From the IMG/VR virus record IMGVR_UViG_3300033066_000360, positions 20,154 through 84,153 of that record: 64,000 bases of DNA. One strand, given 5' to 3'. Every line of letters begins with the position of its first letter. Within the stretch, counting starts at the first letter, position 1. This DNA is from a virus. Its lineage: Duplodnaviria > Caudoviricetes. The position numbers and the translations under genes were made by a program. Under the pieces are notes generated by a model, which was not told where the DNA came from, ran no database searches, and saw only the letters and a list, made by a program, of their open reading frames with translations. This document shows positions 1 to 64,000 of the stretch, one piece after another.

Positions 1-1
1 T

Positions 2-244
2 GAAGCGGCGATTCGTGAGAATCCAGACGCAGATCGAATCATTGTCATCACGGATGAACAGTCCAGTGATCGTGTGTCTTCTCCAAAGATGCGTGGTTAC
101 ATGGTGAATGTTGCCAGCTACCAGAACGGTGTTGGTTACGGCGGCAATTGGACTCATATCAATGGGTTCAGCGAAAACGTTTTGAGCTTCATTTCTGCTC
201 TTGAGAATGGAGTTATCACAGGCACAGAGGATGAGGAGGAATAA
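2..244 (+). CDS. TROVE/Ro60-like RNA-binding protein, C-terminal vWA end (partial, starts before the window)
   Basis: Frame 2 reads EAAIRENPDADRIIVITDEQ...YMVNVASYQNGVGYGGNWTHINGFSENVLSFI, the typical C-terminus of bacterial/phage TROVE proteins; TAA at 242-244. Confidence 0.8.
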   Translation, partial: EAAIRENPDADRIIVITDEQSSDRVSSPKMRGYMVNVASYQNGVGYGGNWTHINGFSENVLSFISALENGVITGTEDEEE

Positions 245-618
245 TGACAACTTTTGCAAGGATCGACTTTTCGAAATTCAAAACTCAGTATGCCACGACC
301 GAGAAACAGGTCAAGCGTACCGATGATCTCAAACAGAAGAAGGCGCGTATCGCTCTGGCGGCTATTAAAGCCGCACGAGCCAAGGAGCATAACAAGGCTC
401 GTTTCCGGCATCTGCTTCCGCGCTACAAGGCGTACGTTAAGTGGTGCGAGAACGATCAGGAGCGAGTCTACACCGCAAGGTGGGTGATGCGTCTCTTTGA
501 TTACGTGGTTGAACTCGGTTACCAGCCGGAGAAGTGGGATCAGCCAAACGACAGCCTTTGGGCGTGGAAAGAGTGCCTGCTTGCGTATTCTCGGCACCGC
601 ATCAAGGAACTGAGCTAG
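244..618 (+). CDS. hypothetical protein
   Basis: ORF, GAGGAG SD, coupled to the upstream stop. Confidence 0.7.
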   Translation: MTTFARIDFSKFKTQYATTEKQVKRTDDLKQKKARIALAAIKAARAKEHNKARFRHLLPRYKAYVKWCENDQERVYTARWVMRLFDYVVELGYQPEKWDQPNDSLWAWKECLLAYSRHRIKELS

Positions 619-625
619 GTAAATT

Positions 626-654
626 GGGGAAGAGGGGAAACTCTCTTCCCCTTT
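626..654 (+). terminator. GC-rich hairpin, possible terminator or processing stem
   Basis: GGGGAAGAG...CTCTTCCCC followed by TTT. Confidence 0.45.
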
Positions 655-670
655 CCACAGGAGGAACATC

Positions 671-976
671 ATGAGTTACTATTCCAATACTTTCCGAACG
701 GAAATTGAAGATGCTCGCAAAAGTGCGCGAAAGGCCATTCTGAAGGGAATCATTGACTGGTTCAATAAAAAGAGCGTGGTTTCGTTTTATTATCCCACCA
801 CCCGAGACATGGAAGAACTTCGCGCAAAGATGAAGCTCGCTGACTACATACATACACGTGATGGCGGAGAATGGTACACAAAGGCGCAACTCCGACAGGG
901 TTCCCCTGAAATTATCTGCACATACCATGGACTCCAAGAGTTTGTGACCAACGAGTATTGGAAGCTTAGCGCATAG
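671..976 (+). CDS. hypothetical protein
   Basis: ORF with GGAGG SD. Confidence 0.7.
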   Translation: MSYYSNTFRTEIEDARKSARKAILKGIIDWFNKKSVVSFYYPTTRDMEELRAKMKLADYIHTRDGGEWYTKAQLRQGSPEIICTYHGLQEFVTNEYWKLSA

Positions 977-987
977 CCCTACCGGAC
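976..987. repeat. variant copy of the GCCCTACCGGGC motif (GCCCTACCGGAC)
   Basis: 11/12 match, directly at a stop codon. Confidence 0.6.
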
Positions 988-1002
988 TTAAAGGAGGTTC
1001 CG

Positions 1003-1581
1003 ATGAGTAGACTTTGGTTTCTAGGTGACGTACATGCAAAGTTTGACAAAATGGAGCCTCTTGTCCGGAAAATAAAGGCTCCGATTATCCAAGTCGGAGA
1101 TTTTGGTTTTGGCTTTGCGCCACTGCCAGAGCAGCCCAATAATCTTCGAGTTGTCTGTGGCAATCATGACAATAGAGGAGATACCTATGGGTGGGATAAT
1201 GTGTATCGGCATTGGGATTATGACTTTGTTGCCGGAAAGCCCGTGTTCGTGATTTCGGGTGGCTATTCTGTTGATCGAGACAGGAGAACAATAGGCATAG
1301 ATCTTTGGGAAGATGAAGAAATGAATCTCCCGATGATGCAGAGATGCCTTGACTACTATCGAAAAGTCAAGCCCAAGTTGTTGGTGAGTCATGAACCGCC
1401 AACATGGGTCAAAGAGAGTCTTGGATTTAAAGGATCTAGAACATCGGACCTAATTCAAGCGTGTCTTGAGATCAGCAGTCCAGAACTTCATGTTTTTGGA
1501 CATCTACACAAGTCTTTCCAGTGGGAAAGGAATGGGTGTCAATTTAAGTCTCTTGGAGAGCTTGAGTTGTGGCATCCCTAG
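1003..1581 (+). CDS. calcineurin-like metallophosphoesterase
   Basis: GDVH, GDFG, GNHD, SH, HVFGHLH motifs. Confidence 0.9.
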   Translation: MSRLWFLGDVHAKFDKMEPLVRKIKAPIIQVGDFGFGFAPLPEQPNNLRVVCGNHDNRGDTYGWDNVYRHWDYDFVAGKPVFVISGGYSVDRDRRTIGIDLWEDEEMNLPMMQRCLDYYRKVKPKLLVSHEPPTWVKESLGFKGSRTSDLIQACLEISSPELHVFGHLHKSFQWERNGCQFKSLGELELWHP

Positions 1582-1590
1582 GAGGATTTT

Positions 1591-1842
1591 ATGAACTACA
1601 GGGAGATCAGAAAGGACAAGGTAGCCGCTGCCCATTATGATCAGTGGATTAAGGACAACCCCGACAAAGCTGATGCCATGGGAGAGTTGTCGGCTGATCT
1701 TGAGGCAACAATCGCGACAATCGCAGTCTTTCATGGAATGGGATTGGTTGCATTCATTAAGGATGAAGCCGAAAGAAACATTAACCAAATTCTGGAGAAG
1801 ATGGAAGCTTTGGGATACAAGTTTCTGCTCAAGGAGGAGTGA
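1591..1842 (+). CDS. hypothetical protein
   Basis: ORF with SD. Confidence 0.65.
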   Translation: MNYREIRKDKVAAAHYDQWIKDNPDKADAMGELSADLEATIATIAVFHGMGLVAFIKDEAERNINQILEKMEALGYKFLLKEE

Positions 1843-2123
1843 TGGGAATGATGAATCAAAGGGAGGAGCAGATTGTTCATCTGCATCACTCACAGGTGCA
1901 GGACTTTTTTGCTATCGCAGAAGCGATTCGCAAAGATTATCGTGACTACGCAACGGGTATTAAGTGTCCCGTTTTGACTCGCGGAGACATTGCGGATCGG
2001 TTTCGCGGGTTTTGGGATGTTCACAAGAATCAGTACTCGTTTCCTGGGTACACAAAAGTAACGGTAAAGAAGATCGCCCTAGAGGTGGTTCGCTATTACC
2101 ATGGGGAGGTGGCAAATGTTTGA
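1839..2123 (+). CDS. hypothetical protein
   Basis: ORF overlapping the upstream stop; start uncertain. Confidence 0.6.
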   Translation: MMGMMNQREEQIVHLHHSQVQDFFAIAEAIRKDYRDYATGIKCPVLTRGDIADRFRGFWDVHKNQYSFPGYTKVTVKKIALEVVRYYHGEVANV

Positions 2124-2310
2124 TCTTGCACAAGCAAAGACGCTTATTGAGACTATTGTGTTATTGATTATATCGTTGTGGACATTCAAAACACGATCCG
2201 ATTGGAATCAAGATGGTCCAATCTGGCGGGTTCTCAATATCTTCATCATCATATTCCTTATCTGGCAGTACGTCACTCTTCGCGGAATGAAGGTGACAGT
2301 AGGAGGTTAG
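2116..2310 (+). CDS. small membrane protein
   Basis: Two hydrophobic segments, GGAGG SD. Confidence 0.6.
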   Translation: MFDLAQAKTLIETIVLLIISLWTFKTRSDWNQDGPIWRVLNIFIIIFLIWQYVTLRGMKVTVGG

Positions 2311-2311
2311 T

Positions 2312-2617
2312 GTGGGCAATCTAAAGATGCTCGTCTGTGCCTTGATTGACGCAGGGCGTGAAGTCAAGGTTGTTCCAGATCATCGAAGATGGTTCGTTTC
2401 CTTTACTCTTGGTGGTGTTGCGGAGGAGAATCCCCGCTGGACTACTTATGAGAAGTTTGTAGTTGAGTTTGCCGCCGACTGGATCTTCCTCTCCACCGAG
2501 CACTTCGGAGACGCAGATGGAGAGAGGCATCAGAGATGGCAGGAAAAAGATGATGAGGTATTCTCGGAAACAGAAGCTTGGAAGAAACTTTTGAGGAGGA
2601 TCCAAAGTGGCCTCTAA
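2312..2617 (+). CDS. hypothetical protein
   Basis: ORF (GTG start) with SD. Confidence 0.6.
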   Translation: MGNLKMLVCALIDAGREVKVVPDHRRWFVSFTLGGVAEENPRWTTYEKFVVEFAADWIFLSTEHFGDADGERHQRWQEKDDEVFSETEAWKKLLRRIQSGL

Positions 2618-2897
2618 AATCCCTGAGAATTATTTCCCGCTGGAAAAGGATGAGCGCGTTCAATGGTTTTCTTCTCCTCATGAAGATACGGTTCTCGTGA
2701 AAACAAGATATCCGGCAATCTTTGTGGAGGAAATATCGCTTTGGCACATCATTCTTGTCCCAATTCTTACGGAAAACGAATGGACTTGGTTCAAGATTAC
2801 TCAGCGCGAAAATCCAGAATGGGTCGTGTTTCGATGGGAACTGGATCGGATGCTCATTGCAATCTGTAATGCACATCCTGATAAGGAGGTTGAATGA
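2607..2897 (+). CDS. hypothetical protein
   Basis: ORF in the operon-like run. Confidence 0.55.
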   Translation: MASKIPENYFPLEKDERVQWFSSPHEDTVLVKTRYPAIFVEEISLWHIILVPILTENEWTWFKITQRENPEWVVFRWELDRMLIAICNAHPDKEVE

Positions 2898-3058
2898 ACA
2901 GGTGGGTCTTAATCCGCTTTGCTTGTTACTATACGGGATACCTTCTTTTTAAGATAGTGTTGGGATTTCAGTGGGAATGGATTATTGAGATCCCAGTTTG
3001 TCTGTTCTATCTAGTGTTGAGTGCAATTCTTTCTTGGGAAAAACAGGAGGCAAAATGA
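2894..3058 (+). CDS. small membrane protein (54 aa, not in the ORF track)
   Basis: AGGAGG SD, ATGA overlap, MNRWVLIRFACYYTGYLLFKIVLGF...EKQEAK. Confidence 0.55.
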   Translation: MNRWVLIRFACYYTGYLLFKIVLGFQWEWIIEIPVCLFYLVLSAILSWEKQEAK

Positions 3059-3222
3059 TTCTCAAAAAGCTTTTCTGGGCGCTATTCTTTTTCTCTGGAG
3101 CACTTCTTGCCCACTGGATTATGAATCAGCTAATTGGAGTTCCACTGATATTCATACCAATCTTTCACATTCCAATGTTTATCTTCTCTTTGGTGCTCTC
3201 AATAGTCAGTAAGGATGATTAA
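3055..3222 (+). CDS. small membrane protein
   Basis: AGGAGG SD, hydrophobic. Confidence 0.6.
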   Translation: MILKKLFWALFFFSGALLAHWIMNQLIGVPLIFIPIFHIPMFIFSLVLSIVSKDD

Positions 3223-3246
3223 ACAACCGCCCTACCCTATCGTGTT

Positions 3247-3258
3247 GCCCTACCGGGC
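3247..3258. repeat. GCCCTACCGGGC hairpin motif
   Basis: Exact copy, intergenic; partial copy GCCCTACCC at 3229. Confidence 0.8.
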
Positions 3259-3292
3259 TAGCAGAGTGGGTGTTTTTACTAGGAAATAATGT

Positions 3293-3508
3293 ATGACAAA
3301 TCGAAATGAACGGCTCAAACTTGTTGCGGCAGAGAAGCGTGCTCTTGGCTTTCCACCTGTTTCACCAAGCAAATATGCTTACTATGACCAGACTGAAGTA
3401 GCTCTAAAGTCAATGGAGCGTATCAAAGAGATTGCTAAGGACTTGATGGCAGAGAAGAAGCGTCTTCGAAGCGCAGTTCGACAACTCGTAAAAATGAAGG
3501 TAGAATAA
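3293..3508 (+). CDS. hypothetical protein
   Basis: ORF with SD. Confidence 0.6.
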   Translation: MTNRNERLKLVAAEKRALGFPPVSPSKYAYYDQTEVALKSMERIKEIAKDLMAEKKRLRSAVRQLVKMKVE

Positions 3509-3515
3509 TCTTCAT

Positions 3516-3589
3516 GCCCTTGTAGCTCATCGGACCAGAGCAGGAAGTTTCTACCTTCAAGGCAGGGGGTTCAATTCCCTCCAAGGGTA
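3516..3589 (+). tRNA. trnR: tRNA-Arg(TCT)
   Basis: Cloverleaf, anticodon loop TTTCTAC, T-loop TTCAATT. Confidence 0.85.
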
Positions 3590-3604
3590 TCCATAGGAGG
3601 ATAT

Positions 3605-3838
3605 ATGAATTTGTATTGCGGAACAATTGTTGGTCGGATTAATGGCGATGTAAAGAAAGTTGTTTCTTGCTATCGACTGGCAAAAACAGAAGAGAAAGCA
3701 AAGGCAAGCATAGCCAAAGATTACAAGGATCTTGATGAATTGTCTATTTGCATAGATCTCATTGATCCTGAAGTAATTCGCGCTTGGTACGAGAAGGTTG
3801 TTATCGAGCCTATCGGGGAGGGTCTAGATGTTTCCTGA
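3605..3838 (+). CDS. hypothetical protein
   Basis: ORF with GGAGG SD. Confidence 0.65.
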   Translation: MNLYCGTIVGRINGDVKKVVSCYRLAKTEEKAKASIAKDYKDLDELSICIDLIDPEVIRAWYEKVVIEPIGEGLDVS

Positions 3839-4034
3839 TCCAGATGTATGGCGGTGGGGTAGAGATGACTCCGAACCACCGGACAATCCGTATAAACATT
3901 TAGAAGAAGAAGACGATGAAGATGGTGATCCTGATCTTTGGGAGGATGAAGAGGAGTTGATTGTGGAAGGTGAGCCAGTAAACGAAATGGATTGGCTTAT
4001 TTCTTATGTCTCTCTAGTGCATCATCGTCTATAA
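3828..4034 (+). CDS. small highly acidic protein
   Basis: D/E-rich ORF with SD. Confidence 0.55.
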   Translation: MFPDPDVWRWGRDDSEPPDNPYKHLEEEDDEDGDPDLWEDEEELIVEGEPVNEMDWLISYVSLVHHRL

Positions 4035-4035
4035 T
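4030..4035 (+). promoter_or_regulatory. -10 element upstream of the tRNA array
   Basis: TATAAT about 20 nt upstream of tRNA-Leu(TAG). Confidence 0.45.
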
Positions 4036-4054
4036 GTTTCCAATCGGAAACAGT

Positions 4055-4137
4055 GCAACCATGGTGAAATGGCAGTCACAGCAGGCTTAGAACCTGCCGC
4101 CCTAAAAAGCGTGGGGGTTCAAGTCCCTCTGGTTGTA
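4055..4137 (+). tRNA. trnL: tRNA-Leu(TAG)
   Basis: GCAGG-CTTAGAA-CCTGC arm, long variable arm. Confidence 0.9.
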
Positions 4138-4248
4138 TATGCAGAGCAGGCACTCCTGTAGACACGGCGCTATGCAGAAGGTGGCTATACCGGTAGGATC
4201 CTACTGGGACGAGCGGAAGCGAGAGATACCTCCCATTCTCTCTTAAAT

Positions 4249-4330
4249 GCAAGTATGGCGGAATGGCATACGCGGGAGCCTGAGAAGCTCTGCTCGAAAG
4301 GGCGTGAAGGTTCGAGTCCTTCTATTTGCA
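4249..4330 (+). tRNA. trnL: tRNA-Leu(GAG)
   Basis: Loop CTGAGAA, long variable arm. Confidence 0.9.
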
Positions 4331-4429
4331 CTGCATTCGATGGTGTCTGCGCGGAGTCCGGAATCATCTGGCAGAACTAGAGAACCGGCCCACAACATGG
4401 CCAAGTTAGTGGGGAATCCGTAAATTCAT

Positions 4430-4502
4430 GGAGAAGTAGCCCAACGGCAGAGGCAACAGTCTCAAGAACTGTTTAGTGAGAGTTCGAATCTCTCTTTCTC
4501 TA
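4430..4502 (+). tRNA. trnL: tRNA with CAA (Leu) anticodon, short variable region
   Basis: ACAGT-CTCAAGA-ACTGT, 5-nt variable loop. Confidence 0.8.
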
Positions 4503-4569
4503 CTGACCGCTCCTTGTGGTTTCTTTTTGTTTTGTAGCTTTTTGTTTTCCACAAGGGGATGGTCTCCAT

Positions 4570-4644
4570 GCAAGTGTGAGGCAACCGGCAGACCTGATAC
4601 ACTTAAAATGTGTCGTTCTATGGGTTCAAATCCCATCACTTGTA
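4570..4644 (+). tRNA. trnL: tRNA-Leu(TAA), short variable region
   Basis: ATACA-CTTAAAA-TGTGT, 6-nt variable region. Confidence 0.85.
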
Positions 4645-4661
4645 TCTAATATGAATATAAT

Positions 4662-4735
4662 GGGGAAATGCGCTAATGGTTAACGCGAACAATCTTATAA
4701 ATTGTTGATTGAACGTTCAAGTCGTTCTTTCCCTA
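4662..4735 (+). tRNA. trnI: tRNA-Ile(TAT)
   Basis: ACAAT-CTTATAA-ATTGT, A73. Confidence 0.85.
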
Positions 4736-4768
4736 CTACCACAAAAGAAGAACTTTTTTGTGTATATA

Positions 4769-4879
4769 CGGTCAAGGTGGCTAATGTGTTGGTTGATAGC
4801 TGCGAGAGTCTGGCGAGCACTTTCAATTGGCATCCACTACGTGGCGTATGTCGGACGGTGAGCATGGTCATGTGTTGAC
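4769..4879 (+). ncRNA. candidate ncRNA closed by a GGTCAA/TTGACC terminal stem
   Basis: End-to-end pairing of an inter-tRNA spacer of about 110 nt. Confidence 0.3.
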
Positions 4880-4930
4880 CCAGAAGTACAGCATGAATCA
4901 GCCGTGGGAAGCCGATAGATTCCCAAATAC

Positions 4931-5003
4931 ACACTGTTAACTCATCGGTCAGAGTGCCTTTCTTACAAATAGGAAGCAGGGGGTTCAATTCCCTCACAGT
5001 GTA
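4931..5003 (+). tRNA. trnV: tRNA-Val(TAC)
   Basis: Loop CTTACAA, acceptor ACACTGT/ACAGTGT. Confidence 0.9.
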
Positions 5004-5054
5004 TAGATGGTTAGTAGATATATCGCGCGTTAGGTATCGAAAGCCATCTTTCAT

Positions 5055-5127
5055 GCTCTATTGGGCAAGCGGCCAAGCCACCTCTCCTTCAAAGAGGCAA
5101 TCGTGGGTTCGAATCCCACATAGAGTA
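5055..5127 (+). tRNA. trnE: tRNA-Glu(TTC), C at position 33
   Basis: CCTCT-CCTTCAA-AGAGG. Confidence 0.85.
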
Positions 5128-5129
5128 CT

Positions 5130-5220
5130 GTTCCTAGTGAGTCCAAGGTTCGGTAAGGAACACATTCACTTTCGGTTGAAAGTGGTGTAAAGCAGGAATC
5201 CGACTTCTCACGTTTCCTGC
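5130..5220 (+). ncRNA. three-hairpin RNA with loop1-loop3 complementarity
   Basis: Stems GTTCCT/AGGAAC, CACTTTC/GAAAGTG, GCAGGAA/TTCCTGC; loops GTGAG..AAG..TCGG vs CCGA-CTT-CTCAC. Confidence 0.55.
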
Positions 5221-5225
5221 GCTAT

Positions 5226-5297
5226 GCTTCGGAAGCCGAAGGGATAGGCGCTACTCTGTCTAAGTAGTTGAAGTGGGTTCAAATCCCATCCGGGGCG
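5226..5297 (+). tRNA. trnD: tRNA-Asp(GTC)
   Basis: CTACT-CTGTCTA-AGTAG. Confidence 0.9.
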
Positions 5298-5404
5298 CTA
5301 AATAGTAGGAGGATCAAAATAACGCTTGTTCTCGGTCTAAAATGACCAACCACTACTATGATGAAGATGTATTACTTGTAAGAGTGTCAACAATACGTCT
5401 TTAT

Positions 5405-5477
5405 GCTTCTTTCGGCAAGCGGCTTAAGCCACTTGGTTCTCAACCAAGAGATCGCCGGTTCGAATCCGGCAAGAAGC
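5405..5477 (+). tRNA. trnE: tRNA-Glu(CTC)
   Basis: CTTGG-TTCTCAA-CCAAG. Confidence 0.9.
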
Positions 5478-5578
5478 ACTTGGAGTGATGGATATAACTC
5501 CAGCGTAACAGCCATGGATGAAGCGTGTCCACGCATAGATTCTAGGTATCATGTAGAATACGTGAAGTTCTACAAAGT

Positions 5579-5649
5579 AGCAGGGTAGAGTAGCGGCCAC
5601 TCACCGGCCTCATAAGCCGTTTACACGGGTTCGATTCCCGTTCCTGCCA
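5579..5649 (+). tRNA. trnM: tRNA-Met(CAT), A1:C72 mismatch (initiator-like)
   Basis: CGGC-CTCATAA-GCCG; unpaired 1:72. Confidence 0.8.
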
Positions 5650-5718
5650 TCACTATCTCTATGGCGCACATGAGATAGCGTCCCGTAAACGGGGGACCGT
5701 ACGTGAACTGGTCATTAT

Positions 5719-5792
5719 CTGGGTATAGCTCAATCTGGAAGAGCACTTGCTTTGGGAGCAAGACGTTAGGGGTTCAAATCCCTTTACCTAGA
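5719..5792 (+). tRNA. trnP: tRNA-Pro(TGG) copy 1
   Basis: CTTGC-TTTGGGA-GCAAG. Confidence 0.9.
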
Positions 5793-5805
5793 CTCAGTTC
5801 ATGTT

Positions 5806-5941
5806 TGGATTGGCTCGCCCGATTAAGCTACTAGTGGCTGTAATCGTACCCCTCAACAGGGTAAAAGCGTCCCCTTCTGAATCCCCTGAACTGCCGTAAG
5901 AAAACTTGTTGAGAGTTTTCGTGGAGTACGTTAAAAGCTCC
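5806..5941 (+). ncRNA. multi-hairpin RNA with a perfect 7-nt kissing-loop pair
   Basis: TACCC-CTCAACA-GGGTA (5847-5863) and GAAAACT-TGTTGAG-AGTTTTC (5900-5920); the loops are exact reverse complements. Confidence 0.65.
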
Positions 5942-5945
5942 ATAT

Positions 5946-6020
5946 ATAGGTGTATATCAGTCTGGTCAGATTGCTCCCCTTGGAAGGGAGTGGGCACAGG
6001 TTCAAATCCTGTCACCTATA
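5946..6020 (+). tRNA. trnP: tRNA-Pro(TGG) copy 2 (A37)
   Basis: CTCCC-CTTGGAA-GGGAG. Confidence 0.85.
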
Positions 6021-6122
6021 CTCTGATGAATTTCGCTGAATCGTCTAAGGACGAAGGAGCGGGAAATCGAAGACGTAATCAATGTGTCATAGCATCGAGA
6101 GGCATACGATAAGTGCCAAAAC

Positions 6123-6205
6123 GGAAGGACGGCAATAGGCGTAGTACACTGTCTTGAAAACAGAAAGCCGTAAAAGGCTTGTGGGTTCGACTCCCACTCC
6201 TTCCT
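6123..6205 (+). tRNA. trnS: tRNA-Ser(TGA)
   Basis: Loop CTTGAAA, long variable arm. Confidence 0.9.
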
Positions 6206-6308
6206 CTGGATCCCTTGCTTTGGGCATGTAGCTACTAGGCGGCGGCAAGAAGTGGTCTGGATACATCTAGCTAATATAAGCTCTATGGCCCAATATGGTG
6301 TATCTTAT

Positions 6309-6394
6309 GGAAAGGTGACGGAATCTGGTAATCGTTCCTCTTTGCTAAAGAGTGAGTCCGTAAGGACACGCAGGTTCAAATCCTGTCCTTTCCT
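6309..6394 (+). tRNA. trnS: tRNA-Ser(GCT)
   Basis: Loop TTGCTAA, long variable arm. Confidence 0.9.
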
Positions 6395-6398
6395 CTGT

Positions 6399-6471
6399 GC
6401 CGCTCTAGCTCAAATGGTAGAGCACTAGTCTGAAGAACTGGGGGCAATGGGATCGTTACCCATGGGCGGCT
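6399..6471 (+). tRNA. trnF: tRNA-Phe(GAA), atypical T-loop ATCGTTA
   Basis: CTAGT-CTGAAGA-ACTGG. Confidence 0.85.
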
Positions 6472-6476
6472 TGTAT

Positions 6477-6560
6477 GAGCAGAAGTCAGATACGGTTTGC
6501 TTGTGACTGTCTGTAAAACAGTTCCCTTCGGGGGTGGGGGTTCGAATCCCTCTCTGCTCA
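6477..6560 (+). tRNA. trnY: tRNA-Tyr(GTA)
   Basis: ACTGT-CTGTAAA-ACAGT, long variable arm. Confidence 0.9.
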
Positions 6561-6561
6561 C

Positions 6562-6590
6562 TTGACAAATCTCCAAATGGAGAGTATTGT
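6562..6590 (+). promoter_or_regulatory. sigma70-type promoter upstream of tRNA-Asn
   Basis: TTGACA-17 nt-TATTGT. Confidence 0.65.
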
Positions 6591-6600
6591 GTTTGTATGT

Positions 6601-6673
6601 TCCCGTGTAGCTCAGGGGTAGTAGCAGCGCACTGTTAATGCGCCAGTCGTTGGTTCAAATCCAGCCATGGGAG
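6601..6673 (+). tRNA. trnN: tRNA-Asn(GTT)
   Basis: GCGCA-CTGTTAA-TGCGC. Confidence 0.92.
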
Positions 6674-6707
6674 CCTATTTCCGACTGGAAATAAATAGGA
6701 GGAATAA

Positions 6708-7139
6708 ATGAAGAGGTTACTTGTGTTATGGGTCGCGCTCGGCTTGATGTTTGCTGCATGTGGTGCGCCTACTGGCGATAGAAGCTATGGTGTTGCCAAG
6801 AGGCTTGGAGAGGGGCGGCATATCGTGTCGAATGTCGAGAAGCTCAACAATGGCATGAATGTGATCTGGTTCTTTGGAGAGAACGATTACGTTTACTGTA
6901 CGTTTGATGACAAATTGGCTGCAATGGCTCGTGCAATCAAGAACGATCCGGGTCCAAATGACGGAATTGCTCTGTATGAATACAGAGATTTCATCACTGG
7001 AGATCCTGAGTTTGGGCTAGATCCATCTGGTTATTACTGGTGGTCTACTTGTGGGGTTGGAATTACTGCCACATACAAGTCCAAGCTAATGTCCATCAAG
7101 CCATTGCGTCCACTAGTGAATGAAGTGGTTTTGAGATAA
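6708..7139 (+). CDS. predicted lipoprotein
   Basis: Signal peptide with lipobox FAAC. Confidence 0.7.
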   Translation: MKRLLVLWVALGLMFAACGAPTGDRSYGVAKRLGEGRHIVSNVEKLNNGMNVIWFFGENDYVYCTFDDKLAAMARAIKNDPGPNDGIALYEYRDFITGDPEFGLDPSGYYWWSTCGVGITATYKSKLMSIKPLRPLVNEVVLR

Positions 7140-7172
7140 CTAAATAGTCGGGATGTTACAATCCCGGCATAC

Positions 7173-7246
7173 GCTAATGTAGCTCAATCCGGCAGAGCAA
7201 CTCCTTTGTAACGAGAAGGTTGGAGGTTCAATTCCTCTCATTAGCT
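7173..7246 (+). tRNA. trnT: tRNA-Thr(TGT)
   Basis: Loop TTTGTAA. Confidence 0.88.
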
Positions 7247-7250
7247 TTGT

Positions 7251-7305
7251 GGGTCTGGATGTAAAGGCTGTCCTAGGCGTGTCGGTTCAACTCCGATCAG
7301 ATCCA
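7251..7305 (+). ncRNA. tRNA-like RNA lacking an anticodon arm, G3:U70/A73
   Basis: Acceptor GGGTCTG/CAGATCC-A, T-arm GTCGG-TTCAACT-CCGAT, only 23 nt between them. Confidence 0.65.
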
Positions 7306-7311
7306 CTAAAT

Positions 7312-7384
7312 GGGGACACATGTACCAAGGGGGCGACTGATACTTGCAATATCGGTGTGAGGAGTTCGATTCTCCTTGTTTCCA
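7312..7384 (+). tRNA. trnA: tRNA-Ala(TGC)
   Basis: Loop CTTGCAA, G3:U70. Confidence 0.9.
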
Positions 7385-7388
7385 CTAT

Positions 7389-7461
7389 GTATGCAGACTC
7401 AAACGGTGATGAGAACACTCTGATAAGGTGTCCGTGTGAGGTTCAATTCCTCTTGCATACA
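7389..7461 (+). tRNA. trnI: tRNA-Ile(GAT)
   Basis: ACACT-CTGATAA-GGTGT. Confidence 0.9.
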
Positions 7462-7466
7462 CTACA

Positions 7467-7478
7467 GCCCTACCGGGC
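7467..7478. repeat. GCCCTACCGGGC hairpin motif
   Basis: Exact copy between two tRNAs. Confidence 0.8.
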
Positions 7479-7484
7479 TAATAA

Positions 7485-7556
7485 GCACATATAGCTCAGT
7501 GGAAGAGTTAGCGCCTTCGAAGCGCGGGGTCGGGAGTTCGAATCTCTCTATGTGCT
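7485..7556 (+). tRNA. trnR: tRNA-Arg(TCG)
   Basis: GCGC-CTTCGAA-GCGC. Confidence 0.88.
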
Positions 7557-7558
7557 CT

Positions 7559-7640
7559 GGGAGAGGGACAAGCGGTGTTTGACTGTTCCTCCTAGCGGTA
7601 AGAGATCGTGTTCGGCGTAAGTTGTTCGGTCCCTCTCCCT
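7559..7640 (+). ncRNA. rod-like candidate ncRNA with an 11-bp terminal stem
   Basis: GGGAGAGGGAC/GTCCCTCTCCC. Confidence 0.5.
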
Positions 7641-7644
7641 TTAT

Positions 7645-7717
7645 GCGCGTGAAGCTCAACGGAAGAGCATTTCCCTGCGAAGGAAAAGGTTTAAGGGTTC
7701 AATTCCCTTGACGCGCT
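7645..7717 (+). tRNA. trnR: tRNA-Arg(GCG)
   Basis: TTTCC-CTGCGAA-GGAAA. Confidence 0.85.
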
Positions 7718-7860
7718 TAGCGTAAGGATGCATACCTGCGCTAACCTTGGGTAGTGAAGGGTTGTGCACTACTGCTATCTGGTGACGCTACAATACCAGC
7801 GCCTCTTGCCGACGAAAGACGCAAGGAGTTCTTGCTGGTTCTCTCCAAAAGAATCAGGTG
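7718..7860 (+). ncRNA. candidate ncRNA with an H-type pseudoknot and hairpins
   Basis: AACCTT/AAGGGTT stem; loop GTAGTG pairs with CACTAC (7767-7772). Confidence 0.45.
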
Positions 7861-7862
7861 AT

Positions 7863-7935
7863 GCGGATATGGCTCAGTTGGTAGAGCAGGATCTTGCCAA
7901 GATTCAGGTCGCGGGTTCAAGTCCCGCTATTCGCT
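7863..7935 (+). tRNA. trnG: tRNA-Gly(GCC)
   Basis: Loop TTGCCAA. Confidence 0.92.
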
Positions 7936-8008
7936 TGAGCGGTTCGACTTTTAGTTTTCCAAAGGTAAATCTAGGTCGTCCGCTCTTTTATGTTAAAAGG
8001 AGGTCGGA

Positions 8009-8527
8009 ATGAAGAATATCTTTGTCATCAGCGATACGCACTTCGGTCACGAGCTTATGACCACCGTACTGACAGATCAAGGCAAGCGTCTCCGGCCTTG
8101 GAATACGACTGAGGAGATGGATGAAGTTCTCATTGCCAATTGGAATTCTGTTGTTACTCCAAGTGACAAGGTTTACCATCTGGGAGACGTATTCTTCCCC
8201 CGTAAAGGGAGAATGCTCTTGTCTCGACTCAATGGAGATAAGGTTTTGATTCGTGGGAACCATGATGGTCATCCAATCAAGGATTACCTAATGGGATTCA
8301 GGGACATCCGGGCCTTACATGTGTTGGACGGAGTAATCATGACTCATGTTCCAATCCATGAACAGAGTCTTTCCCGCTGGAAAGGCAACATTCATGGACA
8401 TTTGCACGAGCATCGAATTCTTGATCGGCGTGGATTGCCTGATCCGCGTTATACTACTGTCTGTGTGGAACACATCAACTACACTCCTAAAGAGTGGTCG
8501 GTGGTTCGTAGTGAACTGGTAGCTTAG
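8009..8527 (+). CDS. metallophosphoesterase
   Basis: SDTHFGH, HLGDV, GNHD, THVP, HGHLH. Confidence 0.9.
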   Translation: MKNIFVISDTHFGHELMTTVLTDQGKRLRPWNTTEEMDEVLIANWNSVVTPSDKVYHLGDVFFPRKGRMLLSRLNGDKVLIRGNHDGHPIKDYLMGFRDIRALHVLDGVIMTHVPIHEQSLSRWKGNIHGHLHEHRILDRRGLPDPRYTTVCVEHINYTPKEWSVVRSELVA

Positions 8528-8585
8528 TGGCTAAAGCAGCATGCTCTTAACATGCCTATCGTGGGTTCAAATCCCACCCGGTTCT
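8513..8585 (+). tRNA. trnK: tRNA-Lys(CTT), overlaps the last 15 nt of the upstream CDS
   Basis: GCATG-CTCTTAA-CATGC. Confidence 0.9.
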
Positions 8586-8586
8586 T

Positions 8587-8658
8587 GTACTCGTGGTGTA
8601 ATGGTTAGCACGATAGGCTGTGGCCCTGTTAGAGCCGGTTCAAATCCGGTCGAGCACT
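8587..8658 (+). tRNA. trnH: tRNA-His(GTG)
   Basis: ATAGG-CTGTGGC-CCTGT. Confidence 0.85.
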
Positions 8659-8674
8659 TAAATAGGAGGATTAA

Positions 8675-8902
8675 ATGGAAACAATGTGGGTTATTAAGCG
8701 GGATCGAGCCATTGAAGGTTCATCCGATATTATCTTTATTTGCAAGACGGAACATACAGCAAGGTATCTTGTTGAAATACTGAAAGGAGCCGAGCAAAAA
8801 GCTCGCAAGTTCAATAAGACTCAATCTGTTACCATTGATAAGACTTCATGGACAGTTAGTAGAGGAGATTCGTTTGAATACGACAGTTATCCAGTTTATT
8901 AG
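8675..8902 (+). CDS. hypothetical protein
   Basis: ORF with AGGAGG SD. Confidence 0.65.
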   Translation: METMWVIKRDRAIEGSSDIIFICKTEHTARYLVEILKGAEQKARKFNKTQSVTIDKTSWTVSRGDSFEYDSYPVY

Positions 8903-8989
8903 AGATATAGTTCTTGTGTTTGTTATCACTCTCCCGTTCTTTGCTATCGGGCTTCTAATACAAATGGTTCATAAATTCAGGAGGAAATA

Positions 8990-9229
8990 ATGGAAATTAC
9001 AAATACAACCTACATCATTACATTCATCACAAAGGGTGGGTCTTATAACACCACAATGTTTGATCCTGTTGATGGTGGTTATCAAGCAATTGATAAGTTT
9101 ATCGCTGCCTACATGAAGGCAAACCCAAGTATTGTTGAACATACAAAGAGAATGGTCATTGGAACACCGGTTTTTAGAGAGCGTGCCATTGGAAAGGACT
9201 TCAATGATGTTTATGAGGTGGTCAAGTGA
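8990..9229 (+). CDS. hypothetical protein
   Basis: ORF with AGGAGG SD. Confidence 0.65.
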   Translation: MEITNTTYIITFITKGGSYNTTMFDPVDGGYQAIDKFIAAYMKANPSIVEHTKRMVIGTPVFRERAIGKDFNDVYEVVK

Positions 9230-9462
9230 AAACAGCGGTGCAGTATCTCAATGCCGCAGATCGAGTATTCAAAATACAACAGGACTACAGGTTTGTCGGA
9301 GTTGACTATGAGCGAAGAGTTGGTCTAATCACAGAGGCAAAGAATCTTGCCGCCGAGTTTGGACTAGATCAGTCCATATACTTGGCGAATTGTACTCCAG
9401 AAGAGTATTTCCTTGGATTGGAAAGACTTCTTGGGAGAGCGGCAGTAGACGCTGTAGAATAA
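9226..9462 (+). CDS. hypothetical protein
   Basis: GTGA overlap, SD. Confidence 0.6.
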   Translation: MKTAVQYLNAADRVFKIQQDYRFVGVDYERRVGLITEAKNLAAEFGLDQSIYLANCTPEEYFLGLERLLGRAAVDAVE

Positions 9463-9471
9463 AAGAATAGT

Positions 9472-9543
9472 GGGTTTGTAGCTCAATGGCAGAGCGGGAG
9501 ACTTTTAACCTCCGCGTCGTAGGTTCGATTCCTACCAGACTCA
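9472..9543 (+). tRNA. trnK: tRNA-Lys(TTT)
   Basis: Loop CTTTTAA. Confidence 0.9.
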
Positions 9544-9559
9544 TATAAAATTGAATAAA

Positions 9560-9631
9560 GGGTGTGAAGCGTCATGGCGATGCACTGAACTCCAAATCCA
9601 GCAACAGCAGGTTCGATTCCTGCCACGCCCG
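9560..9631 (+). tRNA. trnW: tRNA-Trp(CCA)
   Basis: Loop CTCCAAA. Confidence 0.85.
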
Positions 9632-9640
9632 TAGAGACTA

Positions 9641-9730
9641 GTGGAGGTTTCCAACCATCACGAATGCTCGAAGAGAAGCTTGGCTCTTAATAATTCAAGC
9701 AGTTCCGTGGGGTCAGCTTCAAGACTCCAC
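9641..9730 (+). ncRNA. candidate structured ncRNA
   Basis: GTGGAG/CTCCAC closing stem; inner loop AAGCT complementary to AGCTT at 9715. Confidence 0.4.
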
Positions 9731-9734
9731 AAAT

Positions 9735-9807
9735 GGCTACTTGGCCAAGTGGAAAGGCGTCTCCCTGCAAAAGAGATACCGCGCTGGTTCGATTCCAGCA
9801 GTAGCCT
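9735..9807 (+). tRNA. trnC: tRNA-Cys(GCA)
   Basis: Loop CTGCAAA, U73. Confidence 0.9.
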
Positions 9808-9809
9808 CT

Positions 9810-9962
9810 TGGGGTGGATGAGAGCGAAAGCTTAAGGATCCTCAACTGTATATCCAGAACAGTGATTATGGACGTTTCCGAAGCCCGATAGCTCGGACGA
9901 GAGCCGTTGCTCGTAATAATGTCGGGAGTTGTTATGGGACCATTCTCTCTAAAATGAACGGC
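9810..9962 (+). ncRNA. candidate pseudoknotted ncRNA(s)
   Basis: CCCGATA/TGTCGGG and ACGAG/CTCGT stems; loop GCCGTT pairs with AACGGC (9957-9962). Confidence 0.45.
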
Positions 9963-9968
9963 CCATAC

Positions 9969-10039
9969 GCGAATATGGCCGATAGGCTAGGCTCCACGCC
10001 TCCAACGTGGCTAGACGGGTTCGATTCCTGTTATTCGCT
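9969..10039 (+). tRNA. trnG: tRNA-Gly(TCC), C at position 33
   Basis: CCACG-CCTCCAA-CGTGG. Confidence 0.85.
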
Positions 10040-10258
10040 TTTGCCGCACATGTTCAGAGTCAATTCCACACCTAGGCAATATGGATGCGATATGACATGC
10101 TTACGCAATCCTTCTCTCTCTTCGGATCAGTAAGTAGGGACGGACACCAGCACCGGCAAGGCTAACGCTGGATTTTGCTAGTTACTACAAATTAGCTCTT
10201 ATCCTTTCACTGTTGTAAAGGACGCTTTGGCCATTGTGCAACGTTAACAATGGCACAT

Positions 10259-10330
10259 GATCTAGAAGCTCAATGGACGAGCAAGATTTTCCTAAAATCT
10301 GGGCTGTGGGTTCGAGTCCCATCTAGATCT
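10259..10330 (+). tRNA. trnR: tRNA-Arg(CCT)
   Basis: AGATT-TTCCTAA-AATCT. Confidence 0.9.
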
Positions 10331-10441
10331 TAGCCAACCGCGTGGTTGGTGAAGAGGGTAGAGGTTTTTATTCAGGGTTATCTTTCCAGCTGCCCGTGGT
10401 GATTGAGCCTTTACCCTCTTAGTCTTTTTCAGGAGGAACTT

Positions 10442-10696
10442 ATGAATGACAGAACATGGGCATTTCTAGAAGCAATCAAGAACATGGCGCTTAGCATTAT
10501 GCCGCTATATGTCGCGTTTGAGAATGATAAATTCCGCTTAGATCTTGTCGTAGAGATGAGACAAATGGAACAAACCCTCAAAAAGCTACATGCCAGTATC
10601 AAGAAGTCGGGGACTTGGGGGGCATCCGAGAGGGAACAGTACATTACTATCGACAAGAGAATGGATGAGATACTGTATATCGGTGAAAGGGGCTAG
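10442..10696 (+). CDS. hypothetical protein
   Basis: AGGAGG SD before ATG 10442. Confidence 0.65.
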   Translation: MNDRTWAFLEAIKNMALSIMPLYVAFENDKFRLDLVVEMRQMEQTLKKLHASIKKSGTWGASEREQYITIDKRMDEILYIGERG

Positions 10697-10758
10697 AAAG
10701 GCATTCGACAGCGAGAGTGGGTTCAAACGGCCCAGTCTTATACCCGATACTTTCGTTG

Positions 10759-10855
10759 GGGGAAGAAGGGTTTCGACGGTAAGTGATGGCATAAATGGAC
10801 TTGTCTAAAACCCAGATGATCTTATCGGACGCAGGTTCAACTCCTGCCTTCTCCA
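10759..10855 (+). ncRNA. ssrA: miniature tmRNA-like RNA (97 nt)
   Basis: GGGGAAG/CTTCTCC-A acceptor with G3:U70; GG..TTCGAC; P2 GGTAAG/CTTATC; 3' GGAC-GCAGG-TTCAACT-CCTGC. Confidence 0.8.
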
Positions 10856-11259
10856 TATAAAGAGGAATATGTTGCAATTATTTTAAGCGCAAATTCATAC
10901 GCATCTTTAGCGCGTATTCCTGATTTTGGGGGCTTTGTCCAAAGCTCAAGATTATCTGGAGAATTGTCATCACGAATGCCATTCTTATGATGAACCGTTT
11001 CTTCCGGAAGCAGATATCTTCCAATCATGGATTCCATGACCAAGATGTGTTCAAAAATATAATGTCCCTTTCGGGGATGTCCGGGTGGACGAAGAATGAG
11101 CTTGTAGCCCTTTTTATGCAAAGATCCTTTGCTTTTCTTTCTCTGAAAACTGGCTCTTTCTAGGTTAAAGCATCTAATACACGACTTGGCTCTAATTCCG
11201 CATTCCTGTCCACAAATCGGACAAGTCTTTTTGCGATTCCAACTCTTTTGTTTATTCAT
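10837..11259 (-). CDS. HNH homing endonuclease with N-terminal Zn ribbon
   Basis: CPICG..CIRC; EHILVME..VHHKNGIRDDNSPDNLELW. Confidence 0.9.
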   Translation of the reverse strand: MNKQKSWNRKKTCPICGQECGIRAKSCIRCFNLERASFQRKKSKGSLHKKGYKLILRPPGHPRKGHYIFEHILVMESMIGRYLLPEETVHHKNGIRDDNSPDNLELWTKPPKSGIRAKDAYEFALKIIATYSSLYGEGRS

Positions 11260-11320
11260 ATAGGGAATTATACACGGATTAATGGGTTTGATTCCCCGCT
11301 AGTCCACTAATAGGAGGAAC

Positions 11321-11584
11321 ATGATCTTTGAGGTGGAGATCCGCAAGAAGGTCTTTGAATTCGGATATGTCCGAGTAGAAGCCAAGAATGAAGAGGAGGC
11401 TCTTCAAGTTGCCCAAGACATTGCAGATGGTGATGAAGATGGGATTGAATGGGATTCCATGACGGAAGCAATCGAAGACTCTCTAGAAGCAAGAAATCCT
11501 GCCGAGTGGACTAACAACGTCATGATTGGCGACAGAATGGCTGTCCCGGTCCTGCAAGAAAACGGCTCCTATATATTGGAGTAA
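11321..11584 (+). CDS. small protein, DpnD/PcfM-like pattern
   Basis: FEVEIRKK..VRVEAKNEEEALQVA. Confidence 0.6.
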   Translation: MIFEVEIRKKVFEFGYVRVEAKNEEEALQVAQDIADGDEDGIEWDSMTEAIEDSLEARNPAEWTNNVMIGDRMAVPVLQENGSYILE

Positions 11585-11590
11585 GGAGGA

Positions 11591-11842
11591 GTGATGATCG
11601 AGTTTCTTAAACGCAAGGGCTTTGCTCTTGTTCCTGAGTGTGGCCCAGATTATTGGCACAAGACATTTCCAATCGGAAATATTGTCTGGAGAATCAGCGT
11701 CTCTTTTGACGATTGGGGAGTGCAATTCATCTCTATTGGCGGGACCGATAGGGGATGTGTCACTCTTTTCAGGGAAGACATGAAGCTTCTTCTACCCATT
11801 CTTCGAACAATGACCCTTCTCATGGGAAAGAATGAAGTGTAG
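11591..11842 (+). CDS. hypothetical protein
   Basis: ORF with SD. Confidence 0.6.
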   Translation: MMIEFLKRKGFALVPECGPDYWHKTFPIGNIVWRISVSFDDWGVQFISIGGTDRGCVTLFREDMKLLLPILRTMTLLMGKNEV

Positions 11843-11851
11843 AATGGCCGT

Positions 11852-11924
11852 AGTCCTATGGTCAAATGGTATGACGGAATGCTCTGAACATTCAAGTCGT
11901 TGGGTTCAATTCCCCGTGGGACTG
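11852..11924 (+). tRNA. trnQ: tRNA-Gln(CTG)
   Basis: GAATG-CTCTGAA-CATTC; imperfect T-stem. Confidence 0.85.
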
Positions 11925-11939
11925 CTATAGGAGATAAAT

Positions 11940-12077
11940 ATGTTTCAATGTATCGGAAGTGATGCGTATTGCTTGGCTGCAATCAAGCTTACGGAAAACA
12001 TCTTTTGGGGCGTGGTTCTTGTAGTGGTTCTCTTCGGAGTTGGCTACTGGTTCTACAGACTCATAAAGGATTTGTAG
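11940..12077 (+). CDS. small membrane protein (45 aa) between the two Gln tRNAs
   Basis: AGGAG SD; MFQCIGSDAYCLAAIKLTENIFWGVVLVVVLFGVGYWFYRLIKDL. Confidence 0.55.
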   Translation: MFQCIGSDAYCLAAIKLTENIFWGVVLVVVLFGVGYWFYRLIKDL

Positions 12078-12148
12078 TCTCTTAGCTCAATTGGCAGAGC
12101 GGAACACTTTGAATGTTTAGGTTAGTGGTTCAAGTCCACTAGGGACTG
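12076..12148 (+). tRNA. trnQ: tRNA-Gln(TTG)
   Basis: AACA-CTTTGAA-TGTT. Confidence 0.9.
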
Positions 12149-12176
12149 TAAATAGGAGGAAATATGTATAAGATCT

Positions 12177-12554
12177 ATGGAGAAATGCACAGAGCCTTCC
12201 CTTATTAATTATGATGATCGCTTTAAGCTTTACCATCTGAGTGATGACTTTGCATGGTTTACGACCGGAGATCCATACGAGTATTGTTCTACGGAGGACG
12301 TTGGTCGGGGAAGGGATCCAATAATTCCCAAGGATTCTCAAGATGAGTTCTTGAGAATTGCCTTTGATGTTCCATATGGAATATTCTTTTCAGAACGCAA
12401 TACAATGGATTGTGTCAATGGAACTGCCAATTGGCTTGAAACGGAGGATGAAACAGAAGTGCTTAGGGGGAAGGATATCCCAGTAAGCAAGTTTTGCGGG
12501 GCCATTCTTGCCAGCGGTGGTGAGCTTTGGTTCCCATTGGGGAAGCAACTTTAG
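12177..12554 (+). CDS. hypothetical protein
   Basis: ORF, start uncertain. Confidence 0.6.
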   Translation: MEKCTEPSLINYDDRFKLYHLSDDFAWFTTGDPYEYCSTEDVGRGRDPIIPKDSQDEFLRIAFDVPYGIFFSERNTMDCVNGTANWLETEDETEVLRGKDIPVSKFCGAILASGGELWFPLGKQL

Positions 12555-12562
12555 GGAGGACT

Positions 12563-13546
12563 ATGGGATTAGCATATATTGGAAAAGTGATTCAAGTTCG
12601 CCCAATTGAGGGTGCAGACAGGATCCATTCCGTTCAAGTTGTGTGTGGTAAGGGTGGGATTTGGAATGGTGTTGCAAGTAAAGAAATAGTAGAAGGCAAT
12701 CTTGTAGAAGTTTATCTTCAAGACGCAATTCTTCCAGATGGAGAAAGATTCGACTTCATGGATAAATATCACCGTAGAGTATCTATGAAGAGATTCAAGG
12801 GCGCTCCTAGCGATTGTTTGATTATGTCTTTGGCAGATAGTACTGCTGATTTACTTGCTAAAAGCGCGCCTCTTTGGGTGGGATTCGACTTGACCGATCT
12901 TCTTGGCGTTAAGAAGTACGAGAAAGAGGTTATCTATGGACAGGGAGAGATTATGGGCGGATTCACTACTCTCCTTCCCAAGACAGATGAACCCAACTTC
13001 CAGTCTGTTCCAGATATCGTAAGGGAAACTTTTGCGTATCCATGGAGTGCAACTCTTAAGTACGATGGAACTTCTTGTACTATTCTAAAGACCGATGAGG
13101 GTGAATTGCAGGTCTTTTCTCGAAATATGCGCATTCGAGAGGGATCCAATAATTACTGGCGTATCGTAGATAAATATGATTTACGAAATGCCATTCTCCC
13201 CGGAGAAGCTTTCCAGATGGAAATTGTCGGACCTGGAATTCAGAAGAATCCCCTTGGTCTCAAGGAGATTGATGCTTTTGTCTTCAATGCCTTTTGGGAA
13301 TGGAAACCGGTCCATTATGTTAGGAATTTCCAGAGAATATTGATTCCGGCAGCAGAGGAAGTGTGTCGATATGGCCCAAGAGATGTTCCAAGCAACGAAG
13401 AGCTATGGAAACTTGCAGAAAGAACATATAAGAATGGGACTATTGCCGAAGGGGTTGTCATTCGGCCACAGCATGCAGACTTTCCAAGAAGCACAATGGG
13501 AGAACGGCTGTCTTTTAAGGTAATCAATCTTCTTTACGGGAAATAA
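12563..13546 (+). CDS. ATP-dependent RNA ligase (Rnl2/DRB0094-like) with N-terminal OB-like domain
   Basis: Motif I KYDGTS, motif III QMEIVG, motif IV EGVVIR, motif V FKVIN; GGAGG SD. Confidence 0.9.
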   Translation: MGLAYIGKVIQVRPIEGADRIHSVQVVCGKGGIWNGVASKEIVEGNLVEVYLQDAILPDGERFDFMDKYHRRVSMKRFKGAPSDCLIMSLADSTADLLAKSAPLWVGFDLTDLLGVKKYEKEVIYGQGEIMGGFTTLLPKTDEPNFQSVPDIVRETFAYPWSATLKYDGTSCTILKTDEGELQVFSRNMRIREGSNNYWRIVDKYDLRNAILPGEAFQMEIVGPGIQKNPLGLKEIDAFVFNAFWEWKPVHYVRNFQRILIPAAEEVCRYGPRDVPSNEELWKLAERTYKNGTIAEGVVIRPQHADFPRSTMGERLSFKVINLLYGK

Positions 13547-13547
13547 T

Positions 13548-13868
13548 ATGGGCTGGATTGGTGTTGACTTAGATGGAACACTTGCGGAATATGGGGGCTG
13601 GAAGGGGCCAAACAACATCGGCCTGCCGGTTCCTAAGATGTTAAAGCGTGTCCAGAAATGGCTGAAGGAGGGCGCAGACGTAAGAATCTTCACGGCCAGA
13701 GCCTATATTCCTGAGCAGATTCCGCCGGTTCAGGCGTGGTGCGAGAAGCATCTTGGTGTGATTCTTCCCGTCACGAATGTAAAGGATTTCGGTATGTCCG
13801 AACTTTGGGATGACCGCGCCATACAGGTTATTCCGAATACCGGCGAAAGAGTGGACGGAAAGATATGA
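13548..13868 (+). CDS. HAD-family phosphatase (PNKP phosphatase-like)
   Basis: DLDGT motif I, FTAR motif II, WDDR motif IV. Confidence 0.8.
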   Translation: MGWIGVDLDGTLAEYGGWKGPNNIGLPVPKMLKRVQKWLKEGADVRIFTARAYIPEQIPPVQAWCEKHLGVILPVTNVKDFGMSELWDDRAIQVIPNTGERVDGKI

Positions 13869-14089
13869 AAGAGTATAAAGATACCGGATATTTCGTAACA
13901 AGAGCGGGCGTCGTTGTCGGAAAGCGGGGAAAGATACTGAGCCAGTTTTTTGACTCGCGAAAGAAACTTTGCGTGGAAATCTTCTACGGCAACGGAATGA
14001 GCCGACAGACACGGGTGCAGGATATGGTCTATGAACTTTATGGGACAGGAAAGAAACCTAAGACCAGGAAGCGCAGAATAACACTATGA
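13865..14089 (+). CDS. NUMOD4-like domain resembling an HNH N-terminus, no nuclease part
   Basis: YFVTRAGVV..KILS..VEIF..RVQDMVYELY pattern. Confidence 0.45.
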   Translation: MKEYKDTGYFVTRAGVVVGKRGKILSQFFDSRKKLCVEIFYGNGMSRQTRVQDMVYELYGTGKKPKTRKRRITL

Positions 14090-14505
14090 AAGAAAAGTGG
14101 AAACTTGCGATGGAGAAAAGAGACACAAGAAACCGGCACAAGATATTCGTGTATGGGAGTAATCTGGCGGGAAGAAACGGAGCCGGAAGCGCCTTGCACG
14201 CCAAGAAGTATTTCGAGGCTAAAAATGGCGTCGGATTTGGTAGGACGGGAAACGCATACTCGATTCCGACGAAGGATAGTTCCCTTAACCCGCTTTCCCT
14301 AAAAACTATCCGGGAATACGTTACCGAGTTTCTACGCTACGCTTCCGAACACCCCGAACTGGAATTCTTTGTGGTCGCCATCGGAACGGGTCTGGCGGGT
14401 TATTCCCACGAACAAATCGCGCCGATGTTTAAGTACGCTCCGCCAAACTGCGAGTTACTGCCGGAATGGATAAGGATCAATAACAATGGAAAAGTGGGAA
14501 ATTGA
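14086..14505 (+). CDS. conserved phage protein (IFVYGSN..G..GAG family, possibly macro-domain-like)
   Basis: IFVYGSNLAGRNGAGSA, YSIPT, AIGTGLAGY, IAPMF. Confidence 0.6.
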   Translation: MKEKWKLAMEKRDTRNRHKIFVYGSNLAGRNGAGSALHAKKYFEAKNGVGFGRTGNAYSIPTKDSSLNPLSLKTIREYVTEFLRYASEHPELEFFVVAIGTGLAGYSHEQIAPMFKYAPPNCELLPEWIRINNNGKVGN

Positions 14506-14544
14506 GGAGCGAAGGAACAAAGAGCGAACGGACAGAAAGCATAG

Positions 14545-14715
14545 ACAGCGTGCATTCCAGAGCAAATCCCCGCTGTTGAAGCATGGTGCTTTAATTGGCT
14601 TGGAGTTCGACTTCCGGTAACAAATGTCAAGGATATTGCAATGATTGAATTGTTGGATGACAGAGCAATACAGATTATTGCGAATACCGGACTAAGAGCA
14701 GATGGAAAAGAATAG
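14545..14715 (+). pseudogene. start-less duplicate of the C-terminal half of the HAD phosphatase
   Basis: TACIPEQIPAVEAWCFNWLGVRLPVTNVKDIAMIELLDDRAIQIIANTGLRADGKE, preceded by an in-frame TAG. Confidence 0.8.
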
Positions 14716-14726
14716 CCCTACCGGGC
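14715..14726. repeat. GCCCTACCGGGC hairpin motif
   Basis: Exact copy at a stop codon. Confidence 0.8.
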
Positions 14727-14786
14727 AGAGTGAGGCTAGGATTCGTATTCGACTAGCCTTATTCTTATTAATGGCGAATACAATAG

Positions 14787-15425
14787 GTGATTATGACATT
14801 AACTCGACTTGAGCGGCTTTCCCTTGTTTATAGTCTCTTGACAAAGACATTTGGACCTACTGCTCATAGATTTGTTGGGCCTGTCTGCTGGTATACGAAT
14901 CCACAAAGCAGCTTGCCTCAGATTATCAAAGTATGCCCTGATCCACTCGACAGAGAGACAATTTCTCTCGTGGCCCATATTCTTGGAGTGTCTCCTACAA
15001 GACAAATGGTAAACGAGCCTCGCGTCTGGGCCTCAGAAAAAATTGTCGAAAGAGGATTGCTAGAACCAGACGTTCTGGCATTTGGGATCGGTGAGGGATT
15101 GGGGATGGCGCGTTCAGTGGGATACGAACTTACCGATGTAGATGCTCTTGTTTTACATGATAAAGTCCGCCCACTTTACAGCAAGAACACAGAGACAGAT
15201 GTTATTAGAGAGGCTTGGCTTTCTGCTGTACCCGGCATGGCTGGATATGCTTCTTGGCATTTACTTTCTTTTCTTTATTCCCCCTATCTTGGTGCAGATA
15301 AGACCATGACAATGATTGATTGCAGGGAGATTACAAAGGGAAGTTTTGAAAGACTTGAAAGGGTGGATCCCTTTGCCAAGGGATTGACTGTCCAAAAAAC
15401 TGTTGATATACTTGTGGGCAGGTAG
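14787..15425 (+). CDS. hypothetical protein
   Basis: 212-aa ORF. Confidence 0.65.
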   Translation: MIMTLTRLERLSLVYSLLTKTFGPTAHRFVGPVCWYTNPQSSLPQIIKVCPDPLDRETISLVAHILGVSPTRQMVNEPRVWASEKIVERGLLEPDVLAFGIGEGLGMARSVGYELTDVDALVLHDKVRPLYSKNTETDVIREAWLSAVPGMAGYASWHLLSFLYSPYLGADKTMTMIDCREITKGSFERLERVDPFAKGLTVQKTVDILVGR

Positions 15426-15505
15426 AGGGAAACCTTGGCCTATTTATTTCGGAGCGGGAGACAAGGTTCACTCCTTACTTGTCTCCCGTTTCCATTAGGA
15501 GAGAT

Positions 15506-15856
15506 ATGAACAAAGAGGCAAAAAGAATACTGATCGAGATACTACAGGACTACTATGATGGTGGAGACTCTAGCATATTCAATTTCTACGTCCCCTGGAC
15601 TCCAGAGAGAGAGGAGTTTTTGAGGAGTATTAAGTCGGATACTGAATGCGACTTTGAGTTGGTGATAGAAAGAGAGCAATCTCATATGAATCCTGAATCA
15701 ATAATTATTCAGGGCATTGATACGGTAGTTCGATACTTTATTAAAGTGTTGAAAAAGGAGATTAAAGATGAAATCAATAGTAAGGATGGGACTGGTGTTC
15801 TTCGCGTTGATATGCCTGTCGGGGATCCAAACCGCATCGGCACAGAGCGATTGTGA
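15506..15856 (+). CDS. hypothetical protein
   Basis: AGGAG SD before ATG 15506. Confidence 0.6.
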
Positions 15857-16517
15857 TGGAATTCCATCGCAGCAATGTGCTCCACCATGCCCTGATGGAT
15901 ATGTATGTATAGACAATTGGATTCTGGAGAGGACGTATTATCGGCATACGGCAACACCAACTTCAACCCCGACCGATACCCCTACGCCAACCCCGACCGA
16001 GACCCCTACTCCAACCGACACGCCAACGGCATCACCGACCGCGACATCTACGAACACACCTACAAACACGCCTTCGGCTACACCGACAAATACAAATACC
16101 CCCACGGCGACATGGACCGCTACCCCAAGCTCAACCCCAAGCCCAACGCCTACATCCACCCATACGCCGACAAATACATCTACTTCGACCCCGACTCAGA
16201 CGCCAACCGCTACCCCGACCAAGACCCCTACAGTGACTTCTACTCCAACGAACACTGCAACGGCCACTCAGACACCTACTAATACTCCTTGGCCAACACC
16301 AACACCAACAGCGACATGTCTACCCAATCCATGGCCTGCTACGCCAGTCCCCGGACTGTTCTATTGCACTACTGGGATCTACGATGTAACCCCGTTGCCA
16401 CCGTTGAATACTCCAACATCTACACCGGCTATGCTTGTGCCAAACTGCATGAACATTTACTGCGAGACGATTATTCCGCCCAAGGAAAAGGTATATCTAC
16501 CTAAGGAGACAAAATAA
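15768..16517 (+). CDS. secreted Thr/Pro-repeat protein with Cys-rich ends
   Basis: Signal peptide, (TP)n tract, C-terminal VYLP. Confidence 0.8.
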
Positions 16518-16750
16518 TGGCACAGAAATTCGAAAAGTTGTACGTGATCGCATACTATAAAAAGCGTTCTGGCATTTGGAGCACAGCGATACTGCATGAT
16601 GCTAGCATTGATGATGCCCATGCATGGAACCAATACCAAACTCAAGAAGCCGAAGAGGAAACCACTCTCTGCCTTCCCTCCTTCAAGTCGTGGAAGAGAA
16701 AGGATCCGAGTGATTTCAAGGCTAATTTCTATCAAGCATCTGGAGAATAA
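16517..16750 (+). CDS. hypothetical protein
   Basis: Coupled ORF with SD. Confidence 0.6.
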   Translation: MAQKFEKLYVIAYYKKRSGIWSTAILHDASIDDAHAWNQYQTQEAEEETTLCLPSFKSWKRKDPSDFKANFYQASGE

Positions 16751-16995
16751 TGGGCAAAACAATTGTTGCAGCGTATTTCCCAACGGAAATATACAATAAA
16801 GACAATCCTATCTACGCGATGGAGATTATTGATTCCGATATCCCTTCGCACGAATGGTTGACGTACATGAGAGAGAAGTCGGGGATTCCTGACCTAAAAC
16901 TCTGTCATACCGGATGGATCGAGTCGTGGGTTCCCAGAAAGCCAAAGGCTCCAAAGTGGGAAGACAAGTATCAGCGAGAATCAACAGATGAGTAA
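16750..16995 (+). CDS. hypothetical protein
   Basis: Coupled ORF. Confidence 0.6.
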   Translation: MGKTIVAAYFPTEIYNKDNPIYAMEIIDSDIPSHEWLTYMREKSGIPDLKLCHTGWIESWVPRKPKAPKWEDKYQRESTDE

Positions 16996-17353
16996 CTGGA
17001 TTGAAGTGCAGGATGTAATCAACAATACCATTGGACGAACATACCAAGAGGGGCTAAACGTTGGTTCCGCTGTCCTAGCAAAAAGACGAGAGGGGATAGT
17101 GGATCTATCGTTCCTCAATGTGAAGTGGATTACTGTTGATTTCATGGCAGGGTTCCAGAATTCTTTGAATGGATCGTTCGAGAATATCCAGTTCCATTAC
17201 ATGGTTGAAGCAGTAAGAACCATTCTAGGAGCTAAGTATGTTCACAGTAACGCGAACGCCAGAAGGGTTGTATCGAGCCAAGGGCGCGACTCACGAAGTA
17301 GTGGATCGAACTTGGGTAGAAGCTCTCGGAAAGTTGACATTTCTGGAGGGTAG
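16988..17353 (+). CDS. hypothetical protein
   Basis: ORF. Confidence 0.55.
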   Translation: MSNWIEVQDVINNTIGRTYQEGLNVGSAVLAKRREGIVDLSFLNVKWITVDFMAGFQNSLNGSFENIQFHYMVEAVRTILGAKYVHSNANARRVVSSQGRDSRSSGSNLGRSSRKVDISGG

Positions 17354-17558
17354 TGCTAGACTAGATATCGAAGGAATAGTTCTTGACCCATCCGAAATGG
17401 ATAGTGGGCAGCAGGAACTACGAGACTCCATCTTGCAGGCAGAAGCAGAACTGTCCGCAGAAGAAGATGACTATATTCTGTTTCAAAAACTGGGGAAGTT
17501 GGACTACTTAATGTTTGAGTGGGTGCAACGGTATCCAGATGTTCAATTCAAGAGGTAA
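17238..17558 (+). CDS. hypothetical protein
   Basis: AGGAG SD. Confidence 0.55.
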   Translation: MFTVTRTPEGLYRAKGATHEVVDRTWVEALGKLTFLEGSARLDIEGIVLDPSEMDSGQQELRDSILQAEAELSAEEDDYILFQKLGKLDYLMFEWVQRYPDVQFKR

Positions 17559-17559
17559 C

Positions 17560-17979
17560 ATGTTAACAATTGTTGTAAACTCCCCGAAAGCTTTCAAAGG
17601 CGTTGAACAGGTGTTTCTTCCAAGCGGGGATCCAGTGTTCACTTTCCGTGGGTTCCGGCCCGGAACAGGTGTACGTATTAAGAAGCCAGACGGAACCTAC
17701 GAGAACGGCAAGGATATGGTTGTCACCGTCAAGGCTTTCGGAGAAAGATTTGAGAAGCTGTTAACCAGCTTTGGTGAGGGCTTTATCGCTCAGGTGGACG
17801 GAGAGTTTGAGATTGATTCCGAGACTGGTGGTCCTAGGCTCTGGACAAACAAAGAGGGCAAGACTGGATGCAATTTCGTCTTCAGGGCGGAAAGGATTAC
17901 TCCGGTTGTCTGGGGTGCAAAGAACAAAGAAGAGGCCAAGGAGGACAAGGGTGGGTCTACAGATGAAGTCCCCTTCTAG
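17560..17979 (+). CDS. ssb: single-stranded DNA-binding protein
   Basis: OB-fold-like pattern, acidic tail ending DEVPF. Confidence 0.75.
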   Translation: MLTIVVNSPKAFKGVEQVFLPSGDPVFTFRGFRPGTGVRIKKPDGTYENGKDMVVTVKAFGERFEKLLTSFGEGFIAQVDGEFEIDSETGGPRLWTNKEGKTGCNFVFRAERITPVVWGAKNKEEAKEDKGGSTDEVPF

Positions 17980-17983
17980 GGAC

Positions 17984-18187
17984 ATGACTTTGCAAGAGGC
18001 CAGTACGTATCTAATGAAGGAGGAGAGCGAAGCGGAGACATTGCTTCGCTCTCGCCCTTTTACCTACGGATCTATTAGGCAAATAGATATCGGAGTAACA
18101 GTAAATGGAGTTAGCATGACTCTCATGGAGGCAGCTAACAAATTTTCCGACCAGAAAATGCGCCCATTTATTGTCTGGAGTGACTGA
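17984..18187 (+). CDS. hypothetical protein
   Basis: ORF from ATG 17984. Confidence 0.5.
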   Translation: MTLQEASTYLMKEESEAETLLRSRPFTYGSIRQIDIGVTVNGVSMTLMEAANKFSDQKMRPFIVWSD

Positions 18188-18312
18188 TGAAAGAGATAAA
18201 AGACTTTTTCTTTATGCTAACTAATACCCTTGGATATATTGGCATTGTGGTACTCGTTCTTCTTGCAATACAGTTTGCGGTGTTGGCAGCAAAAGCAATA
18301 GGAGGGTGGTAA
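18187..18312 (+). CDS. small membrane protein (41 aa)
   Basis: TGATG coupling, single TM segment. Confidence 0.5.
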   Translation: MKEIKDFFFMLTNTLGYIGIVVLVLLAIQFAVLAAKAIGGW

Positions 18313-18437
18313 TGGGATTTCTTGACAAGTATCTTATGCTTCCAAGTGGTGAACCGAACATGGTTCTTTGGATCATTATTCTTGGGATGGTTGTGGTTGT
18401 GTCGGTATTGATTCGAGTGGGGATGAATAAGAAATAA
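18312..18437 (+). CDS. small membrane protein (41 aa)
   Basis: TAATG coupling, GGAGG SD, single TM segment. Confidence 0.5.
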   Translation: MGFLDKYLMLPSGEPNMVLWIIILGMVVVVSVLIRVGMNKK

Positions 18438-19065
18438 TTTCTCCTTCAAGAGGGCTGTCAAGACGGAGTGGCTTAGCTTCCCCAAGGATCTTAGCTGTAT
18501 TCTCAAGGACTTCATCAGATGAATCAGAATCTAATCGACCGGCAAAAACCAACTGAAGGTACGCGGTGGCAACTGGGGATTGCATTAGGACGTTTCCTGC
18601 TTGAACTGCATCCCGGTCCAATACAGGACGACCTGTCCCATCAGGCACTGATGCTCCTATACGCATTAGATTTTCTAATAGTGGAGGGAAGCCAGCTTGG
18701 AGGATACTCATTATTTGATGTCGTACGTCTAGGACAGATTCATCGGCAAGAATTCTGGCTAGTACAATCTGACTTGCGACACCAATATAGCCCTTCTGCC
18801 TCCAATCGACAAGAGCTTCTACAGATACTCCAACAAGCTCTGCAAGCTCTTTCTCCGTCCGACGTTTTCCCGGCTCATACTTAAGGGTGCAATACTTAAT
18901 TGCGCCTAGTAGCTGGCGAACATGAGAGGAGTTGGACACATCAATCCCAAGCTCTTTGGCCTTAGCAATATAGGCCCAAGACTTGTTAACCGATTGCCAC
19001 TCCTCTTTGGTAATACCATAGGGAGCACCGCGCTCTACTTCTTCTTTACTAAGTGGGTCTGACAT
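18376..19065 (-). CDS. HTH protein, possible terminase small subunit
   Basis: TEKELAELVGVSVEALVDWRQ HTH followed by a helical region. Confidence 0.5.
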   Translation of the reverse strand: MSDPLSKEEVERGAPYGITKEEWQSVNKSWAYIAKAKELGIDVSNSSHVRQLLGAIKYCTLKYEPGKRRTEKELAELVGVSVEALVDWRQKGYIGVASQIVLARILADESVLDVRHQIMSILQAGFPPLLENLMRIGASVPDGTGRPVLDRDAVQAGNVLMQSPVATAYLQLVFAGRLDSDSSDEVLENTAKILGEAKPLRLDSPLEGEIISYSSPLESIPTQPQPSQE

Positions 19066-19091
19066 ACCCTTATTATGTCACAAGGAGACAC

Positions 19092-19355
19092 ATGCAAAAA
19101 CTATTTTGCGCTTACATCAAGTCAATTAACTACACAAAAGACCCTGTTACCGGCATGGTGGGCAGCAAAGAAAGTCGCGGAATCCTTACGACATGTACTG
19201 CCAAGACTCAGGCGGAGGCTAATCGCAAGTTCACCCAAATGGCCAAGACAATCTGGCCGCAGACTGGCGATAATGCCAAGTGGTCACGAGTCGATGTGCA
19301 AACACATGAGGTTCCACTCATTGATGTGTTTGTTGTTTCTGCGAGCTTGAGGTGA
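19092..19355 (+). CDS. small protein, tandem family member 1
   Basis: AGGAG SD; TAKTQAEA motif. Confidence 0.6.
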   Translation: MQKLFCAYIKSINYTKDPVTGMVGSKESRGILTTCTAKTQAEANRKFTQMAKTIWPQTGDNAKWSRVDVQTHEVPLIDVFVVSASLR

Positions 19356-19585
19356 GAAGCCTGTATGCTATTGAATGGGGGGCGCAACGAGTGGAGGATG
19401 ACGCGCGAGTTAGCAGTCTAGGCATTCTCTTGGCAGGATCCATCGAAGATGCCCGAAATAAATCTTTTGATAAGGCTCATAGAGACTTTCCACAGAGAGA
19501 CGGATACTGCAAACACTTTGTTAGGACGGATGTAGGACATGAACTTCAAGAGATTGTTAGGTTTATGGACACTGAAATGAAATGA
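19352..19585 (+). CDS. small protein, tandem family member 2
   Basis: LAGSIEDA motif. Confidence 0.6.
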   Translation: MRSLYAIEWGAQRVEDDARVSSLGILLAGSIEDARNKSFDKAHRDFPQRDGYCKHFVRTDVGHELQEIVRFMDTEMK

Positions 19586-19806
19586 AAACATTCATTTGCC
19601 ATGCTTCATGTCAGGGGGATCTTACGGGTGAATCGCGGACAACCCTTGTACCATTCCCCGCTTATGAAGCAAAGACTAAAGAGGAAGCGGAATTTTGGGG
19701 ATTAAAAACGGTCAAGTATTGGTTCCCAGAAGATCATTACTCTGATTACAAGGTAGAAGTGGAGGTAATAAATGAAATATTGGGCAGTGCAAATACTGGG
19801 GCGTAA
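19582..19806 (+). CDS. small protein, tandem family member 3
   Basis: EAKTKEEA motif. Confidence 0.6.
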   Translation: MKTFICHASCQGDLTGESRTTLVPFPAYEAKTKEEAEFWGLKTVKYWFPEDHYSDYKVEVEVINEILGSANTGA

Positions 19807-20068
19807 GGGAGGGGATGATTCGGAATGCTACGAACTGCATCTAACAGCTACAAGCGCCCCAACAAGAGAGCTTGCAATCGAAAGGATGACCCTTGAACTA
19901 AAAAAAACCAAAAGGGATCTCATGGCGCAAGGGAATGGCAGTTGGAATTTCATTTTTGAGGTCAGGGAGGTTACCATAAAGGCTCACAATCTAATCATAA
20001 AGTTGAACGAAGCTCTTGGTCATGCAGGCTTTTCTTTTGAGAGAAAGGAGGATTGTGGGGACGCATGA
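19772..20068 (+). CDS. small protein, tandem family member 4
   Basis: SAPTRELA motif; GGAGG SD. Confidence 0.6.
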   Translation: MKYWAVQILGRKGGDDSECYELHLTATSAPTRELAIERMTLELKKTKRDLMAQGNGSWNFIFEVREVTIKAHNLIIKLNEALGHAGFSFERKEDCGDA

Positions 20069-20663
20069 ATCCCTTTTCAGGGAGAACTTTGCCAAGTTAA
20101 TTAACTCGCAGGGATGTATGGAGTGGGTTCCAAATCCAAACATTGTCTGGAGGGTGGCCAAGAAAGAAGGCGCAGACAGAAGTGCGACAGCCAACGGCAA
20201 GCCGGATGGCTATATCCTTACCATGGGCAGACACTATGACGTAGAGCTAAAGGCATCAGGAGCCAACGGGCTATACGACATGGGCAATCCCACGCTTCCT
20301 GAGGACAACAGTGATGGGCCGGGATGGAGGCAGAACCAGCGCGGTTATTGGATTAAGCACAATCTGAATACTGGGACTCCATACTGGATTGGTATCGCCT
20401 TGTGGGGAGGCGGGAAGCCTTACTCTCCATGGGGGAGGTATATTCTGATGAAGGCTGAGACATACATTGATCTTGAGTCATGGATCTATACCAATACTGG
20501 TCTAAGGGTACTAGCCTATAGTCCAGAAACCGGGATTGGATCCCGCAAGAACTTCTCATGGACCTCGTATCTGCGTGAATTCCCCCACCAAAAGAATCGC
20601 TCCGTTGAACTCGTATGGGAGAAAGGCGGATTGCGATTCGTTGATTACATACCTTTCACATGA
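20055..20663 (+). CDS. PD-(D/E)xK nuclease (resolvase-like)
   Basis: KPDGYI..DVELKA, QNQ; GTG 20055 with AGGAGG SD. Confidence 0.7.
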   Translation: MGTHESLFRENFAKLINSQGCMEWVPNPNIVWRVAKKEGADRSATANGKPDGYILTMGRHYDVELKASGANGLYDMGNPTLPEDNSDGPGWRQNQRGYWIKHNLNTGTPYWIGIALWGGGKPYSPWGRYILMKAETYIDLESWIYTNTGLRVLAYSPETGIGSRKNFSWTSYLREFPHQKNRSVELVWEKGGLRFVDYIPFT

Positions 20664-21421
20664 TAGACCCAGCATACTTCAATTTCCTATTAGAAACCAA
20701 CCCGAAGTCTGCCGCGAGCTTAGTGGCAGAACTTATATCAGAAGGGGTAATTCCCCACATTCCGCCAGATCAATTGCCGGGAGAATCGGATGAAGAATAC
20801 AGCAAGCGATGGCAGGCCGATATCCAAGAAGTTACTGCGATTGCGCTATCTAAGGGCGCAAGCTCGTTCCGTGAGGCTACTGCGGTCACTCTCTTGGCTG
20901 TCATCAAACAGGGATCTCACCTTGAGACAACGGAAGCGCGACAAATTGAGGCAGAGGGAGAAGATCCTCTTGAACTATTTCTTGGCAAGGTGTCGAGAGC
21001 GTTCAGTGCGCCCACTGTCAGCCGAATTCGAACGTTTCTACGCCTTACTCTTCCAGCCCTACAAGCTGCGGGTGTTGAAGTTACCACCGCACATATCATG
21101 GCTGTTGTTAGAGGAGATGGCGATTTCACGGTGGCAGGACCCATCAGGGCAATCAATGATGCAGTTCGGCGTGATGGGAAACTATCGGAAGAGGATGCCA
21201 AGTATGCTTCCGGAGTTATAACCGGAGACATTAAAGACAATGAGGAGCAAGTGCGCGAGCACTTTTCCGACGGGAAATCCGAGAAGCGTAAGCCCATTGA
21301 AGCGGTCTATAATATAGCCACAGATGACAGAGTAGATGTTCTATTCATCGGCATCACAGAAGACGAATGGAGAGTTCTCCAAAACCGTACAGAGGGTTAT
21401 GTCAACTACAGACTCAAGTAA
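20660..21421 (+). CDS. hypothetical protein
   Basis: 253-aa ORF. Confidence 0.7.
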   Translation: MIDPAYFNFLLETNPKSAASLVAELISEGVIPHIPPDQLPGESDEEYSKRWQADIQEVTAIALSKGASSFREATAVTLLAVIKQGSHLETTEARQIEAEGEDPLELFLGKVSRAFSAPTVSRIRTFLRLTLPALQAAGVEVTTAHIMAVVRGDGDFTVAGPIRAINDAVRRDGKLSEEDAKYASGVITGDIKDNEEQVREHFSDGKSEKRKPIEAVYNIATDDRVDVLFIGITEDEWRVLQNRTEGYVNYRLK

Positions 21422-21884
21422 AGTAACAATAGAGTTCGACAACTACAAGGAAGAGACAACGAGCGCCATTGAATTGCGTCAGTGCAAAGTCTTTGGACCG
21501 TGGTATCAGGAGACAGATTGGGATGAAGCTGTTCGTATCCCACACAGCGGGTTCTCGCATCGTGGGATAACCTTTACACTCTCCGGCTTTGGCAAGCTGG
21601 ACAAGAAGCCATCCATGCAGCCCTCCGCCAAAGTAAAGGACAAGTTCAACCTTATCTTTGGCAAGGGGTATATGCTTATCAAGTCCCACCATTGGGAAGC
21701 CATTTACTATCTGGAAAAGAAGGGACTTGTAGACGATCTACTCAAGCGAATGAAACGGCAGATGGACGCAGGCTCTAACAGACTAGACGCCCTGTCCACA
21801 GCCTTATCAGAGATGGGAGCTACCGCTCTAGAAGAACCAACAGTTACGAAGCACATTGATACAGATACGCGACCAGAATTTTAA
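21399..21884 (+). CDS. hypothetical protein
   Basis: ORF from ATG 21399. Confidence 0.6.
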   Translation: MSTTDSSKVTIEFDNYKEETTSAIELRQCKVFGPWYQETDWDEAVRIPHSGFSHRGITFTLSGFGKLDKKPSMQPSAKVKDKFNLIFGKGYMLIKSHHWEAIYYLEKKGLVDDLLKRMKRQMDAGSNRLDALSTALSEMGATALEEPTVTKHIDTDTRPEF

Positions 21885-21886
21885 TC

Positions 21887-22072
21887 ATGGACAAGAGCAA
21901 ATCAAGACCCGGCGAAATGAACGGCAATGCAGTACTAACCAAAGATATGGTGAGAGCCATTAGGCGTCTTTGGAAGTCCGAAAAACTCACCCAATCCGAG
22001 ATTGCATACGCATTTAGCGTCTCACGATCTGCCGTTAAGCATGTCGTGAACAAAACAACATGGGATAACTAA
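21887..22072 (+). CDS. small HTH DNA-binding protein (type found C-terminal in HNH endonucleases)
   Basis: GEMNGNAVLT..VRAIR..TQSEIAYAFSVS..TW. Confidence 0.7.
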   Translation: MDKSKSRPGEMNGNAVLTKDMVRAIRRLWKSEKLTQSEIAYAFSVSRSAVKHVVNKTTWDN

Positions 22073-23478
22073 TGGCGTTCGTGCAAATGGAGAGATACCT
22101 TACGGGGTATCTCTCCGATCATCCGGACCAACTCAAAACTTATCCGGAATTGGGCAAGCTTCTTAATGATAGGCTTGCCCAAGCCATTTTAGGGGCTACG
22201 AACAGCGGGATAAGTGGAGATATTCAGGTCTTACTTACTGAGGTTAACAAGAGGCTTAAGGAGCCTGTCGATGAGGCAACCCTAGCCCAAGTCCTAAACA
22301 TGACTCGTCATACCAATGAGTATGACAAGCCGGATCCAGAGGGCGCATATGTAATCATACGCACTTCATGGATTAAGGAGCATGGGGAGCGGGAATACAA
22401 GCGCATCACCCGCGATTACGATTCTCAGAAGCTTACATTTGAAGAGATGAGTTCCCAGATGAAAGCCGTAGCTGAACAGCTAATGGCCCTCAAGGAAACT
22501 CAGTCTATGGCTACTGAGAACTGGGATGTTATTGGCCAGCAGATGGCGGAAGAAAGCAAGAAGAAGTTCGCATCGAAGGACTTCTTGACATTCGGGCCAT
22601 TGTTCCCAATGATTTCAGAGGCTATTCCTCAGATCTCAGATGGTATTTTGGTCTCTCTATTGATGAGGACTGGAACAGGAAAGACTTCCGTTGCCATGTA
22701 TCTTGCCCACTGGTGGGGCAGGTCTAGCGGGAAGCGTATTACTTATTTCAATACAGAACTAACCGAAGCGCAGATATTGCGCCGATGGATTACCCGCAGG
22801 CATAGTAGCGCAACATTCTCCATGTTGGAGGAGGGATTCTGGGACGAAGAATGCCAGAGGATTACCACAGAAGCCAAGAGGGATAACGTGGTGTATGTTT
22901 CTGCTGGAAACTGGACTACGGATCAGATCATTGACTTTGCATCTAAAACTGGTGGCCCAATCATCATTGACTACCATGCCATGTTAAATCTTGCCCCAGA
23001 GATGAAACTCTTTGGGACGGAGACAAATGCAATTGGTGAGTCATTAAGAAAGCTAAAGGCTTATGCACAGACAAACAAATCTGTAGTTCTTATTCTTTGG
23101 CAGACAACTAAGGCAGGTGAGGACAAGCAAGTTCTTTCCGGCGCTGATGCCGCTGGTTCGAAGCAAATCGAGAACAAGTCAAACGTCATTCTGAGCGTGG
23201 ATTTCCGAAGGGTTGAAGCTAATACCTCTATTCAACATCCTTTTAAGAATGCTACGATCATGATTGACGAAGGAAACTATCTACCCGTCGGCAGGATGAG
23301 GATTGCCAAGGGTAACTTCTATCCGCCTAAGACGGAGTGGGTGTTCTTGGACGACAAGTTTACGGTTCGCGCTGTTCCAGCAACGTATCGTGAGTATGCC
23401 TTTAATACCTTCAAGTCCGCCGCTCCAAAACCAAAGGAGGCATGGAAGGACTGGAAGACTAAGAGCAAGGAGGAATAA
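22072..23478 (+). CDS. dnaB: DnaB-like replicative helicase
   Basis: RTGTGKTS Walker A, YFNTE, IIIDY Walker B, ILWQ, GSKQIE..S. Confidence 0.85.
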   Translation: MAFVQMERYLTGYLSDHPDQLKTYPELGKLLNDRLAQAILGATNSGISGDIQVLLTEVNKRLKEPVDEATLAQVLNMTRHTNEYDKPDPEGAYVIIRTSWIKEHGEREYKRITRDYDSQKLTFEEMSSQMKAVAEQLMALKETQSMATENWDVIGQQMAEESKKKFASKDFLTFGPLFPMISEAIPQISDGILVSLLMRTGTGKTSVAMYLAHWWGRSSGKRITYFNTELTEAQILRRWITRRHSSATFSMLEEGFWDEECQRITTEAKRDNVVYVSAGNWTTDQIIDFASKTGGPIIIDYHAMLNLAPEMKLFGTETNAIGESLRKLKAYAQTNKSVVLILWQTTKAGEDKQVLSGADAAGSKQIENKSNVILSVDFRRVEANTSIQHPFKNATIMIDEGNYLPVGRMRIAKGNFYPPKTEWVFLDDKFTVRAVPATYREYAFNTFKSAAPKPKEAWKDWKTKSKEE

Positions 23479-23577
23479 ATGCTTGAACTGATTCTGATTC
23501 TGATATACCTTGGTCCGGGGATCTTGCTTTTACTGGCTGCATTGTCTTTGGCGAATGTGGCAGACGGTGACGAGTAG
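23479..23577 (+). CDS. small membrane peptide (32 aa)
   Basis: AGGAGG SD, hydrophobic. Confidence 0.45.
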   Translation: MLELILILIYLGPGILLLLAALSLANVADGDE

Positions 23578-23578
23578 A

Positions 23579-24103
23579 ATGCTCAGGATGTTTCCTACAC
23601 CACTGATTGGGCTTGCGCTACTCGTCGCATGTTCATCTCCTCTCCCACCGTCCAAGCCAGATCTAGCAAAGGAGTTAACCACAACAAAGGTTAACTCTTC
23701 TGTCATCGTTAAACACTATCCCAAGTGCGTTCCCTACTTGGAGAGAATAAGACAAGAGGCCAATCGTGTTGGTGTAAGGCCCAACATGTTCCTTGGACTA
23801 ATCATCTACGAAAGTGGATGTAATACCAATGCCGTGTCCAGTGCTGGCGCTGTTGGTCTTGGACAGGTAATGCCAGACACAGCCATCAGAGGAAGGCCCA
23901 GTGCTACCGCACTAAGAGAGCCTAACTTCAATCTCAAGTGGTCCGCTGACATTCTAAGGGGAGCACTAAATCTCTACAAGGGTAATGAGGCCATGGGATT
24001 AGCTAGGTATAACGGATCAGCCGGAAGTGCGGCAGGTCAAAGGTATGCCAACATGGTATACACAATGGAGGCGAAAGTAAAGGAATGGAAAGTCTTCCCG
24101 TAA
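23579..24103 (+). CDS. lytic transglycosylase (SLT domain) lipoprotein
   Basis: Lipobox LLVAC; IYESG, AVSSAGAVGLGQVMP, ARYNG. Confidence 0.88.
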   Translation: MLRMFPTPLIGLALLVACSSPLPPSKPDLAKELTTTKVNSSVIVKHYPKCVPYLERIRQEANRVGVRPNMFLGLIIYESGCNTNAVSSAGAVGLGQVMPDTAIRGRPSATALREPNFNLKWSADILRGALNLYKGNEAMGLARYNGSAGSAAGQRYANMVYTMEAKVKEWKVFP

Positions 24104-24339
24104 AGAAGGTGTGTGGCACTTGCTACCATCTAGATAGAACTCGAAGAAGCTGGTCAAGAGTGGCCATTGGGAAACCAGACATGTTCCAATGCTGTGCCCC
24201 TACTCCAATGTGGGTATATGGACATGGAGAAGACAACTTTGTGGAAGAGAACGAGAATGCAGAAACGTGTTTGTTCCACATAGGGAGTGATGATGAGCAG
24301 CAGCCCAAGGTGCAGGGGGACAGGACCGGAGATACCTGA
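24085..24339 (+). CDS. small Cys-rich protein
   Basis: CGTC..C..C..C..H. Confidence 0.55.
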   Translation: MESLPVKKVCGTCYHLDRTRRSWSRVAIGKPDMFQCCAPTPMWVYGHGEDNFVEENENAETCLFHIGSDDEQQPKVQGDRTGDT

Positions 24340-25171
24340 CATAATCCCCAACGCGAAGAAGAAGGGCAACCATTGGGTTGCTCCTTGTCCTTTTCAGGGC
24401 GGGGAAGATCGAATGCAGATCTACGATGACCATACGTGGTGTAGAGCCTGCGGCGCATACAAGAGAACACGGGTAATACCCGGACGACAGATAAAGCGCA
24501 AGGGTGTTTATGTGATACCAGATAAGCCTCCAGTTGGCCAGTCTCTTGCGGCGGAATATCATGACAATCTTCGACCCGGAGACTATGATTACTTCGCTGG
24601 CAGAGGAATAAGCCGAATCTGGGCAGATCTGGGAATGTTAGGGTGGAAGAAGAAGTGGGAACGATACTCAATCCCATGCTTTTATCAGGGGCAATTGTGG
24701 GCCTTGCAGTACCGCGCAAGCAAGTACGGGCAAACTCCACGATATCTTAGCGAAAGCGGATCCTTTTCCGATCTCCTCTATGGCTATGACTTTTATGTAA
24801 AGATCAAGCCGCAAGCAGTGGTAATCGTAGAGGGTCCGCTTGACGCTTTGGCATTGTGGAGCCATGGGTATCCCGCTGTCTCAAGATTCTGCGGCAATAA
24901 CACAGGTGTTCCTTGGCACGTAGAATTCTCGCATCTGCTTTCTTGTTCTAATGAGAAAGTAATAGTTGCGGACAATGATGAACCAGAGAAGGGTTTAACA
25001 TTTGCAAAACTAAAAGCGGGTTTTATGCCCGGATCCAGAGTGGTTGTTCCACAGAGAGCCAAGGATGTTGGCGAGATGTTACAACAGGGCAGAGCAAAGG
25101 AACTGCCTCAGCTATTGGGACTGTTTCCCAACAAGTTAATCCAAAATGGATTCAAGGAGAAGAATGCTTAA
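24287..25171 (+). CDS. DNA primase (Zn-binding + TOPRIM)
   Basis: CPF..WCRACG; EGPLDALAL; ADND. Confidence 0.85.
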   Translation: MMMSSSPRCRGTGPEIPDIIPNAKKKGNHWVAPCPFQGGEDRMQIYDDHTWCRACGAYKRTRVIPGRQIKRKGVYVIPDKPPVGQSLAAEYHDNLRPGDYDYFAGRGISRIWADLGMLGWKKKWERYSIPCFYQGQLWALQYRASKYGQTPRYLSESGSFSDLLYGYDFYVKIKPQAVVIVEGPLDALALWSHGYPAVSRFCGNNTGVPWHVEFSHLLSCSNEKVIVADNDEPEKGLTFAKLKAGFMPGSRVVVPQRAKDVGEMLQQGRAKELPQLLGLFPNKLIQNGFKEKNA

Positions 25172-26327
25172 TAAGTTTGAGGATGTGGATTTCGAGACGG
25201 TTAAGACCATGATTGAGGCTGCCACCGCTCCCAATCAAGGGATGGATCTCGATGTAAAGGCGAGTGATTTTCAGGCGATTGACTCCGAGACACGGACTGT
25301 TAGGTTCGGAAATAGTCTGTTTCGCCTTGAGGATCTGGCCGCGAAGGATCTCTACAAGAAGGCTGGCGCTCCATACTTCGCAGAGAAGTCTTCCAAGGTT
25401 CTGGATCCCCTGCTGATGGAGTCTGAACTGTTTGCTCCCTATTGGGGGCCGGTTCTGACCACTGGCATGCAGGCGCTAAACAACAGGGTTGGCTCCATCT
25501 TTGTTCGTGGAACAAGGGGAATGGATGGAAATGTCTACGCTCGGAAGCTGTTCTCTTCAAGGGTCTACAAGCCATTCGATGGCATGGACATTCTTGAGGT
25601 CGCTGACAACTACAAGGACAAGCTCCCCGGCTTGGTCTTTAAGCATGTAAGTGCCGGACGAGACTACACCGGAATTGACATGTATTTCACAGGGCTGGAT
25701 GAGACAATCCTTCCGCCTGAACTACAGGGACATTATCGTGTTGGCATTCGTATCGCAACAGGAGAGATTGGAAACGCTGCTACGTCTCTTCGCCCATGTG
25801 TCTGGAGAACTCAGTGCCAGAATAGCTTTGCTCTTCGCGCTGGTGGTGTTAATGTTCGCGCTCTCTACAGCAAGCATACGGTTCATCGTCTGTTTGCGGA
25901 GACTGTGAACAACACCTTTCAGTTTGGCGTAGCGCTTGTCAATGAGATTGAGGCTTCCAAGGAATTCCCAATCCCCGATCTGGACGATGTTCTCTGGGGA
26001 TTCTGCGCTGTCAAGGGCTTTGGGAAGAATGTCTACGAAGCTGCTAGGGCTGGAACAGAAGGTAGCCGAACGCTCTTTGGGATCATCAATGGCATCACCC
26101 ATGCCGCGAAGACTCAGGAGCCGGTTCTTGCGGATCAGATGCAGACAAAGGCCGTTGATGCCCTGTTCACCCGCATGAAGCAGAACAGGGATGAAGAGGG
26201 CGGTGTTTACACTTGGGACATGACTTCTCTTACCAGAGAGGAAATGGTGGAACGTGTGGATCATTGGCGCTCATTTTCCGATAGGAAACTAAAGGAAGAG
26301 ACGGTTGCCGAAGAGCTTGGAGACTAG
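25164..26327 (+). CDS. DUF932-like protein
   Basis: IATGEIGNAATSLRPCVWRTQCQNS, H, TLFGIINGITHAA. Confidence 0.65.
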   Translation: MLNKFEDVDFETVKTMIEAATAPNQGMDLDVKASDFQAIDSETRTVRFGNSLFRLEDLAAKDLYKKAGAPYFAEKSSKVLDPLLMESELFAPYWGPVLTTGMQALNNRVGSIFVRGTRGMDGNVYARKLFSSRVYKPFDGMDILEVADNYKDKLPGLVFKHVSAGRDYTGIDMYFTGLDETILPPELQGHYRVGIRIATGEIGNAATSLRPCVWRTQCQNSFALRAGGVNVRALYSKHTVHRLFAETVNNTFQFGVALVNEIEASKEFPIPDLDDVLWGFCAVKGFGKNVYEAARAGTEGSRTLFGIINGITHAAKTQEPVLADQMQTKAVDALFTRMKQNRDEEGGVYTWDMTSLTREEMVERVDHWRSFSDRKLKEETVAEELGD

Positions 26328-26336
26328 GAGGTAATA

Positions 26337-26705
26337 ATGGAAAAAGAAATCAGCGTGCTAATTGGACGCTTTAAGGCGGTAATCTCTGATTTGAATGTGG
26401 CGTCGTCTGCGCCTAATATGGCTCCGTGGCAGACAAAGGGGATTCTAGAAATGCTTGGCAACGTTCAGCAGGGAGTGTCTCGTCTGATACTTCTTTCTGC
26501 AATTGCCGGTAGTCTTTCTGGGCAAAATGCCAATTTGGTTAAGGAGGCGCTTCCCAAGTACGCGAGTTACATCACGGGGGCAGAGTTGGACACGCAGATG
26601 GTTAAGCTTCTTGTGGACATGGCAAAAGAAGTGGACATGAGCAACATGCCGGAGCCGCCACAGGATGATAACTTCGCTAAGTTCAAGAAGGCTCTAGAAG
26701 CGTAG
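26337..26705 (+). CDS. hypothetical protein
   Basis: ORF with SD. Confidence 0.65.
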   Translation: MEKEISVLIGRFKAVISDLNVASSAPNMAPWQTKGILEMLGNVQQGVSRLILLSAIAGSLSGQNANLVKEALPKYASYITGAELDTQMVKLLVDMAKEVDMSNMPEPPQDDNFAKFKKALEA

Positions 26706-26754
26706 TTCTGTAATGGGAGAGGGGAATGCCAACCCTCTCCCTATAAGGAGTGAT

Positions 26755-26970
26755 ATGGATGATGATAACGATGTGCTCAAGGTTGGGTGTGGATGCCTTA
26801 TCTACATTCTGGCTTATGCATTCGCAATTGGTTGGGCTGTTCTTTGGTGGAATATTGGCACAATGGCAACGGATGGAATGGGGACCGGAGCATTGATTTG
26901 CTTGTATCCCATACTAGTTATCTGGTGCGCCAGTCCATTCATTAGTGTTACAGGATCATTACTCAAATGA
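26755..26970 (+). CDS. membrane protein
   Basis: AGGAG SD, two TM segments. Confidence 0.55.
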   Translation: MDDDNDVLKVGCGCLIYILAYAFAIGWAVLWWNIGTMATDGMGTGALICLYPILVIWCASPFISVTGSLLK

Positions 26971-27164
26971 AATATGTAGGTGGATTTGTTGTTGCGCTTC
27001 TCGCGCTATCGTTTCTGATTGGGTGGACTTGGATTGTCATAAGCACTGCTTTCAATCTTCTAAATGGTCTTCCAATTCAATGGATCATGGTTGGAGTCCC
27101 GGCAGCATTCTTTGTTGCTTTACTGCCATGGCTATGGATTGGGAAGCAAATGAAGGATGATTAA
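26967..27164 (+). CDS. membrane protein
   Basis: Two TM segments. Confidence 0.6.
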   Translation: MKYVGGFVVALLALSFLIGWTWIVISTAFNLLNGLPIQWIMVGVPAAFFVALLPWLWIGKQMKDD

Positions 27165-27598
27165 TGAAATACACAATCATTGCTACGCCCGGACCTGAAA
27201 GATATGAAGTAGCCAAGTTCTTTTGGCTTGAGGATGCTTTTGAGTATCACGTCGCCCATGGCGATACAGAGCTTTTCTACAGCGGCGAACGCATGTGTCG
27301 TATAACACAAGACGATAGGGTTGGCTTTGTTAGAGACCCATCCGAGAAGATTGAATTCCTCAATCGTTTGTCGGAGCAATGCATTGGAGTGGACGAGAGA
27401 GAATGGAAGAGAACACATCCCCAACCATGGGAGGGACCGAACTGGCAAGCCCCACCGATGCGGAGCTTTGGGGATCCGAATTGGTATCCGCAAGGGACAA
27501 CAGCGCCAAAGGAATACTATCGGTATGTGACGGTTGGCGATTCCGTTATGAAAAAAGAGGACAGTACTGGTGGACCCAGTTCTATTGCCAACACGTAA
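27164..27598 (+). CDS. hypothetical protein
   Basis: Coupled ORF. Confidence 0.6.
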   Translation: MKYTIIATPGPERYEVAKFFWLEDAFEYHVAHGDTELFYSGERMCRITQDDRVGFVRDPSEKIEFLNRLSEQCIGVDEREWKRTHPQPWEGPNWQAPPMRSFGDPNWYPQGTTAPKEYYRYVTVGDSVMKKEDSTGGPSSIANT

Positions 27599-27622
27599 CA
27601 ACTCCATGGAGAGAGAGTCATA

Positions 27623-28084
27623 ATGGTGCAAAGATTGAATGGGAAAGACTACACCGAAAGGATGGAGATCCTACGGAAAGATCTAAACTCCCTGAGGAAA
27701 GTGACTTCGCCACAGCCCCGGAATGTGACCCATTTAGCGATAAGTATGTCCCAGAACGGAATTTCCAATCGGAAAGCACGACTCCTCTGGCTCTCGGACT
27801 TGCTCCAAAGGGAACTCTTGACGACAAAAGACCTGAGCGAAAGCGAGCTAGAGAGTCTTTACACGCTCTGGGACGGAGAGACAAGGGAACTTATACTCCT
27901 ATGCTATTCGGAAGCTCTCTTGAAATGGATAGAACAGGGGACAATCAAAGTGAGGAAGAAAGTTGACACCCAAACAGATGAGAGTGAAAGAGAAAGTGGC
28001 GAAGAGGGACAAGTTCCGATGTGTGGTGACGGATTGGGATTCAGTCTCGGAGACATGGAAGAATACTTTTACACAGGGGACTGA
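27623..28084 (+). CDS. hypothetical protein
   Basis: ORF with SD. Confidence 0.6.
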   Translation: MVQRLNGKDYTERMEILRKDLNSLRKVTSPQPRNVTHLAISMSQNGISNRKARLLWLSDLLQRELLTTKDLSESELESLYTLWDGETRELILLCYSEALLKWIEQGTIKVRKKVDTQTDESERESGEEGQVPMCGDGLGFSLGDMEEYFYTGD

Positions 28085-28331
28085 TGGTGGACATGTCTTT
28101 GTTCCCCGCGCTCTCTTGCCCGGACGAGATGATACATACCACGAGTACAACATTGTGCTTATGTCAAACACCGCGAACTTGAACTTTCACCGGTCAAAAC
28201 GCTTGACAGCGGCCAAGTATTTGGTTAAGATGTATGGTGTAGAAGCGATCCAAAATTGGATCAACAGCCTTGGGATGAAATATCCCGTTCAAGTTCTACG
28301 CTGGATGTCCAGCTTAGAGGAGTCAAAATGA
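27963..28331 (+). CDS. NinG/Rap-like HNH-type nuclease
   Basis: KRDKFRCVV..GGHVFVPR..HEYNIV..N. Confidence 0.55.
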   Translation: MTPKQMRVKEKVAKRDKFRCVVTDWDSVSETWKNTFTQGTDGGHVFVPRALLPGRDDTYHEYNIVLMSNTANLNFHRSKRLTAAKYLVKMYGVEAIQNWINSLGMKYPVQVLRWMSSLEESK

Positions 28332-29119
28332 CAGAAGATGAGATGAAGGAAGCCTTCAACAAGAAGAAGGCAGAAGTGCATGCCTTGGCCCGAAAGGAAG
28401 TCAAATATAAGGTCCAAACCTTTAAGGCAACTACAGGCAAAGCACTATTGGCCCCATACATTGATGCTCGTGACGTATTCCGCTTTTTGGATATGCTCTT
28501 TGGTATGGGGAACTGGCAGACAGAACTGGAGCCAGTAATGTTTGGCAAGGACGCTACGTCCCTTGCATTCGTTGGAACCATTAAGATCCGTTATCCGTGG
28601 ATGACCGAATGGGTTTCCTACACGGATGTTGGCATGCTTGAAGGAGCCGATGATGACGTAGAAATGTCGGTAAAGGGAACTGCTTCTGGCGCTTTTAAGA
28701 GAGCCGCAGTTCAGATTACGGATGTTCTTGGCAGATTTCTTTATGATCTTCCGATGGTTTGGATGGATGCTGTATCGCGTGATCCAAAAGACCCAAGCAA
28801 GTGGAAGGCCCCAATGCCTTGGGAAGTGGATGCCTTCATCAAAGGTGGCATGAAGCCTGCTCCAAAGATCAAGGATAACTCACCATCGGTTCAGTCCAAG
28901 ACTGCTGCTCCCAATGTAACAGCCGAAAAGGTTTCAGAGAATGTAGTTGTTTCACCGCCCACTGAAAGCGAAGAAAAGCCTGAAAAGGCTATGGACTGGA
29001 CGGAGTTCTGGGGACGATTTAAGAACGATGCTGATGGACGCAAGACAGCAAAGGACTTGAAGGACAAGAATCCGAAGCTTACTCCACGTGAGCTATTGGA
29101 TCTTCTGAATAAGAAATGA
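28328..29119 (+). CDS. Rad52/Sak-like ssDNA annealing protein
   Basis: YIDARDV..LD.LFG..NWQ; KGTASGAFKRAAV..GRFLYDLP. Confidence 0.85.
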   Translation: MTEDEMKEAFNKKKAEVHALARKEVKYKVQTFKATTGKALLAPYIDARDVFRFLDMLFGMGNWQTELEPVMFGKDATSLAFVGTIKIRYPWMTEWVSYTDVGMLEGADDDVEMSVKGTASGAFKRAAVQITDVLGRFLYDLPMVWMDAVSRDPKDPSKWKAPMPWEVDAFIKGGMKPAPKIKDNSPSVQSKTAAPNVTAEKVSENVVVSPPTESEEKPEKAMDWTEFWGRFKNDADGRKTAKDLKDKNPKLTPRELLDLLNKK

Positions 29120-29517
29120 CATATAGACTTTGTTACATAGATGAACCTTGGGCTTATTTCACAACACAAGAGCTTGTAGATCAAACCGGCGATGACTGGG
29201 ACGATGCTCCCTATAAATCCAATGCGGGAGAGCCTTACGAATACAACGATCATGACCGCAAGGCGCTCAAGAAGCCTTGGAGTATCTACAAGCTTGCGTG
29301 GGATTCGCCTGAGTTGGAAACACCAGACGAGCAATGGTCCGTCGATAGGATCAATAGCGGAGCGGTCGCTTGGCTTTCTACTTCCAGATGGGTGAAGAAG
29401 GACAAAATTATCAATATTCATGCTGGTATTACCTTGCAGAAGTTCAAGGAAGCCATCTTGAAATCGGGCGGTATGGTTTACCTGCCCACAAAGGAGAAGA
29501 ATGAACATCAAGATTGA
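29116..29517 (+). CDS. conserved phage hypothetical protein
   Basis: RLCYID..AYFTT..GDDWDDAPY..NAGEPY. Confidence 0.7.
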   Translation: MTYRLCYIDEPWAYFTTQELVDQTGDDWDDAPYKSNAGEPYEYNDHDRKALKKPWSIYKLAWDSPELETPDEQWSVDRINSGAVAWLSTSRWVKKDKIINIHAGITLQKFKEAILKSGGMVYLPTKEKNEHQD

Positions 29518-31612
29518 CAACAATCTGTACGTGACAGTTGACCAGATCCCAATGGATGCTCGTGAGACTGTCGTTGAAGTTCCTACACACAGGATCCTTA
29601 TCTATGATCGGTCTGGGAGTATGTACAGTGTTCTCGGACAGGTTGCCGAAGACATGTGCGCCTTGGTAGATGCCTTTAGTCCAAAAGATATTCTGTCCAT
29701 TGGGTGGTTCTCTGGCGAAGGACAGTTCCGCTTCATGTGCAAGGGAATGTCCTGCGACAAGAAGGGTGATATCAAGCGAGCGATCCGCGAGAATGCTTCT
29801 ACCGTTGGAATGACATGCTTCTCCGAGATTTCGGCTGATGCCGCTACTGTCGCAGAGGAAATGAGGGCGTTTAAGCCAATGCCAACTGCTCTCACTTTCC
29901 TGACCGATGGAAACCCGGTTGTGAGCAACTACCAGAGGGAAATGACGAATCTCAAGTCTGCTCTCAATCGCCTTGGTGGAGTGGTTGAAACCGCAGTGTT
30001 TGTGGGATACGGCTCTTGGTACAACCGCGAGACGCTTTCTAGCATGGCGTGGTGGACAGGCGGCACGTTTGTTCACGCCTCTTCCATTAACGATGTAAGG
30101 AAGATCTACTCTAAGTATCATGTCGATACTCAGGCAGAGAAGAGGTTTCCATACCGTGTTCCAAAGGTGAAGAATCCGATTGCGATTTACACTCTTCATC
30201 GTGGCAGCGTCTCACTCTTTGATCCTAATGAGACACAAATTCTTGCTCCACAGGGAGCGATTGTTGGCATTATTCAAGAGGCTAACGATGTTGCTGCGAC
30301 TCGTGGTGTTCTTCCGAAGGAAACAATCGAGAATGCCATGTATGCTGGCGCTCTTGCAGCCTCTCAGAATGCTCGTGCAGATGTGGCTATGGCTATTCTT
30401 GGGACTCTTGGTGATGTTGGACTTGCTCAGCTTGTCTCAAACTGCATTACTCAAGATGAGGTAGGACATGCAGAGAAATGGCTTATCAGTGCCGTAGAGG
30501 GCAAGGAGCGATACGCTCAGGGCAAGAAGGTTGGTTGTGTTCCAACGGAAGATGCAACAAGCGTCTTCGATATCCTAGAGGTGCTTGTCAACGGCGATGC
30601 CAAGTTCTATCCCTATCATGAGGAATTTGAATACAAGCGCACTGGAGTCAAAACAACTGTCGCCGAAGGCTATTCTAAGTTCACCGCCGATAAGGAGGTT
30701 GCTTGCCCAATCTCTGCTTTGGTGTTCCACTCCAAGAGGCTAAATGCTTCTTTGCAGGTCACTATTCCTGGCACGATTGAGCTTGGGAAGGGAGCGAAGA
30801 AGATTGGTCTGCCAGAGACGTATCCGACTAAGCAGATCAGGACATATACCATCATCAAGGATGGGCGGCTGAATGTCACTCGTATTCCCGTTACTCTCAA
30901 CAAAGAGACATGGAACAAGCTTTACAAGCTCGGCGTCTTCGATAGGACTTGGACTCGAATGGACGAGAACACTATCGTCACGATACCTCTTTCTGATTAC
31001 CCTGTGATGAACAGAGCGATGGGAAAGCGGTATCTCAGCACGAAGATTCTTGGTGGTCTAGTGCTGAATGAGCTTGGTCTTGAGGCGGAGCTAAAGGCTA
31101 TCAAGGCTCGTCTTGCCGAGTATGACACGACTCCTGAGCCAACTCCGTTCCAGACCGCAGAGCAGATTCAGTTCTTGCTTGAGGCTGGTATTAGCGAGAA
31201 GGGCATCTACTCTCCTCCGTCAGAAGCGGGAGAGACAAATGATGTATATGAGGCTCGCGGAGTAGAAGTTGTAATCAAGGGATTGTCTTCTCTTCCGTCA
31301 GTCAATGATGTAAAGAAGAAAATTTCCAGCGGGAAACCTTTCACTCGCGGAGAGAAGATTGTTAGTAGCGCCATGGAACAGATTGACTCTGTTATCAGGG
31401 GAGAGCCGGACAAGCTTGCTCGGTTGCAGGAGCTTGAGAGGAGTGTCAAAGACGAGCTTCGTCAGGTTCGCTACGAGATGGCGAAGACTCGTGCAGCGGT
31501 CATTCTTGGTGGGCGCTGGTTCACTGAGCTTGGATCTCGCAACAACACTATGTTCACGCATGGAGATTACGAAATCGAACTAAAGGATAGGCTAGAGCGG
31601 GTAGCCTATTAG
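29501..31612 (+). CDS. vWA-domain protein
   Basis: DRSGSM MIDAS, T, LTDG. Confidence 0.8.
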   Translation: MNIKIDNNLYVTVDQIPMDARETVVEVPTHRILIYDRSGSMYSVLGQVAEDMCALVDAFSPKDILSIGWFSGEGQFRFMCKGMSCDKKGDIKRAIRENASTVGMTCFSEISADAATVAEEMRAFKPMPTALTFLTDGNPVVSNYQREMTNLKSALNRLGGVVETAVFVGYGSWYNRETLSSMAWWTGGTFVHASSINDVRKIYSKYHVDTQAEKRFPYRVPKVKNPIAIYTLHRGSVSLFDPNETQILAPQGAIVGIIQEANDVAATRGVLPKETIENAMYAGALAASQNARADVAMAILGTLGDVGLAQLVSNCITQDEVGHAEKWLISAVEGKERYAQGKKVGCVPTEDATSVFDILEVLVNGDAKFYPYHEEFEYKRTGVKTTVAEGYSKFTADKEVACPISALVFHSKRLNASLQVTIPGTIELGKGAKKIGLPETYPTKQIRTYTIIKDGRLNVTRIPVTLNKETWNKLYKLGVFDRTWTRMDENTIVTIPLSDYPVMNRAMGKRYLSTKILGGLVLNELGLEAELKAIKARLAEYDTTPEPTPFQTAEQIQFLLEAGISEKGIYSPPSEAGETNDVYEARGVEVVIKGLSSLPSVNDVKKKISSGKPFTRGEKIVSSAMEQIDSVIRGEPDKLARLQELERSVKDELRQVRYEMAKTRAAVILGGRWFTELGSRNNTMFTHGDYEIELKDRLERVAY

Positions 31613-31664
31613 CATGTGCTTTCAGGGTGGGGGACTACATTACGTGGTCCCCCACGGGAGGAAG

Positions 31665-32312
31665 ATGTCAAGGGAAAAAGGAAAAGCTCCAGTAAGCGAC
31701 ATTGTTACTATGCTTTTTATGGGCGGGATTACCGTTGGTCTAGTCTGGTGTGTCGCGTGGTCCCTTAAGCAAACTATTGACTTCACTGTTTATGCCCTAA
31801 AAACAAATGAAGTTGGTGTTCCTGTTGGAGTGATCGTTCAGTTCTGGCAACAGCTAGCCCTGTTCGCAAGAAAGAGAGTCACCACAAAACAGGAATGGTA
31901 TATCTGGAATGGATCCTTCATTGGATCCTACTTTCTAGACGCTGGAACCAATGTGGGCCAATGGCTTCGCACACACCCAATCGAAGGGAATCCATTGCAG
32001 GATCTTAACGACTGGTCTATTGGCGCAATTGGGTGGCTATTTGGTCTTGCTATCGTTTTGATTATGCCGTGGTTCGAAGAGGCTCTTACTGTATCTCTTG
32101 CCGCTACTCTTCATCACCTCAACATTGTTCTTGTTTATATGGACAAGGATACAGAGTTTCTGCACTGGGCAGAAGAGAATGTCAAAGGACTTTCTCCGTT
32201 CGATAGGGCAGTAAAGCCGCGTGATATCGGACAGCGACCGCCACAACAGCAGCAGAAACAGCAGCAACCATTCGCAAAAAAACCGCCGTTCCCGGTGAAG
32301 GAAGATGACTAA
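31665..32312 (+). CDS. multi-pass membrane protein
   Basis: Several TM segments, Q-rich tail. Confidence 0.65.
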   Translation: MSREKGKAPVSDIVTMLFMGGITVGLVWCVAWSLKQTIDFTVYALKTNEVGVPVGVIVQFWQQLALFARKRVTTKQEWYIWNGSFIGSYFLDAGTNVGQWLRTHPIEGNPLQDLNDWSIGAIGWLFGLAIVLIMPWFEEALTVSLAATLHHLNIVLVYMDKDTEFLHWAEENVKGLSPFDRAVKPRDIGQRPPQQQQKQQQPFAKKPPFPVKEDD

Positions 32313-32521
32313 TGACAATTGTAGTAACACTTAAAAAGAATATTATTGGGCCACTCCTCTTGATTGATGGGGTGCGTAGGATTGAAACCATGCTTGAAAC
32401 CAAAGACACAATGGATGTAATGTTTCAGGTAGAGGAGTCAAAGGAGAGAGCATTCTATCGCCTGCTCCAGAGGTCAGAACAGGTAGAGACTTGGAGTCTG
32501 GTTCCGGAGAAGAACAAGTGA
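32312..32521 (+). CDS. hypothetical protein
   Basis: Coupled ORF. Confidence 0.55.
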   Translation: MTIVVTLKKNIIGPLLLIDGVRRIETMLETKDTMDVMFQVEESKERAFYRLLQRSEQVETWSLVPEKNK

Positions 32522-32826
32522 ATCCTTGGTATACAGACCTAATCCTTTCGGACGACAATCCCAACCCTACCCTACAGGTAAGATGGACATGCACTGCGGA
32601 TCAAGCAAAGAGTTGCGCTAGACATATTGAATATATTGCCAAGAGAGAAGGGGTTGAGCTTATCTACCATGGTACAAACGAGAAGCCAGTTTATAGCAAC
32701 TGGTTCATTGCTGTTCCACCCAACCCCTCTCTCGGAGAGGTAATGAAGTTTGTTGATAGTGGCATATATGCCTATCAAGAGTCAACCAAGACTGATGATG
32801 AATCAGACTGGGTAGCGGATCTGTAA
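32518..32826 (+). CDS. hypothetical protein
   Basis: GTGA overlap. Confidence 0.55.
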   Translation: MNPWYTDLILSDDNPNPTLQVRWTCTADQAKSCARHIEYIAKREGVELIYHGTNEKPVYSNWFIAVPPNPSLGEVMKFVDSGIYAYQESTKTDDESDWVADL

Positions 32827-33362
32827 TGGGACTAAATCTGATACAAAGACACCTCAGGGAGATTAAAGCTCACGAGTTTGTCTATGAGTTCGCCGGACTT
32901 GGATTGAAGATCTCCCCAAAGTTTTCCTTTCGGAAAATGAGGAAAGAGAAAATCATGGGCGTAAGAATCAACCAAAGGCTGTGGACTCTTTGTACGGATT
33001 TCCTACAGGAGATTGGCGGAATAGACAAGAGAGAGAAGGAGGAAACTCTTTCTCTCTCTTTAAAGGAGATCAGGGAACTAATCTCTTGGTATGGATTTGC
33101 AATTGAGCGTCTGGATCTTGTCCAGACTTTCTATGACAACACTGAGGGCGCTGAATTCAGAGAAGCCATCAGGTGGACTCTAGAAGAGGCAACCATAGGC
33201 CAGATGCAAAAGGCGATTAACCACCCTTCTTGTCGCCGTAGAGGTTTACACTCGCAAACACTGCCGCCTCAATTGCAGCGTCAATACGGTTTACGTCAAT
33301 CCCTTGAAGCCCCTTCTCATTCAAGAAGTTCTGAACAAGCTTCAACGCAAAGTCCTTCTTAG
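32826..33362 (+). CDS. hypothetical protein
   Basis: Coupled ORF; 3' end overlaps the holin antisense. Confidence 0.55.
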   Translation: MGLNLIQRHLREIKAHEFVYEFAGLGLKISPKFSFRKMRKEKIMGVRINQRLWTLCTDFLQEIGGIDKREKEETLSLSLKEIRELISWYGFAIERLDLVQTFYDNTEGAEFREAIRWTLEEATIGQMQKAINHPSCRRRGLHSQTLPPQLQRQYGLRQSLEAPSHSRSSEQASTQSPS

Positions 33363-33579
33363 CCTTTCCTTCATTCAGGATGGCTCCAGATAGACCGGAT
33401 TGCTCTGCCGCAAGAACCGCAAGATCAATGAACTGAGTAATCATTCTCCAGTTCTGGTCCCCAATCTGAATCTGGATCTTGGCTGTCTGGGCATTGATCC
33501 AGCGCACAAGGAATCCTACAAGAGCAGTAGCTAGGATCGGAAGAAGAGTAACAAGTAGGGTATTAAGTAGTTCGTTCAT
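33217..33579 (-). CDS. holin, LL-H family
   Basis: N-terminal TM; AVLAAEQ..G.AKK..A..V..FL..G..IDAAIEAAV. Confidence 0.85.
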   Translation of the reverse strand: MNELLNTLLVTLLPILATALVGFLVRWINAQTAKIQIQIGDQNWRMITQFIDLAVLAAEQSGLSGAILNEGKAKKDFALKLVQNFLNEKGLQGIDVNRIDAAIEAAVFASVNLYGDKKGG

Positions 33580-33604
33580 ATCTACATTTTACCCCCGGAG
33601 GAAT

Positions 33605-33838
33605 ATGACACTAGAAGAGCGAAGAGCTTTCGCTAAGGAATTGATTAGCTCGGTAAGCGATGAAGTAAATATCATGCTTAAGAATGTTCCAGATCACTGG
33701 ACTGGGCATATGCTTAGGGCGTTCATCTCTGACTGGTTTGCTTCCCAGGCATTTTTTGGCATGATGGATCCCAAAAGACAAGAAGAATACAGGGAGTCTG
33801 CATTGGTTGAGTGGTGGATGCCACCCTCAAGGAGATAG
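33605..33838 (+). CDS. hypothetical protein
   Basis: GGAGG SD. Confidence 0.6.
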   Translation: MTLEERRAFAKELISSVSDEVNIMLKNVPDHWTGHMLRAFISDWFASQAFFGMMDPKRQEEYRESALVEWWMPPSRR

Positions 33839-34144
33839 ATGGTTCAATACACAAAAGGAATCGTAAACTTCATTCGACACCCATGGGACGACCGAAGACT
33901 AAACGAGATATGGGTGGAGGGAAGTGGATTGTTTGTTTTCCGAAAGCCGCAAGGGTATGTAAACCCAGAGGACGCACGATTTGAGGCGGGCAGCAGGGTT
34001 CTCACCAAGGACGACATTCCATTTATGGTATTCCCATATCCGAATCTCACCGAAAGGAGACTCGATCTTATGGGGCAGGTCAAGAATCTAGATTGGATCT
34101 TGGCAAGGATTAAGAATAGACGATATGACCATCCCAAGATTTAA
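33839..34144 (+). CDS. hypothetical protein
   Basis: ORF with SD; C-terminal (N/D)LDxILxRIK shared with the next ORF. Confidence 0.6.
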   Translation: MVQYTKGIVNFIRHPWDDRRLNEIWVEGSGLFVFRKPQGYVNPEDARFEAGSRVLTKDDIPFMVFPYPNLTERRLDLMGQVKNLDWILARIKNRRYDHPKI

Positions 34145-34496
34145 GCGATGGGATGGATTCAAAGTGGTTAATGGAGTAGTTAAAACCATTACTTCTCCAT
34201 GGACTGGCGGCTTTGTATCCAGAGTCTTCGTAACAGGCAAGGACTGGTATTTCTTTAATACTGTCTATCGGACCTATAACTCCGTCAAGGGCAATGAACT
34301 TTTAATGGATAGAGACATTCCGAACATCTGGTATCCAGAACCGGAGTATGCGGAAGAGCGTCTTTGGGCTATGAGCAAGACCATCAACCTTGATAGTGTT
34401 CTTAAGCGTATTAAGGAAGGAACCAATGGACTCTTGCCGGAAGTGGAACAAGAAGATCCGTTTCTTGAGGAGGATAAAAATTCAGATGACGAATGA
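34125..34496 (+). CDS. hypothetical protein
   Basis: ORF; NLDSVLKRIK. Confidence 0.6.
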   Translation: MTIPRFKRWDGFKVVNGVVKTITSPWTGGFVSRVFVTGKDWYFFNTVYRTYNSVKGNELLMDRDIPNIWYPEPEYAEERLWAMSKTINLDSVLKRIKEGTNGLLPEVEQEDPFLEEDKNSDDE

Positions 34497-34746
34497 AAAA
34501 TATGAGGATGATGGATTTAGCTACTTGCCCGACTACATGCAAGAAGCAATTCAACATGATCCGCAACTCCGAGAAGAGGTAATCAGAGTGGGCAAGATCA
34601 TAAGGCATTGGGAGCCAAATGAAGAGGGTTATCCCCGCTTCTGCACATGCGCCGTAGCGTTGGCCATCGAGATCTATGACCTTAAGAAGGAGAACCGGTC
34701 TTTCCGAAGATCACTTTTTAATCAGGAGCCAAATGTCTACCTTTAG
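34486..34746 (+). CDS. hypothetical protein
   Basis: GAGGAGG SD. Confidence 0.55.
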   Translation: MTNEKYEDDGFSYLPDYMQEAIQHDPQLREEVIRVGKIIRHWEPNEEGYPRFCTCAVALAIEIYDLKKENRSFRRSLFNQEPNVYL

Positions 34747-34939
34747 GATGTTCTTCACCAAGACCGTAGAACTACGTGCCTACGCAGAAGTGGAATGCAT
34801 AGGTCTGGATGACGCTAGGTCCACGGCAATAGCTATTGCCAAGGAACAGGGTGGAGAGGCGGCATATGATCTGGACTGGCACATTCAAAAACCTAGCCCA
34901 GTTCGTGTAGTTAAAGTGGAGGAGGTTAAGAAAGAGTAA
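34733..34939 (+). CDS. hypothetical protein
   Basis: AGGAG SD. Confidence 0.55.
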   Translation: MSTFRMFFTKTVELRAYAEVECIGLDDARSTAIAIAKEQGGEAAYDLDWHIQKPSPVRVVKVEEVKKE

Positions 34940-35196
34940 TGATTTTTTATCTAACAACCCCAAAAGATCGGAATCTAACAATGCCACAATATATCCAAGA
35001 CTATATTGTGGACTTTTACTTTATCGACAACACAAACACCCAAGAAACCTACGCCTATTGGATTAACGCCAGTGATGCTATGGACTTTGAAGCCTGGGTT
35101 CTTTGCGACGATGCAATAATTAAGTGGAGAACTAAAGATGTTGTTCCACTCCAGATTGTTAGCTCTTCCACCCGCCCATCCAGCCAAACTTCCTAG
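34939..35196 (+). CDS. hypothetical protein
   Basis: Coupled ORF, last gene of the + strand run. Confidence 0.55.
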   Translation: MIFYLTTPKDRNLTMPQYIQDYIVDFYFIDNTNTQETYAYWINASDAMDFEAWVLCDDAIIKWRTKDVVPLQIVSSSTRPSSQTS

Positions 35197-36031
35197 TATG
35201 CCAATACGGATGGTATACACCCTTATGAAACATCGAGAAACCAGTGCACCACTCAGGGAAACCATTGGTTACGAGAGCTTTGTAGGGGGTCTTACTAGCG
35301 TCACACAAACACCCATTGTCAGCAATCATGTATTTACCGTTGAGGGATATACCTACTGCTTGGTGGTGTTGGTGATGGGTGAGAACGCTACATTCATATT
35401 TCTGGGAAAGCTGTTGGCCTACATTGAGCTTGGACTTGGAGTACATAATCTGATGAGCCAAGAGCCACTTAGGGTTCTTTAGCCACATCCGGTCAAGCAT
35501 GGTCACGCGGATCCTTTCCGGGGCCATGTTTGCCGGTCGGAAAAGATCTACAAGGTTGTCTGGTCCAAGCTCTCCCTGAACCTTCCCCATTAGTCTAAGG
35601 TCATGGTTCCCCATGCACATGTAGAACTGATTGAACTGTGCTCCCCAAAACTCTAGGATGGCACGAGCCGCCTTTAGCTCTTCTGAAACAGTTGGCTCTC
35701 TTACGACTGTAGGCCACTTGGACAGGGAGGAGAACGAGAACATATCTCCAACAATTGCTAGCTGTTTGATATTGTGAGTCTCTGCAATCTCATTAACAAG
35801 AGCAACCAGCTTCCAGTCCGTATAGGGAACATGGACATCACCCACAACCATGACATCGCCAGAGATCTTGATCTCAGCCGTGTTATTCATTACTGGGGGC
35901 TTGATGTTTGGTGCTCTAACGTAGAGTCCGCGTGCCTGATCTTTTGTGATTCCAAGCTTCGTCCCAATCTGGGAGAACGACATTGAAGGATTACCCTTCT
36001 TAAGTTTTACCACTTCGGTTTTCAAGTCCAT
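35159..36031 (-). CDS. HTH + metallophosphoesterase
   Basis: SFSQIGTKLGIT HTH; GDVHVP, GD, GNHD, HQHH. Confidence 0.85.
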   Translation of the reverse strand: MDLKTEVVKLKKGNPSMSFSQIGTKLGITKDQARGLYVRAPNIKPPVMNNTAEIKISGDVMVVGDVHVPYTDWKLVALVNEIAETHNIKQLAIVGDMFSFSSLSKWPTVVREPTVSEELKAARAILEFWGAQFNQFYMCMGNHDLRLMGKVQGELGPDNLVDLFRPANMAPERIRVTMLDRMWLKNPKWLLAHQIMYSKSKLNVGQQLSQKYECSVLTHHQHHQAVGISLNGKYMIADNGCLCDASKTPYKALVTNGFPEWCTGFSMFHKGVYHPYWHTRKFGWMGGWKS

Positions 36032-36341
36032 ATATCTTTTCCTCAAGTTCTTTGATTCGCTTATTAGCATTGGATAGTGCTTCTTGCAAGTCTGCAATCT
36101 TGCCGTCGCGCTGAACCCTCTCGATTATAAGCGCATTACGCTCATTTACAAGGTTCTCTACCTTAATTTCTAGTGCTTGTATCTTCACTTGAAGTTCATG
36201 CCGAAATGCTTTAAACTCTTCGTCTGCACCTATAGCGAACTTGCCACTTAGGGTAAGGCGAAAGAGCAGCCACCTGCCGATATAGCCGACAATTACTGTC
36301 CCAAGTGATGAAATTAAAGCTAGAAGAACCTGATCTGACAT
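36000..36341 (-). CDS. TM + coiled-coil protein (lysis cassette)
   Basis: N-terminal TM, heptad-rich C-terminus. Confidence 0.7.
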   Translation of the reverse strand: MSDQVLLALISSLGTVIVGYIGRWLLFRLTLSGKFAIGADEEFKAFRHELQVKIQALEIKVENLVNERNALIIERVQRDGKIADLQEALSNANKRIKELEEKIYGLENRSGKT

Positions 36342-36739
36342 TATTTATCCCCCAATCTGAGTATGACGTACATTGCTCCAATTGCAGGGACAAACATGAT
36401 ATTGCCAAAGCCTCCGTAGAAAATACTAATAGAGGCATACCCCATAAAGAAGTAAATGATTGCAGCGAGTGTGGCTGATATTGTTCTTATTCTCCTGCTA
36501 TTCTGAAAAAGCATTCCCGCCGTTTGAAGCACGAGAAGAATTATAAGCACCCCTATAGGGACTATATCTGGGATTCCTGCTAGGCCATAGTAGCCCGATG
36601 TATCGAGTGGAGCCAGAAAGATAAAGATCAACCAGAATGTGGTTGTCGCAAGTCCTGCTTCAACCGCAATTGGATCTGCTCTTAGCAGCCGGGCCAACCA
36701 TTTACCTAGGATTTGCATATTGACACCCCGGTAAACCAT
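36341..36739 (-). CDS. multi-pass membrane protein (lysis cassette)
   Basis: About 4 TM segments. Confidence 0.7.
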   Translation of the reverse strand: MVYRGVNMQILGKWLARLLRADPIAVEAGLATTTFWLIFIFLAPLDTSGYYGLAGIPDIVPIGVLIILLVLQTAGMLFQNSRRIRTISATLAAIIYFFMGYASISIFYGGFGNIMFVPAIGAMYVILRLGDK

Positions 36740-37371
36740 GTGTTAAAGTCATTTATATGGGCATCTTTATTCGCACCCTTGAACGTATCGTTACCCCAAA
36801 AGTCTGGATCGTGGTAGATAACCCTGTCGCCGGAAAGCCGCGTAACCAGAACCCAGTGCAGCCCCATGAACCCAGTATCCTGTTTCATGTAGGCGGGAAC
36901 TTTCCCATAATTGATGAGGCAGATACTCTGGTCCTTGATGACATTGGACTCGATAAGTGGAAGTCCAAGAAGCTTCCCAAGGACTACAAGATCTGCTGAA
37001 CTTGTCCAGCCCTCACTGTTATTTAAGAGGGTCACACAATCATCTACTGTCTTGTCTTTAGCCAGTCCACTTCCCTGAGCCAGCATGAGGACGCATGCTT
37101 CTCCACAATCTGCTGTAGTGATGTTGGCGGTCATGGACCACTGAGAGATATATGGTATCTCCGAGTCTGGGACCACCATTGTCTTGTGGATCCAAACTGT
37201 AAGTGGGAGGAAGTCATTCTCCGGTGGGCCATCTATTCGTAGAACATCTCCCGGCTTAGCATAGAACAAGATGTTGCTGGCGAACTCTGGAGTAGAACGT
37301 ATGTTCGCTCCGCCCGGATTTGACACCCTGCTCTTTGTAGAAGGATTGGCTTCTTCCCACTTAGCGTCCAT
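36706..37371 (-). CDS. SH3b + C39-like cysteine peptidase (endolysin-like)
   Basis: ANIRSTP SH3; SQ..DCGEAC..HWVLV..YHDP. Confidence 0.75.
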   Translation of the reverse strand: MDAKWEEANPSTKSRVSNPGGANIRSTPEFASNILFYAKPGDVLRIDGPPENDFLPLTVWIHKTMVVPDSEIPYISQWSMTANITTADCGEACVLMLAQGSGLAKDKTVDDCVTLLNNSEGWTSSADLVVLGKLLGLPLIESNVIKDQSICLINYGKVPAYMKQDTGFMGLHWVLVTRLSGDRVIYHDPDFWGNDTFKGANKDAHINDFNTWFTGVSICKS

Positions 37372-38525
37372 TATGCCCACCAAGCCTTTAGAGTATCTTT
37401 GTATCCCCTAACATCGTATCCAGCCCACGAATTGTCCTTTCCATACTGGAAGATTGTGCTTCCTACGAATGGAGAAGGCCATACTCCGGGGAATGGGGAG
37501 GGTGGAACCTGTCCCGAAACGATTAGAGGATGCTTGTTGTCGATAACAATTGGCCTACTCTGCTCCTTTTCGTTATAAACAAGCCAGTCCCTAAAGGTTG
37601 CCTGATCTACTCCATGGGCTGGAAAGCCGCCCACTCCGCCCTCATCTAAGCCGGTTTCCGTAGCCCACACATTACGTACTCGTGGATCAAATCCACAAAG
37701 GGTAAACAGGAAGTGCCAACGGGTTAGCCACCACGGAGACTTTCCATCGGTGTTCCACCCAAGAGTGGGACTGTAGTTGTGATTGTCCCATCCCATGATG
37801 CCGTTGTTGTAAGGTTCGCTATAGTAGTTTCTAATGGCATTGCAAACGCTTGGGTCTGTGTAATCTGGTGTTCCCATTGAGTAAGATCCCGCCAAGTAGA
37901 AGGCGCTAGGGTGGAACCTTCTGATTCCCTTAGCCACCTCAGTATCAAACCAAGCCCGTCTCTTAATCCCATCAGGATCGCATCCAATACCATCGTCATT
38001 CTCATTTCTCCCTACATACCCAATCCTTGGATCGTTTCTTGAACCTTCGCTTACTTCCAGTCTCTGGAGCATTTGATTCGGATCTGGATTCAGCCCATTC
38101 AACCACGCTCTGTAGATAATCACCGTGTTTGGAGCTTGCTGCGCCAGTTGAATGGAAAGAAGCTTGTTGTGCATAATCGTGACAATTGGAGCTTTCAACT
38201 GCGTTACTGCTTCAATTGCTGCGTCCCCATCCCCAATTGCATGCACTCCAATAAGGGGCTTTGTGGAAGCTGGTGGTGGAGGAGGCGGTGGAGTTTCCAC
38301 TGTAATCAGCGAAGACATTACCCATCCCTCTGTCGGTGGAGTCCCCGATGTAATAAACACATCGTCTGGGCTTACCAATATCCTAGACCAACCGTCCAAT
38401 CTCTCCTCTAGAACACTAATCTTTGCGCCATTTCGAATAGCGCCCATTACATTGTCTGGTGTTCGTTGAGGAGTTCTTCTGAGTCTCAAAAACCATAGGT
38501 CTGATGTTACCGTTGCACTTGTCAT
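37371..38525 (-). CDS. SH3b + glycoside-hydrolase-like cell wall hydrolase
   Basis: LRLRRTP..GWSRI SH3, polyPro linker, GRNEND and WATETG acid pair. Confidence 0.7.
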   Translation of the reverse strand: MTSATVTSDLWFLRLRRTPQRTPDNVMGAIRNGAKISVLEERLDGWSRILVSPDDVFITSGTPPTEGWVMSSLITVETPPPPPPPASTKPLIGVHAIGDGDAAIEAVTQLKAPIVTIMHNKLLSIQLAQQAPNTVIIYRAWLNGLNPDPNQMLQRLEVSEGSRNDPRIGYVGRNENDDGIGCDPDGIKRRAWFDTEVAKGIRRFHPSAFYLAGSYSMGTPDYTDPSVCNAIRNYYSEPYNNGIMGWDNHNYSPTLGWNTDGKSPWWLTRWHFLFTLCGFDPRVRNVWATETGLDEGGVGGFPAHGVDQATFRDWLVYNEKEQSRPIVIDNKHPLIVSGQVPPSPFPGVWPSPFVGSTIFQYGKDNSWAGYDVRGYKDTLKAWWA

Positions 38526-38540
38526 AACACAGATTATAAT
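38513..38540. promoter_or_regulatory. bidirectional -10 palindrome ATTATAAT driving two putative leaderless starts
   Basis: TATAAT on + (38535-38540; TTGCAC 16 nt upstream) and on - (38538-38533). Confidence 0.6.
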
Positions 38541-38546
38541 ATGGAC

Positions 38547-38771
38547 ATGAAAGCCAGAATCAAATACTCCCTCAATAACGAGACAAAGTTCGTTGAACTA
38601 AAGGTTCAAGCCATGCTTTATGATGCCGTTCAATCCGCACTTCATACCGCGCTTCCGGGCTCAAAGATGATTGGATACAGTAGGGTTGTAGAACCCGTTG
38701 CGAAGCAAACCGCCGAGACTCCTGCGGAAGCTCCTGCCGAGAAACCAAAGAAAGAAACAAAAGCTCTCTAA
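38547..38771 (+). CDS. small protein on the opposite strand inside the late region
   Basis: ATG 6 nt after TATAAT; own terminator. Confidence 0.65.
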   Translation: MKARIKYSLNNETKFVELKVQAMLYDAVQSALHTALPGSKMIGYSRVVEPVAKQTAETPAEAPAEKPKKETKAL

Positions 38772-38774
38772 ATT

Positions 38775-38801
38775 AAAAGCCCCCCAAATCGGGGGGCTTT
38801 T
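38775..38801. terminator. bidirectional intrinsic terminator
   Basis: AAAAGCCCCCC-AAATC-GGGGGGCTTTT. Confidence 0.85.
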
Positions 38802-38802
38802 G

Positions 38803-39120
38803 TTATTCTAGCTTCTCTGCTAACTCAGCTATTTGAATTGCCGCTCCGAACGGCCAGTTCTCGAATTCGCTGACTTTGGATTTGAGCCACTTCCAGTCCT
38901 CCGGTTCAAAGAAGAGGCTTGTTGAAATATCCTTGTCCCACGACGCTCCTGTATCGGTTACACGGAAACCGAATGCTTCCTTCTCTGGTTCTGAGATTGC
39001 AAGCTCCTTTAGGATTCTTGCGGCTGTAACAATCTCAGACATTTTCCCACCGGGAAGACCGCCGATAAGAGAGATGAGCGTGGTTCTGTCCCACACTCCT
39101 AGAGATACTTCGTGTTTCAT
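38803..39120 (-). CDS. hypothetical protein (position of a tail fibre chaperone)
   Basis: ORF downstream of the fibre genes. Confidence 0.65.
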   Translation of the reverse strand: MKHEVSLGVWDRTTLISLIGGLPGGKMSEIVTAARILKELAISEPEKEAFGFRVTDTGASWDKDISTSLFFEPEDWKWLKSKVSEFENWPFGAAIQIAELAEKLE

Positions 39121-39121
39121 A

Positions 39122-39601
39122 TTACCTAGTTACGTTTCTAACTGTGCAAACAACTGAACCTGTGATTGGGTTAAATGAGTTTCCTACTACCTGAACTAAG
39201 CGAATATACTGACCATAAAGTGTTGTGTGTGTGAATGCTACGCCAGTAGTTACCTGTCCAGTAGCTCCAAACGATGTCAGGTCAGACCAAATCACGGCGT
39301 TAGGAGAGTGCTGAATCTTATTTGTAACAGTTGTTGCTCCTGTTGTTGTGATTGGAGACATTGCAGTTACTGAACTGTAGCAGTCCGCCTCACCATAGCT
39401 TGCTGAGAAGAAGCTCGGAGAAGTTGTTGTTGCCGCAGTTGTTCCAGCAAAGTTAAAGAGAGTAACATTGCGTGTTCCAATAACCACTTCTGCGCCTACT
39501 GGCTGTGGGGCGGTTAGGAATGCGGAGCTTACTGTCATAACAGCTAGTGCCGCAATAGAAAGGATTGTGATAACGAGACGGGATTTAGTTAGTCTGTTCA
39601 T
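39122..39601 (-). CDS. exported/virion beta-rich protein
   Basis: Signal-like N-terminus, Thr/Ser-rich. Confidence 0.65.
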   Translation of the reverse strand: MNRLTKSRLVITILSIAALAVMTVSSAFLTAPQPVGAEVVIGTRNVTLFNFAGTTAATTTSPSFFSASYGEADCYSSVTAMSPITTTGATTVTNKIQHSPNAVIWSDLTSFGATGQVTTGVAFTHTTLYGQYIRLVQVVGNSFNPITGSVVCTVRNVTR

Positions 39602-39615
39602 GTCTTTTATTATAC

Positions 39616-40263
39616 CTATACCATTGGCGTAATCTCACGCCATTCAACCATTACGGACAATTGCCACGTACCGGCAGCATCAAAAGCTTGACCGGCCCTA
39701 ATGCCAAGAACTTCTCCAGCCCTTAGTGTAAGTGGGTGGTCTTGGAAATCCATCACTTGCTCATAGTATGCGCCAGCAGCGCCTACATGTGCGAGAGGCA
39801 TGATCTTTAGTGGAACAGCTTCGTATGTAACGTTTGTTGTCGTGAGAGCGGCAGTAGTGGCGATTCTTGTGTCTCCACCACCAGCAGAATCAAAGACAGA
39901 CGCCCCCATAACAAGATGCTTTGGTGGGTTTGGATCAATCGCGCTACCACCAGAAGTAACGGGAGAGGAGCTTACTCCACGGAAAATTGCAAGCCTTCTT
40001 CCTACGGTTAGAGGAGTCGTGTATACAACAAGTGTCGTATATTGGAGACGAATCCTATCAATTTGCGCTATTCGAGAACCAGCAGTTGTCGATGACCTCA
40101 TTAGAAATACTGTAGCGAGAGACGCTAGAGCAGCGGCCATTGTTCCTGTGATACCAGAGGTTGCATATGCCTCTCCAATCGGATACACGGATGTTCTAGA
40201 TACTCCACCGGAGTCGATACGCTGGATATTTGCGGGGTTAACTGGATCTTGTTGTATTGCCAT
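39616..40263 (-). CDS. putative virion structural protein
   Basis: Ala/Thr/Gly-rich beta pattern. Confidence 0.6.
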   Translation of the reverse strand: MAIQQDPVNPANIQRIDSGGVSRTSVYPIGEAYATSGITGTMAAALASLATVFLMRSSTTAGSRIAQIDRIRLQYTTLVVYTTPLTVGRRLAIFRGVSSSPVTSGGSAIDPNPPKHLVMGASVFDSAGGGDTRIATTAALTTTNVTYEAVPLKIMPLAHVGAAGAYYEQVMDFQDHPLTLRAGEVLGIRAGQAFDAAGTWQLSVMVEWREITPMV

Positions 40264-41163
40264 TTAGAGTCCTACTGAATAAGCTATTTTAACATTTCCA
40301 ATCATCAATCCATAGGATGACCAGTAGAAGGTTATTTCTGTGGAAGATGTGACGACTCCACTTATTTGGATTTGTCCATACTCGATCTCATCTGCCAGAG
40401 TTCCCTTGTCCGTGTAGGCATCTGGAACCATGAATGCGTGAACGAATTTCCCGGTGGAAAGTCCAGCAAGGCCAGAAAGAACCACAACGCCATCATATCT
40501 AGCTCTGTCGCACAAGTTAATCATGGCTGTTGACCAAGTGGTTCCAGAGGATCCTGTTGGACCTTGAGGCCCAGTATCTCCAGTCGGACCCTGAATCCCC
40601 TGTATGCCTTGTGGCCCCTGTATTCCCTGAGGCCCAGTGCTGCCAGCAGGACCAGTGTTTCCAGTGGCTCCTTGCGGACCAGTCGCTCCTTGTGGACCAG
40701 TAGAACCGGTGGCCCCCTGTGGACCCTCAACACCCTGAGGGCCTTGCGGACCTGTTGCGCCTTGTGGACCCTGAGATCCGGTATCTCCTTTGGGCCCAAT
40801 TGGACCCTGAGGGCCGGTTAATCCCTGTGGACCAGTTGATCCAGTCGGACCTTGTGGACCTGTAGCTCCTTGCGCTCCTGCCGCACCAGCGGCTCCAGCA
40901 GCACCCGGAGATCCAGCCACCCCATCGGCGCCAGCAGGACCAGTAGCTCCTGTGGCTCCAGTTGCGCCTGTAAGTCCTCTTGGGCCAGTAAGTCCAATTG
41001 GCCCTTGTGGACCCTGAGGACCAGCGGGGCCAGCAAGTGTTCCTTCCGTGGGGACTGTTACAGAAACAATAGCTGATGGATTGACAGCAACGGCAATATC
41101 ATTCTCTGAGACGAGAGTAACAGTCACACTCGGGAGCACTACTGGTTCAATTGTGATGTCCAT
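40264..41163 (-). CDS. collagen-like (Gly-X-Y) fibre protein
   Basis: Long GPQ/GAT/GST triplet run. Confidence 0.9.
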
Positions 41164-41471
41164 TAGATCCCCTTATCTACAATTGCAAATGATCCCGCAA
41201 GGATTGTCCTTGTCAATCCACCGCTTGTCATGTCAAGGTTCCAATCATATTTCCCAACACCCATTGCAGTGCTGTTTGCCGAAGTAAAGGTTAGCTTTAT
41301 TGATCCAGTGGGAGCATCCACAACCGTTGGGGTTATTGACAATGCTCCATACTTTGCCGTGAATGTAACATTGGTAATATCCTGATTGATAGATATATTG
41401 AGAACGTAATCATCGCCCAGAAATACAGTGTGATTAAAAATGGCGGGAAGTTGGTATAGATTTGTAGTCAT
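41163..41471 (-). CDS. BppU-like baseplate/fibre adaptor
   Basis: [34 protein letters not shown]. Confidence 0.6.
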
Positions 41472-41827
41472 TATCCTAAGTCTCCAATAGTATCTGACCC
41501 CAGTAGAAGAGTTGCGGCAGGGAGAGTCTTGACGGTATGAACTCTATGCCCACCGGACATGACAAGGAACTTTTCCCTGAGCTTGCTTTTTACCAGCGCA
41601 CGTATGGCAGCTTTCTTCTCGGCGGCAGTTCCAGAGGAGTTGATCTGGTCATACTCGTATGGAGTCACATAGACCTCTATAAGTCGGCAGTTGTTATTCC
41701 CATCTCCTGCCTCAAAAGGATTGATAACACTGTCCCACACCTTGAATTCAACACTCAGGGCAACAATGTCGCCGCCTTCGTTTTTGTGCTCAAATACATT
41801 CGAGCGGATTGCTTTTTGAAATGCCAT
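41471..41827 (-). CDS. hypothetical structural protein
   Basis: Coupled ORF. Confidence 0.6.
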   Translation of the reverse strand: MAFQKAIRSNVFEHKNEGGDIVALSVEFKVWDSVINPFEAGDGNNNCRLIEVYVTPYEYDQINSSGTAAEKKAAIRALVKSKLREKFLVMSGGHRVHTVKTLPAATLLLGSDTIGDLG

Positions 41828-44800
41828 TACGCTATCCTCACCCAGTTTGTACCATCACTCTTAATTATTACTCTAGACCATTGGGCTGTGCCAACATTAA
41901 GAGTCGTAGCTCCGTTAATTGTATCTGAGCCAGCCCTTGTAATCACAATATCCTTTGTTCCGGAGTCTACCTTCACAAAGATATACTCTCTGCCATTGCA
42001 TGTTGAAGCCGCCACGAGTGTTGCTGTAATGTCCGCAGCACTACCAGTTGTCACATAGTAGGCACTAGCATTGGCATCCACAGTGAAGTTTGCACTCTTG
42101 GCTGTCCCTGTTGTTGCAAAAGAACCATCTACATGGAGCCTGCTTGTCGGAGTTAGGTTGGATCCAAATCCGGCATATCCGCCACCGGCATTGTCCAGAA
42201 TGTTCATGTGATACGTTCCCGATCCACCGAACCACTTAAGCTTCCCGGTTCCACCAGCGTTGTTATTAAGCTCCATGTCGTAGTTTCCGCCACCAGCGGC
42301 AGTAGAAATACGACCAGTTGCATAAAACGACAAGGAGTAGAGATTGGTTATCCCTTGGTTACCCATAGAGAAACCAGCGCCGAAGTTAATACCAGAAGCA
42401 CCTACCCCAAGAACGTTCACATATCCATCCCCGGTAGAGTTCATACTCTGTATGTTCTGGCTGTATGGGAATGTAAAGTATCCGCCAGGAAGGGATCCGG
42501 CTCCAATTGTCAACCCTGACACAACAACGCCTGCCTGATGGAGCCACATTACATCAGTAGTGCCAGATGGACCAGTTGAGAACTTGCCACCAGTTGTGTT
42601 GAACGCGCCAATTGCCCCACCCAGAGATGCATCAGCCGTATTGTCCTGATAGGTTGTTGTCGTATTGTCGTTGATTGTGGCAACAAATTTGTAAACACCA
42701 AGACCATTTGCGTTCCTGTAAATAGATCTAGAGGTCACCACCCCTGTAGTCCCTGTCGGGATTCCAGTCAAGTTGATCTTCTTGGAGGTGACTGTTATGC
42801 TGTTTGATAGGTTTGCATACCATCCGGTGTTACCCTGAGCAGTATTAAGAGTTACCTTGTATCTATATGTTCCATTCGGATTTCCCGCTACGCCACTATC
42901 AGCAGCCGTTGGGCCTGCTGGAGTCGTCTCCTGCTTAAACTTGAAGTTGGTATATCCCCAGTCCCAAGATGGAGTAGATGTGCTATACGCAAAAGATGGA
43001 AGACCGCTAGAGCCGATTGTTAAAGCAACCCAGTTAGAGGTATCGTACCGCCATCTCATTTGCTCGGTTGTAAGCGTCAGCATGGCGCTACCGCCGATTG
43101 TAAGTGCGCTTCCAGACTCAGAGAGGATTGAGTCTCCCTGAGATAATGCTCCGGTCCACTTGACAATCTTCCCGTTAGTTCCGGTCCCCGTATGGCTTGT
43201 TGGAATATCACTCAATAGAGCAATTGTTCCACTGGCATAGGGGAGATAGATGATGTTATTCCCCGCAACATCTGGTGGCCATAGATTGATTTGACCAGAT
43301 GTTAGACCTGCCAAAAGCAGGGGACCGCGATGCTGTAGTGAGTAGTTACCCGCAATAATATCCATGTACGCGGCTGATGGAGTAACCGGTATCTCTGGCA
43401 TGTTATATGTAAGAGGTTCGCCATCCCACTCCACATTCCCAATATCGTAAACAAAGGTTCCTGTCGATGTTGAATACCAGTAAAAGCCAGTTAGCCCAGA
43501 CCCATAATTCCACGTTTCATCTATTAGCCTAATGTAATAGCCATCTGCTCCGGTTACCGGATTCAGCGTCACATCCATGTGATACCAACTGCCGCCAACG
43601 CCATTGTCGGTTCCAGATAATTCCAGATATCCAGCACTAAATATCTGCCTTCCACCGACAACCTTATATGCCCAGATCCTGACTTTCTGATCGTAACTGC
43701 CGTTATCTGGACCGCCCCACGAATAGTTAAACGCCCAACTCCCCGTGGGTGTCGCAAGGGCGAGATCGGCTGTTTTTATGTCTAGACTGTATGCCGTATT
43801 CCTATTTGACCCGGACCCCGCATTAAGTGTTGTTGTGGCCTTTAGACCACCAGATGACGTAACAAGTGTCCCCGATTCTGTAAGGATGGAGTTCCCAATC
43901 GCATTTGTCCCGGTGAACTTTGGAATCGTTCCGGTTGTGCCAGATATAGCAGAAGTAATGTCGCCAACCAAGGCAAGTGTTCCAGTAGCTGTTGGAAGAG
44001 TAAGTGTTCCAGATCCGGCTACTGCATTGGCCTTAATTAGAGTCGCCCCAGATGTTGATCCACTGAGTCTAAGTGCTGGCTGAAGAGTGACATAGCCCGT
44101 TCCGGCAGTTGTTCCGGAATAGATTGTCATTGTTGCGCCACCACCATCACCACTCAGGGCCTGGAAGTCTACACTCCCTGTATATCCACTTGTTATTGCA
44201 TTTGCCGCCAAAGACAGCAGAGTATTTGAAGATGTTCTGCTTGCGGATAGTCCGGCATTTATATTAAGCGCAGACATACTAGCGCCAGTGACCGAGAGAG
44301 ATGAGTCCCCAATACTATTTGTGCCAGTGAATTTGGGAATCTTTCCAGATGTTCCGCTTATAGCAGAGGTGATATCAGATGCAAGCGCAAGAGTTCCAGT
44401 AGTAGAAGGCAGGGTTAGCGTAGGAGTAACCGTAGCCGCCGCCTGAATTGTCGCAAGACCCGAAGTGGCCCCTGCTATTTTCAAAAGATTGCCAATCCAC
44501 AAGGAATCGTTTATTTCTACATTTCCGAGTGAATCTGCAAGAACTTGGGATGTTTTTCCAACCAGAAATGCTTTGTTGGCCGTAAATCTCGCGGCTTCTG
44601 ACGAGTTAATCTTAAAGAGAAGCGCAAACGCGGATAGTGTTCCAGAGGATGTCTGGAACGAGTTTACAAATGCCTCTGTCGATGTTCCGGATATTTGAAC
44701 ACCCTTACTGTTGTCTGGATCCGATGAGCCAAATGATGTAAATGCAGATGATGTGCCAGAGCCATTTGGAATGGCACCAACATTAGATGCCCCGTTCGTT

Positions 44801-45417
44801 GTAGACGACTGGAAAAGCGTTCTATTTACTCTTGGGGAGCTAGAGAAATCTCCCATTATCCTTGCGGAAGTCCCAGAGATAATTACCTGAACGCCATTAA
44901 GAGATAGTGTTGAGGAGTAACTTAGCTGACCAGTTGCAGACACATAGGCTACTCTGCCTATCTCTCCGACAAGTGGAGTGGGAAGCAGTGACGTACTAAC
45001 GTCTACGGCATTGCTTGTGATCTGAGTGCGCCCGGACACTACGTTTACATTCGTAACTCCACCAACTGTTGTAGACAAACCGTTCCCGGCGGTAAATGCT
45101 CCACCCCCACCGGATGATCCAGATGCCATTACGCTTGAGCTAGAAGTTACCTGTTCCTTGGACGAGATAGGAATAGCCTGTTTCTCGCCATCCGAGTGGA
45201 ATACTATTGTTACATAGTCGCCCACATTTGGAGAAAGCCCACCTGTCTTCACCTTCTGAATAACAGTATTCCCGCCAACGGCGATAACATCAACATATCC
45301 ACCCTCGGATCTGACGACTCTTCCGATCTTTGTTCTTGTTGACTGCTTGGAGCGTATCTCTTGATTAAATAATGGCATAATATTTCCTGCACGCAATTGT
45401 AGTCTTTGCGCTACCAA
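41827..45417 (-). CDS. tail fibre / receptor-binding protein (likely start ATG 45378)
   Basis: G/S/T-rich, internal repeats, fibre-like C-terminal domain. Confidence 0.8.
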   Translation of the reverse strand: MVAQRLQLRAGNIMPLFNQEIRSKQSTRTKIGRVVRSEGGYVDVIAVGGNTVIQKVKTGGLSPNVGDYVTIVFHSDGEKQAIPISSKEQVTSSSSVMASGSSGGGGAFTAGNGLSTTVGGVTNVNVVSGRTQITSNAVDVSTSLLPTPLVGEIGRVAYVSATGQLSYSSTLSLNGVQVIISGTSARIMGDFSSSPRVNRTLFQSSTTNGASNVGAIPNGSGTSSAFTSFGSSDPDNSKGVQISGTSTEAFVNSFQTSSGTLSAFALLFKINSSEAARFTANKAFLVGKTSQVLADSLGNVEINDSLWIGNLLKIAGATSGLATIQAAATVTPTLTLPSTTGTLALASDITSAISGTSGKIPKFTGTNSIGDSSLSVTGASMSALNINAGLSASRTSSNTLLSLAANAITSGYTGSVDFQALSGDGGGATMTIYSGTTAGTGYVTLQPALRLSGSTSGATLIKANAVAGSGTLTLPTATGTLALVGDITSAISGTTGTIPKFTGTNAIGNSILTESGTLVTSSGGLKATTTLNAGSGSNRNTAYSLDIKTADLALATPTGSWAFNYSWGGPDNGSYDQKVRIWAYKVVGGRQIFSAGYLELSGTDNGVGGSWYHMDVTLNPVTGADGYYIRLIDETWNYGSGLTGFYWYSTSTGTFVYDIGNVEWDGEPLTYNMPEIPVTPSAAYMDIIAGNYSLQHRGPLLLAGLTSGQINLWPPDVAGNNIIYLPYASGTIALLSDIPTSHTGTGTNGKIVKWTGALSQGDSILSESGSALTIGGSAMLTLTTEQMRWRYDTSNWVALTIGSSGLPSFAYSTSTPSWDWGYTNFKFKQETTPAGPTAADSGVAGNPNGTYRYKVTLNTAQGNTGWYANLSNSITVTSKKINLTGIPTGTTGVVTSRSIYRNANGLGVYKFVATINDNTTTTYQDNTADASLGGAIGAFNTTGGKFSTGPSGTTDVMWLHQAGVVVSGLTIGAGSLPGGYFTFPYSQNIQSMNSTGDGYVNVLGVGASGINFGAGFSMGNQGITNLYSLSFYATGRISTAAGGGNYDMELNNNAGGTGKLKWFGGSGTYHMNILDNAGGGYAGFGSNLTPTSRLHVDGSFATTGTAKSANFTVDANASAYYVTTGSAADITATLVAASTCNGREYIFVKVDSGTKDIVITRAGSDTINGATTLNVGTAQWSRVIIKSDGTNWVRIA

Positions 45418-48400
45418 TGGTCATCTCGTGAAGAACCGAGTCAACCACATAATCATTTGATGTTAACCAAGAGATACCATGCTCAACATCAATAGTTGGG
45501 AGAAGTGTCCCTGTTATCTGAAGACGTTCGTTTGATTCCCTTTCTTGTCGTATTTGAAGTCTTGACTCCAGTCGAGCATCACCAGCAGTAAGGATCAATC
45601 TGTTTGGGGACTCTCTGAACACATATCCGTTTGTTCTAATCCAAGATGGATCCACAATCTCTGCAAACGTGGCCCCCGATGATTCAACATGTCCAGCGGG
45701 AACCAATGCGTTTTGAGATTCAGAATATGATCCGGTGTAATGCCCCTTCAGATTTCCAGTCGTAAAATCGTGAGACCACCATCTATCAAAGTATCGTCCA
45801 AATGCCAGTCTTCCGGTTGAAGTGGGATTCATCTTTACCCATCTGCCATTAAGTAGGAATCCCAGAGCAGATGAGAACGGACTTCCTCTGTCAGAAACAG
45901 TAGCTTCAACTTCATCTCCCATGCCATCTACCCACACCATAAGATCAGCCTGTGTAGTTGCTGTTTCCACCGTAACACTGGATGAGTCCGTGTTGTAAAA
46001 GATGGATCCAGCCGCATTGGTATATTGGGAGAGATCAAATGTCCATAGCTGTTCATCCATGCAATCAACGGATAGAACATCTCCAGACAGAGATACCCTG
46101 AATGGATGTGTAAGATTTGTCGCAATTGGGATGAACAGCGGAACCTCTACCTCTTCCAGAATGTTTGTTGTCCCATCCCAAGTTAGTGTTAGCTTCACCG
46201 CTCTTACTGAAGTATCTCCAGTAAATGCGAGAGCAGATCCGTCCCAAGCAGAAATTGTCAGAACATACTTCCCGCCTCTGAATTTGGCAACCAGATTCTT
46301 GAATGTAGTGGATGCCTTAAACCAAAAGGATGCTCCAGCAGAAGTGAAATAGCCAGTGTTGATATCCTGCGGAGTCCCTGTCGGGTTCCAGCTACCAGAA
46401 TAGAATATTGGCTTTATTCCTGCCATTGATACTGTCGAGTGAATGGCATCTGTAGTTGACCTATATGGACCAGAGAAGGCTGTATGCCTGAGGAACTTTA
46501 TTGAATCAGTAATTGCAGCAGGAGCGGGAAACGATGCTGAAGCATGTGGCTTCACCGGATACAAGCACATGTATTCACCTTTTGAGTGTGGAACATATTT
46601 TGTTCCGAGTTGTCCTCTTGCCCAAATGACAGCAAAATCGCCCTCAGTCCAAGCACTTGGACCGGATATTGTCGGTTTATTTAGTTGTAGATACTGCCAA
46701 TATCCTGGCGCTCCCTCGACCGTATATCCAGTGACATGAAGATCTGTGTAATTGCTTCTTTGGACCGCAAATGGCTGAAGAGCCAGAACCATCGCGTCTG
46801 CTCCCATTCCAGCAGTTCCGCTGTTATTCCACCCTTTCCAAACACTTTCCACACCCGGAAGGTGATAATAGAGACCCGTATATGAGTTATACAGTGTTGC
46901 GTCTCTTATGTTGAGAACCCCACCATAATTTGCGGAATATGGAGATGTAATTGGGGAAATAGTTGTCGGGATAAACAACAAGTATTCGTAATTGGATGTG
47001 TTTCCCTCTCGGACTGTCTTTTCTCCCCATCTGATTACTTCATCCCCAATAATCATGTATCCTCTCAGGGTGGCATTGTTGCCGTTCCGATATGACAATC
47101 CCAAAGTGGTTGTAAGCAACGGCGATCCACTCGCCTGAGTGATTCTATGGAGAATATTTGGGACAATGGCGAACTTAAAGTACTGCCTGTCGAATGTATC
47201 ACGCCCTACATTCCAACCGGTAGGAAATCCAGTCCCAGAGAATCTATCTACAGAGCGGTGATAAGAGCCAGTTGAATACCAGTCTCCTCCACGATAGTAT
47301 GGCGATGTCCTTGCGTACAATGCGCCAGAAACAATAATTTGCTCGTAATAGTTGCCATATCCGGAAACTTCTGTCGGAACGATTACCCCAGAGCCAAGAT
47401 TATCAAAAGTTGTGTCATCATTAAACAACTCGAAATCCTGATCTGATCCTGCTGTGGCAACAGAAGAGGATGAAAACCTTGTTACTCGTGGGCCAGCCTC
47501 CGCATCGGGCCAGATGTCATTCTTTTTGAACCATCCATCTGTCCCCATTGCCGCGCCCGTATACTTCTTTTTATCCCCACGAATAATGAAGTCTGTGTCT
47601 GAATGCATTTTGTAGTATGCTTTCAGAACATACTTGTTTGAAGTTGAGCTTAGTGGATTCCCGCCACCTCCAATTGGGTCGTAAGCTGTGTCCTTAATAT
47701 AGGCCAAAACCGCTCGTCCAAATGTCTTTATTGCTATATCGTATTCTTTGTCTTGGGCAATTGTGACATTGGCGTCATATTTGTATGATCCCGTTCCGGC
47801 CAGTCTATGCATCTTATTGATCGTGGTTGACGATGCGTGTGGGCCAACACCAAAGATTGTATCTTCTTGCTGGGAATAGGAACCTGGAGCATTGGCTCTG
47901 TTTCCATTGATCCCCACGGTCTGCTTGCCCCCCGGAGGCAAGTCCCATCCAACATGCTCTCCCTCGACTGGTGGGACACTAGCTACTGCAAGATGAGAGC
48001 CAAGCACGTTAAATCTGTTGTTCTGTGTAGCTACAGTCGAATCATTGTACGCAGTAGTAGAGTTATCAAAGTTGATTCTGTTCCCAAGTGTTGGAGAAGC
48101 CCCACTCCTGTCCTCTGCTGTTCCAAGAGACCCATAGATTGGCAGCTTTGTGGGAGGACTTATAAATACCCCCGCCATTTCTCCTGTTCCATACGCAGAA
48201 AACAAGGATCCGAATGTCTGAATACCAACATGGTTATCTACGTCTGAATCAAAGAACACCCTGCTCTTAACAAGAGTATTGTGGTTGTTCTGAGTGTTTA
48301 CAGAGTAGAAGATAGCCGGTCTGTTGATTCCCCACGCTCTAAATCCAAGAGTATCCCAAGCGCTATAAATATTGTCTTGAGCAGTCTTGTCAATAAAATG

Positions 48401-50218
48401 AGCAAGACTAGGAATACTATCCATCGCCCTACCGGTTAGCTTGAGTGGGCCGGAGGCTTTAGGCTCAAAGAACATGTCAATTGGAGCGGTCCAGTTTGCC
48501 ATCAATGTGCTTGCGGCATCCATGCCTCTAAGCGTTACTGGACTATTCAACCCACCGTCACTCGTTGAGTATTGCTCCTCCTCAAGAATGAAACTGCCAA
48601 TTTGAACAGTTGGGTGCGTTCCCGACTGGGCTTCATTTGTTGCCCAATATCGCAAATCAATAGAATTTCCAGACTGAAATTTTGATAGAGATGACCTAGG
48701 AACAACAATCTCAAGCTGATTCGCTGAGCCGGATGATCTAGATATCGTAATGGACAAGATATCGTCTGATGGAAGATATGGCGGGTTATGCGCTCTTGTC
48801 TCCTTCATATTTGCCCTCCATACCGAACCATCATTGCCAAATGCATACATGTATGGATCTAGCTGTGTGTATGGATCGGTAATCGCCGCAAATCCAGTCC
48901 ATGCACTCTCGGAAGTGAACTCTGAACTCCAGTAAGTAGCATTACTATGAGAAGCTATGGCTACTGACTTACCTGTGTTGTCTAGAAAGAAATTTCTAGC
49001 ACCAAAGGACCAAGCGAACTTCCCGGTATACATACCACTTGAGTTGCTGTTGGAATCGTTTAGGAGACCATTGCCTATCAAATAGCAGCTTACAGAAGTA
49101 GTTACCCCATCATCTGCTGTCCTTGTAAACTCTCCGGATAGATATAGCCCAGACCAAATCCTGTTGAACCGTGTATCAACCTGAACAAGTCCAGTTGGCT
49201 TGAACGAAGTTGTTCCCATCTTGTCCTGATAATCAGGAGTCAATGAATTGTATGTAGGGATAATCTCCCTAACATCTGAACAGAATCCATCTTTCTCAAG
49301 GAAATACATTGCTTTTCCATGCTTATCCGCATTAAAGACAATAACATTTTGTCCAGTCGGAGCTAGAGAAGCATTAATAAGACCCGGACCACTCCATGGA
49401 GATGCGAAGATAAAAGATGTCCACTGCAATACACTTCCGTATGTATCAAGTGGGGAGTAAGCCATGTCTGTAGCAGCAATCGGGAATTGCCAAAGAGCAT
49501 TTAGCTGAGTCCATACGGCTGATCCCGCCCCGGCTGTTGCATCCACCTTCCAGAATTCTATTGTTCCGTGTGGAATAGACTCATTTGTAGCTCCCGTTTG
49601 GACTGGAGTGTATCTACCCACGGCGACAATGAAGATATTTGTGGCCACTTCTGATACTGACTCCACTCTGCGAATATTAAGAGTGGCTCCAGTAAAGGAG
49701 AATGGACAGTTGGTTGCTACATCCGAATGAACTGTCGCATATGAACCGGATGTTCTTGTAATTACGGCCTTTCTGAGAGACGGTGTTCCGCTAGAGGTTG
49801 CCCACCTAGCATAAACCACTTCGCACACAACCGTAGCGCCTGTATTCTCGTCCTGAACCGCCTCTACTGTTACTGGTCTAAAGTGAACTTTTGGAGAGAC
49901 GTAGTATCCACTCTCTGCCGTATTCAGGTTAACAGGAGTCATTAGACCCCCACCAGACAAGTACTTGGGATCCTTACTCTTGTCGTGCGCTAGTCTCCAG
50001 TATCCGTCATTTGCTCTCCACCAGAAGTTGGCTTTCCAGCGTGAATTTGTATCATTCCCAGAGTAAACCATGTTGTTAATCTGCTGGACACAAAGAGGGA
50101 AATTAGGATCTATGCTGGCCCCTACAGGAGATACAACATTCTGGAAGTTATATACGTCTCTGCTAAGCCTATACTCCGCCTGTGGGATATAGGTTCTGGT
50201 TGTTGGCATGTGACTCAT
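45365..50218 (-). CDS. large tail tip/baseplate hub protein
   Basis: 1617 aa, position after the Dit-like gene. Confidence 0.65.
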   Translation of the reverse strand: MSHMPTTRTYIPQAEYRLSRDVYNFQNVVSPVGASIDPNFPLCVQQINNMVYSGNDTNSRWKANFWWRANDGYWRLAHDKSKDPKYLSGGGLMTPVNLNTAESGYYVSPKVHFRPVTVEAVQDENTGATVVCEVVYARWATSSGTPSLRKAVITRTSGSYATVHSDVATNCPFSFTGATLNIRRVESVSEVATNIFIVAVGRYTPVQTGATNESIPHGTIEFWKVDATAGAGSAVWTQLNALWQFPIAATDMAYSPLDTYGSVLQWTSFIFASPWSGPGLINASLAPTGQNVIVFNADKHGKAMYFLEKDGFCSDVREIIPTYNSLTPDYQDKMGTTSFKPTGLVQVDTRFNRIWSGLYLSGEFTRTADDGVTTSVSCYLIGNGLLNDSNSNSSGMYTGKFAWSFGARNFFLDNTGKSVAIASHSNATYWSSEFTSESAWTGFAAITDPYTQLDPYMYAFGNDGSVWRANMKETRAHNPPYLPSDDILSITISRSSGSANQLEIVVPRSSLSKFQSGNSIDLRYWATNEAQSGTHPTVQIGSFILEEEQYSTSDGGLNSPVTLRGMDAASTLMANWTAPIDMFFEPKASGPLKLTGRAMDSIPSLAHFIDKTAQDNIYSAWDTLGFRAWGINRPAIFYSVNTQNNHNTLVKSRVFFDSDVDNHVGIQTFGSLFSAYGTGEMAGVFISPPTKLPIYGSLGTAEDRSGASPTLGNRINFDNSTTAYNDSTVATQNNRFNVLGSHLAVASVPPVEGEHVGWDLPPGGKQTVGINGNRANAPGSYSQQEDTIFGVGPHASSTTINKMHRLAGTGSYKYDANVTIAQDKEYDIAIKTFGRAVLAYIKDTAYDPIGGGGNPLSSTSNKYVLKAYYKMHSDTDFIIRGDKKKYTGAAMGTDGWFKKNDIWPDAEAGPRVTRFSSSSVATAGSDQDFELFNDDTTFDNLGSGVIVPTEVSGYGNYYEQIIVSGALYARTSPYYRGGDWYSTGSYHRSVDRFSGTGFPTGWNVGRDTFDRQYFKFAIVPNILHRITQASGSPLLTTTLGLSYRNGNNATLRGYMIIGDEVIRWGEKTVREGNTSNYEYLLFIPTTISPITSPYSANYGGVLNIRDATLYNSYTGLYYHLPGVESVWKGWNNSGTAGMGADAMVLALQPFAVQRSNYTDLHVTGYTVEGAPGYWQYLQLNKPTISGPSAWTEGDFAVIWARGQLGTKYVPHSKGEYMCLYPVKPHASASFPAPAAITDSIKFLRHTAFSGPYRSTTDAIHSTVSMAGIKPIFYSGSWNPTGTPQDINTGYFTSAGASFWFKASTTFKNLVAKFRGGKYVLTISAWDGSALAFTGDTSVRAVKLTLTWDGTTNILEEVEVPLFIPIATNLTHPFRVSLSGDVLSVDCMDEQLWTFDLSQYTNAAGSIFYNTDSSSVTVETATTQADLMVWVDGMGDEVEATVSDRGSPFSSALGFLLNGRWVKMNPTSTGRLAFGRYFDRWWSHDFTTGNLKGHYTGSYSESQNALVPAGHVESSGATFAEIVDPSWIRTNGYVFRESPNRLILTAGDARLESRLQIRQERESNERLQITGTLLPTIDVEHGISWLTSNDYVVDSVLHEMTIGSAKTTIACRKYYAII

Positions 50219-50619
50219 TACAACACCTCCTCAAATTTTAGGTTGTAATAAGAGAACGAATCCGTGCTCCCGAGTACGGGGATTACGGGTTGTTCTTCTA
50301 TGTGGCCCTCATTAGCCAAGATCACAACAACATCTGTTGTTCCATCGAATAGTGTCAATGTAAGTGTTCCTGTAGTTTTCTCTAAGGCGAGTAGTTGAGC
50401 TTTAGTAATATATGAACCCGACTCCGTATCCTTTATTCTGGCCGTGAGCGTAATTGTTCTCCAACTGGCAGGACCAACTTGCTTAGTAGCCTTGCCAGTT
50501 AGAGATCTGAGAATCTGAACCGGAGTATCGTAGGACAGATGATAGGAAGGATGAACAACTCTGATCCATCTCGGAGTATTACTATCTGAGGAGTCCTTGA
50601 TAATTAAGTAGCTGTTCAT
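50218..50619 (-). CDS. distal tail (Dit-like) protein
   Basis: Position right after the TMP; LRSLTGK..R.ITL..F.EV. Confidence 0.55.
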   Translation of the reverse strand: MNSYLIIKDSSDSNTPRWIRVVHPSYHLSYDTPVQILRSLTGKATKQVGPASWRTITLTARIKDTESGSYITKAQLLALEKTTGTLTLTLFDGTTDVVVILANEGHIEEQPVIPVLGSTDSFSYYNLKFEEVL

Positions 50620-53600
50620 AGTAGAGTTCTTCTAGTATTCCTTCGAAGCGCATCTCCTCCATGGGTAATTACCGCTTCTGCGATAACTTTACCATCAATC
50701 GTTACGTAAACAGGAGTATTTTCCACAACACTAGAATTGCCGCGCCCTATCATTGCCGCTGTTCTTGTGGCTGGAATTACATTTCCTGGTCTATCAAATC
50801 TAACCAATTCTGGACCAGCATCTCCGAGAAGAATCTCGTCTCCGGCCTCAAAGCGCCCACCATTAGCATAGCCTTTGGCTGGACCACTTCTATATTCTGG
50901 CTCTTTCCTTGGGAATGGAATTGTCACTCCCATTGCCTTAAAGAGAGTATTAAAGAAGTCTTCCATCTGGGTAATCATTGCGGAGCTATTTGTGATTACC
51001 CTCGTTGCCGCCTCCGTGTTAATAGAGTCGATCTTTAGGCGAAGCTCTTCTGCATTCTTGATTTCGGTTGCCTGCAAGCCAAGTCTTGCTTGCTGTAACT
51101 TGAACTGCTCATCACCGAACTTCTTCTCGGCAACCCATCTTTCTTGTTCCTGCTTGTAGTTGATTTCCGCGAGCTTTCTATTCTCTTCGAATTGAGCAAC
51201 ATCTCTTGCGTGCTGATCTTTTTCCCTCTGGAAATCTTCTTCCGTCCACTTCTTTCGCTGCTCAAGCTGCTCTCTCTCAAGATTCCACCTCTTGTCCTCA
51301 AGAGCGGCCATTGTCTGGAAGTTGGCAAGCTGGAGTCTCCATCTCTCGTCCTCTCTCTTGTACTTGTCCTCTTCTCTTGTCTTCTCTCTGTTGAGTTGCT
51401 GAGAATCTAGATTGAACATCTCCGCCGCTCGTCCGCGCTCCCTGATAAGCTGCTGCTTCTCAAAACCCGTAGCTCTACGAATGTTCCTTTCGGCGTCTTC
51501 CATCTGCCATCCGAACTGGAGTTGACGCTTCTGCTGATTGAACTGCCAATCCTGCTGGAAGTACTGGTGGCCAAGATCAAGCTCTCTTCTCTGATATCCA
51601 AGATCGTACTGCCCCATTGCGCGGCTTTGTAGCTGCCCAGCACGAGACATATCAAGAGACTGCTGTTCCCAACCAAACTGCACTTGTTGTCTTCCATACT
51701 GAATCTGCTGACCTTGCCACTGGAAGGCCATATTCATCTGCTGGAAGTTGAAAGATCCAGTCGCGTTGTATTGCCCATATGGAGTTGCAACAGATCCGCC
51801 GAACTGTGATGCGCCACTCAGGGCAAGTTGTAGATCCTTTTGCGGTCTATTTACATTTAGCTCAAACTGACGAGCAATATTGGACTCTTGGAACGAAATG
51901 CCAATTCCCGCAAGTTGGTTCTGGTAGGCCATCCTTGCGTAGCGCTCCTGCAAAGCCGGGATACCACCCTTCCCTTCGTAATACTTTCCAGACATTGCAT
52001 CAATGTCTTCATTTGTGAAGGAAACACCGGTCTGACGCATCATCGCCTGAACGGTTGGGATGCTTTCCAATTGACCACGGACATAATCTGTTGTCATGCC
52101 TGTTGGCTGAGTGTCTCCGGAGATTTGTTTCTCCCAACCAGCCGCAGAATCCATGGCCTGAGTTAGTCCACCAAGAGATTGCTGGAATAGTCCCACTCCG
52201 CCATTCTTGAGGTCTACACGAGTTGCGGATCTCCAGGAATTTCCGGGTAGAACATTGTTGCCGCGAGCGAATATGGCAGAGTAAACAGGATCATTACTCA
52301 TGAACCCCATCAGTGCCTGATACTGACCCGCATTCAAATTTCTCTGCGTTCTTGCATATTTATCCTGCCAGTCAGTGAGATTCATTCCCATCAGAGAACC
52401 AGCAACCATTATCTCGTTGGACTGTTTTGCTCCCAACATTCCGCCATCATCTATTTCCGGCATTGCATCGGCCTGCATATTGACCGCTCTACGGGCCATC
52501 GAGAAATTTTGCCCCGCCAGAAGTCGCATTTCCATGGCCCCATTGCCACCAAGTCTCCTAAAGCTTTCTGCAAATCTTAACTGCCCAAGCTCAGACTTGT
52601 CCGTGTTGTATATGTTAGAGACACCAGCTAATTGGGCTGCGCCAGTTCCCATGGCTGCGCCAATTTGCTGAGCATTGCTCATTACAACATTTGGATCCGC
52701 GCCATATCCGATTCTTTCTGTAAGTCTAGCAAAGTCTGGGCTTGTATTGCTAATACCATTAGCAATCAACATTCCCATCGTCTTCTCTCGCATATCCCAA
52801 GGCATCTTTGTGTTCTCCCAAACACTGCCCATCTGCGGGTTGTTATCCATTGCGAGAGCCTTAATAGCAGCCCCTCTTACTTCGCCAGCGCCAATTACGG
52901 ATGGCCTCATTGCCTTATCGTAAGAAGGCTGGAACCCTTTCCCAGAAAGAATATCTCCGGGCAGTTCGGTGAATCTTGTAAATGCGCGGCCAATCTGCTC
53001 GCCTATTCCTAATTGTGCATAAGATACGGAGCCAGCACTTCCGAGATCACGTATATCCGCCCCGACTCTTCCGCGAATGTAATCTGATATTTGCTTAGAG
53101 TAGCCAGTCCCAAATATTCCCTGCTGTCCAGTAGCGATTGTATCTGCGGCCCTTGAAGAATAGTCCCCACCATAACCAATTCCATAGCCAACACCAGCGG
53201 CAATTCCTAGCCCAAGACCAACGGGAACAGCAAGACCAGCAAGTATTGCTCCAAGACCTCCAGCGGCAACACCACCCATGGCAGAAGAAGCGAATCCAAG
53301 ACCAACGGCTGCTCCAACACCAGCAGTAACGGCAGAGCCAATGCCCTGAACTAGTGGATTAGAAGCAACAAGATCTGGCCTACCACCCAAAGCGGTTGCA
53401 ATACCGCCCATGGTTGCGTATCCCGCATAGTTTCTGCCGGACTCTATGCCCTGCCAACGCCTCATCGCGTCATGAATTGGACCACCTTGCCCGGAGAATG
53501 ATCTGTCTCCCATGCCAAGCTGTGCTGCAAGCTCTACTCTGTTCTGATCTGTTTCTGCCGCTCCAGAAAGCATTGGGCCAAGTGTCATTCTCCAGTCTCG

Positions 53601-64000: not shown

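Follow-up and report, generated by a model that had tools for sequence, protein, structure and literature searches.

The locus lies at the end of a cluster of 33 tRNA genes in an 84-kb IMG/VR record of an uncultured phage, whose completeness is estimated at 65%; all positions given below are those of the window, i.e., the whole 64,000-nt stretch of this record that was analyzed. On the left, an 84-aa ORF (10442 to 10696, plus strand), found in the ORF list and with homologues at the same position in related phages, runs into an RNA gene that is present as two separated pieces. The first is the 5' remnant of a resident, outer mini-tmRNA, the O-type allele (10690 to 10759, plus strand), and is made up of the acceptor 5' strand GGGCTAG (10690-10696), a 13-nt D-loop analogue that ends in TTCGAC (10697-10709), a closed P2 hairpin of 9 bp (10710-10718 paired with 10749-10757, with the inner stem GGGT/ACCC), and the first GG of the GGAC motif. 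The TAG stop codon of the 84-aa ORF sits within the acceptor 5' strand, and the resulting 7-nt overlap between the protein gene and the RNA gene was seen in all O-type loci as well as in all loci with the mosaic M-type allele described below. The second piece, the 3' remnant (11284 to 11306, plus strand), holds the last 3 nt of the T-stem 5' strand, the T-loop, and the T-stem 3' strand (GGG, a 7-nt loop, and CCC; 11284-11296), followed by CG (11297-11298), the acceptor 3' strand CTAGTCC (11299-11305), and the discriminator A (11306), with CTA thereafter (to 11309). The two acceptor strands of the outer element pair at 7 of 7 positions, including G3:U70. The conserved right flank of the locus comprises the CTA trailer, a ribosome-binding site, and a downstream 87-aa ORF (11307 to 11584, plus strand; the ORF itself spans 11321-11584), and an Rnl-type RNA ligase gene is found 1.2 kb downstream. 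An earlier note on this DNA had listed these elements, all of which are present where it placed them; its length of about 95 nt for the rejoined outer element is corrected here to 93 nt.

Between the two remnants lies a complete inner mini-tmRNA of 97 nt, the I-type allele (10759 to 10855, plus strand), which scored 57.7 bits on the Rfam tmRNA model RF00023, against a cut-off of 47, with both model ends (1-374) matched and 33 nt in place of 306. Its acceptor, GGGGAAG/CTTCTCC, contains G3:U70 and is followed by A73, and TTCGAC, P2, GGAC, and a 5-bp T-arm are all present. On R1, a covariance model built only from the intact alleles of relatives, the inner copy gave a full-length match of 73.5 bits. 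As judged from its sequence, the inner allele, which has every feature of the mini-tmRNA family, would be the working copy. ARAGORN, a tool that was not built for such small forms, missed the inner RNA and likewise the outer halves when rejoined. Within the inner loop, positions 10784-10792 read GCA-TAA, a possible alanine resume codon with an immediate stop; the M-type allele reads GGA-TAA at this place, i.e., the codon is not conserved.

Directly after the inner RNA gene come a relic ribosome-binding site, an ATG, and a 5-codon stub (10856 to 10877, plus strand), identified by BLAST against the relative L044. On the opposite strand, a gene for a 140-aa HNH_3 endonuclease (10837 to 11259, minus strand; Pfam PF13392, E value of 1.6e-9) runs toward the inner RNA gene, and the two genes share 19 bp at the 3' end of the latter. 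The nearest homologues of the protein share only about 50% identity with it; in an alignment with its homologues, the HNH core and the four zinc-binding cysteines were invariant, and the gene is intact as far as its reading frame and motifs tell. Its nearest homologues have a first N-terminal zinc ribbon that is missing here, and the activity of the protein may be impaired given this absence. A promoter and terminator scan placed two terminator-like hairpins on the plus strand within the HNH antisense region. The right end of the insert is a 24-nt spacer (11260 to 11283) for which no counterpart was found in relatives, the BLAST alignments stopping at 11284 and a short-word search returning nothing. 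A second, distant HNH-like open frame of 183 aa is present in the same phage record outside the window (G000:C1:7982-8089).

We searched public assemblies for homologues of both flanking small proteins and compared the contigs that carry them with the window. A single uninterrupted mini-tmRNA of 97 to 99 nt, with no HNH gene, was found at the same locus in L054, L049, L042, L047, L039 to L041, and L044 to L046; these intact alleles scored 51 to 57.6 bits on RF00023, all of them reaching the cut-off. The first 70 nt of the intact 97-nt O allele of L042 (L042:3608-3677) are identical to window positions 10690-10759 (70/70), and its last 23 nt differ from 11284-11306 at a single position (22/23), a likeness far beyond chance. 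The closest empty-site relative, L054, encodes an 84-aa protein identical to that of the window, shows 95.9% identity across the 566-nt left flank with a single mismatch in the 318 nt that adjoin the junction, and differs from the 5' remnant at one position; overall, the flanks of the two are 92 to 96% identical. In the BLAST alignment, L054 breaks at 10759 and resumes at 11284, with ACCG in L054 standing against 524 nt in the window. The insert is thus 524 nt long (10760-11283) and replaces 4 nt of the intact allele (nucleotides 71-74), namely the last two bases (AC) of the conserved GGAC motif together with the two that open the T-stem. A 3-nt GGG is present at both ends of the insert, and the junction can therefore be slid by 3 nt.

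These comparisons bear directly on the earlier note, which had proposed that a cassette carrying its own divergent allele of the RNA invaded the resident allele, had called for the junctions to be defined, and had tied its reading to the existence of an uninterrupted allele in related phages and to conservation of the complementarity between 10690 and 11299. The uninterrupted allele is present at the same locus in L054, L049, L042, L047, and L039; the same acceptor pair recurs in the uninterrupted alleles of relatives; the junctions fall at 10759 and 11284; and the insert consists of a complete divergent mini-tmRNA and an HNH_3 gene, where L054 is empty. In IMG/VR, no close relatives were recovered when a 703-aa protein and the small proteins on either side of the locus served as queries, and phages in GenBank gave no BLAST match.

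The filled site was seen in the window, L052, L053, and L055 to L061, with L054, L049, and others being empty. An assembly error is excluded, because the 1143-nt locus of the window recurs without a single difference in nine further contigs, which come from separate JGI and Logan samples. The ten filled-site assemblies belong to one strain, being 99.6 to 100% identical over whole loci. The filled loci among L052 to L061 had been considered as different genetic backgrounds on account of differing gene calls; at this level of identity they represent the same strain and provide no evidence of spread. We also compared the contigs of four partial holders with the window, where parts without contig cover do not count as absence. 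In X5, an L047-type downstream gene follows the HNH gene and the 3' remnant, which here has the wild-type loop C, and in X6 the HNH-to-remnant junction is joined to a third gene. The filled site hence occurs with at least three different downstream genes, a count in which the independent backgrounds rest on the two short contigs of X5 and X6, all full-length filled-site contigs being of one strain. X7 has an empty M-type mosaic allele on a 788-nt contig together with a 151-nt contig that is identical to window positions 10764-10914, i.e., the inner RNA and the 3' end of the HNH gene; its contigs cover this part of the insert and neither the rest of the HNH gene nor either junction. The X7 data suggest that empty-site and cassette-bearing phages share a habitat.

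The inner and outer alleles, each exactly 97 nt in intact form, are distinguished by two compensated pairs in the acceptor and three in the T-stem as well as by changes in P2, and 8 of the 17 T-arm positions, which adjoin the insertion point, are different. Because of these differences in acceptor, P2, and T-stem, while the flanks are 92 to 96% identical to those of L054, the inner allele appears to be foreign and not a local duplicate. Consistent with this, its central module closely resembles the one in the M-type allele of L044 to L046, and the alignment of L044:674-783 with window positions 10766-10873 extends past the RNA 3' end, where the relic ribosome-binding site, ATG, and stub align with the start of the ORF that comes after the RNA gene in L044. 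Given this resemblance to the start of the post-tmRNA ORF of relatives, the relic would be donor flank brought in with the insert, and the donor would have had the same gene order, with the HNH gene at the start of that ORF. Had the resident mini-tmRNA instead been duplicated in tandem in situ, with HNH insertion and divergence following later and nothing acquired horizontally, one would expect the 5' remnant to align with the inner copy, and it does so over its full length (the score was reached by none of 500 shuffled sequences, or by 4 of 500 once the first 20 nt were left out). We nevertheless regard such an origin as very unlikely, as the two copies differ in every helix between nearly identical flanks, the inner copy closely resembles the L044 allele in its central module, the inner copy carries a foreign 3' flank, and a tandem pair is seen in none of the relatives. 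An un-nested I allele, i.e., a donor without O remnants beside this HNH gene, was not found by pattern scans of metagenome contigs, viral contigs, and bacterial genomes; the scans were weak and missed the L044 sequence itself too.

In the outer allele, the AC of GGAC and two T-stem nucleotides have been lost, leaving a T-stem of 3 bp, and the T-loop carries a C56-to-T change at 11289. This C is universally conserved; it is present in 6 of 6 intact alleles and in the contigs of runs X5, X6, and X7, and the change is found in the strain of the window only. With T-stem bases lost and the T-loop C changed, the outer allele is best described, from its sequence, as a disrupted pseudogene that has begun to decay, two dead fragments and not a split functional RNA. 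Model searches agree: the outer halves gave no RF00023 match, positions 10697-10758 matched R1 locally at 49.2 bits (E value of about 1e-11) without the T-arm, and the 3' piece alone scored 10 bits on R1, no better than ordinary tRNAs.

The acceptor strands of the outer element are still 7/7 complementary with G3:U70, an RNA ligase gene is nearby, and the ends of the inner RNA would be cut by the usual tRNA-processing enzymes; from these one might argue that the outer element is still a functional split gene, its halves, made from one long transcript or from separate ones, pairing through the 7-bp acceptor or being joined by the phage RNA ligase to yield a second mini-tmRNA. We find this hardly credible. 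Four nucleotides of the intact allele are gone, a 3-bp T-stem is left, and the universally conserved T-loop C is mutated in the strain of the window only; P2 closes inside the 5' half, so that contact between the halves would depend on the acceptor stem alone; they are kept apart by about 450 nt of antisense HNH RNA with the two terminator-like plus-strand hairpins; the gene is in one piece in every relative; and the 3' piece reached just the 10 bits noted above on the family model. The damage to the outer T-arm likewise argues against a long or spliced outer RNA, of the kind that the earlier note had suggested looking for by RT-PCR.

Other forms of interrupted tmRNA gene were considered and rejected. 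A tmRNA split by a group I intron was dismissed after a permissive Rfam scan returned no intron family at E values up to 10 in 10550-11450. For a circularly permuted two-piece tmRNA (RF04321, RF01849, and RF01850), the halves are in normal 5'-to-3' order, and RF04321 reached 20.7 bits (cut-off, 47) in a match where coding sequence of the HNH gene is paired with the 3' end of the inner RNA. An integrase-borne island in the tmRNA 3' end was likewise set aside, since the HNH gene is the only ORF of at least 60 aa with a family match in the insert and the terminal repeat is 3 nt.

The explanation that we favor overall, with a probability of roughly 70%, is that a foreign segment carrying the I allele and a free-standing homing HNH gene inserted into, and killed, the O allele. 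The ancestral order would have been the 84-aa ORF, one 97-nt mini-tmRNA (the O allele), and the 87-aa ORF, as kept in L054 and L049. A 524-bp foreign segment would then have replaced 4 bp at the boundary of the GGAC motif and the T-stem, its cargo being the complete divergent 97-nt I allele, about 20 bp of the native 3' flank of that allele, and the convergent HNH_3 gene; the resident allele would have lost part of its T-stem at insertion and gained the T-loop mutation since. The founding capture was probably illegitimate and mediated by microhomology and not an event of classical homing, because the junctions have no long homology and share only the 3-nt GGG. As for the nuclease, its gene shows the marks of a free-standing homing endonuclease, with an intact catalytic motif, no intron or intein, and filled and empty sites in close relatives, and it would cut O-type alleles near the GGAC/T-stem junction. 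The I allele is probably immune to it, because 8 of 17 T-arm positions differ from the O allele. The two remnants and their flanks could then serve as homology arms, such that repair of the double-strand break would copy the nuclease gene and the spare allele into intact O alleles.

The insertion could also be real and the HNH gene a mere passenger, a captured piece of another phage (a tmRNA with a neighboring nuclease gene) having arrived by generic illegitimate recombination in a mosaic hot spot without site-specific cleavage and persisting by drift or ordinary recombination. The junctions, which show a 3-nt microhomology and a 4-nt loss only, are in keeping with such a course, as are the gain and loss of small ORFs of 92 aa and 72 aa at the same post-tmRNA boundary in relatives and the lack of linkage between HNH homologues and tmRNA or tRNA genes: no tRNA or tmRNA genes were found near the HNH relatives in L037, L038, and L062, and no HNH_3 genes near the other IMG/VR mini-tmRNAs. 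The break, however, has hit a conserved RNA gene where it is most conserved, and homing endonucleases typically choose such targets. Moreover, an intact HNH gene is the sole protein gene of the insert, the insert carries exactly one complete divergent copy of the very gene that it destroyed, and at least three different downstream genes accompany the filled site. Ordinary recombination downstream of a single insertion would explain the X5 and X6 contexts as well as homing does. Weighing these points, we judge the passenger account unlikely.

A further step from the insertion of a foreign segment with a homing nuclease would be to see the insert as a naturally occurring cleave-and-rescue unit directed at an RNA gene: its nuclease would cut O alleles at the GGAC/T-stem junction, the immune I allele would restore function, and the 524-bp unit would spread to co-infecting phages with the dead halves as arms. 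This proposal is tentative, and we would put it somewhat short of even odds. If it is true, the mosaic M-type alleles would be traces of an arms race within a 97-nt gene, and the changed M-type T-stem could be a cleavage-escape variant. With the empty site, the filled site, the exact junctions, and the early decay of the victim allele all visible, the locus offers a fully resolved natural invasion, and its intact, nested, and mosaic alleles are natural substrates for work on nuclease specificity.

Several known systems resemble this arrangement in part. In phage T4, intronless homing has reportedly been described for SegF at gene 56, SegG at gene 32, MobE at nrdB, and SegB in the tRNA region. 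As in these Seg and Mob systems, a free-standing nuclease gene without intron or intein adjoins a conserved phage gene, its presence and absence are polymorphic among close relatives, and a divergent donor allele of the target travels with the nuclease gene; the location in a tRNA cluster is like that of SegB. In T4, co-conversion replaces the resident allele; in the window, the resident allele encloses both the spare copy and the nuclease gene and its two halves are left, and the target, at which cleavage is presumed, is a stable RNA gene of only 97 nt. Aeromonas phage Aeh1 is said to have a gene split by an endonuclease gene (nrdA-a, mobE, and nrdA-b), both halves of which are functional and assemble. 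The window likewise has an HNH-type gene inside a phage gene with no self-splicing element, whereas its two halves are damaged and function would come from the complete second copy within the insert.

Among interruptions of tmRNA genes themselves, a clostridial tmRNA is said to have a group I intron in its T-loop, and the 3' end of ssrA to harbor genomic islands or prophages. The break in the T-arm region and the displaced 3' fragment that persists downstream of the insert are shared with these cases; in contrast, the present insert has no intron core or integrase, brings a whole replacement gene and not just a 3' part, and is flanked by a 3-nt repeat. Synthetic cleave-and-rescue (ClvR) gene drives reportedly link a nuclease to a cleavage-resistant copy of the gene that is destroyed, and the insert would do the same if the presumed resistance of the I allele holds; it differs in being natural, in a phage, and aimed at an RNA gene, with drive behavior that is putative. 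In the papers that could be searched, we found no description of a nuclease gene nested in the tmRNA or tRNA gene that it destroys together with a spare copy, and none of phage mini-tmRNAs or of any comparable tmRNA gene that houses a nuclease gene.

The earlier note had also argued, from two divergent versions of equal small size, that the miniature form is a conserved family, and this idea gains ground from several sides: both alleles are 97 nt long, additional members exist, and covariation supports the fold. A pattern scan followed by Rfam searches yielded nine more IMG/VR contigs with tmRNAs of 84 to 110 nt, matched end to end above the cut-off. When 13 mini-tmRNAs were aligned, 96.5% of cells paired and 18 of 24 pairs showed compensatory changes, in an alignment that was fitted to the model and somewhat favors the structure; slid controls fell to 40 to 55% paired. 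G3:U70 is present in 13 of the 13. The 7-bp acceptor, G3:U70, and the discriminator A are common to the inner copy, the outer element, and all relatives, and an intact 5-bp T-arm with a conserved T-loop follows GGAC in the inner copy and in the intact alleles but not in the outer allele of the window. The distance from TTCGAC to GGAC is only about 48 nt, and the mRNA-like domain and pseudoknots of a canonical tmRNA are absent. No reading frame is common to the O, M, and I alleles, and the O loop is free of stop codons in every frame. As no tag frame spans the alleles, the RNA would act at most like the tRNA-like half of a tmRNA. A real function of this tag-less form is supported by the several allele classes of constant length, the strong covariation, and the invariant alanine identity pair, and the 97-nt phage tmRNA with a tRNA-like domain only looks like a maintained, exchangeable gene. 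The 84-kb record, estimated to be 65% complete, contains no match to PF01668 (SmpB), and host SmpB would presumably have to serve. Jakobid mitochondria are said to have tmRNAs without an mRNA-like region. The phage RNAs resemble them in having a tRNA-like domain only, alanine identity, TTCGAC and GGAC, and no pseudoknots, and are unlike them in being phage-borne, 84 to 110 nt long, and divided into several recombining allele classes.

The M-type mosaic allele (L044:666-763, L045, L046, and the 788-nt contig of X7) combines an O-type acceptor 5' strand and D-loop with an I-type P2 and loop, and it has its own compensated T-stem, TTGGG/CCCAA. Such combinations suggest exchange between allele classes, with TTCGAC and GGAC as the points of recombination. 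The first gene after the CTA trailer and the common ribosome-binding site (window positions 11307-11320) varies among L039, L042, L044, L047, and L049, being a 92-aa, a 72-aa, or an 87-aa ORF. The RNA gene is directly followed by the 87-aa ORF in L049 and L048, as in the window, and other relatives have the extra 92-aa or 72-aa ORF at this boundary. Going by these gene orders, the boundary right after the mini-tmRNA 3' end is a mosaic hot spot with a fixed breakpoint.

Further RNA features were noted in the surroundings of the locus and in another phage. A 55-nt tRNA-like element at window positions 7251-7305 has a 7-bp acceptor with G3:U70, A73, and a CTA trailer, and it matches the tmRNA models weakly from end to end (18 bits on RF00023 and 14.9 bits on R1); it may be an even smaller relative of the mini-tmRNAs. 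Many of the 33 tRNA genes (window positions 3515-12149), like the outer remnant, are followed by C-T-N, often CTA, in place of CCA, and none of the 33 encodes the full CCA. Among the tRNAs, tRNA-Arg(CCT) at 10259-10330 is the best match to R1 (25.8 bits), and its acceptor, GATCTAG/CTAGATC, resembles that of the O-type mini-tmRNA. Lastly, a HEARO RNA (RF02033, 170.6 bits; L024:794-1003) is located about 5 kb from another phage mini-tmRNA.

Follow-up and report, generated by a model that had tools for sequence, protein, structure and literature searches.

The presence of a gene of only 97 nt that resembles transfer-messenger RNA (tmRNA) within the tRNA gene array of a phage raises the question of what such an RNA could do for the virus that encodes it and how it came to occupy its present position. 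The DNA analyzed here (hereafter the window) makes up the final 64 kb of an IMG/VR virus record of 84 kb with a CheckV completeness of 65%. The Rfam scan of the window matched the tmRNA family RF00023 to positions 10759-10858 (+) with 57.7 bits and an E value of 5e-20, above the gathering score of 47, and the alignment covered the model from 1 to 374, a range in which 306 internal positions were deleted; when a 301-nt sub-region was scanned, the gene scored 49.1 bits. A first-pass annotation, made from the letters of the sequence, had described a miniature tmRNA in which the tRNA-like domain (TLD) is intact and the mRNA-like domain is missing, and had named the RF00023 search as a way to check this; the score and the block of deleted positions bear the description out, and the motifs and small reading frames that it listed were all recovered at the positions it quoted when the sequence was read base by base. 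As the gene lies nested within a second, interrupted copy, the two are referred to as the inner and the resident gene, respectively (Table 1).

The acceptor strands of the inner gene, GGGGAAG (10759-10765) and CTTCTCC (10848-10854), pair at seven of seven positions and include G3:U70 (G10761/T10852), which together with A73 (10855) provides the identity set of alanyl-tRNA synthetase (AlaRS). The D-loop is stemless, with TTCGAC (10772-10777) at its end, P2 is formed by GGTAAG (10778-10783) with CTTATC (10821-10826) in six pairs including one G-U, and GGAC (10827-10830) precedes a T-arm of the form GCAGG/TTCAACT/CCTGC (10831-10847). Every invariant TLD position is intact in this copy, and its assignment to the tmRNA TLD draws on the RF00023 score, the acceptor with G3:U70 and A73, and the TTCGAC/GGAC/T-arm set. 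The TLD of canonical one-piece tmRNA (RF00023) is thus matched at both ends of the model, whereas its mRNA-like domain of ~300 nt, its tag frame and its pseudoknots PK1-PK4 are all missing: the interval between the P2 strands is exactly 37 nt (10784-10820), the apical region consists of a 22-nt AT-rich loop over a 3-bp helix, and no counterpart of PK1-PK4 was detected in the fold or in a three-way alignment with two homologues, nor is there space for one. The minimum free energy fold of the isolated inner RNA is unremarkable (z = -1.66), and its upper P2 is weaker than in the two homologues (six pairs, then three). The case for the gene is its homology to RF00023, not its folding energy. The same fold favors a competing GGGTTT/AAACCC pairing, which was rejected as a real feature, having no counterpart in either homologue.

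Table 1. Coordinates of the features of the locus (window positions) and of the HNH homologues with adjoining tmRNA genes (positions in the named contigs)
Feature	Position	Strand	Evidence or arrangement
tRNA genes (33), none with encoded CCA	3515..12149	all +	ARAGORN, Rfam, trailers
Resident mini-tmRNA, 5' part	10690..10758	+	blastn to L048:8982-9053; three-way alignment and consensus fold
Inner mini-tmRNA, TLD-only	10759..10855	+	RF00023 match and motifs read in sequence
Inserted block relative to L048 (~525 nt)	10760..11283		blastn synteny; only 4 nt (L048:9054-9057) at this place
HNH_3 endonuclease gene, 140 aa	10837..11259	-	Pfam HNH_3, E 1.6e-9; full-length family alignment
Resident mini-tmRNA, 3' part	11277..11306	+	blastn of 11284-11323 to L048:9058-9096, 90% identity
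L052, HNH homologue; tmRNA	3001-3462; 3463-3878	+; -	convergent, 0-nt gap
L233, HNH homologue; tmRNA	1501-2010; 2011-2386	+; -	convergent, 0-nt gap
L235, HNH homologue; tmRNA	1501-1971; 1973-2316	+; -	convergent, 1-nt gap
L231/L232, HNH homologue; tmRNA	1501-1953; 1019-1408	+; +	same strand, HNH 92 nt downstream
L234, HNH homologue; tmRNA	1501-1989; 1081-1465	+; +	same strand, HNH 35 nt downstream

The locus is embedded in the tRNA array between tRNA-Arg(cct) (10259-10330) and tRNA-Gln(ctg) (11852-11925). ARAGORN called all 33 tRNAs of the window but no tmRNA in it. The inner gene has no encoded CCA, and its trailer TAT is of the same type as the trailers of the neighboring tRNA genes. In addition, a CCA-adding-type nucleotidyltransferase (PF01743, 86 bits) is encoded upstream of the window at positions 13356-13751 of the full record (G000), and this enzyme together with the tRNA-like trailer would fit maturation of the inner RNA in the manner of a tRNA. 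No SmpB gene (PF01668) was found in the whole 84-kb record (65% complete), which extends to the full record the earlier remark that the window contains none; likewise, genes for Pth, RF-1/ArfB, AlaRS and an integrase were not found in the 84-kb record, and a sigma-70 promoter and terminator scan around the locus gave nothing usable. Elsewhere in the array, a 55-nt alanine-type minihelix was observed at 7251-7305 (+), just 5' of tRNA-Ala, with a 7-bp acceptor GGGTCTG/CAGATCC including G3:U70, A73 and a 5-bp T-arm; it lacks TTCGAC and GGAC, reaches only 18 bits with RF00023 and has no counterpart in the related contig L048 by blastn.

The contig L048 was found via the RNA ligase encoded 1.7 kb downstream of the locus (the two ligases are 90% identical) and shares synteny with the window along the tRNA array by blastn. 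It carries one uninterrupted mini-tmRNA of ~100 nt (8982-9080; RF00023 54 bits), which is the orthologue not of the inner gene but of the resident gene that is split in the window. In the 5' part of the resident gene, the acceptor strand is GGGCTAG, the D-loop again ends in TTCGAC, and P2 is complete, closing on itself as a hairpin of 9 + 4 pairs with a GAT bulge. Its 3' part is degenerate, with GGAC changed to GGAT, two of the five T-stem pairs and C56 lost, and a T-loop reading TTTGATT; the 3' acceptor strand CTAGTCC and A73 (11299-11306) are intact, and the two acceptor halves pair 7/7 including G3:U70. The differences in P2 between the resident copy and L048 are compensatory (e.g., GGGT/ACCC vs GAGC/GCTC), and the inner, resident and L048 RNAs align over their full length with a common consensus fold. 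The possibility raised earlier, that the gene is a recent deletion remnant of a full-size tmRNA, fails on this comparison since both homologues, the resident copy and L048:8982-9080, are equally small.

Relative to L048, the inserted block contains the inner mini-tmRNA, the HNH gene and a 24-nt HNH leader. The comparison shows the uninterrupted state to be the ancestral one and the nested state to be derived, and the point of entry lies at the GGAC/T-arm junction of the resident gene, where the insert broke the old copy and at the same time supplied a new one. No close homologue of the inner copy was recovered by the pattern scans of viral and metagenome contigs, among the matches listed; the exact 29-nt 3' end had 0 matches in 185,579 species genomes and therefore gave no clue to a host or donor; blastn with the 100-nt RNA returned only T-arm matches of ~30 nt to ssrA fragments and attP-type sites; and isolated phages contained nothing that matched the locus by blastn.

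A divergent form of 88 nt is present in L226 (5441-5528), a more distant relative; with L048 at 54 bits and L226 at 37 bits by RF00023, the lineage keeps a mini-tmRNA. The D-loop of the L226 form lacks TTCGAC. In L050, another more distant relative, no tmRNA-like match was present in the 10 kb upstream of the ligase gene, and single-protein pattern scans of viral contigs with the RNA ligase and with a 703-aa vWA-like protein yielded no further relatives. A ribosome-binding site and a small ORF were observed directly 3' of the mini-tmRNA in L226, the resident copy and L048; the proteins encoded downstream of the mini-tmRNA in the window, L048, L226 and L050 show no clear homology, and no conserved RNA-protein pair is claimed. 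On the other side of the locus, L048 lacks ~256 nt (window 10434-10689) directly upstream of the resident mini-tmRNA, which may represent a second insertion at the same locus, and a 97-aa ORF without a Pfam match (10403-10696, +) ends there with its stop codon overlapping the first bases of the resident RNA gene. It was also observed that a 75-nt mini-tmRNA in an isolate of Parafrankia sp. EUN1f (L225:2978-3052) has the acceptor GGGCTAG/CTAGTCC of the resident copy and L048.

The HNH gene is convergent with the inner mini-tmRNA and overlaps it by 19 nt, its last six codons and stop codon lying over the T-arm and the 3' acceptor strand. Homologues of the protein are 43-51% identical to it, and the full-length alignment of seven of them (45-50% identical) contains an N-terminal Cys-rich region, the HNH_3 domain and a conserved C-terminal block. 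In all five cases in which the surrounding DNA of a homologue was examined, the HNH gene adjoined the 3' end of a tmRNA gene (52.8-118 bits), either convergent or on the same strand (Table 1). The tmRNA association of the family, the presence/absence difference from L048 and the interruption of the resident gene together argue for a homing endonuclease with an RNA cargo, the inner RNA gene being the putative cargo of a tmRNA-targeting unit; this fits an HNH protein that would home on tmRNA-type genes and carry the neighboring RNA gene along. T4 SegB is a free-standing phage homing endonuclease gene in a tRNA gene region. Like such free-standing homing genes, the HNH gene of the window is a small gene beside a conserved RNA gene, its presence varies between close relatives, and where it is present the target gene is interrupted; unlike them, the unit in the window brings a complete replacement RNA gene, which is nested in the resident gene. 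A reading of the insert as a group I intron was discarded, as the HNH gene is antisense and no intron family match reaches the gathering threshold in the window.

Unusual T-loops that depart from GGTTC.A.TCC were observed in four of the five full-size tmRNA genes beside HNH homologues (those in L052, L233, L234 and L235); the departure could be a lineage trait or could reflect target-site immunity to the HNH nuclease. A fuller scenario, tentative and on balance doubtful, is that of a selfish gene-replacement unit, in which the HNH nuclease cuts tmRNA-type genes, rival mini-tmRNAs included, in the T-arm, and repair copies in the HNH gene together with a resistant mini-tmRNA. If it were true, homing endonucleases directed against tmRNA would spread TLD-only tmRNAs horizontally among phages, and the replacement rather than loss of the broken copy would imply that the phage needs the tag-less RNA as an alanine-charged, ribosome-entering antagonist of trans-translation.

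As precedents, the first-pass annotation had cited only mitochondrial ORF-less forms and full-size phage tmRNAs, and the novelty that this suggests is not supported: a 'TLD only' tmRNA is listed for mycobacteriophage DS6A (Hudson, Lau and Williams 2014, PMC4131195; repeated in PMC11915505), and titration of SmpB by a TLD-like molecule has been considered in print (PMC4131195, PMC11915505). The DS6A gene was located at 28478-28560 of JN698994 and scores 43.2 bits with RF00023, under the cut-off of 47. Both RNAs are phage-encoded and share the 7-bp acceptor, G3:U70, A73, the stemless D-loop, a short P2 and the T-arm, and neither has a tag frame or pseudoknots. They differ in that the DS6A RNA is 79 nt long and has a P2 of 7 bp that ends in a small GC hairpin, whereas the inner RNA has 97 nt and a 37-nt AT-rich apical region, and in that DS6A is a temperate siphovirus without a tRNA array according to the feature table of its record, whereas the inner gene lies in an array of 33 tRNAs and is fused to an HNH gene. 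Reduction to the TLD is also found in the ORF-less tmRNAs of jakobid and oomycete mitochondria and in CDS-less plastid tmRNAs, which are kept alongside an SmpB encoded elsewhere (PMC11915505); plastid forms of ~65 nt were added in the 2025 update of the tmRNA database (PMC11915505). These organellar forms are inherited vertically and work with the SmpB of the same cell, whereas the inner RNA is viral and would have to use or oppose the SmpB of its host, but they demonstrate that a template-free TLD can be of use.

Pattern scans for a 5' TLD half, a short gap and a 3' TLD half revealed that mini-tmRNAs are a common class in phages. With a gap of 25-55 nt, viral contigs yielded 23 stretches under a strict pattern and at least 120 under a relaxed one, and species genomes yielded 51 matches, about half of which had a 7/7 acceptor and were true mini-tmRNAs from many phyla; mid-size forms numbered nine in viral contigs (gap 44-74 nt) and 16 in metagenome contigs (gap 40-70 nt). 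At least 100 unique viral forms of 73-86 nt have the DS6A layout, and forms of 95-123 nt also occur. Among the matches listed, 100 unique 73-86-nt forms had a mean of 5.8 consecutive P2 pairs against 0.59 in shuffled sequences, with 79 distinct P2 strands; P2 in these forms shows heavy covariation, and the class is real and under selection. Moreover, in two scans that left the 3' acceptor strand unconstrained, the 7/7 acceptor, G3:U70 and A73 were present in all 29 unique RNAs, 13 of which had an encoded CCA. MAFFT misaligns the 5' acceptor strand of this class, and ARAGORN, run on 155 mini-tmRNA loci, called none of the mini-tmRNAs as a tRNA or tmRNA. In 124 of these 155 loci (L009-L171, mean 8 kb), the mini-tmRNA was the sole tRNA-like gene by ARAGORN or by pattern; of the 27 cases with a tRNA within 500 nt, 26 had it on the same strand. 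A search for SmpB in 49 other viral records that carry a mini-tmRNA, of which 13 are at least 90% complete, found none.

The inner RNA has the features of the phage TLD-only group (a short P2, no tag frame, a length within ~73-125 nt), and its 97 nt place it among the mid-size forms. The apical motif of the majority of 79-nt forms, an A-rich stretch followed by CC and a 3-4-bp GC hairpin, is missing from it, and its own apical region resembles only those of L048 and the resident copy, so that it represents a separate sub-type and not the sub-type of DS6A. It belongs to a longer (~100 nt) sub-type of the DS6A kind that occurs in this phage group. Two observations concern other members of the size range. 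Six loci (L033, L035, L038, L045, L047 and L167) hold mid-size forms of 102-107 nt with a repeated CGAAAG and GGCC, which may form one pseudoknot-like element between the P2 strands, and most of these forms lack an encoded CCA. In a 54-kb contig of a Pseudescherichia metagenome-assembled genome, a 99-nt gene (L215:4791-4889) has E. coli-type ssrA ends with the lower P2 joined directly, and it has the appearance of a full tmRNA that underwent an internal deletion, which would be an independent route to a TLD-only form.

As to function, the preferred reading, to which a probability of about 0.55 is assigned, is that the inner element is a working gene for a tag-less, TLD-only tmRNA that arrived with a tmRNA-associated HNH unit and competes with the host tmRNA via SmpB. 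The inner RNA would be transcribed with the tRNA array and excised by tRNA-processing enzymes, would receive its CCA from a phage or host CCA-adding enzyme, and would be charged with alanine by the host AlaRS via G3:U70 and A73. Its TTCGAC/GGAC elbow would then bind host SmpB, on which the phage would depend given that no SmpB was found in its record or in the 49 others, and EF-Tu would deliver the RNA to stalled ribosomes with an empty A site. The exact contacts of SmpB lie within the TTCGAC/GGAC/P2 domain. Because the inner RNA has no template, the nascent chain would gain at most one alanine and no degradation tag, and release of the peptidyl-RNA would depend on drop-off with Pth or on alternative rescue factors; the record itself, in which no Pth or RF-1/ArfB-type gene was found, offers nothing to resolve a peptidyl-TLD, which counts against this reading. 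Meanwhile, the inner RNA would compete with the host tmRNA for SmpB and stalled ribosomes, and tagging by host ssrA would be turned off or bypassed during infection. It has been reported that SmpB binds the TLD and that the complex of SmpB and Ala-TLD resembles a tRNA occupying the A site (PMC3022190).

The first-pass annotation had offered two options for the role of the RNA, tag-less rescue and SmpB sequestration, which are the reasonable candidates. As described in PMC4131195, Mao 2009 observed strong inhibition of tmRNA in E. coli by a similar TLD-like molecule, possibly through titration of SmpB, and the inhibition was independent of whether the molecule could be charged. Since no charging was needed there, a pure sponge, in which the RNA sequesters host SmpB and leaves the host tmRNA unprotected and inactive without being charged or entering the ribosome, is a serious rival, though rather unlikely here; besides the E. 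coli result, it fits the lack of a phage smpB gene in the present record and in the 49 others, and the 124 of 155 loci without a nearby tRNA gene suggest a specific anti-host role over general support of translation. What speaks against it is that a sponge would need neither the alanine identity set and perfect acceptor seen in 29 of 29 RNAs nor the CCA encoded in 13 of them, and retention of the charging determinants throughout the class favors entry into stalled ribosomes. The TLD-specific features also bear on a role outside trans-translation, for instance as an alanine-accepting decoy for a host nuclease directed at tRNA or tmRNA, or as a substrate for RNA repair. Such a role has on its side an Rnl2-type RNA ligase, phosphoesterases and a full tRNA set in the same block and the second alanine-type minihelix at 7251-7305, but it is very unlikely given that a generic decoy has no use for TTCGAC, GGAC and P2, which are specific to the tmRNA TLD and lie in the domain bound by SmpB (PMC3022190).

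Whether the inner RNA works at all, and whether it carries a template of its own, are the other points on which the readings divide. The inner gene could be an inert passenger, donor-phage flanking DNA dragged along by HNH homing, in which case the phage may lack a working mini-tmRNA; its physical fusion to the HNH gene with the 19-nt overlap, its lack of close relatives among the matches listed and its weak upper P2 are all compatible with this. The passenger account is nevertheless improbable, as the invariant TLD positions are intact in the inner copy whereas the 3' half of the resident copy has decayed, as would follow if only the inner copy were now under selection, and as the lineage otherwise retains a mini-tmRNA (L048, L226). 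At the opposite extreme, the RNA would be a miniature but complete tmRNA whose 37-nt loop provides a resume codon and a stop, adding a short non-proteolytic tag (A-GLV or DGINGLV, both read out in the first-pass annotation) before normal termination. A three-codon frame ending in TAA does exist (GGA CTT GTC TAA, 10797-10808) with a UA-rich context upstream, an in-frame GAT start at 10785 and GCA TAA at 10789-10794, and tags of two amino acids occur naturally in full-size tmRNAs (PMC11915505). In the three-way alignment, however, the TAA is one base off in L048 and missing in the resident copy, so that frame, stop and proposed first codon are all unconserved in both homologues and the proposal is hardly credible. 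Furthermore, the first codon would be GGA rather than the usual GCN (alanine), neither a pseudoknot nor a single-stranded leader accompanies the frame, only ~9 pairs separate the TLD from the apical hairpin loop that holds the frame, a chance stop codon is expected in an AT-rich 37-mer, and the common 79-nt forms leave no space for any frame.

The preferred reading of a working, tag-less TLD-only tmRNA thus concerns an RNA of a kind that is already known and was first described in DS6A; what is added here is the context of the HNH unit and the longer sub-type. The value of the locus is that a resident mini-tmRNA was broken by, and replaced through, a tmRNA-associated HNH unit. That an intact copy arrived with the very insertion that broke the resident gene is an argument that the phage benefits from the RNA, and the HNH gene family, which appears to home on tmRNA genes, would offer mini-tmRNAs a route for spreading. 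The class is missed by standard annotation, ARAGORN being silent here and the DS6A gene falling under the Rfam cut-off. Trans-translation, a drug target, is the main route by which bacteria rescue ribosomes and tag proteins, and a small RNA from a phage that co-opts or blocks this route via host SmpB would be a natural inhibitor.
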